The notes beneath the pieces were generated by a model that did no database searches, was not told where the DNA came from, and worked only from the letters and a program-made list of their open reading frames with translations. From assembly GCA_051599415.1 (NCBI GenBank), contig AP039702.1, positions 372,001 through 436,000 on the forward strand: a stretch of DNA of 64,000 bases. The letters run 5' to 3'. The stretch is from Savitreella phatthalungensis. Taxonomy: Eukaryota. Positions 1-64,000 of this stretch are shown piece by piece. Made by a program: the position numbers and the translations under genes. Each line of letters begins with the position of its first letter. Positions within the stretch are counted from its first letter, which is position 1.

Positions 1-1673
1 GCAAGTCTACCAGATTTCCCTCCCGGCACATAGTCGAACGCGTAGGTCTGATACGCATTGCCCTCATACCATTTGCGGTTCAGCGTGGTCACGCCAGAAA
101 GCGCTTGCTGATATGGGCCTCCATTCCACGAGTTCATGTTCGTCACGGAAACATTGTTGACTGCGAGGTAATCCGAGTTGCTCATCCAGAAGAGGTCGAA
201 TGGTGCCGTCTGTAGCGATTGGGAGACAACGCCTGTCAACAAATCAGGTTGGTAGGCACCGACTGTAGCCTCGATCACATCAATTTCAGGCGCGCCTCGG
301 CCTGTGCCAGGATTCGGATGCTCTGCCCCGGAACAGGTGCATGACGACAAGCGTTGCCCAGGCAGGTAGGACAAGCCATCGGCTTGTGACTGATTAGCCG
401 TAATGCCAGCATCACATGACGAGTATGAGTATGGCCATGTGCCATCTGTGGTAGCGAGGTAACCCGCGCGTCCAAGATTGCCCAGTGTCCAGATGCCCGG
501 CCACAGTCCAGGAACAGAGCCCGAACCCGGTAAGGAAGCAGACACTTCGATCATACCGCCCTTGAAGCAGAGCTTGTTCCATGATTGCAGCATGCCCGAT
601 CGGTAATCAAGGCCGTGATTGGCAAACTTCTCGAACTTGATGACGAGCGACCCGTTCCGCGTCGTGATAGCGTCAGGATCATACCACTCCAGATCTTGTG
701 TGGCACCGTACCGAATGTCGACGGCTTCCCAGAACTGGTCGTCACCTGGATAGAATGTCCTTCCTTCCTGATTGAACTCGTCACTGAAGACCAACTTGTA
801 CGTCTTGCCAAATACCGACTGCTTCGTATAAGCGCTTTGCGGTGTGTCGGGATCAATCATTGAGGTGCGGATGTGTGACAACATCGGAGCGGTTGAGTTG
901 ATCAAGTCCTGATCGATTGGTGGAGCAGTCAAATGTCCGGTATATGTAAGCGCAGGAATCAGGATGAAGATGACAATGGAGGAGACCAGGAGCAGGATAA
1001 GCGCACCCATGTTCATAAGACCGCGTCGATTGCGCCACCACACGTTGGTAGGTAGCCGATCAGGCACGCGCGGATCGTGCAGGTAGTCATCATCCTCCTT
1101 GTCAAGAAACGTGCCTGCATAATCTTGTGATGAGATTGCAAATGCGCCGAGTATCTTTGAGCGTTCGTCAAGGCTATCCAGCTCGTCGTTCTCGTCCTTT
1201 TCTATCAGTGTCTCTGGCGAGAGAGAGTTGCGTCGACTCGGCAATCGGGAAGTGTCACGTGAGAGGTCCATCGACGATGGATATCTGTCCAACATGTCTG
1301 CAAGCATTCGCGAGCTCGGCGGCACACCTAGAAGTGGCAAATTGACCTGCGACACGTTGGCAGAATTGTTTGTGCTGGGTCTGCGGCTAGCACCACGCGA
1401 ACTGTTGTATGCGTAAGGCCTCGAGCCTCCAGGCAGCATTGCCTCGTCAGGGCGCAGATTCGATAGAGATCTGCGCAGTGTGCTGAGAGATTGAGATGAG
1501 AAACTCGGTCGAAGTGAGTTACCGATCGCGGCATTCTCATCAGCGAAAGGATCCGCTGCATATCCGGAGGGACTACCGTAGGCATTCGTGAGCTCTCTGC
1601 CGCGTCGCGAAGGCACAGGTGATCGTCCTGAATCGCTTGCTCCAGGGGCACCGGGCGGCGATCTCCCTGGCAT
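1..1673 (-). CDS. KRE6: Beta-1,6-glucan synthesis-associated protein, KRE6/SKN1 family (GH16-like), 3'-truncated by window edge
   Basis: Not in the ORF track because there is no stop in the window. Manual translation from ATG 1673 stays open to base 1: MPGRSPPG..., EDDDYLHDP, a TM segment (ALILLLVSIVIFILIPAL), LVFSDEF...FYPGDDQFWEAVD, YRSGMLQSWNKLCFKGG, GLWPGIWTLGNLGRAGY, GRGAPEIDVIEA, GGPYQQALSG. Confidence 0.93.
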   Translation of the reverse strand, partial: MPGRSPPGAPGASDSGRSPVPSRRGRELTNAYGSPSGYAADPFADENAAIGNSLRPSFSSQSLSTLRRSLSNLRPDEAMLPGGSRPYAYNSSRGASRRPSTNNSANVSQVNLPLLGVPPSSRMLADMLDRYPSSMDLSRDTSRLPSRRNSLSPETLIEKDENDELDSLDERSKILGAFAISSQDYAGTFLDKEDDDYLHDPRVPDRLPTNVWWRNRRGLMNMGALILLLVSSIVIFILIPALTYTGHLTAPPIDQDLINSTAPMLSHIRTSMIDPDTPQSAYTKQSVFGKTYKLVFSDEFNQEGRTFYPGDDQFWEAVDIRYGATQDLEWYDPDAITTRNGSLVIKFEKFANHGLDYRSGMLQSWNKLCFKGGMIEVSASLPGSGSVPGLWPGIWTLGNLGRAGYLATTDGTWPYSYSSCDAGITANQSQADGLSYLPGQRLSSCTCSGAEHPNPGTGRGAPEIDVIEATVGAYQPDLLTGVVSQSLQTAPFDLFWMSNSDYLAVNNVSVTNMNSWNGGPYQQALSGVTTLNRKWYEGNAYQTYAFDYVPGGKSGRL

Positions 1674-3121
1674 GATGATGTAGTCGACCAGATCAAATGT
1701 CTTGTCGATCCACCAACAATCTTTATTTGTACTGTACTTTATGTTGCTCGCAGTCACTCACTGCTATGCTGTAGGTGAATGCCGTCACTGTAGACTCTCT
1801 TTTCGTCGTCCGCTGGAAGGACAGCACGAAGGCTAGAAGCACGGCTGAGAGTGATACGCTGATGAGAAGACCTAGATGATTCTAGAGTCCATGTAAAGGT
1901 GCATCGATATAGAGTTCGCAGGCAAGTACTAGGCAAGGGGATAATTGAGAGTGTGGATCCCATTGGCACGCATGAATAAGGATCTCCTTTGAGATAATTA
2001 CCTATGACGCGCAATCGGAATGAAGGCACCGGCAGGCCAAACCATTCTAGCCAATACTTCTTGGAGTATACTAGGTTGGCTGTGCTTGGCGCCTATCTGA
2101 CCCGGTCATTGGGCTTCTCGGAAGTCTATTTTGGGCGCTAAAGTACCAAGGGAGGGCGGAACATGTTGTGTATGCTATATACTGTATATGGTACCCTTGA
2201 ATTTCCCTTCCACTCTAGCTATAAAACTTGCTTGCGGGTAAGCCTGGCGTCGTTCAGAAGCAGACGCCCTATCAACCGACGAACAAACAGAAAAAGGCGA
2301 ATCCGCCCATCGATCAGTAACTCATCGCGGTGTAATACAACGGAGCATGATAGAGAGAGAAGGTCAAGCTAACTGTGGTTCAGATGGTCCATCAACATAA
2401 AATCCTTTCATCTCGGAAAGATTGAACGAACCACGAACGTCCTTTGACAATCTACCTGTTGGTTTCTGTCCTTGTTCAGATTCAAATCCAACTCACATTC
2501 ATGCAAAGCTTTCCCAAACTTGCAGCCGATCAAATCCAGCTCCGCGGATGAGTGACGGCATCTTCACGCAAACCTGAAATTACCCATACCTGCAAGCCGC
2601 CAATTCGACAAAATTGGAGGAAAAGAAACGCGAGCGTGGCCCAACTCGAAAGGTTGCAAGAACGACCAGGAGTCATCTACAGTTTTCCGCCAGGTGATAC
2701 ACACATCTGAACGGCACATCGACATTCAATGCCATCGCTGTCGGCATCGCTGCTCTTGATCGTATGATCTATCGCCTATTCTCTCCTGCTCAATTGCACA
2801 GAGGATGTATTCCAATGCATCGAAATATACAGTATTAGAAAAACCTTGTTGCCGCCGGACCAAGTATTATTCTGTCCTATTTTTAGCATCTCGAAATATC
2901 GAGGCCAATCCTCCCCAAATAGTCCTGCCTCTGTGTGAGCAATGTTTATCATGTCAGTCCAGACTGGCGGCCGTGCGGCTTTGCTCCATGTACATCAGTC
3001 GGGGAAGCAGATTACGCCATGGTCGGGCATGTAGACTTGCCGCACAATAGCTCGACGCCTTGAGAGGCACTCGTGCCTGACTATGGTCGAGCTAAATGCT
3101 CTATCCGTTTCGATGGAAAGG

Positions 3122-4168
3122 TCATTTGTGCAGGCCGATGCGAGCCCTTGTCTTGTTGCGCTGTTGCTCTGCAGCTGACACCTTGCCCGATACATCACTG
3201 CCAGCAACGTCCCTGGAGATGGCTGCCTTGGTCCCATCAGCCTGAACATCTGCGGCAGTCTTAGCACGTTCACCATCAGCAATCGTCCCTTGCTCTGCAG
3301 AGATCGGATCAGCTCTAGGCTGGGTGGGCGTTGGCGCATCAGCATCGATACCAGCACTGGCAGCGTTGGCGTCCTTGACGGCTTTTTGTACCTCATCGAC
3401 CAATGTACTTCGGCTGGATGCGAGATCGATCTCCTGTTCGGAATCGCTCTCTTCCAGCTTGCGAACTTGTCGTATTGCTCGATTGAGCTCAGTAGCAAGA
3501 TCTGGAGTCTTAGGTTGGAGCAGTTTATTCACACGTCCGGCATCAGCAGAGCCAGCACTGTCATAAATCTCATCGAGTTTCTCGGAGGCGGCGAAGTCGA
3601 GTCGATTCTCTTTAAGTAGAAGTTGAAGATGCTGTGCGCCTTGCATCGCCCGCATGTGACTCCAAGCACGGAAGGCCAAGTAGAAAAACGGGATATTCGG
3701 AACGATCGGTATGAGCATGAATGGGATCGTGAAGGGACTCAGGACGATTGCGGAGATCATCTTTGACCGGTGCCTGGGGGCACCTTCGGCCGCCAGCCGA
3801 CGCACTTCTGCCAGCAGTATATCCTTCCCTGTGCTAGCTCTAGCCGGATGCGATATTGTCACATTTCGCGAGCTGTTCGTTTCAGCTGGATGATGGCGAT
3901 CATACGCGGCGATTGACATGACACTCTTCAGTGAATGTTCCCGATAATCGATAGTGTCAACCATCTTGTTGCCCCACGCAACAAGCTTCTTCTTCCAGCT
4001 TGTGTCGCTCTGCTCGAATGAACGCCATGTCGAAGATGCTTTCGAGACTACACGCTCTTGGATCGTGGGTTTGACCTCGGGCGCTCCCGCCGCGGGTTTC
4101 GTGGGTAGACAATATAGAAAGGCTCTCCGCGATGAGGTCCTTGATATTGGAATGACAACGAGACGCAT
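3122..4168 (-). CDS. Mitochondrial K+/H+ exchange-related protein (YDL183C/MRX19-like)
   Basis: Likely start MRLVVIPISR (ATG 4168). Contains WKKKLVAWGNKMVDTIDYREHSLK and PFTIPFMLIPIVPNIPFFYLAFRAWSHMRAMQGAQHL, typical of this family. Confidence 0.75.
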   Translation of the reverse strand: MRLVVIPISRTSSRRAFLYCLPTKPAAGAPEVKPTIQERVVSKASSTWRSFEQSDTSWKKKLVAWGNKMVDTIDYREHSLKSVMSIAAYDRHHPAETNSSRNVTISHPARASTGKDILLAEVRRLAAEGAPRHRSKMISAIVLSPFTIPFMLIPIVPNIPFFYLAFRAWSHMRAMQGAQHLQLLLKENRLDFAASEKLDEIYDSAGSADAGRVNKLLQPKTPDLATELNRAIRQVRKLEESDSEQEIDLASSRSTLVDEVQKAVKDANAASAGIDADAPTPTQPRADPISAEQGTIADGERAKTAADVQADGTKAAISRDVAGSDVSGKVSAAEQQRNKTRARIGLHK

Positions 4169-4742
4169 CACCCCAGATGGAAAACGCGAAGAGATATGGA
4201 CTGTTTCCTTTTGTTGTCCTTGTCTTGCATGGCTCAAAGAACGTGAGGCTAATCGACGTCACTCACCCAGCACAGGGATGCAAGCCGCAATAATTTCTAC
4301 ACGATCGAGAACATAGACTCATCCATGCATTGATTTGATGGAGATGGATGATGGAAATGCACTTAAAATCAATCGAATGTAAATTCACACACAGCTGTGC
4401 TGCCATTGTGCATTCAGAGCTATATTTTTTGCAGCGCTAATTGAACGACCTAGTTTGCGATTCCCTTTGAGTCCAAATTCCCATATCTACTCGAAATGGA
4501 AAACCCTAATTTCTGACCATTGTACGTCATAAATAGTTCAGCTGCCCTCAGCCTCCGGTACTCTCATCTGGAGCTCTTGGCCATGGTTGCAACAGACTCC
4601 CGGAAAAGTTACTTAGAGAACATGTGATAGTAACATTTCTCCTGCCCACTGCATCGTTCAGCATAGCTCTCCATCAATACTGTCTGTCATAGCGACCGGC
4701 GCTACGAGCCAAAGAGGATGAGAGAATAGAAAACCTGATAAC

Positions 4743-7007
4743 ATGCACAGGGTCTCAATGGCACGAAGCCAGGCTGCATTGCGAGCTTGTGCCGTCAGTA
4801 CCATATCACTGGCCACCATTCAGGTCATCCATTCGAGGAGAAGTATCCGGCTAGATCATACATCTTCGACCACAAATCGGCCTGGTGAGCCTCGTGCAAC
4901 GCCTGCTGGTGACAGAGATGCCAAAAACGTGCTCGAAGAGTTTGTCTCGCTCGATTGGCTCACCTCACGCATCCAAGGGACCGGCATAAATATGCGTGTC
5001 TTGACCGATTTTAAGCCACCGTCGCTGGACGAGCTTGCAGATAAGCTCGATCTGAGAGACGCATGGTCAGAGGTCATCAGGAAAGTTGGTCTGCCCGAGT
5101 ATGCACAACATATACCTACCCTAGCCCTGCGGCTCAAGCAGTCTTTCTCCTTCGAAGAAGGCTCCATGGGGGACGCAGTGGCCAAGGAAATGTTCGATCA
5201 GACTATCAATCATCATTGCAATGAGACTGCCGAAGTGCGTTTCTCCAATCGTCTTTGTCGAGATGAACAGGAGTTTTTTCGTCGGCGAGCGGAGCACTCC
5301 AGACAGGCATTTGCCAAGTTTGTGGGCGTCCCTGCGGAAGAAGTGGACATTCGTGACGTGCCAATTGTCGGGATCGCCGGCTCTGGCGGTGGTCTCCGGG
5401 CGTGCCTTGCCACCGCCTCGTACTACGACATTTTTCAGCGAATCGGACTATGGGACTGCACGCACTATCTCGCGGGCGTTAGTGGCAGTACCTGGGCGCA
5501 AGCACTCGTCTCGACTCTGGCCGGAGGAGATCCGAAGAGGCTCTTTCAGCATTTGGAAAAGCGCACGACAATTCACATCGCAGACCCGGCAAATCTAAGG
5601 TGCTTGATGGACTCCCCAGCTGACAAGTACATCCTAAGGGATCTGCTCGAGCGAAGGAAGGCCGGATTCGAGGATTTTGGTCTAGTCGGTCTCTACGGGC
5701 TTTTGCTGGCATCGCGATTCATGTTGCCCTCTAATGAAGTTAAGCTCAACGATCGCCACATGACTGTTTCAGCGCAGAGAGATGCTATTGATGACGGGCG
5801 TACTGGTCCAATGTCCATCTATACGCTGGTCCGTCACGAGATTCCACCAAAAACGCAGAAGGAGATCGAGACTGGCCAGATAGAGGGTCGTCTGAATGCC
5901 GACGAAGCAAAAGAGAAGGTCGAGGAGCATGCCTATTTTCAGTTCTTCGAGATGACACCTTACGAATTTGGGAGCGAAGAGCTCGGTGCTTGGATCCCGA
6001 CATGGTCCCTAGGCCGTCGTTTTGAGGGCGGCCGCAGCATCGATAGTACTCCAGAGATCAAACTTACAACACTGCTAGGCACGTTTTCTTCCGCATTCTG
6101 TGCTTCACTGCAGCACTACTATCGAGAATTGCAGCCCATCCTGCCAAAGAGCAGTGTCTTTGACATGATCGACGACCAGATAAAGCAGCACGAGGACGCT
6201 ATGTCGTCTACGCATCTAATCGACGCCACCAAAGTGCCGAATTTGATCAAGGGGGTCGAGAAATCGGCTTTGCCAAAGACCGCTCCGTCACACATGACGC
6301 AGGATGACAATCTAGAGCTCTGTGATGCAGGGATGTCGAACAACATTCCATTCTATTCATTATTACGTCGTGACTGCGACGTGCTCATCGCAATCGACTC
6401 ATCGGCAGACATAGATGAGACTGGCAAGGTCTGGTTCAGCGAGACTGAGTCTTATGCTAAACGGCGCGGACTGAAGGCCTGGCCCGTCGGCGCAGGATGG
6501 CCACGCGACTCAGATGATGCGGAGACTCAGTTGAAAAGGGCTACAGCCAAGGATTCTGCGGGTGGAGATGACATGCTGGAGCGTTCGAAGGATACTGCTG
6601 TGCATCAGAACGGCAAGAAACAATACGCGCTCGACAGTGTAAATATCTGGGTCGGTCAATCCACAGAGGCCACAGCCTCAGCTGATGACGAGGCATCGAC
6701 AGGATCGAGCAGAGCGCAGCTCATTGACAGTGATGATATGGACGCTGTCAGCTCCTCTTCTGGCATGCTTTTAGTATACCTGCCACTGTTGCCTCACGCT
6801 GAGATTGATATTGATCCAACTTCGAGCGAGGTGCTTTCGACATGGAATTTCAAGTATACCCCCGAAGACTGTCGAGCTTTGCGACAGCTGTGCGAGTACA
6901 ATTTCTTCAAGTCGCCCGGGGGAAGCGGAGAAAAAAGGCTACGGCGAGCGATGAAAGCTATTTGGCAGCGCAAACGAGCAGAACGACTGAAGGCTGAAAA
7001 TCACTGA
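4743..7007 (+). CDS. Cytosolic phospholipase A2 / lysophospholipase catalytic-domain protein
   Basis: 754 aa ORF with GIAGSGGGLRA oxyanion motif, GVSGSTW catalytic Ser and CDAGMSNNIP catalytic Asp. Confidence 0.88.
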   Translation: MHRVSMARSQAALRACAVSTISLATIQVIHSRRSIRLDHTSSTTNRPGEPRATPAGDRDAKNVLEEFVSLDWLTSRIQGTGINMRVLTDFKPPSLDELADKLDLRDAWSEVIRKVGLPEYAQHIPTLALRLKQSFSFEEGSMGDAVAKEMFDQTINHHCNETAEVRFSNRLCRDEQEFFRRRAEHSRQAFAKFVGVPAEEVDIRDVPIVGIAGSGGGLRACLATASYYDIFQRIGLWDCTHYLAGVSGSTWAQALVSTLAGGDPKRLFQHLEKRTTIHIADPANLRCLMDSPADKYILRDLLERRKAGFEDFGLVGLYGLLLASRFMLPSNEVKLNDRHMTVSAQRDAIDDGRTGPMSIYTLVRHEIPPKTQKEIETGQIEGRLNADEAKEKVEEHAYFQFFEMTPYEFGSEELGAWIPTWSLGRRFEGGRSIDSTPEIKLTTLLGTFSSAFCASLQHYYRELQPILPKSSVFDMIDDQIKQHEDAMSSTHLIDATKVPNLIKGVEKSALPKTAPSHMTQDDNLELCDAGMSNNIPFYSLLRRDCDVLIAIDSSADIDETGKVWFSETESYAKRRGLKAWPVGAGWPRDSDDAETQLKRATAKDSAGGDDMLERSKDTAVHQNGKKQYALDSVNIWVGQSTEATASADDEASTGSSRAQLIDSDDMDAVSSSSGMLLVYLPLLPHAEIDIDPTSSEVLSTWNFKYTPEDCRALRQLCEYNFFKSPGGSGEKRLRRAMKAIWQRKRAERLKAENH

Positions 7008-7966
7008 CGAGGAACCTTTCACGTACTTGTCTCAAACTGATATTTGTCCGAGTAAGTTCACGTTCTCTCAAGAACGAAACGTTGAGTTGCATTGCCTTTA
7101 TAGAGCAAAGGCGAGGCTGCCGAACCAGCATGAGGTCCAACTCATCCCCCTGATTTCAAGCTAGGCCAGTCATCGCTGCGCTGTGCAGCCACGATATCAC
7201 ATCTGGGTGGTCTTTACATGTGTGGTCAATAAATCTAAATCATTTATTATCGTCAGAAATGTAACAAAAATAATGTGCTGAAAAACGATATATCGGCATT
7301 CTTAATTCAGGCCTCGTGGTGATTCGCCGCGAGTCCACCACGCGTGATCTACTTTGATAAATGTGAAAACATAAAAACCATTGATTCCATTAGAGCCGGT
7401 ATTGGATCCTGTATAATCAATATGTCTCCGGCCGTACATCAATTGCAAGCATTCGATCGGACGTCGAAATTAATGCAGTACCTGAATAGAATCATCGACC
7501 AAATCTAAATCAAATAAATACCAAGCCGAGCCATCTTTCAATGTGATGGCCATGCATCCGAGTATACTATCGATGCAATTCGACACATAATAACACACGG
7601 GTATCCAAGTAGCTCTATAGATCGATCATATTGCACTTCAAGTAGGAAACACTTGAACCCTATCAAAAGGTCAGGCGAAGCATGTGCCTAAGAATCTCCG
7701 AGGCTGCTCAGTTAGCGCAAAGTAGCAACCAATGTAGCATCAAACTTACCGTATCCTGGGCGCAGTCTACGCGCGTCCTCAATCATCGCCGTTCGTCCGC
7801 CCTGACACATATGCGAGTGAGTGTCCTGTTTATGTCTGCCACGAGGCGAACAGGCTGACGCTCTTGTGAGCCGCCTGCGCTGACTCACGAGTCGCCTTGA
7901 CCCATTCATGATGGTTGTCATCGCTGCACAGCTGTCCTCCTGACATCGCTATAATTAAAGTGCTCG

Positions 7967-10216
7967 ATGACTTCACGCATGGAAGAATATCCGGCTCCGT
8001 CGTACAGCTTGCCGCTGGCGGCACTGATCCATAGACCGGAGCTACTTAGGCAGCACACCTCTCCTGCGCCTCCGCGATCTCCAGAGCGGCATCATCGAAG
8101 AGCCCTCTCTGCCCCGCGTTCAGTTAAGGAGACACTCGGAGCGCGAGTGCATAAGCGCGATGACGGCACGCGAATGTTGAACCAGTACCTGCTCAAACAA
8201 GAAGTCGGCCGCGGCTCGTACGGCACGGTGATGCTCGCAGAGGACACCACCGATGGCAAGGAGTACGCTATAAAGGAATTTAGCAAGGCTCGTCTTCGGA
8301 AGCGTAATCATTCCGCCATCATGCGTAGACCGCGAGCACAACTTGCAGGTCCGGCCGGCGTAGCTGGGGATAGCTCTGCGATCGGTGCCGGACCAGGCAG
8401 ATCCAGACTGGGCGGACGGGCTTACCTGCTGCGGAATCGCAGTGCTACGGACATCAACAAAGACGAAGAAGGCGAGAACCCTCTCTACCTAATTCGGACT
8501 GAAATGGCTATCATGAAGAAGCTCGATCATGAGAATCTGATTGATCTTATCGAAGTCTTGGATGACCCGGAGGGACAATCCTTGTATATGGTTCTTGAGC
8601 TGTGCAAGAAGGGCGTTGTCATGGACATCGGATTCAATAGCGATTCCAAACCACTCGACGACGAGACTGCGCGACATTTCTTCCGCGACCTGATCCTCGG
8701 CGTGGAGTATCTGCATGCGCAAGGCATCGCGCACCGAGATATAAAACCCGATAATTTGCTCCTGTCCTCTGACGATGTGCTCAAGATTGTCGACTTCGGC
8801 GTCAGCGAGATGTTTGAAACCCAGGAAGGAAAAGATGTGCCACAATCTGGATCCCCAGCATTCATGTCCCCCGAGCTCTGTCACGGGATGCGCAACACGG
8901 CCTTTCTGAAAGCTTCAGACATCTGGTCGATGGGCGTCACTCTCTTCTGCTGGAAGTTCGGCACACTGCCTTTTCCAGAGACGAATCTGATTCAACTCTG
9001 CAATGACATCATGAACAAGCCGCCGGCTCTGCTGGATCCGAGCAACGCGGTAAACAGGCGAGCAGCCTGCGATGACAACCTGCTCGACCTCTTCTCACGG
9101 GTTCTAGAGAAGGACCCAAACAAGCGGATTACCATGGACGATTTACGTGAACATCCATGGGTAACATGTGATGGCGAGGATGAATTGCTTTCAGCAGAGG
9201 AGAACACCGCACAGATGATACAAGAAATCACTGAGGAGGATCTTCGCACAGCTATCAAAGGCATCAAAGGCGCAGTCACTGTCGTCAAGGCCGTTCACAA
9301 GCTCAAGGCCATGCGTGCAGCGAGATCGCGATCGGGGTCACCTGATGCGTATACAGCGCCGCACGATGCAGCAAAAAGTGCACACGCTGATGACGAATAT
9401 CTGCGCGAGGTTACAGGGGATGCACGCAGACTCTCTGCGAGCTCCAACGGGCACGAACTGCCGCACCCGACAGTCCGTCTAGCGCCTCCGACGCAGGGTG
9501 AGGATTCTCATTCGTCTGCTACCGGCGATGGGAACATAGCTATCGGGAAAGCTGTTGTTCAGAGCGTGCGCGATCGTCACGGTCTTGAGGATGAGCGCGG
9601 ACGAAGACTCTCTGCCGATGTGCCGGAACCGACGATCGTCAAGCGCTCCAGCTCGATGGATGCCGCCGTCGAGCGTGCCAATACATCGGAGCGACGCATC
9701 CTAGACCACGCAAAAGCTGCAAGTGAGGCGCATGCACATCTGCCACATCCGCAACGACATCATCATCAGCATCATCAGCATCATCATCATTATCCGGATC
9801 ATCTGTATTATGGTCAGCACCAACAGGTCTCGCAAGTCTCAGGACTTGACAGCACAAGAGACTATTTCTTCGGCCAACAGCGCGGGGGAACGGATGAACA
9901 AGTTGCGACGCCAACAACGGATGCCTCGATGATCTCCACCGTTGCTTCCGATGATGATGATGATGAGCAGAAAGCAGCGCAAGGGACGTCTCCACCCACA
10001 CCCGCTTCCGGAAAGGCCGATGGATGGGACATGCAAAGGGATGCAAGCGAGCAAGGTGAATCTGGGCATTCAATCGCACAAGATCAGGAGAATCTCCTGA
10101 TCTCTTCATCGCTCTCCACAGTTCGGTCGTTTAGTGTGCGGCGACTGAAAGGCGACGAGGAAGGTGAGAAAGAGGAGGAGGAGGAAGAAGAAGAAGAAGA
10201 AGGGGATGGACGATGA
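7967..10216 (+). CDS. Ca2+/calmodulin-dependent protein kinase kinase (CaMKK; CmkC/Ssp1-like)
   Basis: NQYLLKQEVGRGSYGTV, YAIKEFSKARLRKR followed by the insert typical of CaMKKs, HRDIKPDNLL, DFGVSEMF, GSPAFMSPE. The C-terminal tail has a His-rich tract and poly-Glu. Confidence 0.88.
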   Translation: MTSRMEEYPAPSYSLPLAALIHRPELLRQHTSPAPPRSPERHHRRALSAPRSVKETLGARVHKRDDGTRMLNQYLLKQEVGRGSYGTVMLAEDTTDGKEYAIKEFSKARLRKRNHSAIMRRPRAQLAGPAGVAGDSSAIGAGPGRSRLGGRAYLLRNRSATDINKDEEGENPLYLIRTEMAIMKKLDHENLIDLIEVLDDPEGQSLYMVLELCKKGVVMDIGFNSDSKPLDDETARHFFRDLILGVEYLHAQGIAHRDIKPDNLLLSSDDVLKIVDFGVSEMFETQEGKDVPQSGSPAFMSPELCHGMRNTAFLKASDIWSMGVTLFCWKFGTLPFPETNLIQLCNDIMNKPPALLDPSNAVNRRAACDDNLLDLFSRVLEKDPNKRITMDDLREHPWVTCDGEDELLSAEENTAQMIQEITEEDLRTAIKGIKGAVTVVKAVHKLKAMRAARSRSGSPDAYTAPHDAAKSAHADDEYLREVTGDARRLSASSNGHELPHPTVRLAPPTQGEDSHSSATGDGNIAIGKAVVQSVRDRHGLEDERGRRLSADVPEPTIVKRSSSMDAAVERANTSERRILDHAKAASEAHAHLPHPQRHHHQHHQHHHHYPDHLYYGQHQQVSQVSGLDSTRDYFFGQQRGGTDEQVATPTTDASMISTVASDDDDDEQKAAQGTSPPTPASGKADGWDMQRDASEQGESGHSIAQDQENLLISSSLSTVRSFSVRRLKGDEEGEKEEEEEEEEEEGDGR

Positions 10217-11378
10217 GCAGACGAGCATGAGATTACCGAGAGTGACAAAGCTCTGGAGATGACTGGACGAAATGAATGATTATTTCTTAATAGCAGGTGA
10301 TACTGTGGAGCAATCAGCAATCAAAGACGAAGGAAGAGGAGCAGAGTATGCTGGTGATATTCGTCGAACGCGAGGCGATGCCTCGATTGCTTAAGTGGTG
10401 GCGCACTGTTGGCACGCACTCTGATCTACGTCCTTTGTACTGTCACAGCACACGTGATGGATGACTTTGACTGTGACGATCTCATTTTCAGTACACGTGC
10501 TACGGAGGGCAAAGCAATATCCAATATAATTTACATATGCTTGCAATTGATGGTGCATAATATATCGAAGCTAGCTAGGTGTATGATGAGATTCTTGCGA
10601 AGAGATGCGTGCATGATCATCGATGATCTATTTTAAATTAAATTACCGCGAGTCGTGTACAAATTAAATTGAATGCCATTATATCGCGATCGAGTGAATG
10701 GATGATTTGAATATAAATTGGATGATATAAAATACATGTGAACTTGTTTCTATAAACATAGATATCTGTGAAGTTCTTTGAATATCCCGTTGAATGTCCA
10801 GAGCTATAGTCTCTGTACTCCAAATCATCTAAACACTTATTGCTTAATTATCAATGACAGGAATCTCATCAAGGACTGTTCTGATTCTAGCTAGCTAAGC
10901 CAATGCAGCCCGTCAAAGATGCATGCATTGCTTGAGAGCAAGGATAGGATAAAAGATTGACCTTGGGTAGGTAGAGTGAGAAGCTGGCTGAGGGTCATGT
11001 TTTATTCACTTTGCTTTTTCAGTTTAAGCGCCTTCAGAGCCAAGGTGATGATCCATTGGACTCGAGGTCTCCAAATCGCCCGCAGCTCGCCCGCCCATTG
11101 CCTTCGACTCGACCACTGCTCGCAACACCACAGGTCAGCGGAGCGACCCAAAGGTCAAAACGTCGGCTCAACGACCAACCAGCGAGCGCGTACACAAAAG
11201 CGCGTCAAGGTCCTCATTTACGCTTGACATATCTCGCGACCACACTTTGATCACGCATCACAAGAGTAAATAAAGCGCTCACATTCTCTGGAACGCTCTC
11301 AATCCCTGCCTGCTCGCTTTCGTCGAGCGCGTGTCTCTGTCTGTCTTTCGGTGAAACACTTGCCTGTCGACGGCTGCA

Positions 11379-12779
11379 ATGGACTCGTCACATCCCTACT
11401 ATCAGGGAATGCCTAGTGCAAACCCGTACGGCACGAGTTATCTTGGTTATAATCCCTATCAACCCTTTCAACAGGGGCAGCCGCAGCTCGACGCGGGAGC
11501 TGGCGGTCATCAAGGGACAACGTCAGGACCGAGCGGGCTTCCGCAGGGAGGTTCTGTAGGGTCGACAGACGACCAACAGATAGGCGCAGGCGGTCCGCCG
11601 TCGAAGAAACGTAAAGCCGCGGGCAAAAAGGCCGGGCTGGGCGGTAAGATGGACGGTTCCATACCGGGTCCAGATGGGCTTTCACGTTTACACGATGGTA
11701 GCGCTGGCGAGTACGATCCTGCAGCCCTCGCCGGACAGGCCGGGTCAGGCATAGGTGGCATTCCGGGTGGGCCAGGGGCGGCGGCGGCGGCAGCCTTCAA
11801 TGATCCATTCGCCAATGTGACGCGTGGCTTGGACGGCATCCACAAATCCCTCCTTTCTCGTTACTGGCAAACAACCATCTCTGAGATGGAAGATCATGAA
11901 CATGATTTCAAGACACATTCGCTTCCACTCGCTCGGATCAAGAAGGTCATGAAGGCCGACGAGGACGTTAAGATGATCTCTGCTGAAGCGCCTGTCCTGT
12001 TTGCCAAAGGCTGCGAGATCTTCATCACTGAGCTCACCATGCGCGCCTGGATCCACGCCGAGGACAACAAACGCCGGACATTGCAGCGATCAGATATCGC
12101 AAATGCAATCGGACGCAGCGATATGTTCGACTTCCTCATCGATATCGTGCCTCGGGAGGAATTCGTGGCGAACAGGGCAGAAGACAGCGGGCCCTCTAAT
12201 CACTCTGTCCCTAGTGGCGCTCACATGGGTACCGGACATGGATCTGCAAATATGATGTCGCATGCCGGCGGCCTGCCTGGGATGCCGGGACCCGGTAACG
12301 ATACCAGTGGTGGTCTGAAAATTCCGGCAATGCTGCCCGGCTATGGAGCTGATGGTCATCACATCTACAGTGGCTTCGGTGGCGAGCACGGCCCTGGCAC
12401 CTACGAGGCTCGCTATGGCCAACAGTCCCAGCAGACACAGCAGCAACAGCAACAGCAACCACCACAACAGCAGGGGCTTCACTACTACGGCCACTCTGGA
12501 TCTGTCGGTCAGCCGCAATCAAATCCGTCGAGTACCCAGCCGTCCCAAGGAGGTCCCGGCGGCTACTACGTCGACCCGATGTACCAGAGCTACACACAGC
12601 ATCAGCAGCACCAAGGGCAAATTCAGCATCAGCCACATACAAGCGGCCCACAGCATCAGTCTCACGGCTCGATCGGTGGCAGACAAAATGGTAATGGCAC
12701 CACATCTGCCGGCAGCGATGGCGCGGCCGTGGTTGGGCAAGCAAGTGCTCTTGGTCGCAGTGGGCGAGGATCACGCTGA
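11379..12779 (+). CDS. HAP5: CCAAT-binding factor subunit C (Hap5/HapE/NF-YC), histone fold
   Basis: [67 protein letters not shown]...[10 protein letters not shown], with Gly/Gln-rich flanks. Confidence 0.95.
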
Positions 12780-13238
12780 GCAGACCCAAAAAAACAGGAT
12801 GTAGATAGCGAGGTCGTCAAGCAAGATGAACAATATTGACCAATTGCTCTGTCTTGAAACGATCCCCGATAGTCGCGTGAGCGCAAACCTCTGCTGATCG
12901 AAGGAAGACAAACATCTACCCGTGTGCGAGGAATGGCGCGCATACGTTTTCAGGTCTATTGAGCATACGGACGTACGTTACATAAACCTCACAGCTAATC
13001 TATCTCCTTCAAACTGTATCCGTGTTGGCGTCGATCACATGCTTCATAATTATTTTTTATATTTAGAACACCGCACATACGTGCATGTTAGAACCGCGAA
13101 TCGTTCATGCAATCGAGATCTCCCATTCGTGCGGGACCGGTCGATTGATTGTGGGGATCACGTCGTGTATCTAAGGCCTCGATCGACTAGGACTTTGAGA
13201 GCTACTGAAGCAAGTTCTCGCCGCAGTGCGCAATTGAC

Positions 13239-14984
13239 ATGCTCCGGCGACGACTCACCGTCCAAGAACGGCCCATCGTGCTCTACTCACCGGTAGTTTG
13301 GGAGGACAAAGAAGCTTTCCCGGACAGCTTATCGACGGATTTAGTGCGTCTCGAGCCGCATGCGAACCATGAATATCCCGACGTTCGCGGATCGGACGTA
13401 CTGATGGACGTCGAGGAGCCGGACGATCGACAAATCGTTCTTTGTTGGGACACCGAAATCACTCTAGAACATTGTGCGGCCGACAGACTCGCCAGCATCT
13501 TGGCCGCAAGAAGAGGCGCAGGTCTGCTTCTATTGGATCCGGAGCTCGCACTGGAGGACGCAAATGAAGTGATTGAGACACTCCAACGGACGCGTACGCG
13601 CCAGAATGCTTTCTATCGCTTCTCCGCACTGCTGATAACAGAAGTCAAGGCGTTGGATCTAGCGCAAGCGGTGTACAAGCGACGCGTAACGCTGCCGGAG
13701 ACAGTTCTGATCACGCATGCTGGACAGGGCGAACCATCCCGCAGTGTAGTTGAAGCTGCGCAGCAGCTGTCACACTTGCTTCCCTCGGAACAGGCCCTAT
13801 TTGTTTTCTCGGCTGATGGAGGCGCCGGGGTATGGCGGTATTTCGGTGGTCGATGCGTCAGTGAGAGGTTGGATGAAGATGTAGCCGACCGGATAGCTTA
13901 CTTCCTCGGCCCCCGGGTAACACTCGAGCGCTTCGACGCTCTTGCCTGTCCTTCCGGAATGCCACCGACCCTGCGGAAGTGGTTGCCTTCTGCATCGGCC
14001 GGCGGCCCGGGCGTACCGAACCTGCGCGACACAGCTGTCGGACATTTTCCGAGAGGACTTCTGTACAGGTCTGCAGATTTGCAAAGTCTCGCGAAAGAGT
14101 CGCAGTGGCGAGCATTGGCGGAGAAGATTAGATGTATAATCGACCTTCGCAGCATGCCTGAGGTGCGTCGTAATGGCGCTTTGGGGCCGGTTGATCACGC
14201 CAATGACACTTCCTTCGAAGATGAAATGTTACGAAAATACGCGATTCGCCGGATCCATGCCCCGATCTTCCTCGAGAAGGACTATTCGCCCGAGGCAATA
14301 GCCCGGAGACATTCCTTGTACAAAGGTGGCTCGGAGGGATTTGTTGAGGCATATAAGGGCATTCTAACCAATCTCGGACCGACGATTCAACTGCTTGTAC
14401 AGGAACTTGTGAAGTCGATCGACGCACGTCGAGAACCCTGGAGCGCGTCTGCTACTATGTCCGACGCGCGGGGCGTCTTGATTCATTGCTCCGCGGGTAA
14501 AGACCGTACAGGGGTGCTATGCGTACTGATGTTAAAACTCGCTGCGATTGAGGAGTGGGCGATCACCTACGAGTATGCACTCACCCGACGAGGCCTTCGC
14601 ACGCAGCGCGAGCGCATTCTGACCTCCGTGGCTTCTCTCGCTGCTGATAGCGGTCATCGGGACGGCAGGAACCGCAGTGAAGGCCAGGACGAAGCGCTGC
14701 GCCGTGCAATGTCGATGATGGATGCACCGCCACACGTCATGCGCAGGACTCTCTATGAGATTCGAGAGCACGGTGATTCATATTCGCCTTGCAAGGACTT
14801 CTCTGGTTGGCAAGGCGGACAAGTTGCAAACCCAATCGAACGCTTCTTGCTTCGTAAAGGCGTACCCAGCAAGCAATTGGACATTCTGGTCCCGTATCTG
14901 CAGCGCGACGCAGGGCCCTTAGGCAGCAATAGCCAGTCGGGGGATTCTCGCTGGCCATTCGAGCCCCCACTTGAAAAATTGTAG
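13239..14984 (+). CDS. Protein tyrosine/serine phosphatase (Y_phosphatase3/IphP-like) with a long N-terminal extra domain
   Basis: PNLRD, LLYRSA, IIDLRS, active site VLIHCSAGKDRTG (CX5R), EYALT. Confidence 0.85.
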   Translation: MLRRRLTVQERPIVLYSPVVWEDKEAFPDSLSTDLVRLEPHANHEYPDVRGSDVLMDVEEPDDRQIVLCWDTEITLEHCAADRLASILAARRGAGLLLLDPELALEDANEVIETLQRTRTRQNAFYRFSALLITEVKALDLAQAVYKRRVTLPETVLITHAGQGEPSRSVVEAAQQLSHLLPSEQALFVFSADGGAGVWRYFGGRCVSERLDEDVADRIAYFLGPRVTLERFDALACPSGMPPTLRKWLPSASAGGPGVPNLRDTAVGHFPRGLLYRSADLQSLAKESQWRALAEKIRCIIDLRSMPEVRRNGALGPVDHANDTSFEDEMLRKYAIRRIHAPIFLEKDYSPEAIARRHSLYKGGSEGFVEAYKGILTNLGPTIQLLVQELVKSIDARREPWSASATMSDARGVLIHCSAGKDRTGVLCVLMLKLAAIEEWAITYEYALTRRGLRTQRERILTSVASLAADSGHRDGRNRSEGQDEALRRAMSMMDAPPHVMRRTLYEIREHGDSYSPCKDFSGWQGGQVANPIERFLLRKGVPSKQLDILVPYLQRDAGPLGSNSQSGDSRWPFEPPLEKL

Positions 14985-14989
14985 ACTGA

Positions 14990-16066
14990 TTAGAAAGCCG
15001 GCAAGCTTTGGACAAAGCGATCGAGTGCCATGCGGAACAAGTCATTGTTGACCAGCCGGCTGTCTCCGTACCAGCGAATCATAGGCCGGACGTCAAATGC
15101 GTCAGCACGAGCTTGTTGAGCGGGTACTGCAGTACCTGCTTTCCGAGACGCTTTCATCTCTGCACGCAGCACTCTGCGTCCTTCTGCGAGCGCGTCCGTG
15201 ACAGTGGGGGCGTCGTGAACTTGTGTGATATATTCCAGCGTGCGCTTGATGTCCCCAGGGTAGGCGATGGTTTCTGCTGAGTTTGTCTTCTCCGGTGCCT
15301 GGCTGCGTGTCGTGTCTTCGAGTGCTACTTCTTCAAGCTGGCTGACAGTCTCCGCCACGTCATGTACGATTGGCTCGACATGAGGCTCTGGGTACTCGCC
15401 TTCGCTATCAAACATGCCCCCAAGCGCAAATAGCTCCGGCGCTGTGAAAGGATTCTTGACAATGTAGTCGCAATAAAGCGATTGATAGATCTGCTTGAGC
15501 ACGACTTGCCAGTTGAGTGTGCGTGCATCGCCACCAGGATGGGTGAGTGGCGTTAGGAGGGCATTCGCAGTCATCAATCCAGGCTTGTTGCCCAGGTTAA
15601 AGATCGGCACAAATGAGCCGCCACCGGCAGGAGAACCTGCAGTGGACGCTGTATTAATCTGACCAGCAGCTGTAGCAACGCTCGGCGAAGTGACAAGGAT
15701 CAGACGAACCGATGAAGGAGATTCGAAGACGTGCATCGAGTAGCCGGCGGTCGTGAAGCTAAAGAAGCTGTCGCGACCGCGAGGTATTGAATCGTCATCG
15801 GCGACAAAAGCAGTCGAATCTTGCGCTGCGCCGTTGCTTTCGCCGTCCACCGAGGAGCCATCGTTGATCGCCGACGGAAATTGACGATGATCCTCCTGAT
15901 TATCTGCAGGCGCGAGCTTCCGAATAACGTTACGCAGGGAGAAGACAACTCCGAACACCAGCTTGTCAAGGTCTCCCGGTGAGAGCTTGTGTGACGGCCG
16001 ACGCCAATGATGAGCGAATATGGGCGCGCAGTCTCGGTCGTACATATGAAATGAGTAGACCGCCAT
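14990..16066 (-). CDS. BET5: TRAPP complex subunit Bet5/TRAPPC1 (sybindin/longin fold) with large insertions
   Basis: Start MAVYSFHMYDRDC (ATG 16066); KLVFGVVFSLRNVIRKL; FSFTTAGYSMHVFESPSSVRLILVTSP; LKQIYQSLYCDYIVKNP; NNDLFRMALDRFV. Confidence 0.82.
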   Translation of the reverse strand: MAVYSFHMYDRDCAPIFAHHWRRPSHKLSPGDLDKLVFGVVFSLRNVIRKLAPADNQEDHRQFPSAINDGSSVDGESNGAAQDSTAFVADDDSIPRGRDSFFSFTTAGYSMHVFESPSSVRLILVTSPSVATAAGQINTASTAGSPAGGGSFVPIFNLGNKPGLMTANALLTPLTHPGGDARTLNWQVVLKQIYQSLYCDYIVKNPFTAPELFALGGMFDSEGEYPEPHVEPIVHDVAETVSQLEEVALEDTTRSQAPEKTNSAETIAYPGDIKRTLEYITQVHDAPTVTDALAEGRRVLRAEMKASRKAGTAVPAQQARADAFDVRPMIRWYGDSRLVNNDLFRMALDRFVQSLPAF

Positions 16067-16432
16067 CGGTCGCAGGCTCCCTAGGGCGAGATGGCCCGCG
16101 CGTGTCGTCACACGTTCTACCTAAGTGTCTCCACAAATAACCGGCTATTCATTTCGTCTTAAAAAGGCGCGTGCGATTGTATACTGTCCAGGTGTTTGCA
16201 CGCTGTGTCCTAAAGCGAGCGCACTCATAGCCACGCTTCGACTGATCCAGGCAAGATCACGGAGCATGATTCTCAAATCGGCGTCACTGAGCGTCAGGGA
16301 CATTGATAGAGGCTTCGGGTCATTATGTAGCTGTACGGTGCTTTCAGAAATGGTATGAACACGCTTCAGATGGTCGTCATTTGCTCGCGGACTGGTGCAG
16401 CCTTGTGAGCGGGTGTTGTCCCTTCAGGATCT

Positions 16433-18505
16433 TCAGAAGATCGAGCCGTTGGCGAAGAAGACGACGGCAGGAAAAGAATAATCAAGAGCTCTTTGCCCAT
16501 AGCAGTAGGCAACCCGGGCAAAATGAGGTGTCTGTAAATCAGCAGACGTCAAAGGCTCACCCAATTTCGTGGCGAACCAACCCGCGCCCGACTTCAGGAG
16601 CTGTTCAGTCAAGTTCACAAAGGGTGCAGAGCCACGATAGCGCTCTACATCATCGACCAGAAGTGAGAATGCATAGCCGGCCGGTAAGTCCTTGGAGGAC
16701 CAGCTCAGCATTCCTTGTCCCGCACGACCAATCCAGCTGTTATCATCCGGCAGGAGAAAGTCTGGGACAACAGATCCAATCGCTGCATCTCCACGCAACT
16801 CAGCAATCGTTTGAACGATGGAGTCAAAGCCCCAGCGAGCAATACCGTTGATGAAAAGTCCAAGCAGGACTGATTGGTAAAACATTGATGGTCGTGTCTG
16901 CAGACCTGTGCCCGGCAAGAAGAGAATTGCGAAGATGTAGTGATGGATGCGCAACTCGGAGCTAGGCAGCATAGCTAGCATGATCAAGCCGGCGAACATG
17001 CTCGCATAGACCATCAAGTACCTGCCGAGAATGCCTGCTTTGCGCATAACGACCATCTGGCCCACAGCGATGGTAAGAATGAGGCAGGCTCCGCCGATAA
17101 CCCAGGCCCATCCGCCATCGCGGTTAATGTCAGAAATGAGAAGACGGCTGACAGGAATGGCGCCAAACACGTAATTGCTGAGGACGCCGATCCAGAGACC
17201 TGTAATGTAGAGCAACACTCTCTCCGGGGGAAATGTCGGAGACTTGAGGGTCTCTCGTCCGGCGAGCTTCCAGACGGCGAAAGCGACGAAAGACGCCGGG
17301 AGGAACGCGCCAAGGCCTCGCGACAGAAGGTCCATACCACGAAGCGGCGGCGGATCCGAGACGAGTGCAGTGTGCCAGAAGGTGGCAAAGAACAAAAGTC
17401 CGAAAAGGAGGGAGCCATTGGCTTGGAAAAATGCAAAGACGACGGTGAAAAGAATATGTACAATAGTGATTGGCCAGCGAAGATCGATGCAGCTTGGCGA
17501 ATTATCGGCGGATTGTCTTCGGCGACTTGCTTCATCAGATTCGTCGTCGCATACGCCACTCAGGAAGACATAGCTTTTGGGGAAGCGGGGAGGGAAGTTG
17601 AAGGATTCTACACCGTGGGCGATGCTGGCGTTGTAGTTTGCTTGTGAACCTTTCAGCCTGAGCTTACCGCAGCCTCCCAACATGTCGCTGATCACTCCAG
17701 CCTGGATCGCGGCTGGACAGATCCATGAATCTGACCGATAGAGCAATGGAATCTCGTCATTGCCAAGTTCCTCCTGTCGCTCATCTTCTGTCCTTGCAAC
17801 CGGGCCACCACCTATAATCAGTGGTTTTCCGACGATACGTTTGTCGCCAACAACACGGGGATTGAGCAGCCTCGAGGATGCGCAACCGGATGGACAACGG
17901 AACGCTAGTTCGTAACCCCAGAAGGGCTCGCAATCACGCCCGTCTATGCCGCAGCCATTGCGATCGAGCCATAGGCTGGATTCGCACGCGAGATACTGCA
18001 CTGACTTTGTTCCGATCCTAACAGAGCCGCGATGCTCTGCGTTACCGTGGCGCTGGTCCGGCCGCACGTAAGACCGGTCAGTGCTCCAGGGAGCTGCGAG
18101 TCTACCGTCTGGATCGATGTCGTCGGAGACAGGAGCGGTATCGGCAGAATCGACAACTAGAATGTTGTTTGGCATAGCTACAAGCGAGCGCGGAGAGAGG
18201 CTCGGGCTCCAGAAATGTGTGAACCAGACGAGGCCACCGACAACGCCGATCCACACGATGTAGAAGATGGTCCAGGCAGCAGCCACCTTGAGCTTGCCAC
18301 GGCGGGTTTGCGCACTTGATAAACTGTTCACGCGGATTTGCCATCGCACTCCAAGAAAGCGTAGAGGACGTACACGTGGTAGATCAAGGCTTTTGCTGTG
18401 AGCCGTCTGCCGATTGGAATCCGCAGTTGACGACTGGTCCAAGTCTGTACTGAAAAGGACATTACTTTGCTGAAGCAACGCTTGGCGCTCATCAGACGTG
18501 GCCAT
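16433..18505 (-). CDS. LCCL-domain polytopic membrane protein (conserved fungal family)
   Basis: Probable start MATSDER (ATG 18505). NGCGIDGRDCEPF, FRCPSGC, YRSDSWICPAAIQAGVI (LCCL), several TM helices, LRIHHY, GLFINGIARWGF, FSLLVDDVERY. Confidence 0.82.
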   Translation of the reverse strand: MATSDERQALLQQSNVLFSTDLDQSSTADSNRQTAHSKSLDLPRVRPLRFLGVRWQIRVNSLSSAQTRRGKLKVAAAWTIFYIVWIGVVGGLVWFTHFWSPSLSPRSLVAMPNNILVVDSADTAPVSDDIDPDGRLAAPWSTDRSYVRPDQRHGNAEHRGSVRIGTKSVQYLACESSLWLDRNGCGIDGRDCEPFWGYELAFRCPSGCASSRLLNPRVVGDKRIVGKPLIIGGGPVARTEDERQEELGNDEIPLLYRSDSWICPAAIQAGVISDMLGGCGKLRLKGSQANYNASIAHGVESFNFPPRFPKSYVFLSGVCDDESDEASRRRQSADNSPSCIDLRWPITIVHILFTVVFAFFQANGSLLFGLLFFATFWHTALVSDPPPLRGMDLLSRGLGAFLPASFVAFAVWKLAGRETLKSPTFPPERVLLYITGLWIGVLSNYVFGAIPVSRLLISDINRDGGWAWVIGGACLILTIAVGQMVVMRKAGILGRYLMVYASMFAGLIMLAMLPSSELRIHHYIFAILFLPGTGLQTRPSMFYQSVLLGLFINGIARWGFDSIVQTIAELRGDAAIGSVVPDFLLPDDNSWIGRAGQGMLSWSSKDLPAGYAFSLLVDDVERYRGSAPFVNLTEQLLKSGAGWFATKLGEPLTSADLQTPHFARVAYCYGQRALDYSFPAVVFFANGSIF

Positions 18506-19132
18506 CCTTGCGAATCTTCCGGTTGACTCTTTGCGATCCTCACGAAGAGGCGCGCAGATATAACAGCTTGCTAATCTCGTGAGAACCCAGAGACTTCTCG
18601 GTGACTTGCTCCGCCGAACAATGTAGCGCAGTTTGCGCAACCACACGAACGGCGAAACGAATCACGATGTTTCACGAAAGCCTCTGAGAAATGAAGATCG
18701 CATGGCTTGGTGTGCACGGACGATCTACTCAATACCCCACGAGAATCTCGTGTTGCGTATTGGCTAGCTGGGCAGCATGCATTCCGGAGAGCTGATTTCG
18801 GTGACCGGCATGATTATGATCGTGATCAGCGATCAATGATGAAATACAAACCAAACTCGCTGGCCCCGACGATGCGTGGCCATAGGTCAGATGAATCCAC
18901 CTCAGATGTGTGCTTTTACCCCACACCTCGAATTACTTCGATCATGCAGTTCCACAGGCGAAGATCCTACAATATATCGTTCGTCCAATTAGTTCTCGTT
19001 CGGAGAAGAGATGGACTAGTCGCTCAAGGCGCAGCGGAGCATCATGCAAGAATCGTTGGCCTAGGCCTTGTCAGTGCAGAGGACAGCAAAGGATGTAATG
19101 ATACAAGCAGTAGCAAAACCGACGACAGCTGG

Positions 19133-20923
19133 CTACAAACCAAGTTCGGCTGCCCGACAAGTGTAGATGCCGGTACACCATTCAGAATCGAGCACTTGCT
19201 TGGCCGTGAGCCGGCGTCTTGGCGACGGCTCCAGAATAGAATAGATGACGTTTCGGCAGCGTGCGCGTGATAATACTTCGATGGGCTCGTAACCGTTCTC
19301 TGACTTTCGACCTTCCAGATAGCGCGCAAAGAATTCGTCCTCGTCCTTCTTTGCCATGCGCCAGAGGTGGCGACCTGTACGCATCGCCATGTAGATGACA
19401 CCGCAGGCCCAAACGTCGACTGGCGCCGGTCCAAATTCTTTCTCCGTGTACTCCTCTGGCGCAATGTACGGGGCAGATCCACATAATCCCGCCGTCAAGT
19501 GCGCTTCCTTCTCCCATGCCATGCGGAAGCACTCGCCGTTGCCGAAATCTGCAATTTTGAGGCCACCGGAAGGAGTCAAAAGAAGGTTCTCGGGCTTGAG
19601 GTCACGATGTGCGACACCCATCTCGTGCAGATAATTGACGCCACGCATGAGTTGCTTGAAGTAACAATCTGCTTCCATCATCTCCAGCTTTCCTGCGGCC
19701 AAAATTAGCGTGTACAGATCGCCTCCGGCGCAAAACTCCATGACCTCGCAGTAATCGCCTTTCGCATCTTGCAGTAAGTCCAGCGTGTGAATGACGTTTG
19801 GATGGCGGAGGGAGGACGAGATGCAGAATTCCGATGTGAGGCGTTTCGTGTATTTTTTGTCAGTCTCATTCGGGCGTCGTCGGAATTCCTTGACGGCGAA
19901 CAGTGACTCTTTATGTGGATCATCTTTGTCCGGCTTGTGCGAGATGCGAACGATGCCGAAAGCTCCTCGGCCGATGACTTCTTGACAACGGCCGTATTTC
20001 TCTACCAGGTTCTGCGAATGTGCATCACGCGGTTTCGCTAGCTTCGCTTCGTCGGTGAGATTGAATTGATCCACCCAGCTGGTGACAAGCGACAATCGGT
20101 GCTCCTCGTCAGCCTCTTTCTGTCGCTCCTCGGCCTCGCGCTTAGCCTTGCCACCGAGCATATCTTTCAGCATGTTCCGAAGTTTCTCCTCGCGCTTCGC
20201 CTTCCTCAAATGGTGCTTGTGCGTGCCAGTCTCAGGGTCATACTCAAAACGACGAGCGACGAGCTTCTCCGCCTCTGTCATGCCAGCATATCTGTCCTCC
20301 TCCTTTTTGTGTTCATCCGGGGTACGCGTGCCGGCAGAAGCGTCGCTCGCATAGGCCGAGGTATCTTTGTCCGCCGCTGTGGTACTGTTTGCGTGTGCCT
20401 TTGTGTTCATGCTCGATTCGCGTCTTCCAGACTGGGAGAACATGCGCTGGAGGCGCGAGATAGTCTTTTTCGTCGTCGTCTGACTCTGTGACTCGCGATG
20501 TTCCATGACGACGGGGCGAGCGGCGGCGCCTCCCGCTGAACTGCCACTGGAAGGGTCTAAAGTGCCGATGCCGTTATGAGTCGCCCCGTTGAGCGTTGGT
20601 GATGTTGTGCCAGACGCGGAACCGGGCGACGTTGGGCCATCTCGCCCGCCATGGCTCGTGCCGCGAGTGAAGAATGCCTTTGCTGGGCGAGCAGGCTCTC
20701 TTGAAGCCGTGCTGCTGGAACCAGGCGATCTTGTGCCGCCTGTATTTGATTCTGTAGGCCTGTGCGAGATGTAGTCACCTTCATCTTTGCTATTGGCCGC
20801 TTGCGACTGTGCTGCGTCTGTTGCAGTATTGAGCGCTGACCTTGTATCTTGATAGGGAGTCGGTGTCGCAAGAGCGGAGTCGGATTCCTCAGGAATCGAG
20901 GTGGCAGTCAGATCAGTCGTCAT
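19133..20923 (-). CDS. HAL4: HAL-family Ser/Thr kinase (Hal4/Sat4), regulator of cation transport
   Basis: Start MTTDL (ATG 20923); [78 protein letters not shown]. Confidence 0.9.
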
Positions 20924-21415
20924 GAGTAGGTGCTCTTGGAGCGCGCAGACGCACAAGCGTACGCTGCTGCTTCAACGGCGTCCACTATTTGCCTGTTACC
21001 TGTAGGTTTTTGAGTCAGACAGCGAACGCTGTGTTTTCGATTTGCCTATGCTGGACCGTACGCACGCATGAGCGTTTACCCTCACTGCGACTACGCGGAG
21101 GGAATACCTACCTGGCTCGCAATGTATGCGTGCGAGTGGATTTCGGCAGTTCCTTTTGCAGCTGGATTAGAATGCGCTTCTCAGCGCGGACTCGATGATC
21201 TAATTATTTCGGACGCGCGTATTCAAAAGGAAATCCTTCTTTAATTTTAGTTGAAAGGCGCAATAAATTGAAAATTTCGCCTCAGAAATGCATACATCTT
21301 ACTTAGATCATCTCAAGGTCGGCGGAGACGAGATCAAGCTGAAAGAAAAGGCTGGAAGGGAGATAGAGTGTGGGTAGGGCAAGCCATCTAGAGCCTTATA
21401 TCACTGATCCAGAAA

Positions 21416-22200
21416 TTCTACCTCTACATGCGTATAAGATCTCAATGATCAAATTCAACTCCGCAGGATTTGCAGATCAATTGTACGCTTGAAGCAAATT
21501 GCGCCAACTCGATCATTCACAGCTAGTCTATCGATGGCATCTCAAAAAGTACGTAGGTAGAAATTAGGTCGTCATTCATCAAGTGGGGACTACCAAGGAG
21601 GGTAATTTCGATTCGTCAGCGTCGAAGGATTGGCTGTTCGGGTTTCATCCATGGTGAAAGACGGCTGTTGATAGACTCATCTACCCGGCTGTGACGTGCA
21701 TTTCCCTTCATGTATAGAGCCTGAAATCTGTTTTTTCAAAACCCTTTCGCCTGACCATTCACCAGATTCCGGAGAGGAGGAGTCGAGTGCCACAAGCCTC
21801 AGGATATCCTCTCCTGCAAGACCGACAGTCAACCTCTGCCTGTATAGTCGTACTTCACCATGGTTCGTTCCCAGAAAGCACTGAAGTGACTGCAATCGAA
21901 AGCAGTGAAGTTCCTACCGAACGCGGATGCATGGGCTCAGTCAATCACCCGACTATCGACTACAAGCCTTGCTAGCACAAAAGTTCTGTGTTCGATCGTA
22001 TTCTGTGCTATATTGACTGAGCTCGAACGAGATGAACCCGCTCAACAGCCGGATAGTGCAGTGTTTCATGAATTCTAGCCCACTCGGTCCGGCTGGAGGG
22101 CTCTCTCGTGGCGGAAGCTTCTGCGGTGCTTCAAGTGCTTATCACTATGCCTAGATCCAGAGTGCTGCATATTAATTCTTCAGAAAAAAATGCTTTCGAC
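21416..22200 (+). ncRNA. Candidate large structured non-coding RNA (identity unknown, boundaries approximate)
   Basis: No credible ORF. Several nested long-range helices read by eye (e.g. 21649-21658/21854-21863, 21933-21945/22012-22024, 21632-21649/22031-22050). Mismatches resolve as G-U pairs on the + strand. Confidence 0.5.
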
Positions 22201-22263
22201 ATGGTCACTGGCCTGACGCACGGTGACGGGCAAGTCATCGTTAGATACCGCAAATCTCCTATT

Positions 22264-23157
22264 CTACTCGCCGCCGAGGACGTGACCCTGACCAGCAAAG
22301 CGAGCTCGCTGGGACGCTGTACCGCGTTGTGAGTCTCTTGCGCTAGAGGGATTGTTGAGCGTGGCGATATTACTTCGATTGCCACTGCCCGGAGAAGTGA
22401 GATTTGTTGACGAATCGTGCTTCGTCTCTTTCTTCGGTGCAAAGACTTGGCCAAACGACCTGGCTGTGCCGCCCATGGCTGCTGTTTGCGAGCCTGCAGA
22501 CGAATTGCTGAGGTAATTGCCCTCGCCAATGAGCCATTTGAGCCAAGCAGGAGTGCGTACACGATTCGGAAGTCCTTGAGACGGCATAGTCTCAGTCACA
22601 TGCCGCCAAAGAAAGGCACTGATCAGACCTGTACCTTGATTCATTGCCGCTTGGGGTCCGCCTGTGGCGAATGTGATGAAGAGCATCGAGTAGGGCAGCC
22701 ATTTCATCGGCATTCGAATCATTCCAAACAGGTTCGTCTGCGCATCAGGTGTATCCAGACATGATGTCGTGCAGAGCGCGAGCGTTAGTGCACTGAAGTA
22801 GATGGGTACTTTGATGAAGTAATTCAGTAGCAGGATAATTGCAGCATTGAACAGAAGATACCAGCAGTAGTCCGCTGTGGAGACGCCAAACTTGCCGACC
22901 TCGAGTTGCATACTGTACTGGTACGCAAAGAAGAGGCCGAACAGCAGCTCCATACCACTGCCAGCATAAAGAAAGGCGGTGACAGGCCTCCAGAATTCGC
23001 CCCGGAGAGTATAATCCCAATAATTGACAAGGTATATCGGGGATATGATGTAAAACAGAGAAGAGACGGAGGTCAGGAAGACTGCCAACAGCAGCGTCCT
23101 CGTCACCGGCGGCTGCTGCGCATAATAGCGATAGAAATCATTCTCGCGCCAGCTCAT
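22264..23157 (-). CDS. DFM1: Derlin (Dfm1/Derlin-1 type) with C-terminal SHP box
   Basis: Start MSWREND (ATG 23157); PPVTR, GEFWRPVTAFLY (WR motif), LEVGKF, MKWLPY, C-terminal FAGQGHVLG (Cdc48-binding SHP box). Confidence 0.85.
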   Translation of the reverse strand: MSWRENDFYRYYAQQPPVTRTLLLAVFLTSVSSLFYIISPIYLVNYWDYTLRGEFWRPVTAFLYAGSGMELLFGLFFAYQYSMQLEVGKFGVSTADYCWYLLFNAAIILLLNYFIKVPIYFSALTLALCTTSCLDTPDAQTNLFGMIRMPMKWLPYSMLFITFATGGPQAAMNQGTGLISAFLWRHVTETMPSQGLPNRVRTPAWLKWLIGEGNYLSNSSAGSQTAAMGGTARSFGQVFAPKKETKHDSSTNLTSPGSGNRSNIATLNNPSSARDSQRGTASQRARFAGQGHVLGGE

Positions 23158-23267
23158 GAGGGCGATTAATTTGTGATGTCGTCCTGCAACGTGTTGATCA
23201 ATGCAAAGGCCGGTGTGGAGAGAAAGCATACGCAATACGGCTAACTTCAGGGTAAAATCCGAGAGCA

Positions 23268-24326
23268 ATGCGTCCTGCGTCAAGCGGGAGGCATGTGAGC
23301 AAAATTATCTTCAGCGGCATTCAACCTACAGGTGTGCCGCACCTGGGCAACTATATTGGTGCATTGAGGCCATGGGTCGAGACACAGCGCTCGGAGCCCG
23401 CTACGACAAAAATCATCATCTCTGTGGTTGATCTGCATGCTATTACTGTACCTCAACATGCCGGATCACTCAGACAAAGCAAGAAACAGATGCTCGCCAG
23501 TCTGCTTGCGATGGGTCTCGATCCGTGTCGATGTATCATTTATGAGCAGAGCCGTGTACCCGAACACAACGAACTGGCTTGGATTCTCGGCACTTTAACA
23601 CCCATGGGTAGTCTAGCACGGATGACACAATGGAAAGCAAAGTCCGGCTCGACACAGATTTTTGGAAGCGATCATGCAATTGCGACCCCGGGCCTTCATC
23701 TTGGACTATTTGCATATCCGGTCCTACAGGCCGCGGACGTGCTGTTGTACAAGACGACTCACGTACCTGTGGGTGATGATCAGGCTCAGCATCTCGAGCT
23801 CTGTCGGGACCTGGCAAAGCTTTTCAACAAGCGCTACAATGGTGATATCCTGCCTCTGCCTCAGACAGTCCTCCGCGAGAACGGCGCGCGTATTTCATCT
23901 CTCCGAGAACCTGGGAAGAAGATGTCCAAATCGGACCCGAATGATAGGTCGAGGATCAACCTCACTGATAGCGCCGGAAGCATCCGTAAGAAGATTGCGA
24001 GCGCTGTCACTGATTCGCAGGCTGGTATTTCGTATGATCCGGGCAGTAGACCTGGTATTGCCAACCTGATCGATATCATGGCGGCATTTACGGGCGAAAC
24101 GCCAAGAAGTCTTGCCTCATCGATTGCGGCTTTATCGCATCGTGAGCTGAAGGAGGCAACCGCTGAGACCATTATCAATGCATTGAGCCCTATACATGAG
24201 CACTACTCCGAGCTTATACAAGACGAGCGGATGCTCGAGCAAATTGCTCTAGAAGGCGCCGAGCGAGCATCCGAAATAGCGCGGCACACTATGCGCGAAG
24301 TTCGCAAGGTTGTTGGCTTGAGTTGA
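23268..24326 (+). CDS. MSW1: Mitochondrial tryptophanyl-tRNA synthetase
   Basis: IFSGIQPTGVPHLGNYIGA (HIGH-like), YPVLQAADVLLY, VPVGDDQAQHLE, KMSKS. Confidence 0.95.
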   Translation: MRPASSGRHVSKIIFSGIQPTGVPHLGNYIGALRPWVETQRSEPATTKIIISVVDLHAITVPQHAGSLRQSKKQMLASLLAMGLDPCRCIIYEQSRVPEHNELAWILGTLTPMGSLARMTQWKAKSGSTQIFGSDHAIATPGLHLGLFAYPVLQAADVLLYKTTHVPVGDDQAQHLELCRDLAKLFNKRYNGDILPLPQTVLRENGARISSLREPGKKMSKSDPNDRSRINLTDSAGSIRKKIASAVTDSQAGISYDPGSRPGIANLIDIMAAFTGETPRSLASSIAALSHRELKEATAETIINALSPIHEHYSELIQDERMLEQIALEGAERASEIARHTMREVRKVVGLS

Positions 24327-24689
24327 TAGCCATCACCTTGCCTGGCTCAGCAGAACACAGCTGGCAGCTGGAATGTCCGGCTGAGATATGTGCTCAATCA
24401 TGGCTTGGCCCTAGATGACTTCCCAGGACTTTAGATCGAGAGCCGCAACGATTATTATCAGGGTTCGTGGACATTTTCGTGCAGCGACTCTCGCTATAAA
24501 TAGCTCGGGTTGCCCTACGCAGACTTGTGGCGCAGGACCCAGATCAACCAGGCGCACGCAGCACGTGAATTCTGGAATGACGTCGAATCAAGGACAGCCA
24601 TAGCTCGTGTTCATATGGACGTGTAGACACTCTAGTCCGTGTCTCCAAGAAGAGCTGGACAGGGGCCCTGTGTCGTTGCGCCAGCCAGC

Positions 24690-26183
24690 ATGATAGCATC
24701 GATTCATAATGTCTGCGTATGGGCGTCTGAAAAGACGGGCTTTCCGGTCGATCCTCTGAAATTGCTTGCTTGTCTGCTCATCTCTTACCCGATGGCCGGG
24801 TTGATGAAGCGCTTGCCGCACGAGCGCGTCGTGGTCAACTGCTACTGTATCGCTGGAGGTCTCTTCTTTCTGGTGGGAGTTTTCGATCTCTGGACTGGTC
24901 TTTTGAATCTCCTTGGAGCCTCCCTGGTTACCTATGCGATTTCGACAATCCGGCATCCACTCATGCCGTGGATCAACTTCATCGTCGTCATGGCACACAT
25001 GTCCGTCAATCAAATCATACGTCAGCGCCTGAACGATGCAAATGTTGTGGATGTTACTGGCGCACAGATGGTGCTCGTCATGAAGCTCACAGCATTCGCG
25101 TGGAATGTACACGATGGTCGTCAGCAGCAGCTGCAAAATTGGCAAAAGCGTAATGCGCTTAAACAACTACCGTCGCTCCTGGATTATCTGGCATGGGTCT
25201 TCTTCTTTCCCGCTATGCTCATCGGACCATCGTTCGACTTTGCCCTGTATCGTGAGTGGTTGACGCTTGAGATGTACGGTCCTGGAGCCAGACGCATCCC
25301 ACGCAGTGGCAGGGCTGCGACCAAGCGTGCCGTTGAAGGAATCTTGTGGATTGCTGCCCTTGGCTATCTCTCGACAAGGTATGACACAGATGCTGTCTTG
25401 GACCGTGCCTTTGAGCGCCGGGGCCTGCTATCGCGTTTGGCATACCTGGTCCCTCTCGCCATCACGGCACGTACGAAGTACTACGGCGTCTGGAAAGTCA
25501 GCGAGGGAGCCTGCATCTTGTGTGGATTTGGTTATCGACGCGTTGCCAAGGATGCCACCGATGGCACAAGTCATAAGGTTAAGTGGGACCTTATAGAGAA
25601 CATCTCGCCGAGAGAGTTTGAAACTTCGCCAAACACGAAGGCTCTGCTCGAGAGTTGGAACAAAAATACGAATCGCTGGCTTAAAGAGTATGTCTACCTG
25701 CGTGTTACTCCGGCCGGACGAAAGCCGGGTTTCGCTGCGACATTGGCGACCTTTGGCACGAGCGCAATCTGGCATGGATTCTACCCGGGGTATTACTTTG
25801 CATTCGCAACAGGAGCATTAGCACAGACTGTGGGAAAACTGTATCGCCGCAAATTGCGCCCATACTTTGTCGGAACGCCATACAAAAGAGCATACGACAT
25901 CGTCGGCTGGGTCGTGACACAGCTAGCATGGGATTACATCTCACAGCCTTTCATCGTGTTAGGCTTCTGGGAGTCGATTCTCTTCTTCAAGAGGTACTAC
26001 TTCTTCGTCCACATTGGTATGGCTGCGTCTTTTTTGACGATCAGATATATTCCGACCAAAAAATCTGCTGCCGCGTCGATCGAGAAGGAGAGCGATCCCG
26101 TTACAGCAATTCCGCCCCCACATCCGATCAACAAAGCGGAATTGCAGACATTAAAGCATGACGCACAAGACATAGTAAAGTGA
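24690..26183 (+). CDS. ALE1: Lysophospholipid acyltransferase, MBOAT family
   Basis: Probable start MIASIHN (ATG 24690); DVTGAQMVLVMKLTAFAWNVHDG, GPSFDF, WNKNTNRWLKEYVYLRV, SAIWHGFYPGYY (catalytic His). Confidence 0.93.
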   Translation: MIASIHNVCVWASEKTGFPVDPLKLLACLLISYPMAGLMKRLPHERVVVNCYCIAGGLFFLVGVFDLWTGLLNLLGASLVTYAISTIRHPLMPWINFIVVMAHMSVNQIIRQRLNDANVVDVTGAQMVLVMKLTAFAWNVHDGRQQQLQNWQKRNALKQLPSLLDYLAWVFFFPAMLIGPSFDFALYREWLTLEMYGPGARRIPRSGRAATKRAVEGILWIAALGYLSTRYDTDAVLDRAFERRGLLSRLAYLVPLAITARTKYYGVWKVSEGACILCGFGYRRVAKDATDGTSHKVKWDLIENISPREFETSPNTKALLESWNKNTNRWLKEYVYLRVTPAGRKPGFAATLATFGTSAIWHGFYPGYYFAFATGALAQTVGKLYRRKLRPYFVGTPYKRAYDIVGWVVTQLAWDYISQPFIVLGFWESILFFKRYYFFVHIGMAASFLTIRYIPTKKSAAASIEKESDPVTAIPPPHPINKAELQTLKHDAQDIVK

Positions 26184-26199
26184 GCTTTTCGTAGCATCT

Positions 26200-27759
26200 A
26201 TGTCATCGATAGTAGCCATCTGTCAGAATTATGTAGACAAGGCGCTACAAGGCGATGGCGTCAAATGCTTGCTCGTCGACGACGACACCAAGGTCGTTCT
26301 GTCACTCATATACACGCAGTCGCAATTGCTCGAAAAGCATGTCTACCTCACAGAGCGGCTCGAGAAGCCAAGAGAACGACTAGCGCATCTGCAGTGCATA
26401 GCTATTGTACGCCCGACTGCTGCGAATATCAAGCTATTGGAAGCTGAATTGCGCAATCCACGGTACGCGGCATATCGGCTCGTCTTCACAAATGCGTTGT
26501 CGCGCGAATCTGTCGAACAGCTCGCTGAGTCAGACACGTCCGAGCTCGTTACATCAGTCATCGAGCTGTACCTTGACTTTTGTGCACTGGGTCCCCATCT
26601 TTTTACCCTCGCCGCGGCACCGAGGCCCGGACCCAGTATTGACGTATGGAACCCTACATGGTTGGAGCGGACATCACAAGGTCTAATCGCGGCTCTTCTA
26701 GCTCTCAAAAAACGCCCTCTTATTCGATTCGAGCGCAATTCCCCCCTTGCACGAAGGCTGGCTGACATTGTGTCGCACTTTATTGCTCAGCACAAGCTCT
26801 TTGACTTTCCCCGGACAGATACAAATGCGATCTTGCTGATCGTGGATCGTCGCAATGATCCTGTCACGCCATTTCTCACTCAATGGACTTATCAGGCGAT
26901 GGTGCATGATCTTCTTGGTCTTGAAAATGGACAGACACAAGGTGTGCCTCTGACCGCTGATACAGATCCATTCTTTGCCCAGAACATGTATCTCAACTTT
27001 GGCGACCTCGGAGATGTACTCAAATCGTACGTCGAATCTTACCAGCAGCGCACAGACTCAAATCGCAACCTCGAGACGGTCGCAGATATGAAGCGTTTCA
27101 TTGAAGCGTATCCGGAATTTCGAAAGCTGTCTGGTAATGTCTCGAAGCATGTCAATCTCATGTCCGAGCTGTCACGACTGGTGGCGGAGCGAAACCTGCT
27201 GGACGTGTCTGAAGTCGAGCAGAGCCTTGTCTGCGGCAGTGGTGACAGTGTCCGCGATCTGGACAGTGTTAACAAACTCTTGACGACTACGATTCCCGAC
27301 GAGCTAAAGCTACGACTAGCCTCACTTTACGCTCTCCGTCATGGACCGGCACACGACTATCCGGTTCTACGGAAGCTAATGACATCATACGGCACAGCGA
27401 GGCGCCAAGGCGACCTGTTTCCGCGATCTGACCTGTTCAGTAAAGCTCGTAGCGGCTTACGTGGGATACAAAACGTCTATACGCAACACCGCCCATTGCT
27501 TGAAAGCACTCTGCTGGACCTTTCACGCGGGAAACTATCACTTACTTTGTTCCCCGCAATTGACGGGGCCGATCTGCCGACCGATAGGCCACAGGAGGCG
27601 ATTGTCTTCATGGTCGGTGGCGGCTGTACCTATGAAGAGTCAAAATGCTGCGCAGAGATCAATCAAGCAGTCCGCGGTTTCAGATGTACACTCGGTGCGG
27701 AACAAGTCATCAACGCAGAAGGTTGGCTCGACTGGATTGGAGCAGCTGGAGAAAGCTAG
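26200..27759 (+). CDS. VPS45: Sec1/Munc18 protein Vps45
   Basis: KCLLVDDDT, TQSQLL, ELRNPRY, DRRNDPVTPFLTQWTYQAMVH, MKRFIEAYPEFRKLSGNVSKHV, NVYTQHRP, GGGCTYEE. Confidence 0.93.
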   Translation: MSSIVAICQNYVDKALQGDGVKCLLVDDDTKVVLSLIYTQSQLLEKHVYLTERLEKPRERLAHLQCIAIVRPTAANIKLLEAELRNPRYAAYRLVFTNALSRESVEQLAESDTSELVTSVIELYLDFCALGPHLFTLAAAPRPGPSIDVWNPTWLERTSQGLIAALLALKKRPLIRFERNSPLARRLADIVSHFIAQHKLFDFPRTDTNAILLIVDRRNDPVTPFLTQWTYQAMVHDLLGLENGQTQGVPLTADTDPFFAQNMYLNFGDLGDVLKSYVESYQQRTDSNRNLETVADMKRFIEAYPEFRKLSGNVSKHVNLMSELSRLVAERNLLDVSEVEQSLVCGSGDSVRDLDSVNKLLTTTIPDELKLRLASLYALRHGPAHDYPVLRKLMTSYGTARRQGDLFPRSDLFSKARSGLRGIQNVYTQHRPLLESTLLDLSRGKLSLTLFPAIDGADLPTDRPQEAIVFMVGGGCTYEESKCCAEINQAVRGFRCTLGAEQVINAEGWLDWIGAAGES

Positions 27760-29058
27760 CAGGACAGAACACTTATCAACCAGCAGTCGAAAGCGCAGGA
27801 TGTTCACCACCGAGTCTTCATGGGTCAACTTGGGCTGTGCCGATCGACCGTCCGTTTTTCTCAGCTCTAAGCGAGTACATTGGCTATGACAACCATCGAG
27901 CCTCGCTCATGTCGCCTTGACGGCTGTCTGATGAGCGAACGAGTCTCTAATCGCTACTCGGAGTACAGTTGACCATATTAAGACGGCGCTCTTGCGGCCG
28001 AGCGCGAAGGCAAGACCAAATGGGCTGCTATGCGATAACGTCCGACTGACCTGGGCAGATGTCCTGGACAGATGTCGACAAATTTGAGTCGTGTCAGCAT
28101 GTGATCAGGCAAGACTTTCACGTCGTTTCCACGGGCATCACCTGCACGCTCCGATCTGCCTCGACTCTTCCTTTGTCAGCCCGTCGAACTCACTTTGTAA
28201 GTGTGTTTCGTTCTCTGGCACAATCGTTTGCATTGCCTCTGCTGCCCAAAAGATCGAGATCCGGCGAGACTTCCGATACCAGTCCTTTGGTCACAACATC
28301 CGGATGTTTTCAGACATCCAGTACTGTGGGCTACAGTGCAAACCCAGTGTGGGAGGCGACATTGGTTTCGAATTCTTAAGGTGAGACGCTACCTGACTCC
28401 ATCGAAATCTAAACGCGTAGAATCGAATCTTCGAGAGATCTTGATTCAGTTTCAAATTGATGGATAAAAGTTAGCCATAGACCGGCTAAAATCATTTAAA
28501 TTAATTTCAATAATGACCGAGTCCAGTTTACCGTCAGATGCATCCTTAGGTCAAATGTTCACGACTCTCTCAAGCTGTTTACACGGGATTATGGCTTACA
28601 GGTCAAAGCTAGTATATCTGACTGATCGAGCAAGATCGCTAGTGCTGCCTAAATCGGGAAAATTCAGTCGAGACAGAGTCCAAATCTATAGTGCTACGCC
28701 TGCAGCTTGAGAACCATATGATTGATTATGTGGAGAGACTTCCACGGCACGTACCAGTTTGGGACCATATGCACGGTCTTAATAGTCTTACGGTCACTCT
28801 CGACCCAACAGGCGCATACACAGATCTACCACCTTTGTGTTGGACTCGCTGCTACCACTTCCGCACGCATGAACACTTCAGTGCAGCTGCTTCGGTGACC
28901 AAGACGAGGGATACGCATCGGCAACGCGGCACAGGCTTCGTAGGAGATGCCCATAATGTTGCGAGGAAGGGAAAGTAAGAGTGTTAGGAAGGAATAGTAA
29001 AAGAGTGAATATGGCAAGTTGCACGTACAGGTAGCGTATCGAGCGGACGAAGGAGGAC

Positions 29059-29066
29059 TATAAAAG
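29059..29066 (+). promoter_or_regulatory. TATA box upstream of the WSC-GH53 gene
   Basis: TATAAAAG, a perfect TATAWAWR match, 28 nt before ATG 29087 and 57 nt before ATG 29116. Confidence 0.55.
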
Positions 29067-29115
29067 AGCTCTCAATCCTATCTCCGATGAGCATCAACAT
29101 CGTTCTCTTCTTGAC

Positions 29116-32100
29116 ATGGTGGCCACAGGCGCGGTAGTCAGCGCAGCTATCACATACTTAGGATGTCTGTCCGACAATTGGCCGAATTCGAGGGTCATGT
29201 CAGGTATGTGGACAAGCTCTGACTCACTCTCGATTAGCTCATGCACTTCCTTCTGTGGCGACGCGGGCTTCAAGTATGCAGGATGTGAATACGGCAGGGA
29301 GATCTGGTGCAGTAACACGCGACCTGTCATTTCATCTTCGACCAGCGGCTGCGACATGCCCTGCTCAGGAGACTCATCTGCGAAATGCGGTGGCAGCAAC
29401 CGGTTGAGTGTGTATGAACTCAATTCGCCGGCGGTCGCATCGACTGCTTACGCTCTCGGGTGTTACGCTGACAACCCCAATTGGCGTGCTATGCAAACCG
29501 TTGTCAAAGGCTTTGAGATGACGCCAGAGGTGTGCCAGTTGTATTGTGCCTCTCGCGGCTACTCCATTTTCGGACTTCAGTTCTCGACCGAATGCTGGTG
29601 CTCATCATCAGTACCGTCTCAAGGCAAGTCAAACAGCTGCGACATGCAGTGCTCTGGCTCGTCGGCAATATGCGGCGGTAAAAATGCTTTGTCGGTTTAC
29701 ACGACAGACTCAGCGCTTTATCGCAGCACAGTTGGATCAGTGCCCGGCGCTGACAAAAATTCCGTCTCAGCTTCAAACAGCGCCTCTTTGATGAGCTCGC
29801 AATCAGTTTTGCCAACTTCCATCTCACCTCCATACGCAAATGAGACCATCGCAGTCGTTTCGACTGAGTCTTCACTCTCTCAGTCGAGCGTCAGCGTATT
29901 CGATGCAAAGCCCACACCTTCTCTTTCCAGTGTGCTGTCCTCTGCCAGCTCTCCACCGAACGAAGTAGAATCGATGCGCTCGAGCTCATCCGGTCTGTCA
30001 ATGTCTACCCTGGTGACCTCTAGTGCATCACCAACGACTAGTGTGGCTAGCTCGACCTCGAGTAGCGACGTCTATCAAGGGTGCTTTCTCGATTACTATC
30101 CGCAAGGTCGAGCAATGTCAGGAGCATCAACCCAGAGCGACTCTATGACAAACGACATGTGTCGGTCTTTCTGCATCACCCGAGGTTTTGCTTATGCAGC
30201 CACAGAATACGGGAGAGAATGTTACTGCTCGGCCCTCGCTCCAACTACGACGGCAAGCAATTGCGACATGAAGTGCGCCGGTGGTAGCGGGATCTGCGGC
30301 GGCTCGAATGCCCTTGCGGTGTACAAATACCCGGTAATGCCGCAAGCCTCTGCGATGCCGGTGGTCTTACCCTCCAATTGGTCCGCAGTAGGATGTCGTT
30401 CGGATGCCACCAATTGGCGCGTTCTCACAACGTACAGTTACAAGGATGATCAGATGACTATTCAGAAATGTCTCTCGACATGCCAAGATCTCGGTTTGAA
30501 TCTGGCAGGTCTGGAGTACAGCACCGAATGTTACTGTGGCATGGATCAGCTCGTCTGGGATCAACAATCCTCGAGCTGCACGATGCCGTGCGGAGGTGAT
30601 ATCTCCACGACCTGCGGAGGACCAAATGCCCTCCAAGTCTACAAATACGCTGGGCCGGCAGCGTCCCGCGCGATTTTGCAATCGACAACAGCAAGTGGTG
30701 CCAAGTACAGCTTCGCAGGCTGTTGGTCAGACGCGTGGCCGAGTAGTAGAGTACTGAAAGGAGCGCAAGCACCTTCTGGCAACGGTTCTCCTGGATTGTG
30801 CACCTCCTACTGTCACTCGCGCGGATTTCCAATCGCTGGAATCGAAAACGGCGACCAGTGCTTTTGTGACACATCAATGCTGGGCGCGTCACGTTTCCGC
30901 GATGACGCTTGCAATGCTCCATGTGCACTGTCTGCCACAGCATTGTGCGGCGCTGCGAACAAGCTTTCTGTCTATGCCACTGAAGGGGCTAATATTGTCG
31001 CTGCCGACGCAAAACCGAAAGCGCCACAGTTGCGTTACAAAGGCCATGATATCAGCTCGCTCCTCATGCTGGAAAAAGGGTTGAGTGCCGCCTACGAACC
31101 ACCGAATTGGAAGTGGAGCCAGGAAAGCTGGGATAACCCCCCCAAGCTAGAGCAGCTTCTTGCAGACGCGGGCAGTAACACAATTAGACAGCGTTTGTGG
31201 ACTTCACCAAACGCGTCAGCTCCCGAGGGCACTACTTACGGACTGGCATACAACATTGAGCTGGGACGTCGCGTGCGACAAAGCGGCCAACTCATCTTCC
31301 TCGACATATTCTACTCTGATGATTGGGCAGACCCTTTCAAACAAGTGACTCCAAGCCTCTGGGCAGGTCTATCTCTGCCTGACCTCTGTGTCCAGGTCGA
31401 GCGCTACACACGCGACGTTCTGAATGCATTTGTGGACGCAGATGCACCTATCGAACTACTTTCCCTTGGAAACGAGATCACAAAAGGCTTTATGTGGCCA
31501 CTCGGTCGCAGCGTCGACGGCATGAGTCAACTGCTAGCAGCTGCAGTCCGTGGTGTCAAGTCTTCGCGGATGTCACCCCTGCCAAAGCTGCTGTTGCATC
31601 GGGATGATGGTACTAACAAGAATGGCGTGCTCAGCTTCCTCAAAGGCATCTTCGGCAGCGGATACGTCTCTCCAACAGATTTCTATGGCTTTGCAAGTAC
31701 GACATATCCATTCTACACTTCTTCCGCGACACAAGAAGCAGCGCTTGACACATGGACTGCTGTCGCGGAGACTTGGGGCTTAGCAACCATAGTCACTGAG
31801 ACTCAGTGGCCTGTGTCTTGTGCTCAGGCCTTCACGTCATGGCAGAGTTGGTCATCGGACTTGAATTTCGATGCTGGTGACCCGTACGCCATGGGTTTCG
31901 ACATTCCATCACAGCGCAGATGGACCTACATGCTGGCAAACACTTTGAATCGTGTGCCAGGAGGCAAAGGCCAAGGCTTGTTCTACTGGGAGCCCGGGTT
32001 CCTGAACAATACAGCCGCCGGCACGACCTGCGATAGCATCTTGCTTGCTCGACCTCAAGATGTGTGGTGGAATTCAGATCAGAGGAGTTCCAGTGGTTAC

Positions 32101-32151
32101 CGCCCAACAATGACTCTGGCAGACTCTGTCAATACCTGGAAGGAGATCTGA
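29116..32151 (+). CDS. Multi-WSC-domain protein with C-terminal GH53 (endo-beta-1,4-galactanase-like) domain
   Basis: Five Cys-rich WSC repeats (YLGC...CGGSNRLSVY and similar) and a Ser-rich linker after repeat 2. GH53 motifs from ~31030: KGHDISS, NTIRQRLW, YSDDWADP.KQ..P..W, SLGNEI (acid/base), VTETQWP (nucleophile), GLFYWEP. Confidence 0.88.
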   Translation: MVATGAVVSAAITYLGCLSDNWPNSRVMSGMWTSSDSLSISSCTSFCGDAGFKYAGCEYGREIWCSNTRPVISSSTSGCDMPCSGDSSAKCGGSNRLSVYELNSPAVASTAYALGCYADNPNWRAMQTVVKGFEMTPEVCQLYCASRGYSIFGLQFSTECWCSSSVPSQGKSNSCDMQCSGSSAICGGKNALSVYTTDSALYRSTVGSVPGADKNSVSASNSASLMSSQSVLPTSISPPYANETIAVVSTESSLSQSSVSVFDAKPTPSLSSVLSSASSPPNEVESMRSSSSGLSMSTLVTSSASPTTSVASSTSSSDVYQGCFLDYYPQGRAMSGASTQSDSMTNDMCRSFCITRGFAYAATEYGRECYCSALAPTTTASNCDMKCAGGSGICGGSNALAVYKYPVMPQASAMPVVLPSNWSAVGCRSDATNWRVLTTYSYKDDQMTIQKCLSTCQDLGLNLAGLEYSTECYCGMDQLVWDQQSSSCTMPCGGDISTTCGGPNALQVYKYAGPAASRAILQSTTASGAKYSFAGCWSDAWPSSRVLKGAQAPSGNGSPGLCTSYCHSRGFPIAGIENGDQCFCDTSMLGASRFRDDACNAPCALSATALCGAANKLSVYATEGANIVAADAKPKAPQLRYKGHDISSLLMLEKGLSAAYEPPNWKWSQESWDNPPKLEQLLADAGSNTIRQRLWTSPNASAPEGTTYGLAYNIELGRRVRQSGQLIFLDIFYSDDWADPFKQVTPSLWAGLSLPDLCVQVERYTRDVLNAFVDADAPIELLSLGNEITKGFMWPLGRSVDGMSQLLAAAVRGVKSSRMSPLPKLLLHRDDGTNKNGVLSFLKGIFGSGYVSPTDFYGFASTTYPFYTSSATQEAALDTWTAVAETWGLATIVTETQWPVSCAQAFTSWQSWSSDLNFDAGDPYAMGFDIPSQRRWTYMLANTLNRVPGGKGQGLFYWEPGFLNNTAAGTTCDSILLARPQDVWWNSDQRSSSGYRPTMTLADSVNTWKEI

Positions 32152-33342
32152 TTATCTAGATTCACATAATTCACATCCTCGCCTGGTGCTGCATAAGAGC
32201 TACAATAAGCTCTGTTGATAGCGTCTGTGTCAGGATTCGAAATGACTACCACATTGAGTCTCTCAGGTTTTCGAATTGAGACTTGACTGGATCGAGCCAG
32301 GATCTAATTCAACTCGAACGTTGGCGTCTCGACCATACACGACAGAGCTCGCCAAGCGCGTCACACGGTCAATCTAGTCAACTTGCACGAGCAGTCCGAC
32401 TCAGTCGTGGCATGCGATCGGGCCACGCAGTCAAAGATGGAGCCTTCTGCGTTCACGAGATAGATCAAGGATGGTGTAAACTGTTCGAATATTCCGTATG
32501 TTTGCTCTTCCAACCTTGGGTTCCTGCGTGGTATGTGGCAAACTTCCAGACACGGAAGCACAAGGCGTTGCTAATGCTTGCAGGTCAAACCAAACTGAAT
32601 TGAGTGCTGTTCGTAAACTAGCTTGGTGGCATGTGGAACAATCGATAAAGCAGCCACACCCGGGACGATGCTAATCAGCGGTCCTTGATAGTCTCAATGT
32701 GAGATTTGCTTTTGCCGATAGTACCCTCATGATTGTACTATCCACGCGGTCGAGATCATCATTACAGATGATTGGCTGAAAGACCTAAAGCAGGACAGTG
32801 ATTGCATCAAGCACTGGATATGTGCGATCTATTTGCCGCAGAGATAGTGGCCCCTTTCGATTACATAGTACCTCTGCCTCACCGAAGCTTGAGACTACTT
32901 GAGGCATCCCAATCGTCATTTTCAGGCCCGTCACTGACTAATGAATACACAGACCGCAGTCTCAAAGCTCGAGTCATTACAACCCATTTATCAAGCACCC
33001 ACGCAGAGGAGTTGGAGGAACCAAAATTCTGATTACAAAACAACAAAGGTCGAGAGGGTAGTAAGTGTGCAGAGCCGGACCACCGTCGATGCGCTCACAA
33101 CATGGTTCCAGCTGAGGTCGGAATCATTCGTTGCCCGCACATAAGGAATGGCGTACGGAAACTGCGTTCAGCCACCGTCTCGGATGGGCACTAATCAACC
33201 AGCTGAGCTGCACCGGATAGCTCCTAGGAATCAGACGACTCCATGGAGGAAATGCGAACTATTAAGCATAACTGTTTCTACACGATATTACATCATTCCG
33301 TGACTACCGACCAGCCTTTGCTTTCCATGAAAGCTTCCTTAC

Positions 33343-34962
33343 TCACGTCCTCTTCTGCTGCTCTTCCTGGTGCTCCCTCGCGGCTTGCTGAACCGTCATC
33401 TGCGCCTTTTGCCACGTCTGGTTCATGCGCGTACGCAGGCCGGAAAATAGTCCGACAACGAGCGGGTCATCACTATCAGCTGTCGACTTGCTCTTGCCAA
33501 TGTCGCTCTTTTCATCGGCTTCCCACAATTTCCCCAGCTTTTCCGATCCAGCCTGCCAGGTCTTGTAGACCGCAGCTCGAGTATCTTTTGTGCGCTCTTC
33601 AAGCTTCAGATCATGCATGGCCGCGCTTAGGCGGAGCTGAACGTCAGCGAGAGCAAGTGCTGGTGGGGGCCCGTCAAGATGACCCGGGTGCCGAGGTTCA
33701 ACGATGTCGAAGCATTCATCATCGCAGTCTTGCTTCCACAATAAATAATTGCGAGTAAGCTTCCAGGCATCGACAAAGGTGCCTCCGTACTCCGTTACAG
33801 ACGAACTTTCCTCGAGAGGCTCGCCACTGTACTCGTCCCGCTTGACGACGGAAGCGAGTCCAAAGATGTAGCGCTCGAATGCCCCGCGGACATCTTCCTC
33901 AGAAGCCGCAAACGTACGTGTGCTTGGACAATCCGGAAACTGCGGATCCCATGTCTCGTCGACCTGTCGTACATATGACTCAACCCAGCGACGATCCGCC
34001 GGAGTCAATGCAAGCTGGGGCTTGACAACAGGAAGCAAGATCTCGATTGTGTGATCGTCCACGTTTACGAGCACATCACAGTGTTTTTCTTTGTTGTGCA
34101 AGAAGAGCGTGTTGCTAGACCCGATCATGTACGAGGTTGTGGCAACATCCTCTAGTAAGTCAACCTGCTGCAGCGGAGTATACGGACCGAAGAAGCTGCC
34201 TCTATCGAAGGGCTGCAGCGGCATGCCGAGATACTTCAGCAGAGATCGGCGATCGCTTGTTTTCAAGTTCGAAAGACGTCGTCGAGATTTTTGCTCGGAC
34301 TTGCCGAATGTCGGATCAGCGCAGTAGTCAAGCGCTTCCAGTAGACCGGGAATGAGGGACAACACAGCGTACTGTGTAGAACACAAGGCTTCGATGTTTG
34401 AAGTGCCGAAGTAAAGCACTCTCCGTTCTAACAATAAAGCCTTTACCAAAATAAGAACCTTAGACCGGAAATCATGTACAAGCTGTCTGACTGGCATACC
34501 TGTGTATAGCTCCTCTTGTTGCAGCTGAACCTTCGCTACGAGGGACTCGTGGAAGCCAAGGAGGATTTCGCGATCGCCGAAATCGCGTTGGCCAAAGTAG
34601 GCTCGTGTCACAGCGCCGAGCTTCTCCTTCACATGTGGGAATACATGAGGCGTGGTCGTCAGGACTACGACGGCCTTCTGGATCGTGCTACGGGTGACCT
34701 CCGGAGACAGTACCTTGAGTTCTGCAGCTTTGATTTGACGTACGCACGCGATGCCGAACGTCGAAGAGCCTGCATCATTGCGAGTCGTAAAATAAGCATA
34801 GTCTTCTTCTCGTAGGTGCGCACCATCAGGCAAAGCCTGAAAGGGTAAGAGATCCCACGACAGGGGCCGTGGCTCTGACTCTTCTGGACAGCACCACTCA
34901 ATCTCTGGTCCGCGAGCATGATGGAAATCCACTACTAGCACGGCCACAATCGGTGAAGCCAT
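33343..34962 (-). CDS. AVL9: Late secretory pathway protein Avl9 (DENN-related)
   Basis: Start MASPIVAV (ATG 34962); VVDFHHARGPEIE, LPFQALPDGAH, FGIACVRQI, VTRSTIQKAVVV, FGPYTPLQQ, LTPADRRW. Confidence 0.9.
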   Translation of the reverse strand: MASPIVAVLVVDFHHARGPEIEWCCPEESEPRPLSWDLLPFQALPDGAHLREEDYAYFTTRNDAGSSTFGIACVRQIKAAELKVLSPEVTRSTIQKAVVVLTTTPHVFPHVKEKLGAVTRAYFGQRDFGDREILLGFHESLVAKVQLQQEELYTGMPVRQLVHDFRSKVLILVKALLLERRVLYFGTSNIEALCSTQYAVLSLIPGLLEALDYCADPTFGKSEQKSRRRLSNLKTSDRRSLLKYLGMPLQPFDRGSFFGPYTPLQQVDLLEDVATTSYMIGSSNTLFLHNKEKHCDVLVNVDDHTIEILLPVVKPQLALTPADRRWVESYVRQVDETWDPQFPDCPSTRTFAASEEDVRGAFERYIFGLASVVKRDEYSGEPLEESSSVTEYGGTFVDAWKLTRNYLLWKQDCDDECFDIVEPRHPGHLDGPPPALALADVQLRLSAAMHDLKLEERTKDTRAAVYKTWQAGSEKLGKLWEADEKSDIGKSKSTADSDDPLVVGLFSGLRTRMNQTWQKAQMTVQQAAREHQEEQQKRT

Positions 34963-35299
34963 ATCAGAGATCAGAGACACGGAACCGGCGTTCGAGAGCC
35001 ACCGACTATGTCATGTTGACGAAGGTTCGACTCTAACAGGTAACTCAAATCCTGTGATCGCGCGCGTCATGTTACTCGAGATCCCTGTATCAAGCTCTTT
35101 GTGTTCGTGCTTTTTGATTTAGACGAACACCTAGCATTATAATGATAACAATTGAGGCTAGATCATCAGTCAAATTCAAGCCATAATTAGTGGATCGAAA
35201 CCCAGTCCAGTCAAATGAACCAGGAAAGGTCTTCAGAGTATGCGATCGCATGTTATCCTGTAGAAAAGAAACTTTGGCTGCGTTGCAACGTCGATAGAC

Positions 35300-35517
35300 A
35301 TGCTCGGCCTCTTGTCCAGGACAGCGCTATTTGCGCCGCAGCTGACGAGGGGAATGAAGGTACGAACGTCGGTCAAGAGACTTTGTCCGAAATGTGCTAC
35401 AGTGAGAAGGAAAGGCAGGGTATGTCAACCTCGGCAGAAGAGAGACGGTTGACTGACGCGCAATAGGTTTACATCATATGCAAGGACAATCCGAAGCATA
35501 AGCAGCGGCAGGGATGA
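35300..35517 (+). CDS. RTC6: Mitochondrial ribosomal protein bL36m, two exons (35300-35419, 35467-35517)
   Basis: Spliced product MLGLLSRTALFAPQLTRG-MKVRTSVKRLCPKCATVRRKGR|VYIICKDNPKHKQRQG* (56 aa). The 47-nt intron has a GTATGT donor, CTGAC branch site (35453) and TAG acceptor. Confidence 0.95.
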
Positions 35518-35576
35518 CTGCAAATACATAGTTTCACGCTGACGACTCACGAATAAAAGCTTTGAATTCCAACTTC

Positions 35577-36647
35577 CTATTCTGCAGTTGTGGTACCTGC
35601 TTGCTCATCAATACCATCCACATTGTGGAAGTCGAGGATTTCACTGTACATCATGACCTTCCATGTGTCAACAGGGAGCTCAGCGTCATTAAATGACCAG
35701 TCGAAAGCTGCGTCTGCGGATGGCTCATCAGTCGGGTCGTGGTAGGGCGCGAGATATTCGTGCTCAAGAGCCTGTGTTGCCGTGATGCGTTTGCGGGGGT
35801 CGAAAACGAGCATTTTTTCCAGCAGGTCGATGGCTGATGGATCTGCGTTGCAGAACTTCTGAGCGAAGGGCACGCGCTCGCGCTTTGGCAGCGACTGTAC
35901 GAAGCGCAATGTGTTCTCACTGCAGATTGTGTGAATGACGTCGTCCGGTGGTGTGCCAAGCAGCTCTGTAATAATGGAGAACTGGTTGACGTGGTCTTTG
36001 CCAGGGAAGAGTGGCTTTCCTTCCAACATTTCCGCGAAGATGCAGCCCGCGGACCAGATGTCGACCTCGACATCGTACTTTTGCCAGGTAAGCATGATCT
36101 CCGGCGCTCGGTAGTAGCGCGTCGAGACATAGCCAGTCATTTGTGGGTCCTGAATACGCGCCAAACCGAAATCGCAGATTTTCAAGTCGCAATTCTCGTT
36201 GATGAGGATGTTGGAAGGTTTTAAGTCGCGGTGGACAACGCCGGCCGAGTGCACATACTTCAGTCCTCGCAGAATCTGATAGAGAAAGTACTGAATGAAT
36301 TGTTTCTCCAGTGGTCTCGACGTCAGTAGTCGGTGTAGATCGGTGCCGAGGAGCTCAGTCACGAAATAGATGTCTTCGAGAGGGGAAATGAAGATGTCGC
36401 TGAGCGAGATCACATTCTCATGTCTGAGGTGCTTGAGAAGCTTGAGCTCACGGTACGTCCGCTTCGACAAGACCGGAGTGCTGAAGGGCTTCATGATCTT
36501 CTTGATCGCAACTGACTGACCGGTGAGCTCGTCGCGCGCGGAACATACCAGGCCGAAGGCACCCATACCAACAGGTTGAAGATCAACATAACGAGAAGTT
36601 ATCTCGAATGTCGTGCCAAAGATCTGCGCGCGCACAAATTCAGCCAT
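35577..36647 (-). CDS. HOG1: Stress-activated MAP kinase Hog1/Sty1
   Basis: [23 protein letters not shown] activation loop ([10 protein letters not shown]); single exon. Confidence 0.98.
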
Positions 36648-37693
36648 GGTCCTATCAAAGGTGCGACGTCAGAACCTCACAAAAAACAGCCCAGGACCGA
36701 AGATGGATGTGTAGGCGACAATTTGAGGGGATGAGGTGAATCACAAACGATCAAAGAGTACCTTGCTGCGTGGTCGTCGCCGTCGGCCGATGCTGCTGCA
36801 AGCGGCCACAGGAAGTGTTGCGTATGGTCACAGCAATTCGGATCGTTCATTCAGTGTCATTCAGTCCGATGTCCCACCAACCGAGTAGTGCGATCGATGC
36901 AAGGATGAATTCACGATCGAGCACAAATTGAAAATCCATTTCAGTATTTCATTCCACATGAGCGATTCATTGCGATTCATAGATGAACAGCATTTTCGCA
37001 CTGATTGCGATCCGTCAGTGCTGGAGGTGTTACTCATTGGCCTGAAGCTTGAATATGCAAGCGGTAAATGGTCAAAGAGGTCCAATCAAATTGGCTCTTA
37101 CACTCAACAAATCGGACGGATTCCAGCATCCGTTCTAGGATCCCTATTTGTCCGAGCATTACATTCATGCTTCCACAGATACACCAATTGCTTGGTGACG
37201 TCGTCTCTGATTCGCTTCTACGCAATATAGAGCCTTTCGATCTTATCCATGTTGTTTAAACTGATCCCAGATAGACTTCTTCGTGTTATAGTGCTTTGGA
37301 TAGCACGAGCCTCATATGGGAGCTGAGCTATGAAACAGGGCTCACAACGATTTGGCTAAGGCTGAGTAGGAACAATCATGTCCAGGTGTATCAATGAATA
37401 TTTGACCCGAATCCTGGCACAGGGCTTCCAGGATGTCCCAGATTCTTTTCCGAAGTGTTTTGCGCCACTCAGCATCGGAAATAAGCTGTAGACCAACGTG
37501 AGATTCAGCCAATCCCGTGCTTGTGGGTCAATCGAAGCACGGCGTTCCCAAGGAATGTGGTTACACGAGAGAATGTGAGACGCGCTTTACTCTGTAGCAG
37601 GTCTCATCATCGCGACGCGAGCCATATCTGGGGATCTGTGGTTGACAGACTATGCGAACGTAACAAATCACAAGATCTCGGAAGTCGGACACT

Positions 37694-38509
37694 ATGTCGA
37701 CTCCGCAGCCAAGATGGTGTGCTGTCAAACGTAGGCGCGTTGCCATTCACGAGCGGCTCAGCCTCAGTGAAGATCGTGATGGGCGTGCAGCAGCTCGCAG
37801 ATCCGGTAGACTGCAAGCGTTGAAGCGCACCACTATTTTTGTCATGGTCAGCAGACCGTTGCAGCTACGCAGTGCAGGCACTGTCGTGAGTCTTCGCGGC
37901 GCGCTCCAGCAATCGCCCGCTCTAACGACCACGGGCAGCAGCGCGGCCATAGGTTCGCTATCCTCCCTTGTGCGGGCAGCGCACTCGCCTTCCAAGTATG
38001 TATTATGCAGCGCTCACGAACATGCCAGCCGCAGACGGCAACGACTTAGTGCGAAGGGCGCGGCGCGGCGAATTTCCTGCCGGCAGGAAATGATGAGCAT
38101 AATCGACGCAGTCATGACTGAGAGCCCACACAAGGTTGCTTCGCTACAGAAGGCTACAGGCAAGCGAGAGGCTGGCCTACTTGAAGGAGATTTCGATGCC
38201 GACGTCGTCGCACATCGGCGGCGGTCGCGTTTCGATGTGGACGAGATCGTTACGACACCGTGTGCACATGTATTCTCATCCACCGAGCTGCCTGTTCTTG
38301 AACCTTGTGTTCCTCGGACCTGGTCCCAACTAACGCGCGTTCGGAACGTTGCGAAATCGGCATTGAAGACACCGCGCTCAGCGCTCTCATCGTCTGTGTC
38401 GTCTACTTACAGCCGTGCATCCCGCCGCTATGGTGTGCTCTTCGACTGTCTTGCTTTCCGACCTTTGGAACTCGACCTTATAAAAATGCATGACTTGTGT
38501 AGTAATTGA
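37694..38509 (+). CDS. Hypothetical protein (may be spurious or spliced)
   Basis: 271-codon ATG-initiated ORF in otherwise empty space; no recognisable motif; possible GTATGT donor at 37996. Confidence 0.3.
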   Translation: MSTPQPRWCAVKRRRVAIHERLSLSEDRDGRAAARRSGRLQALKRTTIFVMVSRPLQLRSAGTVVSLRGALQQSPALTTTGSSAAIGSLSSLVRAAHSPSKYVLCSAHEHASRRRQRLSAKGAARRISCRQEMMSIIDAVMTESPHKVASLQKATGKREAGLLEGDFDADVVAHRRRSRFDVDEIVTTPCAHVFSSTELPVLEPCVPRTWSQLTRVRNVAKSALKTPRSALSSSVSSTYSRASRRYGVLFDCLAFRPLELDLIKMHDLCSN

Positions 38510-38555
38510 TCATCAGGCTGCGAATACTGAGGACATCAAAGTGCGCACATCCCCG

Positions 38556-39986
38556 ATGGACTTGCATCGTTCCGTAGTAGAGCGCAAGCTCCAAACCCAG
38601 TCCACTGCTTCAAGACCAGGATCCAAGCATGGCTCTCGCGGTGGTTCACGCGCCGGCAGCGCGTACGCTACGGACGACGAGCTGGAAGATGACAATTTGA
38701 GTAGCGCGTCTTTCGACTCATTTGACGAACCTGATGGCAAGCCTGCCTCGACCTCGGGCTGGGAGGAAGGACTCGGCATCGCGATAGAGGGTCTTTTAGA
38801 GCGCAAAGGGCTCAGCCAGGAATCTCGCGAGAAAAGTTTACAAACCAGTTGCGCGGGACTCGCCATGCACTACGCCCCGTCTAAAGTGAGACCACTTTGT
38901 GGAACTCTCACAAGAGCTGTGCTGAAGATGCTTCAGCGCGCACGAAGCGAGAGAGAAGCTGTCCTGTGCTGTCGCCTGATAGCTCTCCTGGGAATCACTT
39001 TGCCTGACGAAACAGACGAAATATTCTCACCCGCTATGTCAATGCTCCGGCAGACTGTGCGTGATTCTACCTATTCTGCCGCAAAAGTCGCTGCTCTCTT
39101 CGCTCTGACTGCCCTGACCCTGATACTCGCCGATGACGAGGAAGCACGAGAATTAATGGACTTTGGACAGGAGATTGTCGAGGGCGATGGCCACACCATC
39201 GGCGCTCCTGACGATCCCACCGTCGTTGCCGCAGCACTTGACGCCATAGCAGTGGCGTGCAGCCAACTCAATAATTTGACCGATGCACAGCTCGTTCTGC
39301 CATGTTGCGTTGACCAGCTCGAGTCCATTGATGCATTTGTGCGACAGGCTGCAGGTGAGGCAATCGCCCTGTGCTTCGAGGTGTGCGCAGTAGACACATC
39401 TGACGAGGACACAATGAGATCATATCAGGAAGATCCGCCCTACGAGGATCTACGTCGACTTACACAACTACTCGAACAGCTTGCAACGGCAAGTTCCAAA
39501 CGCCAGAGCAAGACCTCGCGCCGAGAGCAACATGCGGTCTTTCGGGCAGTCGCTGCGACAGTCTCCGATCCCTCGATCGCAGCGGCGAATGCTCCGGCAG
39601 TGACCTTGCGCTTTGGCCTGTCAGCCGGCTCCCGATGCGTCCTATTCGCGACCACTTGGGCTCAGCTGGCCCGACTCGCGCTCTTGCGCAGGCTGATGGG
39701 CAGCGGCTTGCAAGCGCATCTGCGTCGAAATGGCGCCGTGCGTGCATTGTTGGGCTACGAAGGACCACATCCGGGGCTATATGCGGAAGGGGTGCCGCCG
39801 GAGGAGCAATCGCTGGAGGAAAATGGGAGCGAGTCGACAAGCGCAAGTGCGCTGGATGCGATGTCAAAAGATCTTCGTGTCAGCATCAACCAGGAGATTC
39901 GCAAGCAGCGCCACCGAGAACGTGGACAGGCTCGAAAGGAGAAGACTATGGAGTCCAGCTGGACTGCTGATGATTTCAACGAGTAA
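38556..39986 (+). CDS. IFRD (interferon-related developmental regulator) domain protein
   Basis: Start MDLHRS (ATG 38556); SRxGS repeats plus an acidic N-terminus; helical-repeat core with QLESIDAFVRQAAGEAIALCFE, LATASSKRQSKTSRREQHAVFR, TWAQ...LMGSGLQAHLRRN. Confidence 0.78.
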   Translation: MDLHRSVVERKLQTQSTASRPGSKHGSRGGSRAGSAYATDDELEDDNLSSASFDSFDEPDGKPASTSGWEEGLGIAIEGLLERKGLSQESREKSLQTSCAGLAMHYAPSKVRPLCGTLTRAVLKMLQRARSEREAVLCCRLIALLGITLPDETDEIFSPAMSMLRQTVRDSTYSAAKVAALFALTALTLILADDEEARELMDFGQEIVEGDGHTIGAPDDPTVVAAALDAIAVACSQLNNLTDAQLVLPCCVDQLESIDAFVRQAAGEAIALCFEVCAVDTSDEDTMRSYQEDPPYEDLRRLTQLLEQLATASSKRQSKTSRREQHAVFRAVAATVSDPSIAAANAPAVTLRFGLSAGSRCVLFATTWAQLARLALLRRLMGSGLQAHLRRNGAVRALLGYEGPHPGLYAEGVPPEEQSLEENGSESTSASALDAMSKDLRVSINQEIRKQRHRERGQARKEKTMESSWTADDFNE

Positions 39987-39987
39987 A

Positions 39988-41166
39988 CTAATTCGCAAAC
40001 CTTCGATGTCGCAGAAATGCGTCGCTCAAGAAGCCGTGACCAGAGTCTGTGACACGGAACATCTCGAGGCCAATGCCGCCAGGTCTGTATCTCAACCTCC
40101 AGGTGCCCTCATGGCAGTTGTCCTTCTTGATGGATGCTATCACCCACTTGAGAGCGTCTCCTGCAAAGTTGATGCAGACGTTACCGTCCCAATGGGTGAG
40201 GCCGGGGATCTTGAGCGTCTCGAATTCCTCCTCACCCACTAAGATGCCATCCCGCGATCTAAACCCGACGCGAATGCGAGGCACCCCAAGAAGAAAGCTC
40301 TGTGCCCAAAACTTGAGCAATTTCGACTCTTCAAAAACGCTACGGTCCCGCGGCGAGGCGATAACCTTCGATGTCTTGAGTTCCAAGTAGCGACCAAGCG
40401 GATCCTCGCTGGCGTACATCGTGGCTGACGGCGGTCGAATGACGAACTCATCATCAGAGGTTGCGACAATTGGTGGTTGCGGATCTGGCTTGTAGTCGAT
40501 GGCACAATCAACTTCTCCACCGAGTACCAGTGAGACAGGGCCGAGGCGAGTTCGCACAACAGATATATATTGCACATTGGTGTTCACCTCTCGTGCAGCG
40601 CGACTCTCGATCTCGCCACGCGTCGTGTGAGGCCAGGTCCGCGGAATCGTCGACAGACCTTCGTATCTGTATCCCCAGTACATCGCGCGTTGCTGAATAG
40701 GATCTGCTTCCCGTGATGCTTTCTTCAGGCGTGTCTGATCATCAACGTGATCCTCCAAATAAAGCGTACCTTCTAGAAGCGTCGCATTGAGCTCAAAGCC
40801 ATCCTGGAATTTGGACTGGCGATGTAGCTCATAAGGCAGGGTCAGGAGACGCGTAACGATGCCGCGCCAGCAGACCACGTCGACGTCTCGCGTCCTTCGA
40901 TCTTCCGGATGCTCTTCTTCGTACCGCACAATTGCTGCAAGCAAACCATCGAGATGCTCAACCACTGACTCATCGCGCCGGATATATCGATCAGTATACC
41001 CAACTGAAAGGTCAGCATCTTTGTCGGCGGGCCAAAAGAAAGACAGCGAGCGATCGTCGTGATGCAATAGGCGTTGATCGTCGTAGGAGAAGCTACAAAG
41101 TTCGACTGGCTTGCGGAACAGCGAGGCCTTCGTATATCGATCAAGCGGCTGGACCGGAAAGCTCAT
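39988..41166 (-). CDS. RAI1: Decapping/deNADding nuclease Rai1/DXO (Din1)
   Basis: ELCSFSYD, VCWRG, MYWGYRYE, GGEVDC, YLELKTS, KLLKFWAQSFLLGVPRIRVGFR. Confidence 0.93.
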   Translation of the reverse strand: MSFPVQPLDRYTKASLFRKPVELCSFSYDDQRLLHHDDRSLSFFWPADKDADLSVGYTDRYIRRDESVVEHLDGLLAAIVRYEEEHPEDRRTRDVDVVCWRGIVTRLLTLPYELHRQSKFQDGFELNATLLEGTLYLEDHVDDQTRLKKASREADPIQQRAMYWGYRYEGLSTIPRTWPHTTRGEIESRAAREVNTNVQYISVVRTRLGPVSLVLGGEVDCAIDYKPDPQPPIVATSDDEFVIRPPSATMYASEDPLGRYLELKTSKVIASPRDRSVFEESKLLKFWAQSFLLGVPRIRVGFRSRDGILVGEEEFETLKIPGLTHWDGNVCINFAGDALKWVIASIKKDNCHEGTWRLRYRPGGIGLEMFRVTDSGHGFLSDAFLRHRRFAN

Positions 41167-41244
41167 ATGAGCATACAGTCTGGCTCATCTTAAACCCCAA
41201 GGCGTTTTTCATAGTGATATAGTTTGATCACCTCATTTAATTTG

Positions 41245-41250
41245 TATATA
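41245..41250 (+). promoter_or_regulatory. TATA element of the U6 (Pol III) gene
   Basis: TATATA about 29 nt upstream of the inferred U6 5' G at 41274. Confidence 0.55.
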
Positions 41251-41273
41251 TTGGTAAAAAAATTTTCCGATTT

Positions 41274-41392
41274 GCCGCTCGGCTTTCGTGGTCGAGCTGG
41301 CATTTGGTCAATTGAAACAAAACAGAGAAGATTAGCATGGTCCCAGCACATGGATGACACTGCGAAGCAAAAGACTAAACCCGTTTTTTTTT
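41274..41392 (+). ncRNA. SNR6: U6 spliceosomal snRNA (intronless)
   Basis: 5' stem-loop (GCTCGGC/GTCGAGC), A-box-like TGGTCAATTG, ACAGAGA box (41322-41328), GATTAGC with the AGC triad, ISL ATGGTCCCAGCACATGGATGACAC, and a 9-T Pol III terminator at 41384-41392. The 5' end is inferred. Confidence 0.95.
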
Positions 41393-41655
41393 GTTTCCCT
41401 CTCTGTTCACCTTGATGGCCGTCCTGATGAACGGGCAGCCGTTAGACATCGAACCGGCGTCGTCATGATCCTCATTCAGGGCACGTTCGTAGACGTCACC
41501 ACTTTCTGGAGATCTGAGTCACATTGCACACACGTTCTTCTTGGATGCGCTGCTATTTACGCGTGTTCGAATTTTGCATGAGACTCGAAATCTGAACTTT
41601 CAAATTTCTCTGATGAAATTACGCTTGATCACGGGGATCTTGGACTCACACTACT

Positions 41656-42153
41656 TTAGTGAGACTTGGCCTCACGCTTTAGGGCCTCGCTAGGCGTACT
41701 CGCCTTCGTGTACTTGAGCGTAACGGGACGAATGACCTTCTGATAGACCAGGACTGCGCCCTCGAATTGCGGCAGGACTAGCCAGAGCAGGAAGACCGTC
41801 TTAATTAGAAAATAGAAAGGCATCCAGTAGAGGATAGTGTTAGACCAGTATTCGACAATCGTCAAAAGTCCGTACACTACCCAGTACGTCAGCATCTTGG
41901 TATCGTCCGCACCTCCTGCGGTTTCGATAGCCCGCAGAGAGTAGTAAGTCGGCAAAGCGACGCCTGCAAGATTTGAGAGGAGCTGACCACCCCAGTTCAT
42001 GAAGATGAAGAAGATGTACAAAAGTCCAACTCCCAGAATTGCGTATACCTTGGGCACACCAGATCGTTGCTCGAGGCGCTGCAATTGCGGAAACTTGGAC
42101 AGCTCCTTATCGAGATTCGAGACGTGAGCCTGGAATTTGTCCTGGAACGACAT
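41656..42153 (-). CDS. YOP1: ER membrane-shaping protein Yop1 (DP1/REEP family)
   Basis: LDKELSKFPQLQRLEQRSGVPKVY, SLRAIET...DDTKMLTYWVVYG, WMPFYFLIK..FLLWL.LPQFEGA. Confidence 0.95.
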   Translation of the reverse strand: MSFQDKFQAHVSNLDKELSKFPQLQRLEQRSGVPKVYAILGVGLLYIFFIFMNWGGQLLSNLAGVALPTYYSLRAIETAGGADDTKMLTYWVVYGLLTIVEYWSNTILYWMPFYFLIKTVFLLWLVLPQFEGAVLVYQKVIRPVTLKYTKASTPSEALKREAKSH

Positions 42154-42646
42154 TGCTATAGGTCTTTGGCGATTTCGTTGATTCCTTATCGTCTGGAGAA
42201 GATTCTTGTCGTGTGCACTGCTACTTGAGGTGCGTCATCGGCACGTCGACGATTGAAATCTCCCATTGCTGGAGCCCGTGCGAGCTTGCATGCACACTGT
42301 CTCTCCTCGCGCTCCACACAGATGTGGAATTTGCGCACGTATCGAGATCGAATAATGATATTTCTTCACAGGCTGCAGATACAAGATTTCAACCGCCTCA
42401 TGTTACTCAGAAGAGCCACATGGATAACTGCTGCTTCGACGCAAACATACCCATACGGTCTCATGCAAGTTCGGCTTCCATGTAAATGCTTAAGCTATGC
42501 AGCTGTTATTGGCGGCGTCACATCTTGGCTCGTTAAAGCAGCATCAGCACCATGCTCTAGCCTGTTGTTTACCGATTAACCTCAAAGCGAGCCGGTGTCA
42601 GTCAATGTTTACATCTTACTATGCTGGTCTGAGTCTATGTGCAGGA

Positions 42647-43732
42647 CTACAGGATACCGCTGTCTTTAAGCGCATTTTGTAAAATGGTTTCCTTTACGGC
42701 GGCAAAGACGAGCCGAATGTTGCTCGTGTCCGTTGCCTGAGTCAGGTGCGGATAAATATTGAGCTTTGCTCTATTGACCTGGGTGAAGCGGTATAATATG
42801 TACTTGGCCGCTTTGTTAGCATCGCTACCGCCTTGATAGTCTGGGAAGAAATCTCCCAACGGACTCTTCGGAAGCTTAGCTTTGAAAATGTCGATCTTGT
42901 TGAGAAAGAGGATGATAGAAGTCCGCACGAACCAACGCGAATTGATGACCGAATCAAAGAGAACAAGCGACTCCGTCATGCGATTTTGATTCGACTCCTC
43001 GAGCAGAACCTGATCGTATTCTGACAGCGCAACACAGAAGATGATGGATGTGACAGCTTCAAAGCAGTGAATCCATTTCTTCCGCTCAGAACGCTGACCA
43101 CCGACATCAAACATGTGGATGCTCAAGTTGCCCATCGAAAATCGCGTTTCGTAAATACCCGTGGTCTTCGTGCGTGCCCTCAAGACGTCCATCTCGCTGG
43201 GTATGTAGTTCACGTCTGCTATGCGGTCAAGCTCCTCGAAGAAGTACGGCGCTGAATCCATCAGGTAATATTCATTCTGGCGTGCGAGGAGCTCCGGTAT
43301 CTTTGCGTCATGCCAGAGCTGCTTGATGTCGGCCACAAGCTGAGGATCCATCGGCGCCGTCAACGCTGTTTCCGTCTGGAACATGTATGGCAATATCCTA
43401 TCGGCCGCAAGCGCCGACTCCTCCTCAGCAGGCGCCATGCTCAACTTTGCCAGCGCTTCGCAAAGCGCCTTCGCGCCGTCCAAGACATTTTTGTGGATCG
43501 TCGGCCGAAACATCAGCCGCTCTTCCTCTGAATAGCCGCTCTGATGTATGATCTTCATCTGCTTCACGATGGTCGTCTTGCCAGACTCACCTGAGCCTAG
43601 CAGGAGAATCTTGCACTCTTTCTTCAGTCTGCGAGCATCATCCTCAATCTGACGATCAATTGCCGCAGAGGCCTTCTCTCCTCTTGCCGCCGCGGACGCT
43701 TCCGGCGAGGGACTGCTCATACATGAGCCCAT
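42647..43732 (-). CDS. GPA2: Heterotrimeric G-protein alpha subunit, cAMP-pathway group (Gpa2/GanB-type)
   Basis: MGSCMS myristoylation motif, [38 protein letters not shown]-terminus LKDSGIL. Confidence 0.88.
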
Positions 43733-44828
43733 GGCGTCCCGTGCGTCGCGCGGCTCCGGCAGATGAACGACTCACTTGAGAAAAGAGCAAAATGATGCGA
43801 AGCTTGTGCAGGCGCGATAGGGTACGGCTCTCGACGATTGCAGGACGGTCTAGCGAGTATGAAAGCAAGAAGGAAGCTGCTCACCGAGAGTGAGGTCCGG
43901 GGATAACGTTCAAAGTCGCTTTTATGCGGTCCTTTGATCAAAACGATCGGCAGCCTCTGTGTGTGTGCGGGAGTGCTAATCGCGCCGTGCTAGAAATGGC
44001 TACTGAACTGGAAAGTGACCGGACTAGAGAGCACGAGTGTGTGGAGAGACAGAGGGAGAGAGAATCAGAAAAGGATAGATAGACGGACTGACCGATATAA
44101 AAAGAGAAACGGCGCATGAAATTTATCGAGAAGCAGAACTTTCAAGGGATGTAGACTGCGTTCGACCCAATCGAGATATAAGGTCAAATTTGCTTAGATG
44201 GCTTGCCATTCTGTCTGCTGATAATCTAGCCCAACCAGACAGAGCCATTTTCGAGCATATGCTTTCCCGAGGGTTCTGGCTTCGCTCGAGATCTAACCCG
44301 ATCAATCCTCTTCTGACAAGATCACAGAACAAAGTCCATCATGGAAATTGTGCAGTTTCTCGATATGCGAATGCACGAGAGCGAAACTCGCACAACTCAT
44401 TCCCTTTCATTTCATCAATTCTTCAAACTGCTGACAGTCAGATATCAATATATGATACGCGTGATTGTTCTGCTCCGTAGCTGACCCATTCGTAATTTAA
44501 AGGGAAGCTACTGACATATGTTGGCCTAAAGGACATACATCCTGAGCATATGTATGTGCCTTCATGAGATCGTGTATTTAGTCCCGGCGCCTATATTAAC
44601 TGTGCTGTTCGCAAGGTCGAGATCGAGCATACGATTTGTCTATTTCATCGCTATATCGTCATTCGGCCCTAACTTACGCATGTTTGATCCGTTTTATTCA
44701 ATTGGGCTCTCGCAGCCTTGCCACGATTCGCGGTTAGCCAATCTTAAAGTGTGACCGACGACCACGGTCTTTGTGTCGCTAGTAGAAGTTAAGCACGCAA
44801 GTAGCCCAGATCACAGGTTGCGAGCGCA

Positions 44829-46256
44829 ATGTCGCTGCCCTTGTGCGCTGTTGAAGGTTGCAGAGCATCTCAATTGGCTGGCCAGCAGACAATCCCGTTA
44901 GCTGAGGGCAAGTTGACTGTGCGTCCCTTGACGACACTGACCAAGGCGCTAGCCTTTCAAATCGGAGATAGTTTTGCGATCGATGTCGAGCCCAATACGG
45001 TGGTCGGAACCAAGGGTGACCGCTCCTACCTGGTCGGCAAGGGGGAATTGCTCGTTCAGCTTGACTTCGACGCTGCCGCTTCGGAGCAACAATTGACAAT
45101 TTTTGAAAAGATCATGGTCGAACATGGCTATCTCCTTGCAGGAGTCCAGGCAGACGCGGACAACATATCACGCGGCTTTATGGAATGGCTGGCGCCAAAG
45201 ACTCATGCTCTCACTTCCAACACGGCATCCAATACGAGTGCACCCTTGAGAGCAGGCGAGGCTATTCACAATGCCGGCGACAAAGCGGAGGCCGGCTCAC
45301 AAGTGGTAGCGGACGGCGCGGGCAAAATTGCAGGCTTTCTCCAGCAAGGCGCGCAGCGTGTCGGTGCATACATCGGAGATGCTATCGGTACCAGAGGAAT
45401 CTTTGGCACACCGGAACAGGCTGGAACGACGCGCGAAGCGATCTCTGACGGCATCGAAGCTGCACAGATTGCTGGCACAGGGCTCAAATCCGCTACAACG
45501 CATGCCGCCAACGCCGCTCATGAGGCAAGTTTACAGGCCGCCGACGCTGCTGGTGGTTCTGAGGCTCGCAAGCTCGCGTCACAAGGTCTGTCGACCTCGG
45601 GGAACGTTGCGAAGGCTGTGGGGCTCTCTGTGATCGAAACCTCATCCATGACACATGGCGTTGAGGTTGCCACTGGAGCCGTGTCGGATGACACAGCGCA
45701 AGTTGTGGGCGCGTCGAAGAAGACAGCGGCCGCCCAGCGACCAGAGACTCGGCCCGATTTTGTGGATGATGAAGCAGGGCCATCAAAGCCCTTCCCAATC
45801 AGAATCAGAGGAGAAGTCGTCAAAGGATTCGGTAGGGGCTCGTCCGAACTGGGAATCCCAACCGCCAATCTTGCTGAGAGCGCCATTCCGGACCTGCTCG
45901 AGCACGCAGAATCTGGCATTTACTATGGCCTAGCTCAGGTCGACGTCACGGCGAAATCGGCTGCTGCTGACGCCTCTGTGCTACCAATGGTGATGAGTGT
46001 TGGCTGGAATCCTTTCTATGACAACACAAAGCGATCTTGTGAAGTTCACATCTGCCACCGCTTCTCATCCGAGAATGAGGATTTCTACGGTCGTACAATC
46101 AAGGTGCTCGTCCTCGGGCACGTGCGACCAGAATATAACTATGACGGACTCGAATCGCTAGTTGCAGACATCAAGTTGGATATCGCAGTCTGTCAAAGAA
46201 GCATTGCTCGCCCCGCTTATAACAAGTTCATCTCTGATGGACTCTTCGATTTGTGA
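44829..46256 (+). CDS. FMN1: Riboflavin kinase (C-terminal ~165 aa) fused in frame to an N-terminal spartin/senescence-like region
   Basis: PFPIRIRGEVVKGFGRGSSELGIPTANL, GIYYG, MVMSVGWNPFYDN, EVHI, DFYG, RPEYNY in the C-terminal third; single uninterrupted ORF. Confidence 0.85.
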   Translation: MSLPLCAVEGCRASQLAGQQTIPLAEGKLTVRPLTTLTKALAFQIGDSFAIDVEPNTVVGTKGDRSYLVGKGELLVQLDFDAAASEQQLTIFEKIMVEHGYLLAGVQADADNISRGFMEWLAPKTHALTSNTASNTSAPLRAGEAIHNAGDKAEAGSQVVADGAGKIAGFLQQGAQRVGAYIGDAIGTRGIFGTPEQAGTTREAISDGIEAAQIAGTGLKSATTHAANAAHEASLQAADAAGGSEARKLASQGLSTSGNVAKAVGLSVIETSSMTHGVEVATGAVSDDTAQVVGASKKTAAAQRPETRPDFVDDEAGPSKPFPIRIRGEVVKGFGRGSSELGIPTANLAESAIPDLLEHAESGIYYGLAQVDVTAKSAAADASVLPMVMSVGWNPFYDNTKRSCEVHICHRFSSENEDFYGRTIKVLVLGHVRPEYNYDGLESLVADIKLDIAVCQRSIARPAYNKFISDGLFDL

Positions 46257-46265
46257 ATAGATCAC

Positions 46266-48359
46266 CTAAAGCTCCTTCTTGATCTGGCTCGAGGTCGGGC
46301 ATCTAGCAATGATGACCTGTGCGTCCGCGCGTGTGTTCGAGGATGAGAAAAAGGGGTCAGGCTGATCTTGTCGTGCACTAACCAGTGCATCGAGTGCCTC
46401 TCCTGTGGAGCCGTGGCGCTCGAGATATTCCTGGCGGATCTGTCGCTCTTCCGCGCGTACAGACGCGTCCGAGTGCACTGCGACTCGTCCGACAATGATA
46501 GAGACCACCTTGCGCACGGCCATGTAGCCGTGCTCCGCCGCAAAACAGACCGCAAGAAGATGCAATAAGGGCTTGTTCGAGGGAGCATCTCCTTGTAGCA
46601 AATATACTGATGAAGACATGGTGATGCTGCCGAGCCAGGTCAGGAGTTGCAAATTTTCGATCCATGGGCCAATCGAGTCCGCTCTGCCAGGTATGGGTCG
46701 CCGCATGTTCTTGCACAACTTGGCTGCATCTGCACGGAGCTCGACGACATTGTTGATGAGAGCACATAGAGGCGTGAGCGGCCAGATTGGCGACCACATT
46801 GCAGTATATCCATATTGTGTCACCATTTCCGAGTACTCCGTGTACAAGTTGTGCTCCGGCAAGCCGGCCTCTGCACGAACGCGATCGAGAAATGCCTTCT
46901 CCTCCGGGACGTCCAGAGGCTTAAAACGCTTGCCCGTGTATTTCTCAATGCGTGTCTCGGCCTCACCTCGTACAAGACGGAGGACGTACGGAACCACAAG
47001 CTCCATGGCCAAGTTGACGAGCTGTGCAGTGACGGCAAAGTAGAAAAGCTGGTTTCTCAGACGATTGCCATCGATAACGAAAGCTTTCGCTTTGACCCCA
47101 TAAGCCGCATAGGCAGTTGTAATACCGAAAACATCGAGCCGGGGGACGATGAGATGGCCGAAAGGCAGGTACACATATTGTGTGAGGAAGAGTGCTGTAT
47201 AAGAGGTCATGAAATTGAGCACAAAAGCCTTGCGTGATAGGGCTGCGCTGTATTCACCGTCTGTTGCATGATTTTCATATGACGTTAGCTTCTCCGCCGA
47301 GCGCATGTATAGGCTGCTAAATGGTCCAACGAGAAGCGTGAAGAGCACAGTGGGGCTGAATACAAGGATTTGCTTGAGTGGCCCATCGTAGACCTCGCCC
47401 ATCCAGACTTCCACACAGAAGATGAACGTGAGTACGCATGCGAGAAAGGCGCCGCATACAATCGCGAATGGGACACTGACAGATTCCCGGACAAGCTTGA
47501 GTAATGGCATGCTGTCCTCCCGCTGAAAAGCCGCTCGACGATGCTCTAGTCTCGAGCATTCGCGCACGTCCCATCTTGTTGCGAGCTCGAGCTCTCGTCT
47601 CTGCCACAAAGCGATGAAGATCGTTCCCCAGACTGTTATGAGGGAGGCATAAACGGCACTGACCTCCCGTAGGAAGAAGAAGGAGAATAGACCGAGACTG
47701 GCAGGAAAGAAGAGCGACCGCAAGTAGAATTGAAGGAAGGCGAAATACATAGCGACTTTTGTGCCAAAATGGTTGCGGACGTGCTCAAGCTCTGCGTCGT
47801 CAATGAGCCACTTGGTCGACCAGCGCCGCAGCCAACGATCGTCAAACTCCTTATTGTGCAAGGGAAAAATGCTGTGGACGCGACGCCAGGGGTGGAGACC
47901 TGGTGTCAGTGCAGCTCCGCCATCTTCCTCAGGAGCGGTCAGGATCAAATGAACGAGTCGGAGACGCTCCGCATCGGTTATAGGATCCTCAAAAATGCTC
48001 TGATTGACCTCAGGTACGGCGAGTCGAATCCCGGCGAGCCAGTCACGCTGTCGTGCACGGAATACCTCTCGTGCCAAGCGACCGTCCGGACATTTGATGA
48101 AGATGAGCAATCCGCCTTCCGAGCTGCTCTCCCGGACTGCTGAACGGAGGCCAAGGGATTCAATCGCCTGCAAAAGGCGATCTAATTCGAGAGCGCTCTC
48201 TGCTGCATCTTTGTCGGGAAGGAACTCGACGACGTAGTCTACTTTGCTGCTGGCCGTATACAAGCTTGCGCGATATGACGACAAATGAACAGGCAGCCTC
48301 CGTATCTTCGAATCCGCCGGTATCGTCTCATGGCCGCGGAGCGGCGGCTGAATTGACAT
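46266..48359 (-). CDS. IST2: Anoctamin/TMEM16 family scramblase/channel (Ist2-like)
   Basis: AERLRLVH, IFPLHN, RNHFGTKVAMYFAFL, LTSYENH.T, EYSEMVTQYGY, NNVVELRADA.K, RADSIGPW. Confidence 0.9.
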   Translation of the reverse strand: MSIQPPLRGHETIPADSKIRRLPVHLSSYRASLYTASSKVDYVVEFLPDKDAAESALELDRLLQAIESLGLRSAVRESSSEGGLLIFIKCPDGRLAREVFRARQRDWLAGIRLAVPEVNQSIFEDPITDAERLRLVHLILTAPEEDGGAALTPGLHPWRRVHSIFPLHNKEFDDRWLRRWSTKWLIDDAELEHVRNHFGTKVAMYFAFLQFYLRSLFFPASLGLFSFFFLREVSAVYASLITVWGTIFIALWQRRELELATRWDVRECSRLEHRRAAFQREDSMPLLKLVRESVSVPFAIVCGAFLACVLTFIFCVEVWMGEVYDGPLKQILVFSPTVLFTLLVGPFSSLYMRSAEKLTSYENHATDGEYSAALSRKAFVLNFMTSYTALFLTQYVYLPFGHLIVPRLDVFGITTAYAAYGVKAKAFVIDGNRLRNQLFYFAVTAQLVNLAMELVVPYVLRLVRGEAETRIEKYTGKRFKPLDVPEEKAFLDRVRAEAGLPEHNLYTEYSEMVTQYGYTAMWSPIWPLTPLCALINNVVELRADAAKLCKNMRRPIPGRADSIGPWIENLQLLTWLGSITMSSSVYLLQGDAPSNKPLLHLLAVCFAAEHGYMAVRKVVSIIVGRVAVHSDASVRAEERQIRQEYLERHGSTGEALDALVSARQDQPDPFFSSSNTRADAQVIIARCPTSSQIKKEL

Positions 48360-48628
48360 TTGTCTTCATTCAACCGTCCAGCTCAGCCGAACTTGAGCAA
48401 TTCGATTATACGGGATATCGATGTGCTCTGATGCGGTGCATGACGTCGGGTGAATCATTTGCACGATCGACAGCAATCTGATCGGACTTCTTGCCAAAAT
48501 TCACCGGGTAAGGTAAATCTCGATCATGTTGTGTACAAAATCAAGATTGATCATCTCTCTACAGAACCTCCGGTTGAAAGACTGTCACCACGACGATTGT
48601 CTCGTGAGCAGGCCACAACTGTATTCCG

Positions 48629-49378
48629 ATGACAGAGTCGCAAGGCGAGAAACAATTAGAGCAGGGAAAGTCGTCTCCTATGCAGGCTGAGCGTTCCGGA
48701 GGCTCAGCCGATGGTGCCCCTACAGAGCTCGGTGAACTGGATCAGAAGAGCACGATCGGAACCGCAGCACAACCGGTGAAATCAGCAGCGCCATCAGGGA
48801 AAGTAAGTCCATCAGCGACCGAGGGACGACCAGATTCGTTGCGGCGCGCCTCTTCTACGGTCACAACAGTATCGCAGTCTGAGTCGGCATCTAGCCCTGC
48901 CAAGGACGCTAATACTCCGACAGCTGGAGTCGCTGGGCGGTGGAAAGGTTGGCTGTCAAGTGCAAGAACGCCGTCTTTCAGGCTCGAGATGCCCTTCACG
49001 CGCAACCCTCCTGTCTCACAAGTCAACAGTGGTCGCACGGTGCAGAATGTGGGCTTGGCACAACAGTTCGCAGACGTGCGGCAGCGGGAGCAAGCTCATC
49101 GCCAGGACATCAACTGGGACCACTGGCAAGCGGCGTTCGACTCGCATGAGCCTGGGGCGATGGAAATGATTCGGCAACACATGCAGAGCACTCTTCCAGA
49201 CATACTACGTGGCATGGTTTGGCAGGCAATCCTGGAAAGCAAAAACGAGGACCTCGCCGAAGTATATACACATCTAGCATCAGCTTCGGCAGCTCAAGCG
49301 GGCGAGTATGACAAGCAGATCGCGAAAGACGTACGCCGCGTCAACAAATCTCTGATACGCAGGCTAGAAGGGAAATGA
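48629..49378 (+). pseudogene. C-terminally truncated TBC/Rab-GAP (Gyp5-like): pseudogene or truncated paralogue
   Basis: DINWDHW...LPDILRGMVWQ...SKNEDL..VY...KQIAKDVRR matches the start of a TBC domain. A stop follows 11 codons after the IxxDxxR motif. Confidence 0.55.
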
Positions 49379-49854
49379 TTCGGATCACCGTGAACGCAAA
49401 CGCGTGCTGATGCTGGCTGAATGCACAAACATGCGCCGCCCTGCGGGTGGTCTCTAATCGGAAATGCATTCACCACATCTAGACATGAGGAGGGCTACTC
49501 TAGAGGAAATAGCTTGAGACGCGGAAATGTATTTTTTTTATCTCCCCGCGACAATGCCTGAATTCGCCCACACGGCGAAGATCATCTAATTTGAGATTAA
49601 ATTCGGATGAGTTCGAGCCATCAAGGGCTGATCGTGCATAGCCAACGTTCGGCCAATTTCGCATCCAGAAGGGGAGGGCATCCGCGTCTATGCAGGTTGA
49701 CCAGGTCATGAAAGTGGGGTATGCTGTACGTAAAGCTCTTGGGTGCGCACGCACAACCTGCGGCTTTCGAGGAACAACAGTATTTCTAGCGCTCTCGACA
49801 TTTGTAACAGAATAATCTTGTCAACGGCATCTGAGACAACTGTACCCAGTCACC

Positions 49855-50430
49855 ATGGTACAGATCCCACAACGACTGCGCAATGTCCTCATCGCTGCCG
49901 GTGTCTTCGTCTTTCTCTGTCTGCTTGTGAGCGGCTCGGATGAGAGTCGAACGAGCAGATTCATCCAGCCACTCATGTCCTCACTTGAATCTGGAAAAGA
50001 CAAAGCAGCGCAGCAGCCGGCAAGCGATCAACCATTGTATGACAGCCCTAGCACGATCATGCCGGATGATCCTGTAGATGAAGCGGTTCGCAAGGCTATG
50101 GAGCAAGCTATGTTGCAGCATGACAGTATTCAAGTACCCGGTGTCACAGATTTGCAAAGCCAATCAGAGTCCGGCATGGCGCTCCCTCAGGACTTCAGTG
50201 AAGCTCCTCACGACGCAAATGGTCGAGCTGTTGCGCAGCCTGGCAACGCACCCTCCGTGCAGACAGAACAGTCTTCGGAAGAGCCAATCTTCGGTCACCA
50301 AGCGTTCGGACCAGGCCTTGGACCAGCCCCGTCATTTCCGGACGCAGCAGAGATCCATGATCCATTCGGAGCACTCCCCGCCAGCCACTTGCCTGTCACC
50401 GCACTGAACGAGCCTGCAACAACCACATGA
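49855..50430 (+). CDS. Hypothetical type II membrane / signal-anchored protein
   Basis: QRLRN followed by hydrophobic VLIAAGVFVFLCLLVSG, then an acidic Pro/Ser/Gln-rich low-complexity region; 191 aa. Confidence 0.6.
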   Translation: MVQIPQRLRNVLIAAGVFVFLCLLVSGSDESRTSRFIQPLMSSLESGKDKAAQQPASDQPLYDSPSTIMPDDPVDEAVRKAMEQAMLQHDSIQVPGVTDLQSQSESGMALPQDFSEAPHDANGRAVAQPGNAPSVQTEQSSEEPIFGHQAFGPGLGPAPSFPDAAEIHDPFGALPASHLPVTALNEPATTT

Positions 50431-50901
50431 TAAAGACCGTTGATCTCTGGCCACAGGACTATATAGGATATAATTGTATGCATAGACAAGTCAGCACATA
50501 GTCAATCAACTGTTAATATTGGTAGATTTATGAAGTATAACAGTACAACCACCTCGTCGATGAACGCTATCAGTGACGATGTTGAGACTAGGATTTCGAG
50601 TCTTGCTAAACACTGCATGGTCATGCAGCCTCGTTGGTGGCTCGATCTAAAAATCGACAATAGAATTAATACAAAACTAACATCTAGTTTGGAATGGCCG
50701 TCAGATTGATGCATCAAATTAAGCGTGTATAATACATGCATGCATGTGTTTTCGGCTGTGCATCCTTGGCTTTTCACGTGCTGGCGCGTCGAGTTCGACC
50801 GGCATGCCGACGCATTGACCTATATGAGACCAAAAAATACACAGACGTGCCCGTCCTTACTACACCAGGTGCAAAGCAAATCCGATCGCAGTGCTCCAGT
50901 C

Positions 50902-53900
50902 ATGAGCAAGCCACCGATGCTGGCCGGGCCCATGACTAAGGAAAAGCTGCAGGACATTTACAGACGATACAAGCAGTTGGCAGGTCAGGGCGAGCGAGAT
51001 GAGACAAACGTGGAAATGCAGCAACTTGGCGCCATTCTTCGGCGCGTACAAGAACGCCAGAGGCATGCACACGAAGCGCGACAGCAGCAACAAATAAGCA
51101 CGCTCGCTGCAACTTCAGCGGCAGGAGCAAACGGCGTGTCCACATCGACGACACATATCGCAGCGACAAATCCTGTCGCCACCGCAGTAGCTATGCCAGC
51201 GCAGTCGGGTGACCCTTCGGTCCCACCCGCGGCGTTGAGCACTGCGCAGCTCGAACTGCTCAAAAATCAGATCATGGCTTTCAAATACTTGAGCAAGAAT
51301 CTTCCCATACCGGACCACATCCAGCGCAAGATATCTGGAGAGATTGGTAAAGACATACGTCCTCGCGCGGAGGACTTTGCCGGCGCTGTATCCGAATCAG
51401 AGCTCTTGCACGGGGCCGATGTGATGATTCCCGCCATCACGCCCTCTGGCGTCGAAATCGCCGATCTTGCGGAACGACGAGAGCAGGTGATTGCCAATCG
51501 TGTAGCCTTTCGCGTTCACGAGCTCGAGTCGCTTCCAAGTAATATTGATGGTTTCGAATTTGGGCGTGTCAGAGACGAGCTGGGCGACGCAAAGCTTCGC
51601 CTATTGATCGAGCTCAAGTCATTGAAACTCCTACATAGGCAGAAGCATTTACGGGAGCAGATGCTTCACTCTCTGTCAACATTCCTGTCGACTGCCGCGA
51701 CACATGATCGGCAAAAGTATCGGCGCGTCAAAGCACAGTCGCTCAAGGAATCGCGCATGACAGAGCAATTCGCGCGGACGCAGCGGCTTGATCGTGAGCG
51801 TCGCGAGAAACAAAAGCAGCTGGACTATCTTGCGGACGTGACTAGCCACTCTGTCACTGTTCGGCAAGAAAGCGAGGCTGCAAGAGCCAAATCTATGCGC
51901 CTGGGTAAGCAGATTCTAGCCTATCACACCTATGCCGAAAAGGAGGAACAGCGGCGTGTGGAGCGCAACACAAAACTGCGTCTGCAGGCACTAAAGGCTG
52001 ATGATGAAGAGTCGTACTTGAAATTGATCGACCAGGCGAAGGACACGCGCATCACACATCTTCTGAAGCAGACAAACTCATATCTCGACTCACTAGCAGA
52101 AGCTGTCAAGCAGCAGCAAGGTGAAGGAGAGGCTCTGGTGGAAAGCAAGATAGACGACGCAGAAAGCGGTCCCGCCGGGGAGAAGTCTGAGGAAGCGCAG
52201 GACTTGGACTACTTTCACATCGCGCATCGTATTCAAGAGGAGATTATTGAGCAGCCTCGGATACTGGTCGGCGGACAGCTCAAGGAATACCAACTCAAAG
52301 GTCTGCAGTGGATGGTTTCTCTTTACAACAATAAGCTAAACGGCATTTTGGCGGATGAGATGGGTTTGGGCAAGACTATCCAGACGATTTCCCTCATAAC
52401 ATTCCTGATTGAGAAGAAGAAGCAGGATGGTCCCTATCTCGTCATCGTGCCGCTTTCGACACTTACTAATTGGACTCTCGAGTTTGAGAAATGGGCTCCG
52501 AGCGTGTCAAAAATCGTCTACAAGGGCACCCCTGGCGTGCGTCGCCAGCTCGCGAACCAGGTCCGCTCGGGGAACTTTCAGGTGCTCTTGACCACCTTCG
52601 AGTATATCATAAAGGACAGGCCGATTCTGTCGAAGCTCAAATGGGTACACATGATCATTGACGAAGGTCACCGCATGAAGAATGCGAATTCGAAACTCTC
52701 GTCGACTCTGGTCCAGTATTATAGCACGCGATATCGACTGATTTTGACAGGTACACCGCTGCAGAACAATCTGCCAGAGCTATGGGCTCTGCTCAATTTC
52801 GTGCTCCCGAAGATCTTCAACTCGGTCAAATCATTCGACGAATGGTTCAACACGCCCTTTGCTAACACTGGAGGACAGGACAAGATGGAACTTTCAGAGG
52901 AAGAGTCGCTGCTAGTGATCCGCCGTCTTCACAAAGTGCTGCGCCCTTTCCTGCTACGACGTCTCAAAAAGGACGTTGAGAAGGATTTGCCTGACAAGGT
53001 CGAGAATGTGATCAAGTGCCCCCTGTCCGCTCTACAAAAGAAGCTATATGACCAGATGAAGAAGCACGGAATGCTCTTTGTCGGCGGAGGGGAAGATTCG
53101 AAGGCTGGAAAGTCTCAAGGCATTCGGGGTCTCAACAACACGCTCATGCAGCTGCGCAAGATCTGCAATCATCCGTTCGTTTTTGAAGAGGTGGAGCGCA
53201 GTCTCGTCCCAACTGGCGGCAACGACGACTTCCTCTGGCGCACATCGGGCAAATTCGAGCTTCTCGATCGCGTACTGCCAAAGTTCCAGCGCACTGGCCA
53301 TCGCGTGCTCATGTTCTTCCAGATGACTCAAATCATGAATATCATGGAAGACTTCCTGCACTATCGAGGGATGACCTATCTCCGTCTGGATGGCTCTACA
53401 AAAGCCGATGACCGATCTGCGCTGCTTAAGCTATATAACGCACCGGACTCTGATTACTTCATCTTCCTGCTGTCCACGCGTGCTGGTGGACTTGGACTCA
53501 ACCTGCAGACGGCTGACACCGTCATCATCTTCGACTCAGATTGGAATCCGCACCAGGACCTGCAAGCACAGGATCGAGCGCACCGAATCGGTCAAACCCA
53601 GGAAGTGCGCATCCTCCGGCTCATCACAGAAAAATCGATCGAGGAATCAATTCTCGCCCGTGCCCAGTACAAGCTTGACATCGACGGCAAGGTTATTCAG
53701 GCAGGCAAGTTTGACAATAAGTCGACCGCGGAGGAGCGAGAGGCCTTCCTGAGGTCGCTCCTGGAGAGCGATCCGGCTACCGGAGATGACGACGGCGCCA
53801 ACGCCGACGGCTCTGAGAACGGTGATGACGAGGATGACGAGTTCGACATTATCAACGAGATCATCGCCCGCAATGACGATGAAGTAGAGCTCTTCCGTGA

Positions 53901-54729
53901 AATGGATCGTGTTCGGGACGCGATTTCCCCTTATGGGAAGGACAAGGACTTTCCTCGACTCATGTCCGAAAAAGAGCTTCCAGCAGCGTATCTTAAAGAC
54001 GACCATGCTGTACAACAAGATTACTTCGCTGATATCGGCACTGGTAAGCGCGAGCGAAAGGAGGCAGTCTACGACGACGGATTGACTGAAGAGCAGTGGC
54101 TCGCTGCAGTCGACGAAGGAGAGGATCCGCGGGAAGCAGCAAGCAAGCGACGCGCAGCGCGGCAAGCCAGGATGCAAGCTGCCGTCGATCCCGGAGAATC
54201 AGGTGCCACGAGCCCTGCCCCGTCCTCCATCGACACACCTGGACATAAAAAGCGCGGCCTTCACTCGCGACAGCTCAGCGTTGATCCGGAAAGCATTCCA
54301 CGCAAGCGTGCGAAGACATCAATCGCGTCTGCTGCTTCCGTGGCCTCGCCGGAGATTCAACGACGACTCGACGCACGCTTGAATGTCGCACTAGAGTTTA
54401 TCGCCACGCAGACGTCAGACGAGGGCGAGCACGCACTGTGCGACATCTTCAATTCCTTGCCATCGCGACGTGATTATCCAGACTACTATAAGCTCATCAA
54501 GACGCCGATATCACTTGGTCAAATTCGACGGCGCGTCAAGAAGTCAGAGTACGCTACTATGCGTTCTTTCAAGGCGGATATGGAACTCATGTACGCCAAC
54601 GCACGAACATACAATGAAGCGGGATCGTTTGTGGTCAAGGACGCTGACAAAATCGAACGCCTCGTGAACGAGAAACTCGCTAGCTCTGGTTCTGAGCTAG
54701 ACGAAAATGGCGAAGAGGACGAGGAATAG
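50902..54729 (+). CDS. SNF21: SWI/SNF or RSC chromatin-remodelling ATPase (Snf2/Sth1/Snf21 family)
   Basis: Probable start MSKPPML (ATG 50902). QLQ (QLELLKNQIMAFKYL), HSA, GILADEMGLGKT, DEGH, QDRAHRIGQ, SnAC (YDDGLTEEQW), C-terminal bromodomain (PDYYKLIKTPI...ARTYN). The exact paralogue is uncertain. Confidence 0.92.
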   Translation: MSKPPMLAGPMTKEKLQDIYRRYKQLAGQGERDETNVEMQQLGAILRRVQERQRHAHEARQQQQISTLAATSAAGANGVSTSTTHIAATNPVATAVAMPAQSGDPSVPPAALSTAQLELLKNQIMAFKYLSKNLPIPDHIQRKISGEIGKDIRPRAEDFAGAVSESELLHGADVMIPAITPSGVEIADLAERREQVIANRVAFRVHELESLPSNIDGFEFGRVRDELGDAKLRLLIELKSLKLLHRQKHLREQMLHSLSTFLSTAATHDRQKYRRVKAQSLKESRMTEQFARTQRLDRERREKQKQLDYLADVTSHSVTVRQESEAARAKSMRLGKQILAYHTYAEKEEQRRVERNTKLRLQALKADDEESYLKLIDQAKDTRITHLLKQTNSYLDSLAEAVKQQQGEGEALVESKIDDAESGPAGEKSEEAQDLDYFHIAHRIQEEIIEQPRILVGGQLKEYQLKGLQWMVSLYNNKLNGILADEMGLGKTIQTISLITFLIEKKKQDGPYLVIVPLSTLTNWTLEFEKWAPSVSKIVYKGTPGVRRQLANQVRSGNFQVLLTTFEYIIKDRPILSKLKWVHMIIDEGHRMKNANSKLSSTLVQYYSTRYRLILTGTPLQNNLPELWALLNFVLPKIFNSVKSFDEWFNTPFANTGGQDKMELSEEESLLVIRRLHKVLRPFLLRRLKKDVEKDLPDKVENVIKCPLSALQKKLYDQMKKHGMLFVGGGEDSKAGKSQGIRGLNNTLMQLRKICNHPFVFEEVERSLVPTGGNDDFLWRTSGKFELLDRVLPKFQRTGHRVLMFFQMTQIMNIMEDFLHYRGMTYLRLDGSTKADDRSALLKLYNAPDSDYFIFLLSTRAGGLGLNLQTADTVIIFDSDWNPHQDLQAQDRAHRIGQTQEVRILRLITEKSIEESILARAQYKLDIDGKVIQAGKFDNKSTAEEREAFLRSLLESDPATGDDDGANADGSENGDDEDDEFDIINEIIARNDDEVELFREMDRVRDAISPYGKDKDFPRLMSEKELPAAYLKDDHAVQQDYFADIGTGKRERKEAVYDDGLTEEQWLAAVDEGEDPREAASKRRAARQARMQAAVDPGESGATSPAPSSIDTPGHKKRGLHSRQLSVDPESIPRKRAKTSIASAASVASPEIQRRLDARLNVALEFIATQTSDEGEHALCDIFNSLPSRRDYPDYYKLIKTPISLGQIRRRVKKSEYATMRSFKADMELMYANARTYNEAGSFVVKDADKIERLVNEKLASSGSELDENGEEDEE

Positions 54730-54735
54730 CCGATG

Positions 54736-55704
54736 TCACGCGAGGGCTGCTTGCGCTTTCTCTAGGAACAGGTCCGGAAAGAGTTTCTCGATCTGTCGCA
54801 GATCATCGATCGTACTGTATCCCTTGCCTGCGTCATTCGCCCGAGTGCCTCCATTGAGCGGTCTCACTCCTCCATTTGTGCTTTCTGAACGGGACTGAGC
54901 AGCAGCTGCAGAAGCCGATGTTGGATCGTCGAGCGCGAGCATCTCCTTTACAGGTTCCTGAGCGTTGTCGTCAGTCGGCAAACACGCCGGCGAATAGTCC
55001 TCTGGCTTCATCTGCGCATGCGCCGGTTTATGAGGGGCTGGGAAGGACTGCTCATGAACGCCAGCACGGGAGACAGGCGCACCGACACCGCCCTCGACCT
55101 TTTTATCGTCGCCTTCATCGTAGAAGAGGACGTGCCGCCAGCCGACACGAACAGCGCCATCCACGTTCGACTTAGAATCGTCGACGAAGAGGCATCGGTA
55201 CGCATCTCGAGCCGGATCAAGACCAGCGTCGCGCATGACCTGATGATAGAATTCCGCGTAAGGCTTGCAGGCCATATGCGGGTCGTTGTAGTCGCAGTAT
55301 GTTATCCCTTCGAAAATGCCCTCGAGGTCGAGAAGTCGAAGAACCCTTTCGGCATGAGTGATATAAGCGTTCGTGAAGATCCAGAGCTTGCACTTCGAAC
55401 GATCGATCCTCAGAAGCAGCTCGCGCAATTGAGGATTAGGTTTTAAGAGGTCGTCAAGAGGCAAAGCGGCATCAACCTGCGCATTGTAGTCCATGGCATT
55501 TACCTTGTGATGTCGAACCAAGCCGCGCAGCGCGAGACCGTAGTGTCGATAGTAGAACGAATGGAGTTTCTGCGCCTCATCTGCGGGCAAATGAAGATTG
55601 TTTGCGAAGTATGCCTGGATGCGCTCACCCATCATCTGAGCAACACCCAGCGACGAAGAGTAAAGCGTGTTATCCAAGTCGAAGAAGAAGACTGGGCGAG
55701 ACAT
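54736..55704 (-). CDS. SDT1: Pyrimidine 5'-nucleotidase, HAD family (Sdt1/Phm8-like)
   Basis: Start MSRPVFFFDLDNTLY (DxD motif); YYRHYGLALRGL, FTNAY..HA, CKP, FVDDS..NV. Confidence 0.9.
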   Translation of the reverse strand: MSRPVFFFDLDNTLYSSSLGVAQMMGERIQAYFANNLHLPADEAQKLHSFYYRHYGLALRGLVRHHKVNAMDYNAQVDAALPLDDLLKPNPQLRELLLRIDRSKCKLWIFTNAYITHAERVLRLLDLEGIFEGITYCDYNDPHMACKPYAEFYHQVMRDAGLDPARDAYRCLFVDDSKSNVDGAVRVGWRHVLFYDEGDDKKVEGGVGAPVSRAGVHEQSFPAPHKPAHAQMKPEDYSPACLPTDDNAQEPVKEMLALDDPTSASAAAAQSRSESTNGGVRPLNGGTRANDAGKGYSTIDDLRQIEKLFPDLFLEKAQAALA

Positions 55705-55835
55705 GGTGCTCACAATTGCGCTTTTCGAATAGTGCAATGGCTCTTTATCGAAATGCGGTCATACCGATATTGGAATATCTTTTGGACGAGTACTATGTGG
55801 TACAATTTACGCATGACGTCGCATATGATTGACAC

Positions 55836-56576
55836 ATGACATTTGGCCGGTTCGTGACACAAAACATGGACAGGTTCCTGGAGGAACTGCCGCGAAAAGC
55901 TTATAAACTTGAGCGCGAACTCCACAAGCTGCTCGCGCTTCAGAAGTCATCGAAGAAGGCGTTCAAAAAGTCGCGAAAGTACAACAAAGATGCTGACATG
56001 TTTAAAGCGTTCCTGGCATTCCAAGCGCAGCAACAACAGCGTCAAATACATTTTGACAATCAACGTCTGCAAAGTCAGCCTCAAATTGATGGATCTGGCG
56101 GTCAGACCTATCAATACCAGCGTCCAGACGTGCCGGACAAGCTTTGCACTCGATGTGGCACGAATCACTGGTTTCATGGTCCAAAGGCCACTCCGTGCGT
56201 TGCCCCGATGTGTCTAGACTGTAACAGACGGCATTGGCAAAGTGGGCCGAGCAAGGAACAGTGTAATACAGAGCGCGCACTACCGTCATCTACAACGGCC
56301 CCAGAGAGCGCAATTATCGAACGCATTTACATCGATGCGACAGGGCGGCAGGTGATTGAGCGAACGATTCCCGCACAAGTGGCAGAAAACTGGCAAAGAG
56401 GCGTCAGCCAGCACCACGATGAGCGCGAAGGCTATTCTCCTACATCTCCGGGATTCGACAAAGGCCTTGATTGGCGGGCCAGTTTAGGTTCCGTGTCGCC
56501 TCACATTTTACCCAGGGCCGCTAGCATGAGCGCTACCGATCACGCACCTTCCCCCGAAACTCTAGCATACAGGTGA
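55836..56576 (+). CDS. Orphan protein with two tandem C-x2-C-x3-H-x9-C motifs
   Basis: 246 aa ORF with a basic helical N-terminus, a Gln-rich segment, then CTRCGTNHWFHGPKATPC and CLDCNRRHWQSGPSKEQC. Confidence 0.65.
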   Translation: MTFGRFVTQNMDRFLEELPRKAYKLERELHKLLALQKSSKKAFKKSRKYNKDADMFKAFLAFQAQQQQRQIHFDNQRLQSQPQIDGSGGQTYQYQRPDVPDKLCTRCGTNHWFHGPKATPCVAPMCLDCNRRHWQSGPSKEQCNTERALPSSTTAPESAIIERIYIDATGRQVIERTIPAQVAENWQRGVSQHHDEREGYSPTSPGFDKGLDWRASLGSVSPHILPRAASMSATDHAPSPETLAYR

Positions 56577-56884
56577 CACGAATTTGATGAATCTCTCCAG
56601 ACGCGGCTGCCCGAGTAGGAAATTGAAAATTGAAGCTACAGGCAAGTGAAACGTTAATAATTTTATAAAGAATCGCACAGCAAATGCAATATTGTCGCGA
56701 TTGGGTCGATTTTAGTATGTTCGCACCCGTGCATATCTGAAGTGCGTGCCATACTTTCAGTATGCTGCGCGCGAGGTCGATTATACCACAAGCGAGCCGT
56801 GCGGCAGGGAGATTGTCGTTATCTCTTAATCACACGCGGTGTCGGCCTCTCTGACCAGAGTACTGACGCTCAAAGCGATGTGCA

Positions 56885-59680
56885 ATGGCGGCTGACGTTT
56901 CGACGTGCAATGGGTGCCTGCGCACAATCGATGAAGGCTCGGTGGTCGCCTTCGGAGACCACATCTGGCACGTCGAGTGCTTCAGGTGCGCGAAATGTCA
57001 ATCGCTTGTAGACCACGACTCCAACTTGCTTCTCTTATCGGACGGCAATCCCATATGCGAGCGTTGCTCATATAACTGTCGAGTATGCAATCGAAAGATC
57101 GACAACCTGGCTATCATGACTGGCGATGAATCATACCACGCAGAATGTTTTCGGTGCAGGCTGTGTCAGAAGCGGATAGAAGATCTCGTATTTGCGAAGA
57201 CGAGTCAGGGCATCTACTGTATGGTATGTCATAACGAGCGGATCTCGAAAAGCAAGCGGAGCAGAACAGCGGGAAGCCGGGTTTCCAGCGTCGCACCTCA
57301 GCATGTCCGCGACAAAGAGCTGCCGCGAGCGCCTGTCAACAATGCGCAAAGAAACGGTGCGGCTCATGCAGAGCTCGCGCCTGCTTTTAACTCCATCGCA
57401 GCAGAAGCTGCGACCAGCGCCGCGACTCCGATCAGATTGAGCGGAGAATCGGCCAGCGGCCGTCGCCTGAGCCTGAGAGAGCGCCTGCGTCCGAGTCCGA
57501 TCGAGATCGCACCGCTGTCTACGGCAGCTTCCGCAGCGGCTTCCGAACCATCGTCTGCCATGTCTTTCGAAAGCTTCGTGCCGATCTTAGCTCCACCTGT
57601 GGACTCGGGTGATGCAGAGCTTGAGAATGCATTGGAGCCAGGCACGCCGCCCACCCCGCCAAGATCTGTCGAGCATCTGCGATTGCAGGCTTCTGAAGGT
57701 TTCGCTCCGGACATCGAGCCTAGGGCTGAAGAGAGCTTAGGACCGCCGCCGAATAGGCCCGCACCACAAACGCCAGGACCGAAGCCAATGGCTGCCACAG
57801 CAGCAACACAGACTCCATCGGCTGCAGCAACAGCGTCACAGACTCCATTGGCTGCCACGACAGCAACACAAACTCCTGTTCGACTGAGGCACCAGCAGAG
57901 CAAGTCGCTTGAGTCGCCATTCTCCCAAGTCATACCATCGCCTGGTAGTTTTCTCGACTTGGATCATGTTGCGCAGCACGAGACACCTGGTTCACTGACA
58001 TTAAGTCCTGCAGGTCAACACGGCTCGCTGCATCTTGAACGATCGGGCACAATATCTCGATTGGCTAGCAAAGTATTGCGCCATCGCAAAACCTCGTCCG
58101 GTGGGCCTGCGCCTCCCGGGTCTGCAGGAGCGACCTCGATCCTGTCCTCGTCGCGACGCAATTCGCATCGTCTCGGCAGTCAAGACTTGACCCGTGACGC
58201 TCTCGAGCACGAGCTCCAGGCCAAAACAGAGCGCATCGCTAACCTGGAGCAATCCGTGGACATGCAAAAACAAAACAGAGAACTCGAGCTGCAACTCGAT
58301 ACGCGTAAGCAGATGCTCGCAAACCTGGAAACACGTCTGACCGCTGCCCGTGCCGAGACAACCTCCATCTTACAGCACCGCCATCGCGCCTCTGATCTCT
58401 CTGTGTCATTAGTAGATTGGCAGGCGAGAGTGGTTCACGATCTCGATGCGTCGCTCAAGGTGGCCAAAGATCGCACGACGCGCGAGCTAGAGAAGCTTTT
58501 CAGACAAAGGGATGACTTGAGACGGGACTGTGATCTGCTCGCGAATGCCCGGGACACTTTGACTAATGAGGTCAATGATCTTGACCAGCGTCGGACGCAG
58601 CTCACCGGACTCAATGAGAGTGTAGTGCGCAGCATACAGGACGGCATGTCGTCCGGCGCTGCTCCGCGAGAGATCTCAAGCGACGCGGATCGAACTCCAA
58701 TCCAGCAGCAGCGCGAATTTGCTCCAGACCGACAGCTCATCGCACGCAATATTATGGAGCCGTCAACTGAGATGGTACAGAACGCGCCGATGCTCTCGCG
58801 ACAGGCATCGCAACGGACAAGCTCACCTGCACCGTCCGACAGCATTGACGACGTCGTGGTGCAGAAGAAGACCATTTGGGGAAAGAGCGGCGTAAAGAAG
58901 GCCTTCAGGTGGGGCAAAAGCGATACCAACGCTGGGACGAGCCTGCCTGTCAGCCGTAGTCAGGAGAGATTGAACAAGACAGGCGGTCTGTTTCAGCCTC
59001 TCAAACGTACTTGGCAGTCGCAGGGCGCCTTAAATTCCTATCTTGGCAGCGAGGAGACGCTCGAAGGGTCGCAAGACAGCCGCATTGCAACACCAGGCTG
59101 CACAACTGTTTTTGGAAACAGCTTGGTCTCCCAAGCGGCGATTGAAAATAGAGAGGTACCGGACATCGTGACAAGCTGTATCAGGGCGCTTGAGCTGGGT
59201 TGTCTCGAGTTTGAAGGACTTTACCGGAAGTCCGGTGGCACCGGAGCCATGCGTCTGCTCGTCGATGGGTTCGAGTCTGGGCAGATGCCTGATGCAGAGC
59301 GCCTCATGGCAGACCCGGCGGCGACAAGTTCCGTCCTCAAACAGTACCTACGCAAGCTTGCGCAACCATTGATACCGTACAGTTTCTACGAACCCGTCGT
59401 CCTGACTGCGGGTATTCAGGACGAGCATCATCGCCTTGCAGCTCTTCGTGACCTTTTGGAGGGGTTCCCGTCGGCACATCGGCAAACTCTTCTCGCCGTG
59501 CTACGGCACATGCTCCGCGTGACACAGTTCTCAGGACGCAACCTCATGACGCCGCGCAACTTGGCCGTCGTCCTTGCGCCCTCGATTATATGGGATCAGA
59601 CAGGGGCAAGAGAGATCGAGGACATGGCGGCAAAGACCCTCATAGTGCAATTCCTGATCGAGAGAGCAGATCGCCTCTAA
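56885..59680 (+). CDS. LIM-domain Rho GTPase-activating protein (Rga1/Rga2; S. pombe Rga3/4-like)
   Basis: Two N-terminal LIM domains (C..C...WHVECFRC..C; C..C...YHAECFRC..C), central coiled coil, C-terminal RhoGAP with EGLYRKSG arginine finger and NLMTPRNLAVV. Confidence 0.93.
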   Translation: MAADVSTCNGCLRTIDEGSVVAFGDHIWHVECFRCAKCQSLVDHDSNLLLLSDGNPICERCSYNCRVCNRKIDNLAIMTGDESYHAECFRCRLCQKRIEDLVFAKTSQGIYCMVCHNERISKSKRSRTAGSRVSSVAPQHVRDKELPRAPVNNAQRNGAAHAELAPAFNSIAAEAATSAATPIRLSGESASGRRLSLRERLRPSPIEIAPLSTAASAAASEPSSAMSFESFVPILAPPVDSGDAELENALEPGTPPTPPRSVEHLRLQASEGFAPDIEPRAEESLGPPPNRPAPQTPGPKPMAATAATQTPSAAATASQTPLAATTATQTPVRLRHQQSKSLESPFSQVIPSPGSFLDLDHVAQHETPGSLTLSPAGQHGSLHLERSGTISRLASKVLRHRKTSSGGPAPPGSAGATSILSSSRRNSHRLGSQDLTRDALEHELQAKTERIANLEQSVDMQKQNRELELQLDTRKQMLANLETRLTAARAETTSILQHRHRASDLSVSLVDWQARVVHDLDASLKVAKDRTTRELEKLFRQRDDLRRDCDLLANARDTLTNEVNDLDQRRTQLTGLNESVVRSIQDGMSSGAAPREISSDADRTPIQQQREFAPDRQLIARNIMEPSTEMVQNAPMLSRQASQRTSSPAPSDSIDDVVVQKKTIWGKSGVKKAFRWGKSDTNAGTSLPVSRSQERLNKTGGLFQPLKRTWQSQGALNSYLGSEETLEGSQDSRIATPGCTTVFGNSLVSQAAIENREVPDIVTSCIRALELGCLEFEGLYRKSGGTGAMRLLVDGFESGQMPDAERLMADPAATSSVLKQYLRKLAQPLIPYSFYEPVVLTAGIQDEHHRLAALRDLLEGFPSAHRQTLLAVLRHMLRVTQFSGRNLMTPRNLAVVLAPSIIWDQTGAREIEDMAAKTLIVQFLIERADRL
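57785..57874 (+). repeat. In-frame 30-bp minisatellite, 3 copies
   Basis: CCAATGGCTGCCACAGCAGCAACACAGACT / CCATCGGCTGCAGCAACAGCGTCACAGACT / CCATTGGCTGCCACGACAGCAACACAAACT, encoding PMAATAATQT / PSAAATASQT / PLAATTATQT. Confidence 0.9.
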
Positions 59681-59913
59681 GATTTTAATAGGTTTAACGA
59701 TGGCATAAAGCAGAGATCGAAGTGATGGATGGTCAAGAAGACGCCATTTGAATTCCGTCTTCGAGCATATGTTTCAAATTCACGTATCGATCATGCGCGT
59801 GCCTGCCTATACATTTACGTGCATGTGCCCTTATTTAGATGAAGCAGCCTCTTCAGTATGATTAAATTGAAGGTCAGAGGCGCGCGGTGCCTCGACGGCG
59901 TCATCCTCCTCCT

Positions 59914-62900
59914 ATGATGAACAGCAAGCCGCGCTTCAATGACAAAGCAAGAGCATCCGCGATCAACAAGGAGCGCAGGCTACGTGAAGCCAGGCGCCAT
60001 GGTCGACGCGACGGGCCATTTGAAGAACTGCCTTCGAAGAGACAGCGGAGACAGGAAAAATATGTCGAAAGCAAACTTCGACAAGACGAGAAAGTCAAAT
60101 ACCTGGGACTAATTGCTGCAGAGGCAAGTTCCGATGCGGCCTATGCGTCTTCAAAGGATTTGAAGAGGGCAGGTGCTCCTCTGCCCGAGGCTGTTTCTGG
60201 GCACCAGGAAGTCCGCTCGCCATCGCCACCGACCATCAGCTCGTATGATGATGAGGCTTCGGCCGTGCTGGACCCAGGGCGCTCGACCCCGTCAGCCATA
60301 GCTTTTGGATTCGTCGCAAAGTCGAACTCCAGATCGAGCACGCGCGGAAAGGCCAAATACACCTGGCGCGCGCTGTTGGAACGGAAGCGAGCAGGTCAGA
60401 CCGAACAGATTAACGACAATGACAACGACGATGACGATGACGATGATGACGATGATGACGATGATGACGATGATGACGATGATGACGATGGACAACTTGA
60501 TGGTGATGATAATGACAAAGACAACACGAGCCAGCGTTCGAGCATCACATCTGTTAATATTTATGATCCGAAGCTGCGGCATTCCTTGGGGGACTGCCTC
60601 GTGGGAAAGAACGTGCCTCGAGACGCCGCTGTAGATGCTTCTCGTGGTGTCGAGCTTCCTCAGTTAAGGCAACGTAGCTTGACACCTGAAAGAGAAGAGG
60701 CAGGAGACCTTCAAGCACCACGATTGACGCCAATGACCCTGGCGCGTGACGAGCGGCTTCTGGAGATGCGATCACAGCTACCTGCAGCCACTTGTGAGCA
60801 CGACATTCTGGAGAAAGTCAAAAAGCACAGCATAACGATTCTAACAGGTGCGACTGGCTCCGGAAAAACAACGCAAGTGCCTCAATTTCTCTTGGAAGCT
60901 GGGTTCAAAGGCATCGCAGTAACGCAGCCTCGCAGAGTCGCAGCGGTAGCCATGGCGCGTCGCGTTGCGGAGGAACTTGGCGGCCAAGGAGACAGCCTTG
61001 TAGCTCACCAGATACGATTCGACAAATCCGTCAAGGCGACAACGCAGATCAAGTTCATGACGGACGGCATTCTGCTGCGTGAGCTTAGCGTGGACCTGCT
61101 TCTTCCACTTTACGAAGTCGTCATTATCGACGAAGCGCACGAGCGCAGCATCAACACTGATATCCTGATTGGTCTCCTTTCGAGGGTCGTGAGACTACGC
61201 AAGGAGCGTGGCAATCCGCTGAGACTGATAGTCATGTCGGCAACTTTACGCGTGGCAGATTTCATTGACAACGTTCGATTGTTCGCCATGAAGCCGCCCG
61301 TGATTAATATCGAATCGCGTCAGTTTCCGGTCACTGTACATTTTTCCAAGCGGACCGTTTTTGGAGACTACGTCGACGAAGCTGCGGATAAAGCCGCAAG
61401 AATTCACCGTAAGCTGCCGCCCGGCGACATCCTCATATTTCTCACTTCTCAAGCTGAGATCGTGAGGTGCATGACCGTGCTGCGCCAGCGGCTCGGTCTG
61501 CAGGTCAAAAGTCCTGCTGTAGGAAACACGCAGATCCAGATCAGGTCAGACCTTGAGGCGATCGAGATAGAGGACGTCGATATTGACATCAGGCAAGATC
61601 TGCCCGAAACCGACTCGGAAGTCGATGACTTCGAGTCGAGCTCTGATGTGAGCGATGTTGAAGACGGGGAGCAGGCCTCTCATCCGACCAAGATAGAGCT
61701 CCTTCCGCTCTACTCCCTGCTACCTCCCAAAGAGCAGATGGCAATCTTTCGTCCCACAGAAGCGCACACCCGCCGAATTATCGTCTCGACGAATGTGGCG
61801 GAAACTTCGCTCACGATTCCTGGAATCCGATATGTTGTAGACTGCGGTCGCGCCAAATTTCGTCGCTTTGACGGGCAAATTCAGCGCTTCGAGGTGGACT
61901 GGGTCAGCAAGGCGTCGGCAGATCAGAGATCTGGCCGCGCAGGTCGCACTGGGCCCGGCCACGCGTATCGACTGTATTCCAGCGCTGTCTTCGACGCTCA
62001 ATTTCCAGTACATGCTCAGGCAGAAATTGAGACATCTCCTGTCGACGGCATTGTCCTCACGATGAAGGCCATGAACATTCACAATGTTGCGAACTTTCCA
62101 TTCCCCAGTCCTCCAGAAGCGTCCGCTCTCCGAGCCGCAGAGCGATCGCTCATGCTCCTGGGTGCTCTTGATACTGATGCCTGCGTCACCCAGCTCGGCC
62201 GACAAATGGCCTTACTGCCACTGTCCCCTCGCCATGCGAAAATGCTTGTGCTTGGCAACCAGCAGGGTCTTCTTCCGTTCGTCGTCGCCATTGTTGCAGC
62301 GCTCGGGGCTGCCGAGGAGCCGTTTGAGCGTTTTGATGCCGTCGTGGCTGCTGCAGGCGATGATACCGACAAAGAATCGCGGCGTATGCGCAGAAAGGAA
62401 TACTCGCGCGCCATGAAGCAGCTCTCATCAATCGATCAGGAGTGTGACGCGATGCGCCTTCTCGGAGCTGTCTGTGCCTTCGACTATGCAGAAGACCAAA
62501 GCGACTTCTGCCAGCGCCATTTCTTGCGACTAAAAGCTATGAAGGACATTCATCAACTCCGTATCCAGCTTTACAACATTCTCAGGTCATCTACGGCTTG
62601 TCGACTCCCGGTACCGACACCCGCGCAGCTGCGTCTGCAGCCACCAAACCCTACACAGGTCAAGCTTTTACGTCACTTGATCGCTGTGGCTCATCTCGAT
62701 CAGCTCGCCATTCGAACAGACACTTCGTCGGACATCTCGCGCACCCGATACATGACCCTGGACGGTGTGATGGCGCAAGTTCATTTGTCCTGCTTTGGCG
62801 TCATGGCGTGTGCGGAAGCTCCGGCCTTTCTCGTCTACTGGAAAGTTTCCACAACGGCTCGCTCTGCTGTTGACTCAGGATGCGAAGACTTTGCGCACGC

Positions 62901-63180
62901 CGAACAAAAGGCTGCGCGGCTACATGTTCTATGTAGCCTGGAGGCAAGCGAGGTCGCACCATTGACAGACGGCAGCAACTTGTCCATGATTCAGTATTCA
63001 AGACCGATTGCTATTCCTGCTCCTGAGACAAGGGATGACGCTGGTACTGCTCGACGGGAAGTTGTTGTGCGGCCGAGCATATCGTTGCCGGGTCGACGTC
63101 CGTGGGAGCTGCCTCCGAGAAAAATGAGACAATTGCTCGGTAAAGATGGACAGTGGCGCATGGACACAGAGGGTCGTTAG
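59914..63180 (+). CDS. DHR1: DEAH-box RNA helicase Dhr1/Ecm16 (SSU processome)
   Basis: Probable start MMNSKPRFN..AR (ATG 59914); GATGSGKTTQVPQFLLEAG, DEAHERSINTDILIG, MSATLRV, STNVAETSLTIPG, SKASADQRSGRAGRTGPGHAYRLYSSAVF. Confidence 0.9.
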   Translation: MMNSKPRFNDKARASAINKERRLREARRHGRRDGPFEELPSKRQRRQEKYVESKLRQDEKVKYLGLIAAEASSDAAYASSKDLKRAGAPLPEAVSGHQEVRSPSPPTISSYDDEASAVLDPGRSTPSAIAFGFVAKSNSRSSTRGKAKYTWRALLERKRAGQTEQINDNDNDDDDDDDDDDDDDDDDDDDDDGQLDGDDNDKDNTSQRSSITSVNIYDPKLRHSLGDCLVGKNVPRDAAVDASRGVELPQLRQRSLTPEREEAGDLQAPRLTPMTLARDERLLEMRSQLPAATCEHDILEKVKKHSITILTGATGSGKTTQVPQFLLEAGFKGIAVTQPRRVAAVAMARRVAEELGGQGDSLVAHQIRFDKSVKATTQIKFMTDGILLRELSVDLLLPLYEVVIIDEAHERSINTDILIGLLSRVVRLRKERGNPLRLIVMSATLRVADFIDNVRLFAMKPPVINIESRQFPVTVHFSKRTVFGDYVDEAADKAARIHRKLPPGDILIFLTSQAEIVRCMTVLRQRLGLQVKSPAVGNTQIQIRSDLEAIEIEDVDIDIRQDLPETDSEVDDFESSSDVSDVEDGEQASHPTKIELLPLYSLLPPKEQMAIFRPTEAHTRRIIVSTNVAETSLTIPGIRYVVDCGRAKFRRFDGQIQRFEVDWVSKASADQRSGRAGRTGPGHAYRLYSSAVFDAQFPVHAQAEIETSPVDGIVLTMKAMNIHNVANFPFPSPPEASALRAAERSLMLLGALDTDACVTQLGRQMALLPLSPRHAKMLVLGNQQGLLPFVVAIVAALGAAEEPFERFDAVVAAAGDDTDKESRRMRRKEYSRAMKQLSSIDQECDAMRLLGAVCAFDYAEDQSDFCQRHFLRLKAMKDIHQLRIQLYNILRSSTACRLPVPTPAQLRLQPPNPTQVKLLRHLIAVAHLDQLAIRTDTSSDISRTRYMTLDGVMAQVHLSCFGVMACAEAPAFLVYWKVSTTARSAVDSGCEDFAHAEQKAARLHVLCSLEASEVAPLTDGSNLSMIQYSRPIAIPAPETRDDAGTARREVVVRPSISLPGRRPWELPPRKMRQLLGKDGQWRMDTEGR
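60427..60489 (+). repeat. (GAY)n microsatellite encoding 21 consecutive Asp
   Basis: GAC/GAT run containing a (GACGATGAT)x5 higher-order unit at 60439-60483, within DHR1. Confidence 0.92.
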
Positions 63181-63464
63181 ATTGGGGTGTATCTGGCCTC
63201 TGTCGCGCTTTCGCGAGATTTCCGGGTTTTCAGCGAATTTGCAATTAAATGTGCAATCTGGCCTGCCTGCGCCGGGTATTTCCAGTCTCGCATGTGAGAC
63301 TGTCTCGGTAAGCCCGAAACCGATCAATAAGGTCTTACTCGTCAATCTCATTTTAATGAGCGACGTCAAGACCATGATGTCTCGGTAGATTCTGGGTGGC
63401 ATGGGTACATAAGGCTTCGATGATTGCACGTCGTTCTTACGAAGAGATTCCATCAAGAACGACG

Positions 63465-64000
63465 ATGCTTTTCTCACTACTGGCTTCAACGGCGACTGCT
63501 GCGGCTCTAGTCGCGCCTGCGCCCGGTCCGACGTCCGCCCCACAGCCCGAGCTCTCGAAGCGCCATATTCTAGCGGACGGCTCAACGAATTATGCGGGAG
63601 CGTGCTCGTATTTTCCGTTGTCCTCACAATGCTCTTATGCGACAGCTCCAGGTCCTCTCACCGCAATCGATTGCGTTGACGGCCTGTTTGGTCCCGTTTG
63701 CGATAGTCCATGGACTTTTGTAACCACATGCAGTACCTATCTCACCACAAGTCTTTCCACTTACTGGTGGTTTGGGATCTTCACAGCCACGAACAACGTG
63801 ATTACATCGACCTGCGGTCCATTTCCTGTCAATCCTACGGCGGTCGTTTCGGCCAAGACGTCACTTCCAGCCTCATCCCCTTCCAAGTTTGTACCAAGTC
63901 CGAGTGCATCAGCTGTCACAGGCGGAGCGCTGAGCTCGTCTGCTCCTGCAGCGAGCACATCCAGCGTCCGAACATCAGCGTCCAGCTCAGTCGTTTCAGT
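63465..64000 (+). CDS. Secreted Cys- and Ser/Thr-rich protein, 3'-truncated by window edge
   Basis: Not in the ORF track. ATG 63465 gives MLFSLLASTATAAALVAPAPGPTSAPQPELSKR|HILADGSTNYAGACSYFPLSSQCSY...; signal-peptide-like start, Kex2-like KR, six Cys, then a Ser/Thr/Ala-rich stretch open to the edge. Confidence 0.78.
   Translation, partial: MLFSLLASTATAAALVAPAPGPTSAPQPELSKRHILADGSTNYAGACSYFPLSSQCSYATAPGPLTAIDCVDGLFGPVCDSPWTFVTTCSTYLTTSLSTYWWFGIFTATNNVITSTCGPFPVNPTAVVSAKTSLPASSPSKFVPSPSASAVTGGALSSSAPAASTSSVRTSASSSVVS

Follow-up and report, generated by a model that had tools for sequence, protein, structure and literature searches.

Savitreella phatthalungensis, a Taphrinomycete yeast reportedly allied to Protomyces and Taphrina (PMC8877625), carries a U6 snRNA gene in which an A replaces the U that normally precedes the ACAGAGA box. 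We think it likely that this is the working U6, that the resident METTL16 still methylates the target adenosine at 41324, fully or less efficiently, and that a majority of +4A donors has been kept.

The U6 gene and its variant bases

The gene occupies 41274..41392 on the forward strand of the window, the whole stretch of 64,000 nucleotides that was analysed, which is part of contig C14 in a 12.7-Mb, 27-contig genome. It matches the Rfam U6 family RF00026 at 41282-41388 (+, 66.6 bits, cut-off 44, E 1.2e-14) over the whole model (positions 1-105), the sole Rfam match within the window. The gene has no intron. The genome search returned this single copy, with 48 of the 665 candidates scored. A TATA-like element (TATATAT, 41245..41251, +) about 29 bases 5' of the probable start could serve as the Pol III promoter element, yeast U6 promoters being described as carrying an upstream TATA (PMC5855946), and a run of nine T (41384..41392, +) provides the Pol III terminator; no exact B-block consensus was found downstream of the gene. 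Its neighbours are Rai1 (39988-41166, -), for which the best named foreign protein match is in Protomyces (46%), and a TB2/DP1-family gene (41656-42153, -). The Rai1 start lies about 110 bases from U6 on the opposite strand, placing the TATA element between divergent genes of different polymerases. Elsewhere in the window, the 1011-aa product of 29116-32151 (+) combines five WSC domains with a GH53 glycosyl hydrolase domain in one chain.

With RF00026 the gene shares the ACAGAGA box, the AGC triad, the internal stem-loop, U4 stems I and II and the T-run, but it departs from the family in U40A, C60U, a U64-A70 swap and a 12-bp 5' hairpin (human U6 numbering, assigned from A43, the equivalent of which, the METTL16 target adenosine, is 41324). 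The ACAGAGA box (41322..41328, +) is intact in both the sequence and the RF00026 alignment, and the A that replaces the consensus U before it stands at 41321 (+). The resulting nonamer, AACAGAGAA, is identical to the canonical METTL16 substrate UACAGAGAA at 8 of 9 positions and thus differs from the canonical motif; judged from the sequence, this mismatch would count against a canonical METTL16 substrate, not against methylation as such. The U4/U6 stem I strand with the AGC triad (41330..41337, +; paired by hand) is unchanged. The internal stem-loop, which is also the U4-U6 stem II strand (41338..41359, +), reads GGTCCCA-GCACA-TGGATGAC and carries C60U (T at 41341, giving a U.G wobble), U64A (A at 41345), G67A (41348) and A70U (T at 41351), the U64-A70 pair being swapped to A64-U70. 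Folded alone, it does no better than shuffled sequences (z 0.66; z -1.04 for the whole U6 RNA), so that the evidence for its structure is homology and not folding energy. The 12-bp 5' stem-loop (41273..41302, +) has a folding energy of -18.7 kcal/mol (z -5.04), and none of 200 shuffles was equally stable. The preliminary description of this DNA had read an intronless U6 with an A before the box, a double swap and a wobble in the internal stem-loop and an extended 5' stem-loop; all of these readings stand, and the model search and the copy count agree with the U6 assignment.

How rare is the variant? Of 20 unselected U6 loci, 19 have U at position 40 and one has A; these loci come from bacterial MAG assemblies, where they presumably represent eukaryotic contamination, and several are multiple copies. 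Scanning metagenomes for a base other than U at this position turned up 49 loci (C in 27, A in 19 and G in 3, counted by eye and without a denominator), many of them degenerate. Twelve were picked as intact-looking and scored with Rfam; 11 pass, including seven of seven of the A type. These full-scoring A-type loci (L119, L121, L127, L138, L139, L145 and L115) belong to metagenome eukaryotes, C being commoner still (27/49). Since A-type U6 genes pass Rfam elsewhere, AACAGAGA is uncommon, not unique. ACAGA has been reported as invariant across 240 species, a figure that concerns ACAGA and not the preceding base (PMC10581693). The A64-U70 swap is absent from all 69 U6-like loci with which the gene was aligned, but these top pairs do show compensated changes of other kinds in L141, L144, L146, L147 and L160, and C60U recurs in five of the 20 unselected loci (four from one assembly). 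A fungal-type U6 pattern had no match in prokaryote assemblies, nor a U6 core pattern in viral contigs.

We consider it quite improbable that assembly introduced the A at 41321 by mistake, with a T lost within an A-rich run and the real motif being the ordinary UACAGAGAA. The base does lie within AAACAAAAC, and none of the four public runs compared, out of nine listed, covers it (one gave no match at all, one has a gap at 41218-41565 and in another a contig begins at 41324), but the difference from the Rfam model is a substitution and not an indel, the same variant is present in other U6 genes, and both source-sample runs, which are not independent, contain a fraction of 1.00 of the 224 sampled words. 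Such an error would in any case leave the stem-loop changes unaffected, and those are confirmed by U4. One public-run contig over 41324-41359 was set aside as the U6 of another organism (three differences and another tail).

Pairing with U4 and U2

A single U4 gene was found in the genome (72.8 bits; 5' start AUCUAUGUGCUCGGAU). Paired by hand, U4 nt 1-16 form 15 of the 16 pairs of U4/U6 stem II, and the U6 changes at 60, 64, 67 and 70 face U4 differences at 15, 11, 8 and 5, complementary in four cases out of four when both RNAs are compared with their Rfam consensuses. U4/U6 stem I forms 8/8 pairs with UGCUAGUU of U4, two of them G.U. At U4 nt 12, a C produces a C-C mismatch in stem II where the consensus has G-C. 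The U2 gene was also recovered (105.6 bits), and the ten bases of the U2/U6 helix II region (41365..41374, +) are the perfect complement of U2 nt 7-16 (10/10, paired by hand).

Because U4 matches all four stem-loop differences, 41274-41392 is very probably the functional U6 of the organism; a pseudogene would escape such tracking. This bears out the earlier argument that compensated changes point to a functional gene, which now draws on the single U6 copy found and on the matching changes in U4. The stem-loop changes are probably structure-neutral drift, fixed under the double constraint of the U6 stem-loop itself and of stem II with U4. That this gene is silent or a pseudogene, with a canonical and perhaps intron-split U6 elsewhere, seems to us barely credible: only 48 of the 665 U6 candidates were scored and intron-split U6 genes are reported to be missed by such searches (PMC10581693), but the single U4 found fits the variant and would fail to pair with a canonical U6 at U4 A5, U11 and A15.

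A U5 gene within the ribosomal DNA

The search for spliceosomal RNAs placed U5 outside the window. Scoring 48 of 365 candidates gave 12 matches, every one of them on contig C27, about 7557 bases apart and on the same strand as 25S (C27:4550-4663 and 11 further copies to 87813). U5 is present in all 12 assembled rDNA repeats and is the sole U5 detected in the genome; its loop-1 motif occurs 12 times and nowhere else in the assembly. Each unit is ordered SSU, 5.8S, LSU (ending at 4439), U5 (4550-4663) and spacer, with no 5S match in the unit, and the last unit also has its U5, followed by ordinary genes. U5 starts 110 bases 3' of the 25S end, directly after a 28-bp hairpin, one of two in the LSU-U5 gap (z -6.22 for the stretch), and this hairpin resembles the RNase III site of a 3' external spacer. 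From the U5 3' end follow twelve same-strand GTMMGGGTGG repeats (1.8 expected; 0 of 200 shuffles), which resemble Reb1-type polymerase I terminators. No TATA box was found in the 110 bases upstream of U5; U2 and U6 have TATA boxes near -30. In all three of these snRNAs, U4, U5 and U2, the U-run of the Sm-binding site contains a C (U4 and U5 read AAUCUUUGG, U2 reads AAUUCUUGG; the Rfam models have AAUUUUUGG), and because it shares its Sm site with U4, the rDNA U5 can be argued to be functional.

We give an even chance to the proposal that RNA polymerase I transcribes U5 within the pre-rRNA, from which RNase III releases it. Sm-class snRNAs come as a rule from capped polymerase II transcripts. 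If the proposal is true, a U5 made from a polymerase I transcript would contradict this rule and a spliceosomal RNA would be tied to ribosome synthesis; among snRNAs, U6 is described as the Pol III exception (PMC5855946). No report of U5 within an rDNA unit was found in a literature search that covered few subscription journals.

METTL16, splice donors and the probable methylation of U6

The preliminary description went further and suggested that this lineage may have lost U6 methylation and shifted to GUAUGU donors; neither proposal is supported by the genome, in which a full-length METTL16 is present and +4A donors exceed +4U donors. The orthologue (L002:928-2420, -, near 186,000 on C14), NPPF included, is marked by a PF05971 match at C14:186157-186891 (150.8 bits, no stops). 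Its gene has one 59-base intron near the start, with a GTATGC donor, and its 483-aa product is identical to a database protein labelled Savitreella phatthalungensis. Of the 76 columns conserved at a level of at least 85% in 93 homologues the protein keeps 63, GxG, NPPF and the arginine patch among them, and it has lost none of the catalytic, SAM-binding or arginine-patch columns. It is nonetheless one of the more divergent enzymes in the alignment of 94 sequences, where seven have more than its 13 mismatches and one ties. Its rare substitutions include a glycine-rich stretch at 44-51. The KA-1 domain escaped a single-sequence search with the C-terminus but was recovered by a profile search, and the predicted model contains both the methyltransferase and KA-1 (pLDDT 83.5) and aligns over both domains with S. 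pombe METTL16 bound to U6 (9u48; TM 0.85, 383 columns). SNRNP27K is encoded as well (83.2 bits), its YRQYMNR aligning with the human chain at Met141, a residue that has been linked to +4A (PMC10581693).

The single clear intron reported in the window was confirmed by the reading frame: it spans 47 bases (35420..35466, +), has a GTATGT donor and joins ...RRKGR to VYIICKDNPKHKQRQG*, in a product presumably resembling ribosomal protein bL36. The genome is intron-poor (the window has 29 long ORFs and one clear intron), and one GTATGT intron says nothing on the genome-wide donor bias. Across the genome, a donor-branch-acceptor pattern gives 966 matches, 374 with +4A and 264 with +4T; these are pattern matches, duplicates included, and cover only GTRnGY donors with RCTRAC branches. 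A decoy in which the donor is displaced by 60 bases, keeping the same words and anchors and possibly containing some long introns, gives 143 for +4A and 153 for +4U. The excess over the decoy is thus 231 +/- 23 for +4A (374-143) and 111 +/- 20 for +4U (264-153), a difference of 120 +/- 31 (Poisson errors, by hand) and a ratio of about 2:1 (A/(A+U) 0.68), in the opposite direction to a shift towards GUAUGU. A reversed-pattern control was rejected as a baseline: its counts are higher than the forward ones (2128 vs 966, 667 vs 374 and 489 vs 264), its A:T ratio (1.36) is near the raw forward one (1.42), and it hardly alters at displaced spacing (644 and 441), where the forward counts fall to 143 and 153; the displaced-spacing decoy was used for this reason. 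A first enrichment test, on 274 kb, had little power and ranked GTAAGT top (5/58, p 6e-4 uncorrected). S. pombe introns are reported as 2539 A4 and 1846 T4, an A/(A+U) of 0.58 (PMC8163875), and donors here are at least as A-rich.

The notion of a lineage that lost METTL16 and U6 methylation and moved to GUAUGU donors like budding yeast therefore appears very improbable. It would account for the +4U donors of both the window intron (GTATGT) and the METTL16 gene intron (GTATGC), and +4U donors do form a substantial class (excess 111), but METTL16 and SNRNP27K are both encoded and the +4A excess is about twice that of +4U (difference 120 +/- 31). With the Saccharomycotina that lost METTL16 and prefer +4U, as described in PMC10581693, this yeast shares an intron-poor genome and some GUAUGU donors, but it differs from them in retaining METTL16 and SNRNP27K Met141 and in having more +4A than +4U. 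With S. pombe, a member of the same subphylum, it shares a METTL16 with fused methyltransferase and KA-1 domains and a +4A majority beside a large +4U class; it differs from S. pombe in its intronless U6, in AACAG instead of UACAG and in KA-1, where Leu and His stand in for E383 and R391, on either side of the altered pair.

How would METTL16 accommodate such a U6? Phe20 is described as stacking on the U of UACAG and Phe46 on the next A (PMC10018337), and F21 and F43 align with them, so both Phe are conserved here. As U40 is described as kept in place by a Phe that this enzyme conserves, methylation may well be retained, and METTL16 would act on the A at 41324 at full or reduced efficiency. 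If U6 is still methylated, splicing would for that reason keep the ordinary +4A-majority donors of m6A-U6 species. The enzyme may also have adjusted to the altered stem-loop. Among the 11 S. pombe residues described as mutated in PMC12371086, seven are kept (N168, F171, R260, R278, R339, R342 and R343) and four differ (K230, K257, R391 and R394). According to the same source, E383 and R391 of the S. pombe KA-1 domain read the U6 pairs G53-A70 and C55-A67 (PMC12371086), and the pair between these two is the one turned U.G here. E383 corresponds to L433, where none of 88 homologues has Leu and 60 have Glu, and R391 to H441, where 2 of 87 have His and 63 have Arg; the nearest relative, P0122, retains both S. 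pombe residues. In the RNA-binding loop, a conserved C-T-G reads L-Q-A (including L211 and Q212). Two other sets of changes were put aside: K257-to-Val (human R279) was not taken as damaging, since fungi differ from one another at this column (Q 32, K 16, S 12, H 10, R 8 and V 0 of 92), and W423R and G426C were left out because they probably reflect a one-residue alignment shift.

The L433 and H441 substitutions hint at co-evolution, and as changes in one species they would fit adjustment or decay alike. That METTL16 co-evolved to methylate the AACAG motif and the altered stem-loop is a tentative proposal, one that we hold possible at well below even chances. We judge it less likely again that U6 is functional but hardly or no longer methylated, U40A blocking METTL16, which would then be decaying or serving another substrate, while +4A persists through strong U5/exon pairing or mere lag. 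Point mutations in UACAG are said in a review to lower methylation in vitro significantly (PMC7927073), the residues that read the stem-loop (E383 and R391) are Leu and His here but unchanged in P0122, the L-Q-A loop departs from C-T-G, and the genome is intron-poor; yet the catalytic, SAM-binding and arginine-patch columns of METTL16 are all kept, +4A is in excess and not depleted, and SNRNP27K keeps Met141. Passages of PMC7229813, PMC6162343, PMC9850920, PMC10018337 and PMC12371086 yielded no U40A methylation assay. Since Zygosaccharomyces and Eremothecium are reported to keep METTL16 with +4U donors (PMC10581693), presence of the gene is no proof of its activity. Conversely, C. merolae is reported to retain +4A without METTL16 through an ACUGA change (PMC8163875), which is absent from this U6. 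We favour continued methylation of 41324 by the resident enzyme.

This is a modest refinement and no new loss event, the variant base not being unique. Savitreella nevertheless offers a naturally occurring, single-copy U6 that departs from the textbook METTL16 motif in the continued presence of the enzyme and of +4A donors, and that would test in vivo the need for the first U of UACAGAGAA as well as the way in which the KA-1 domain reads the stem-loop.
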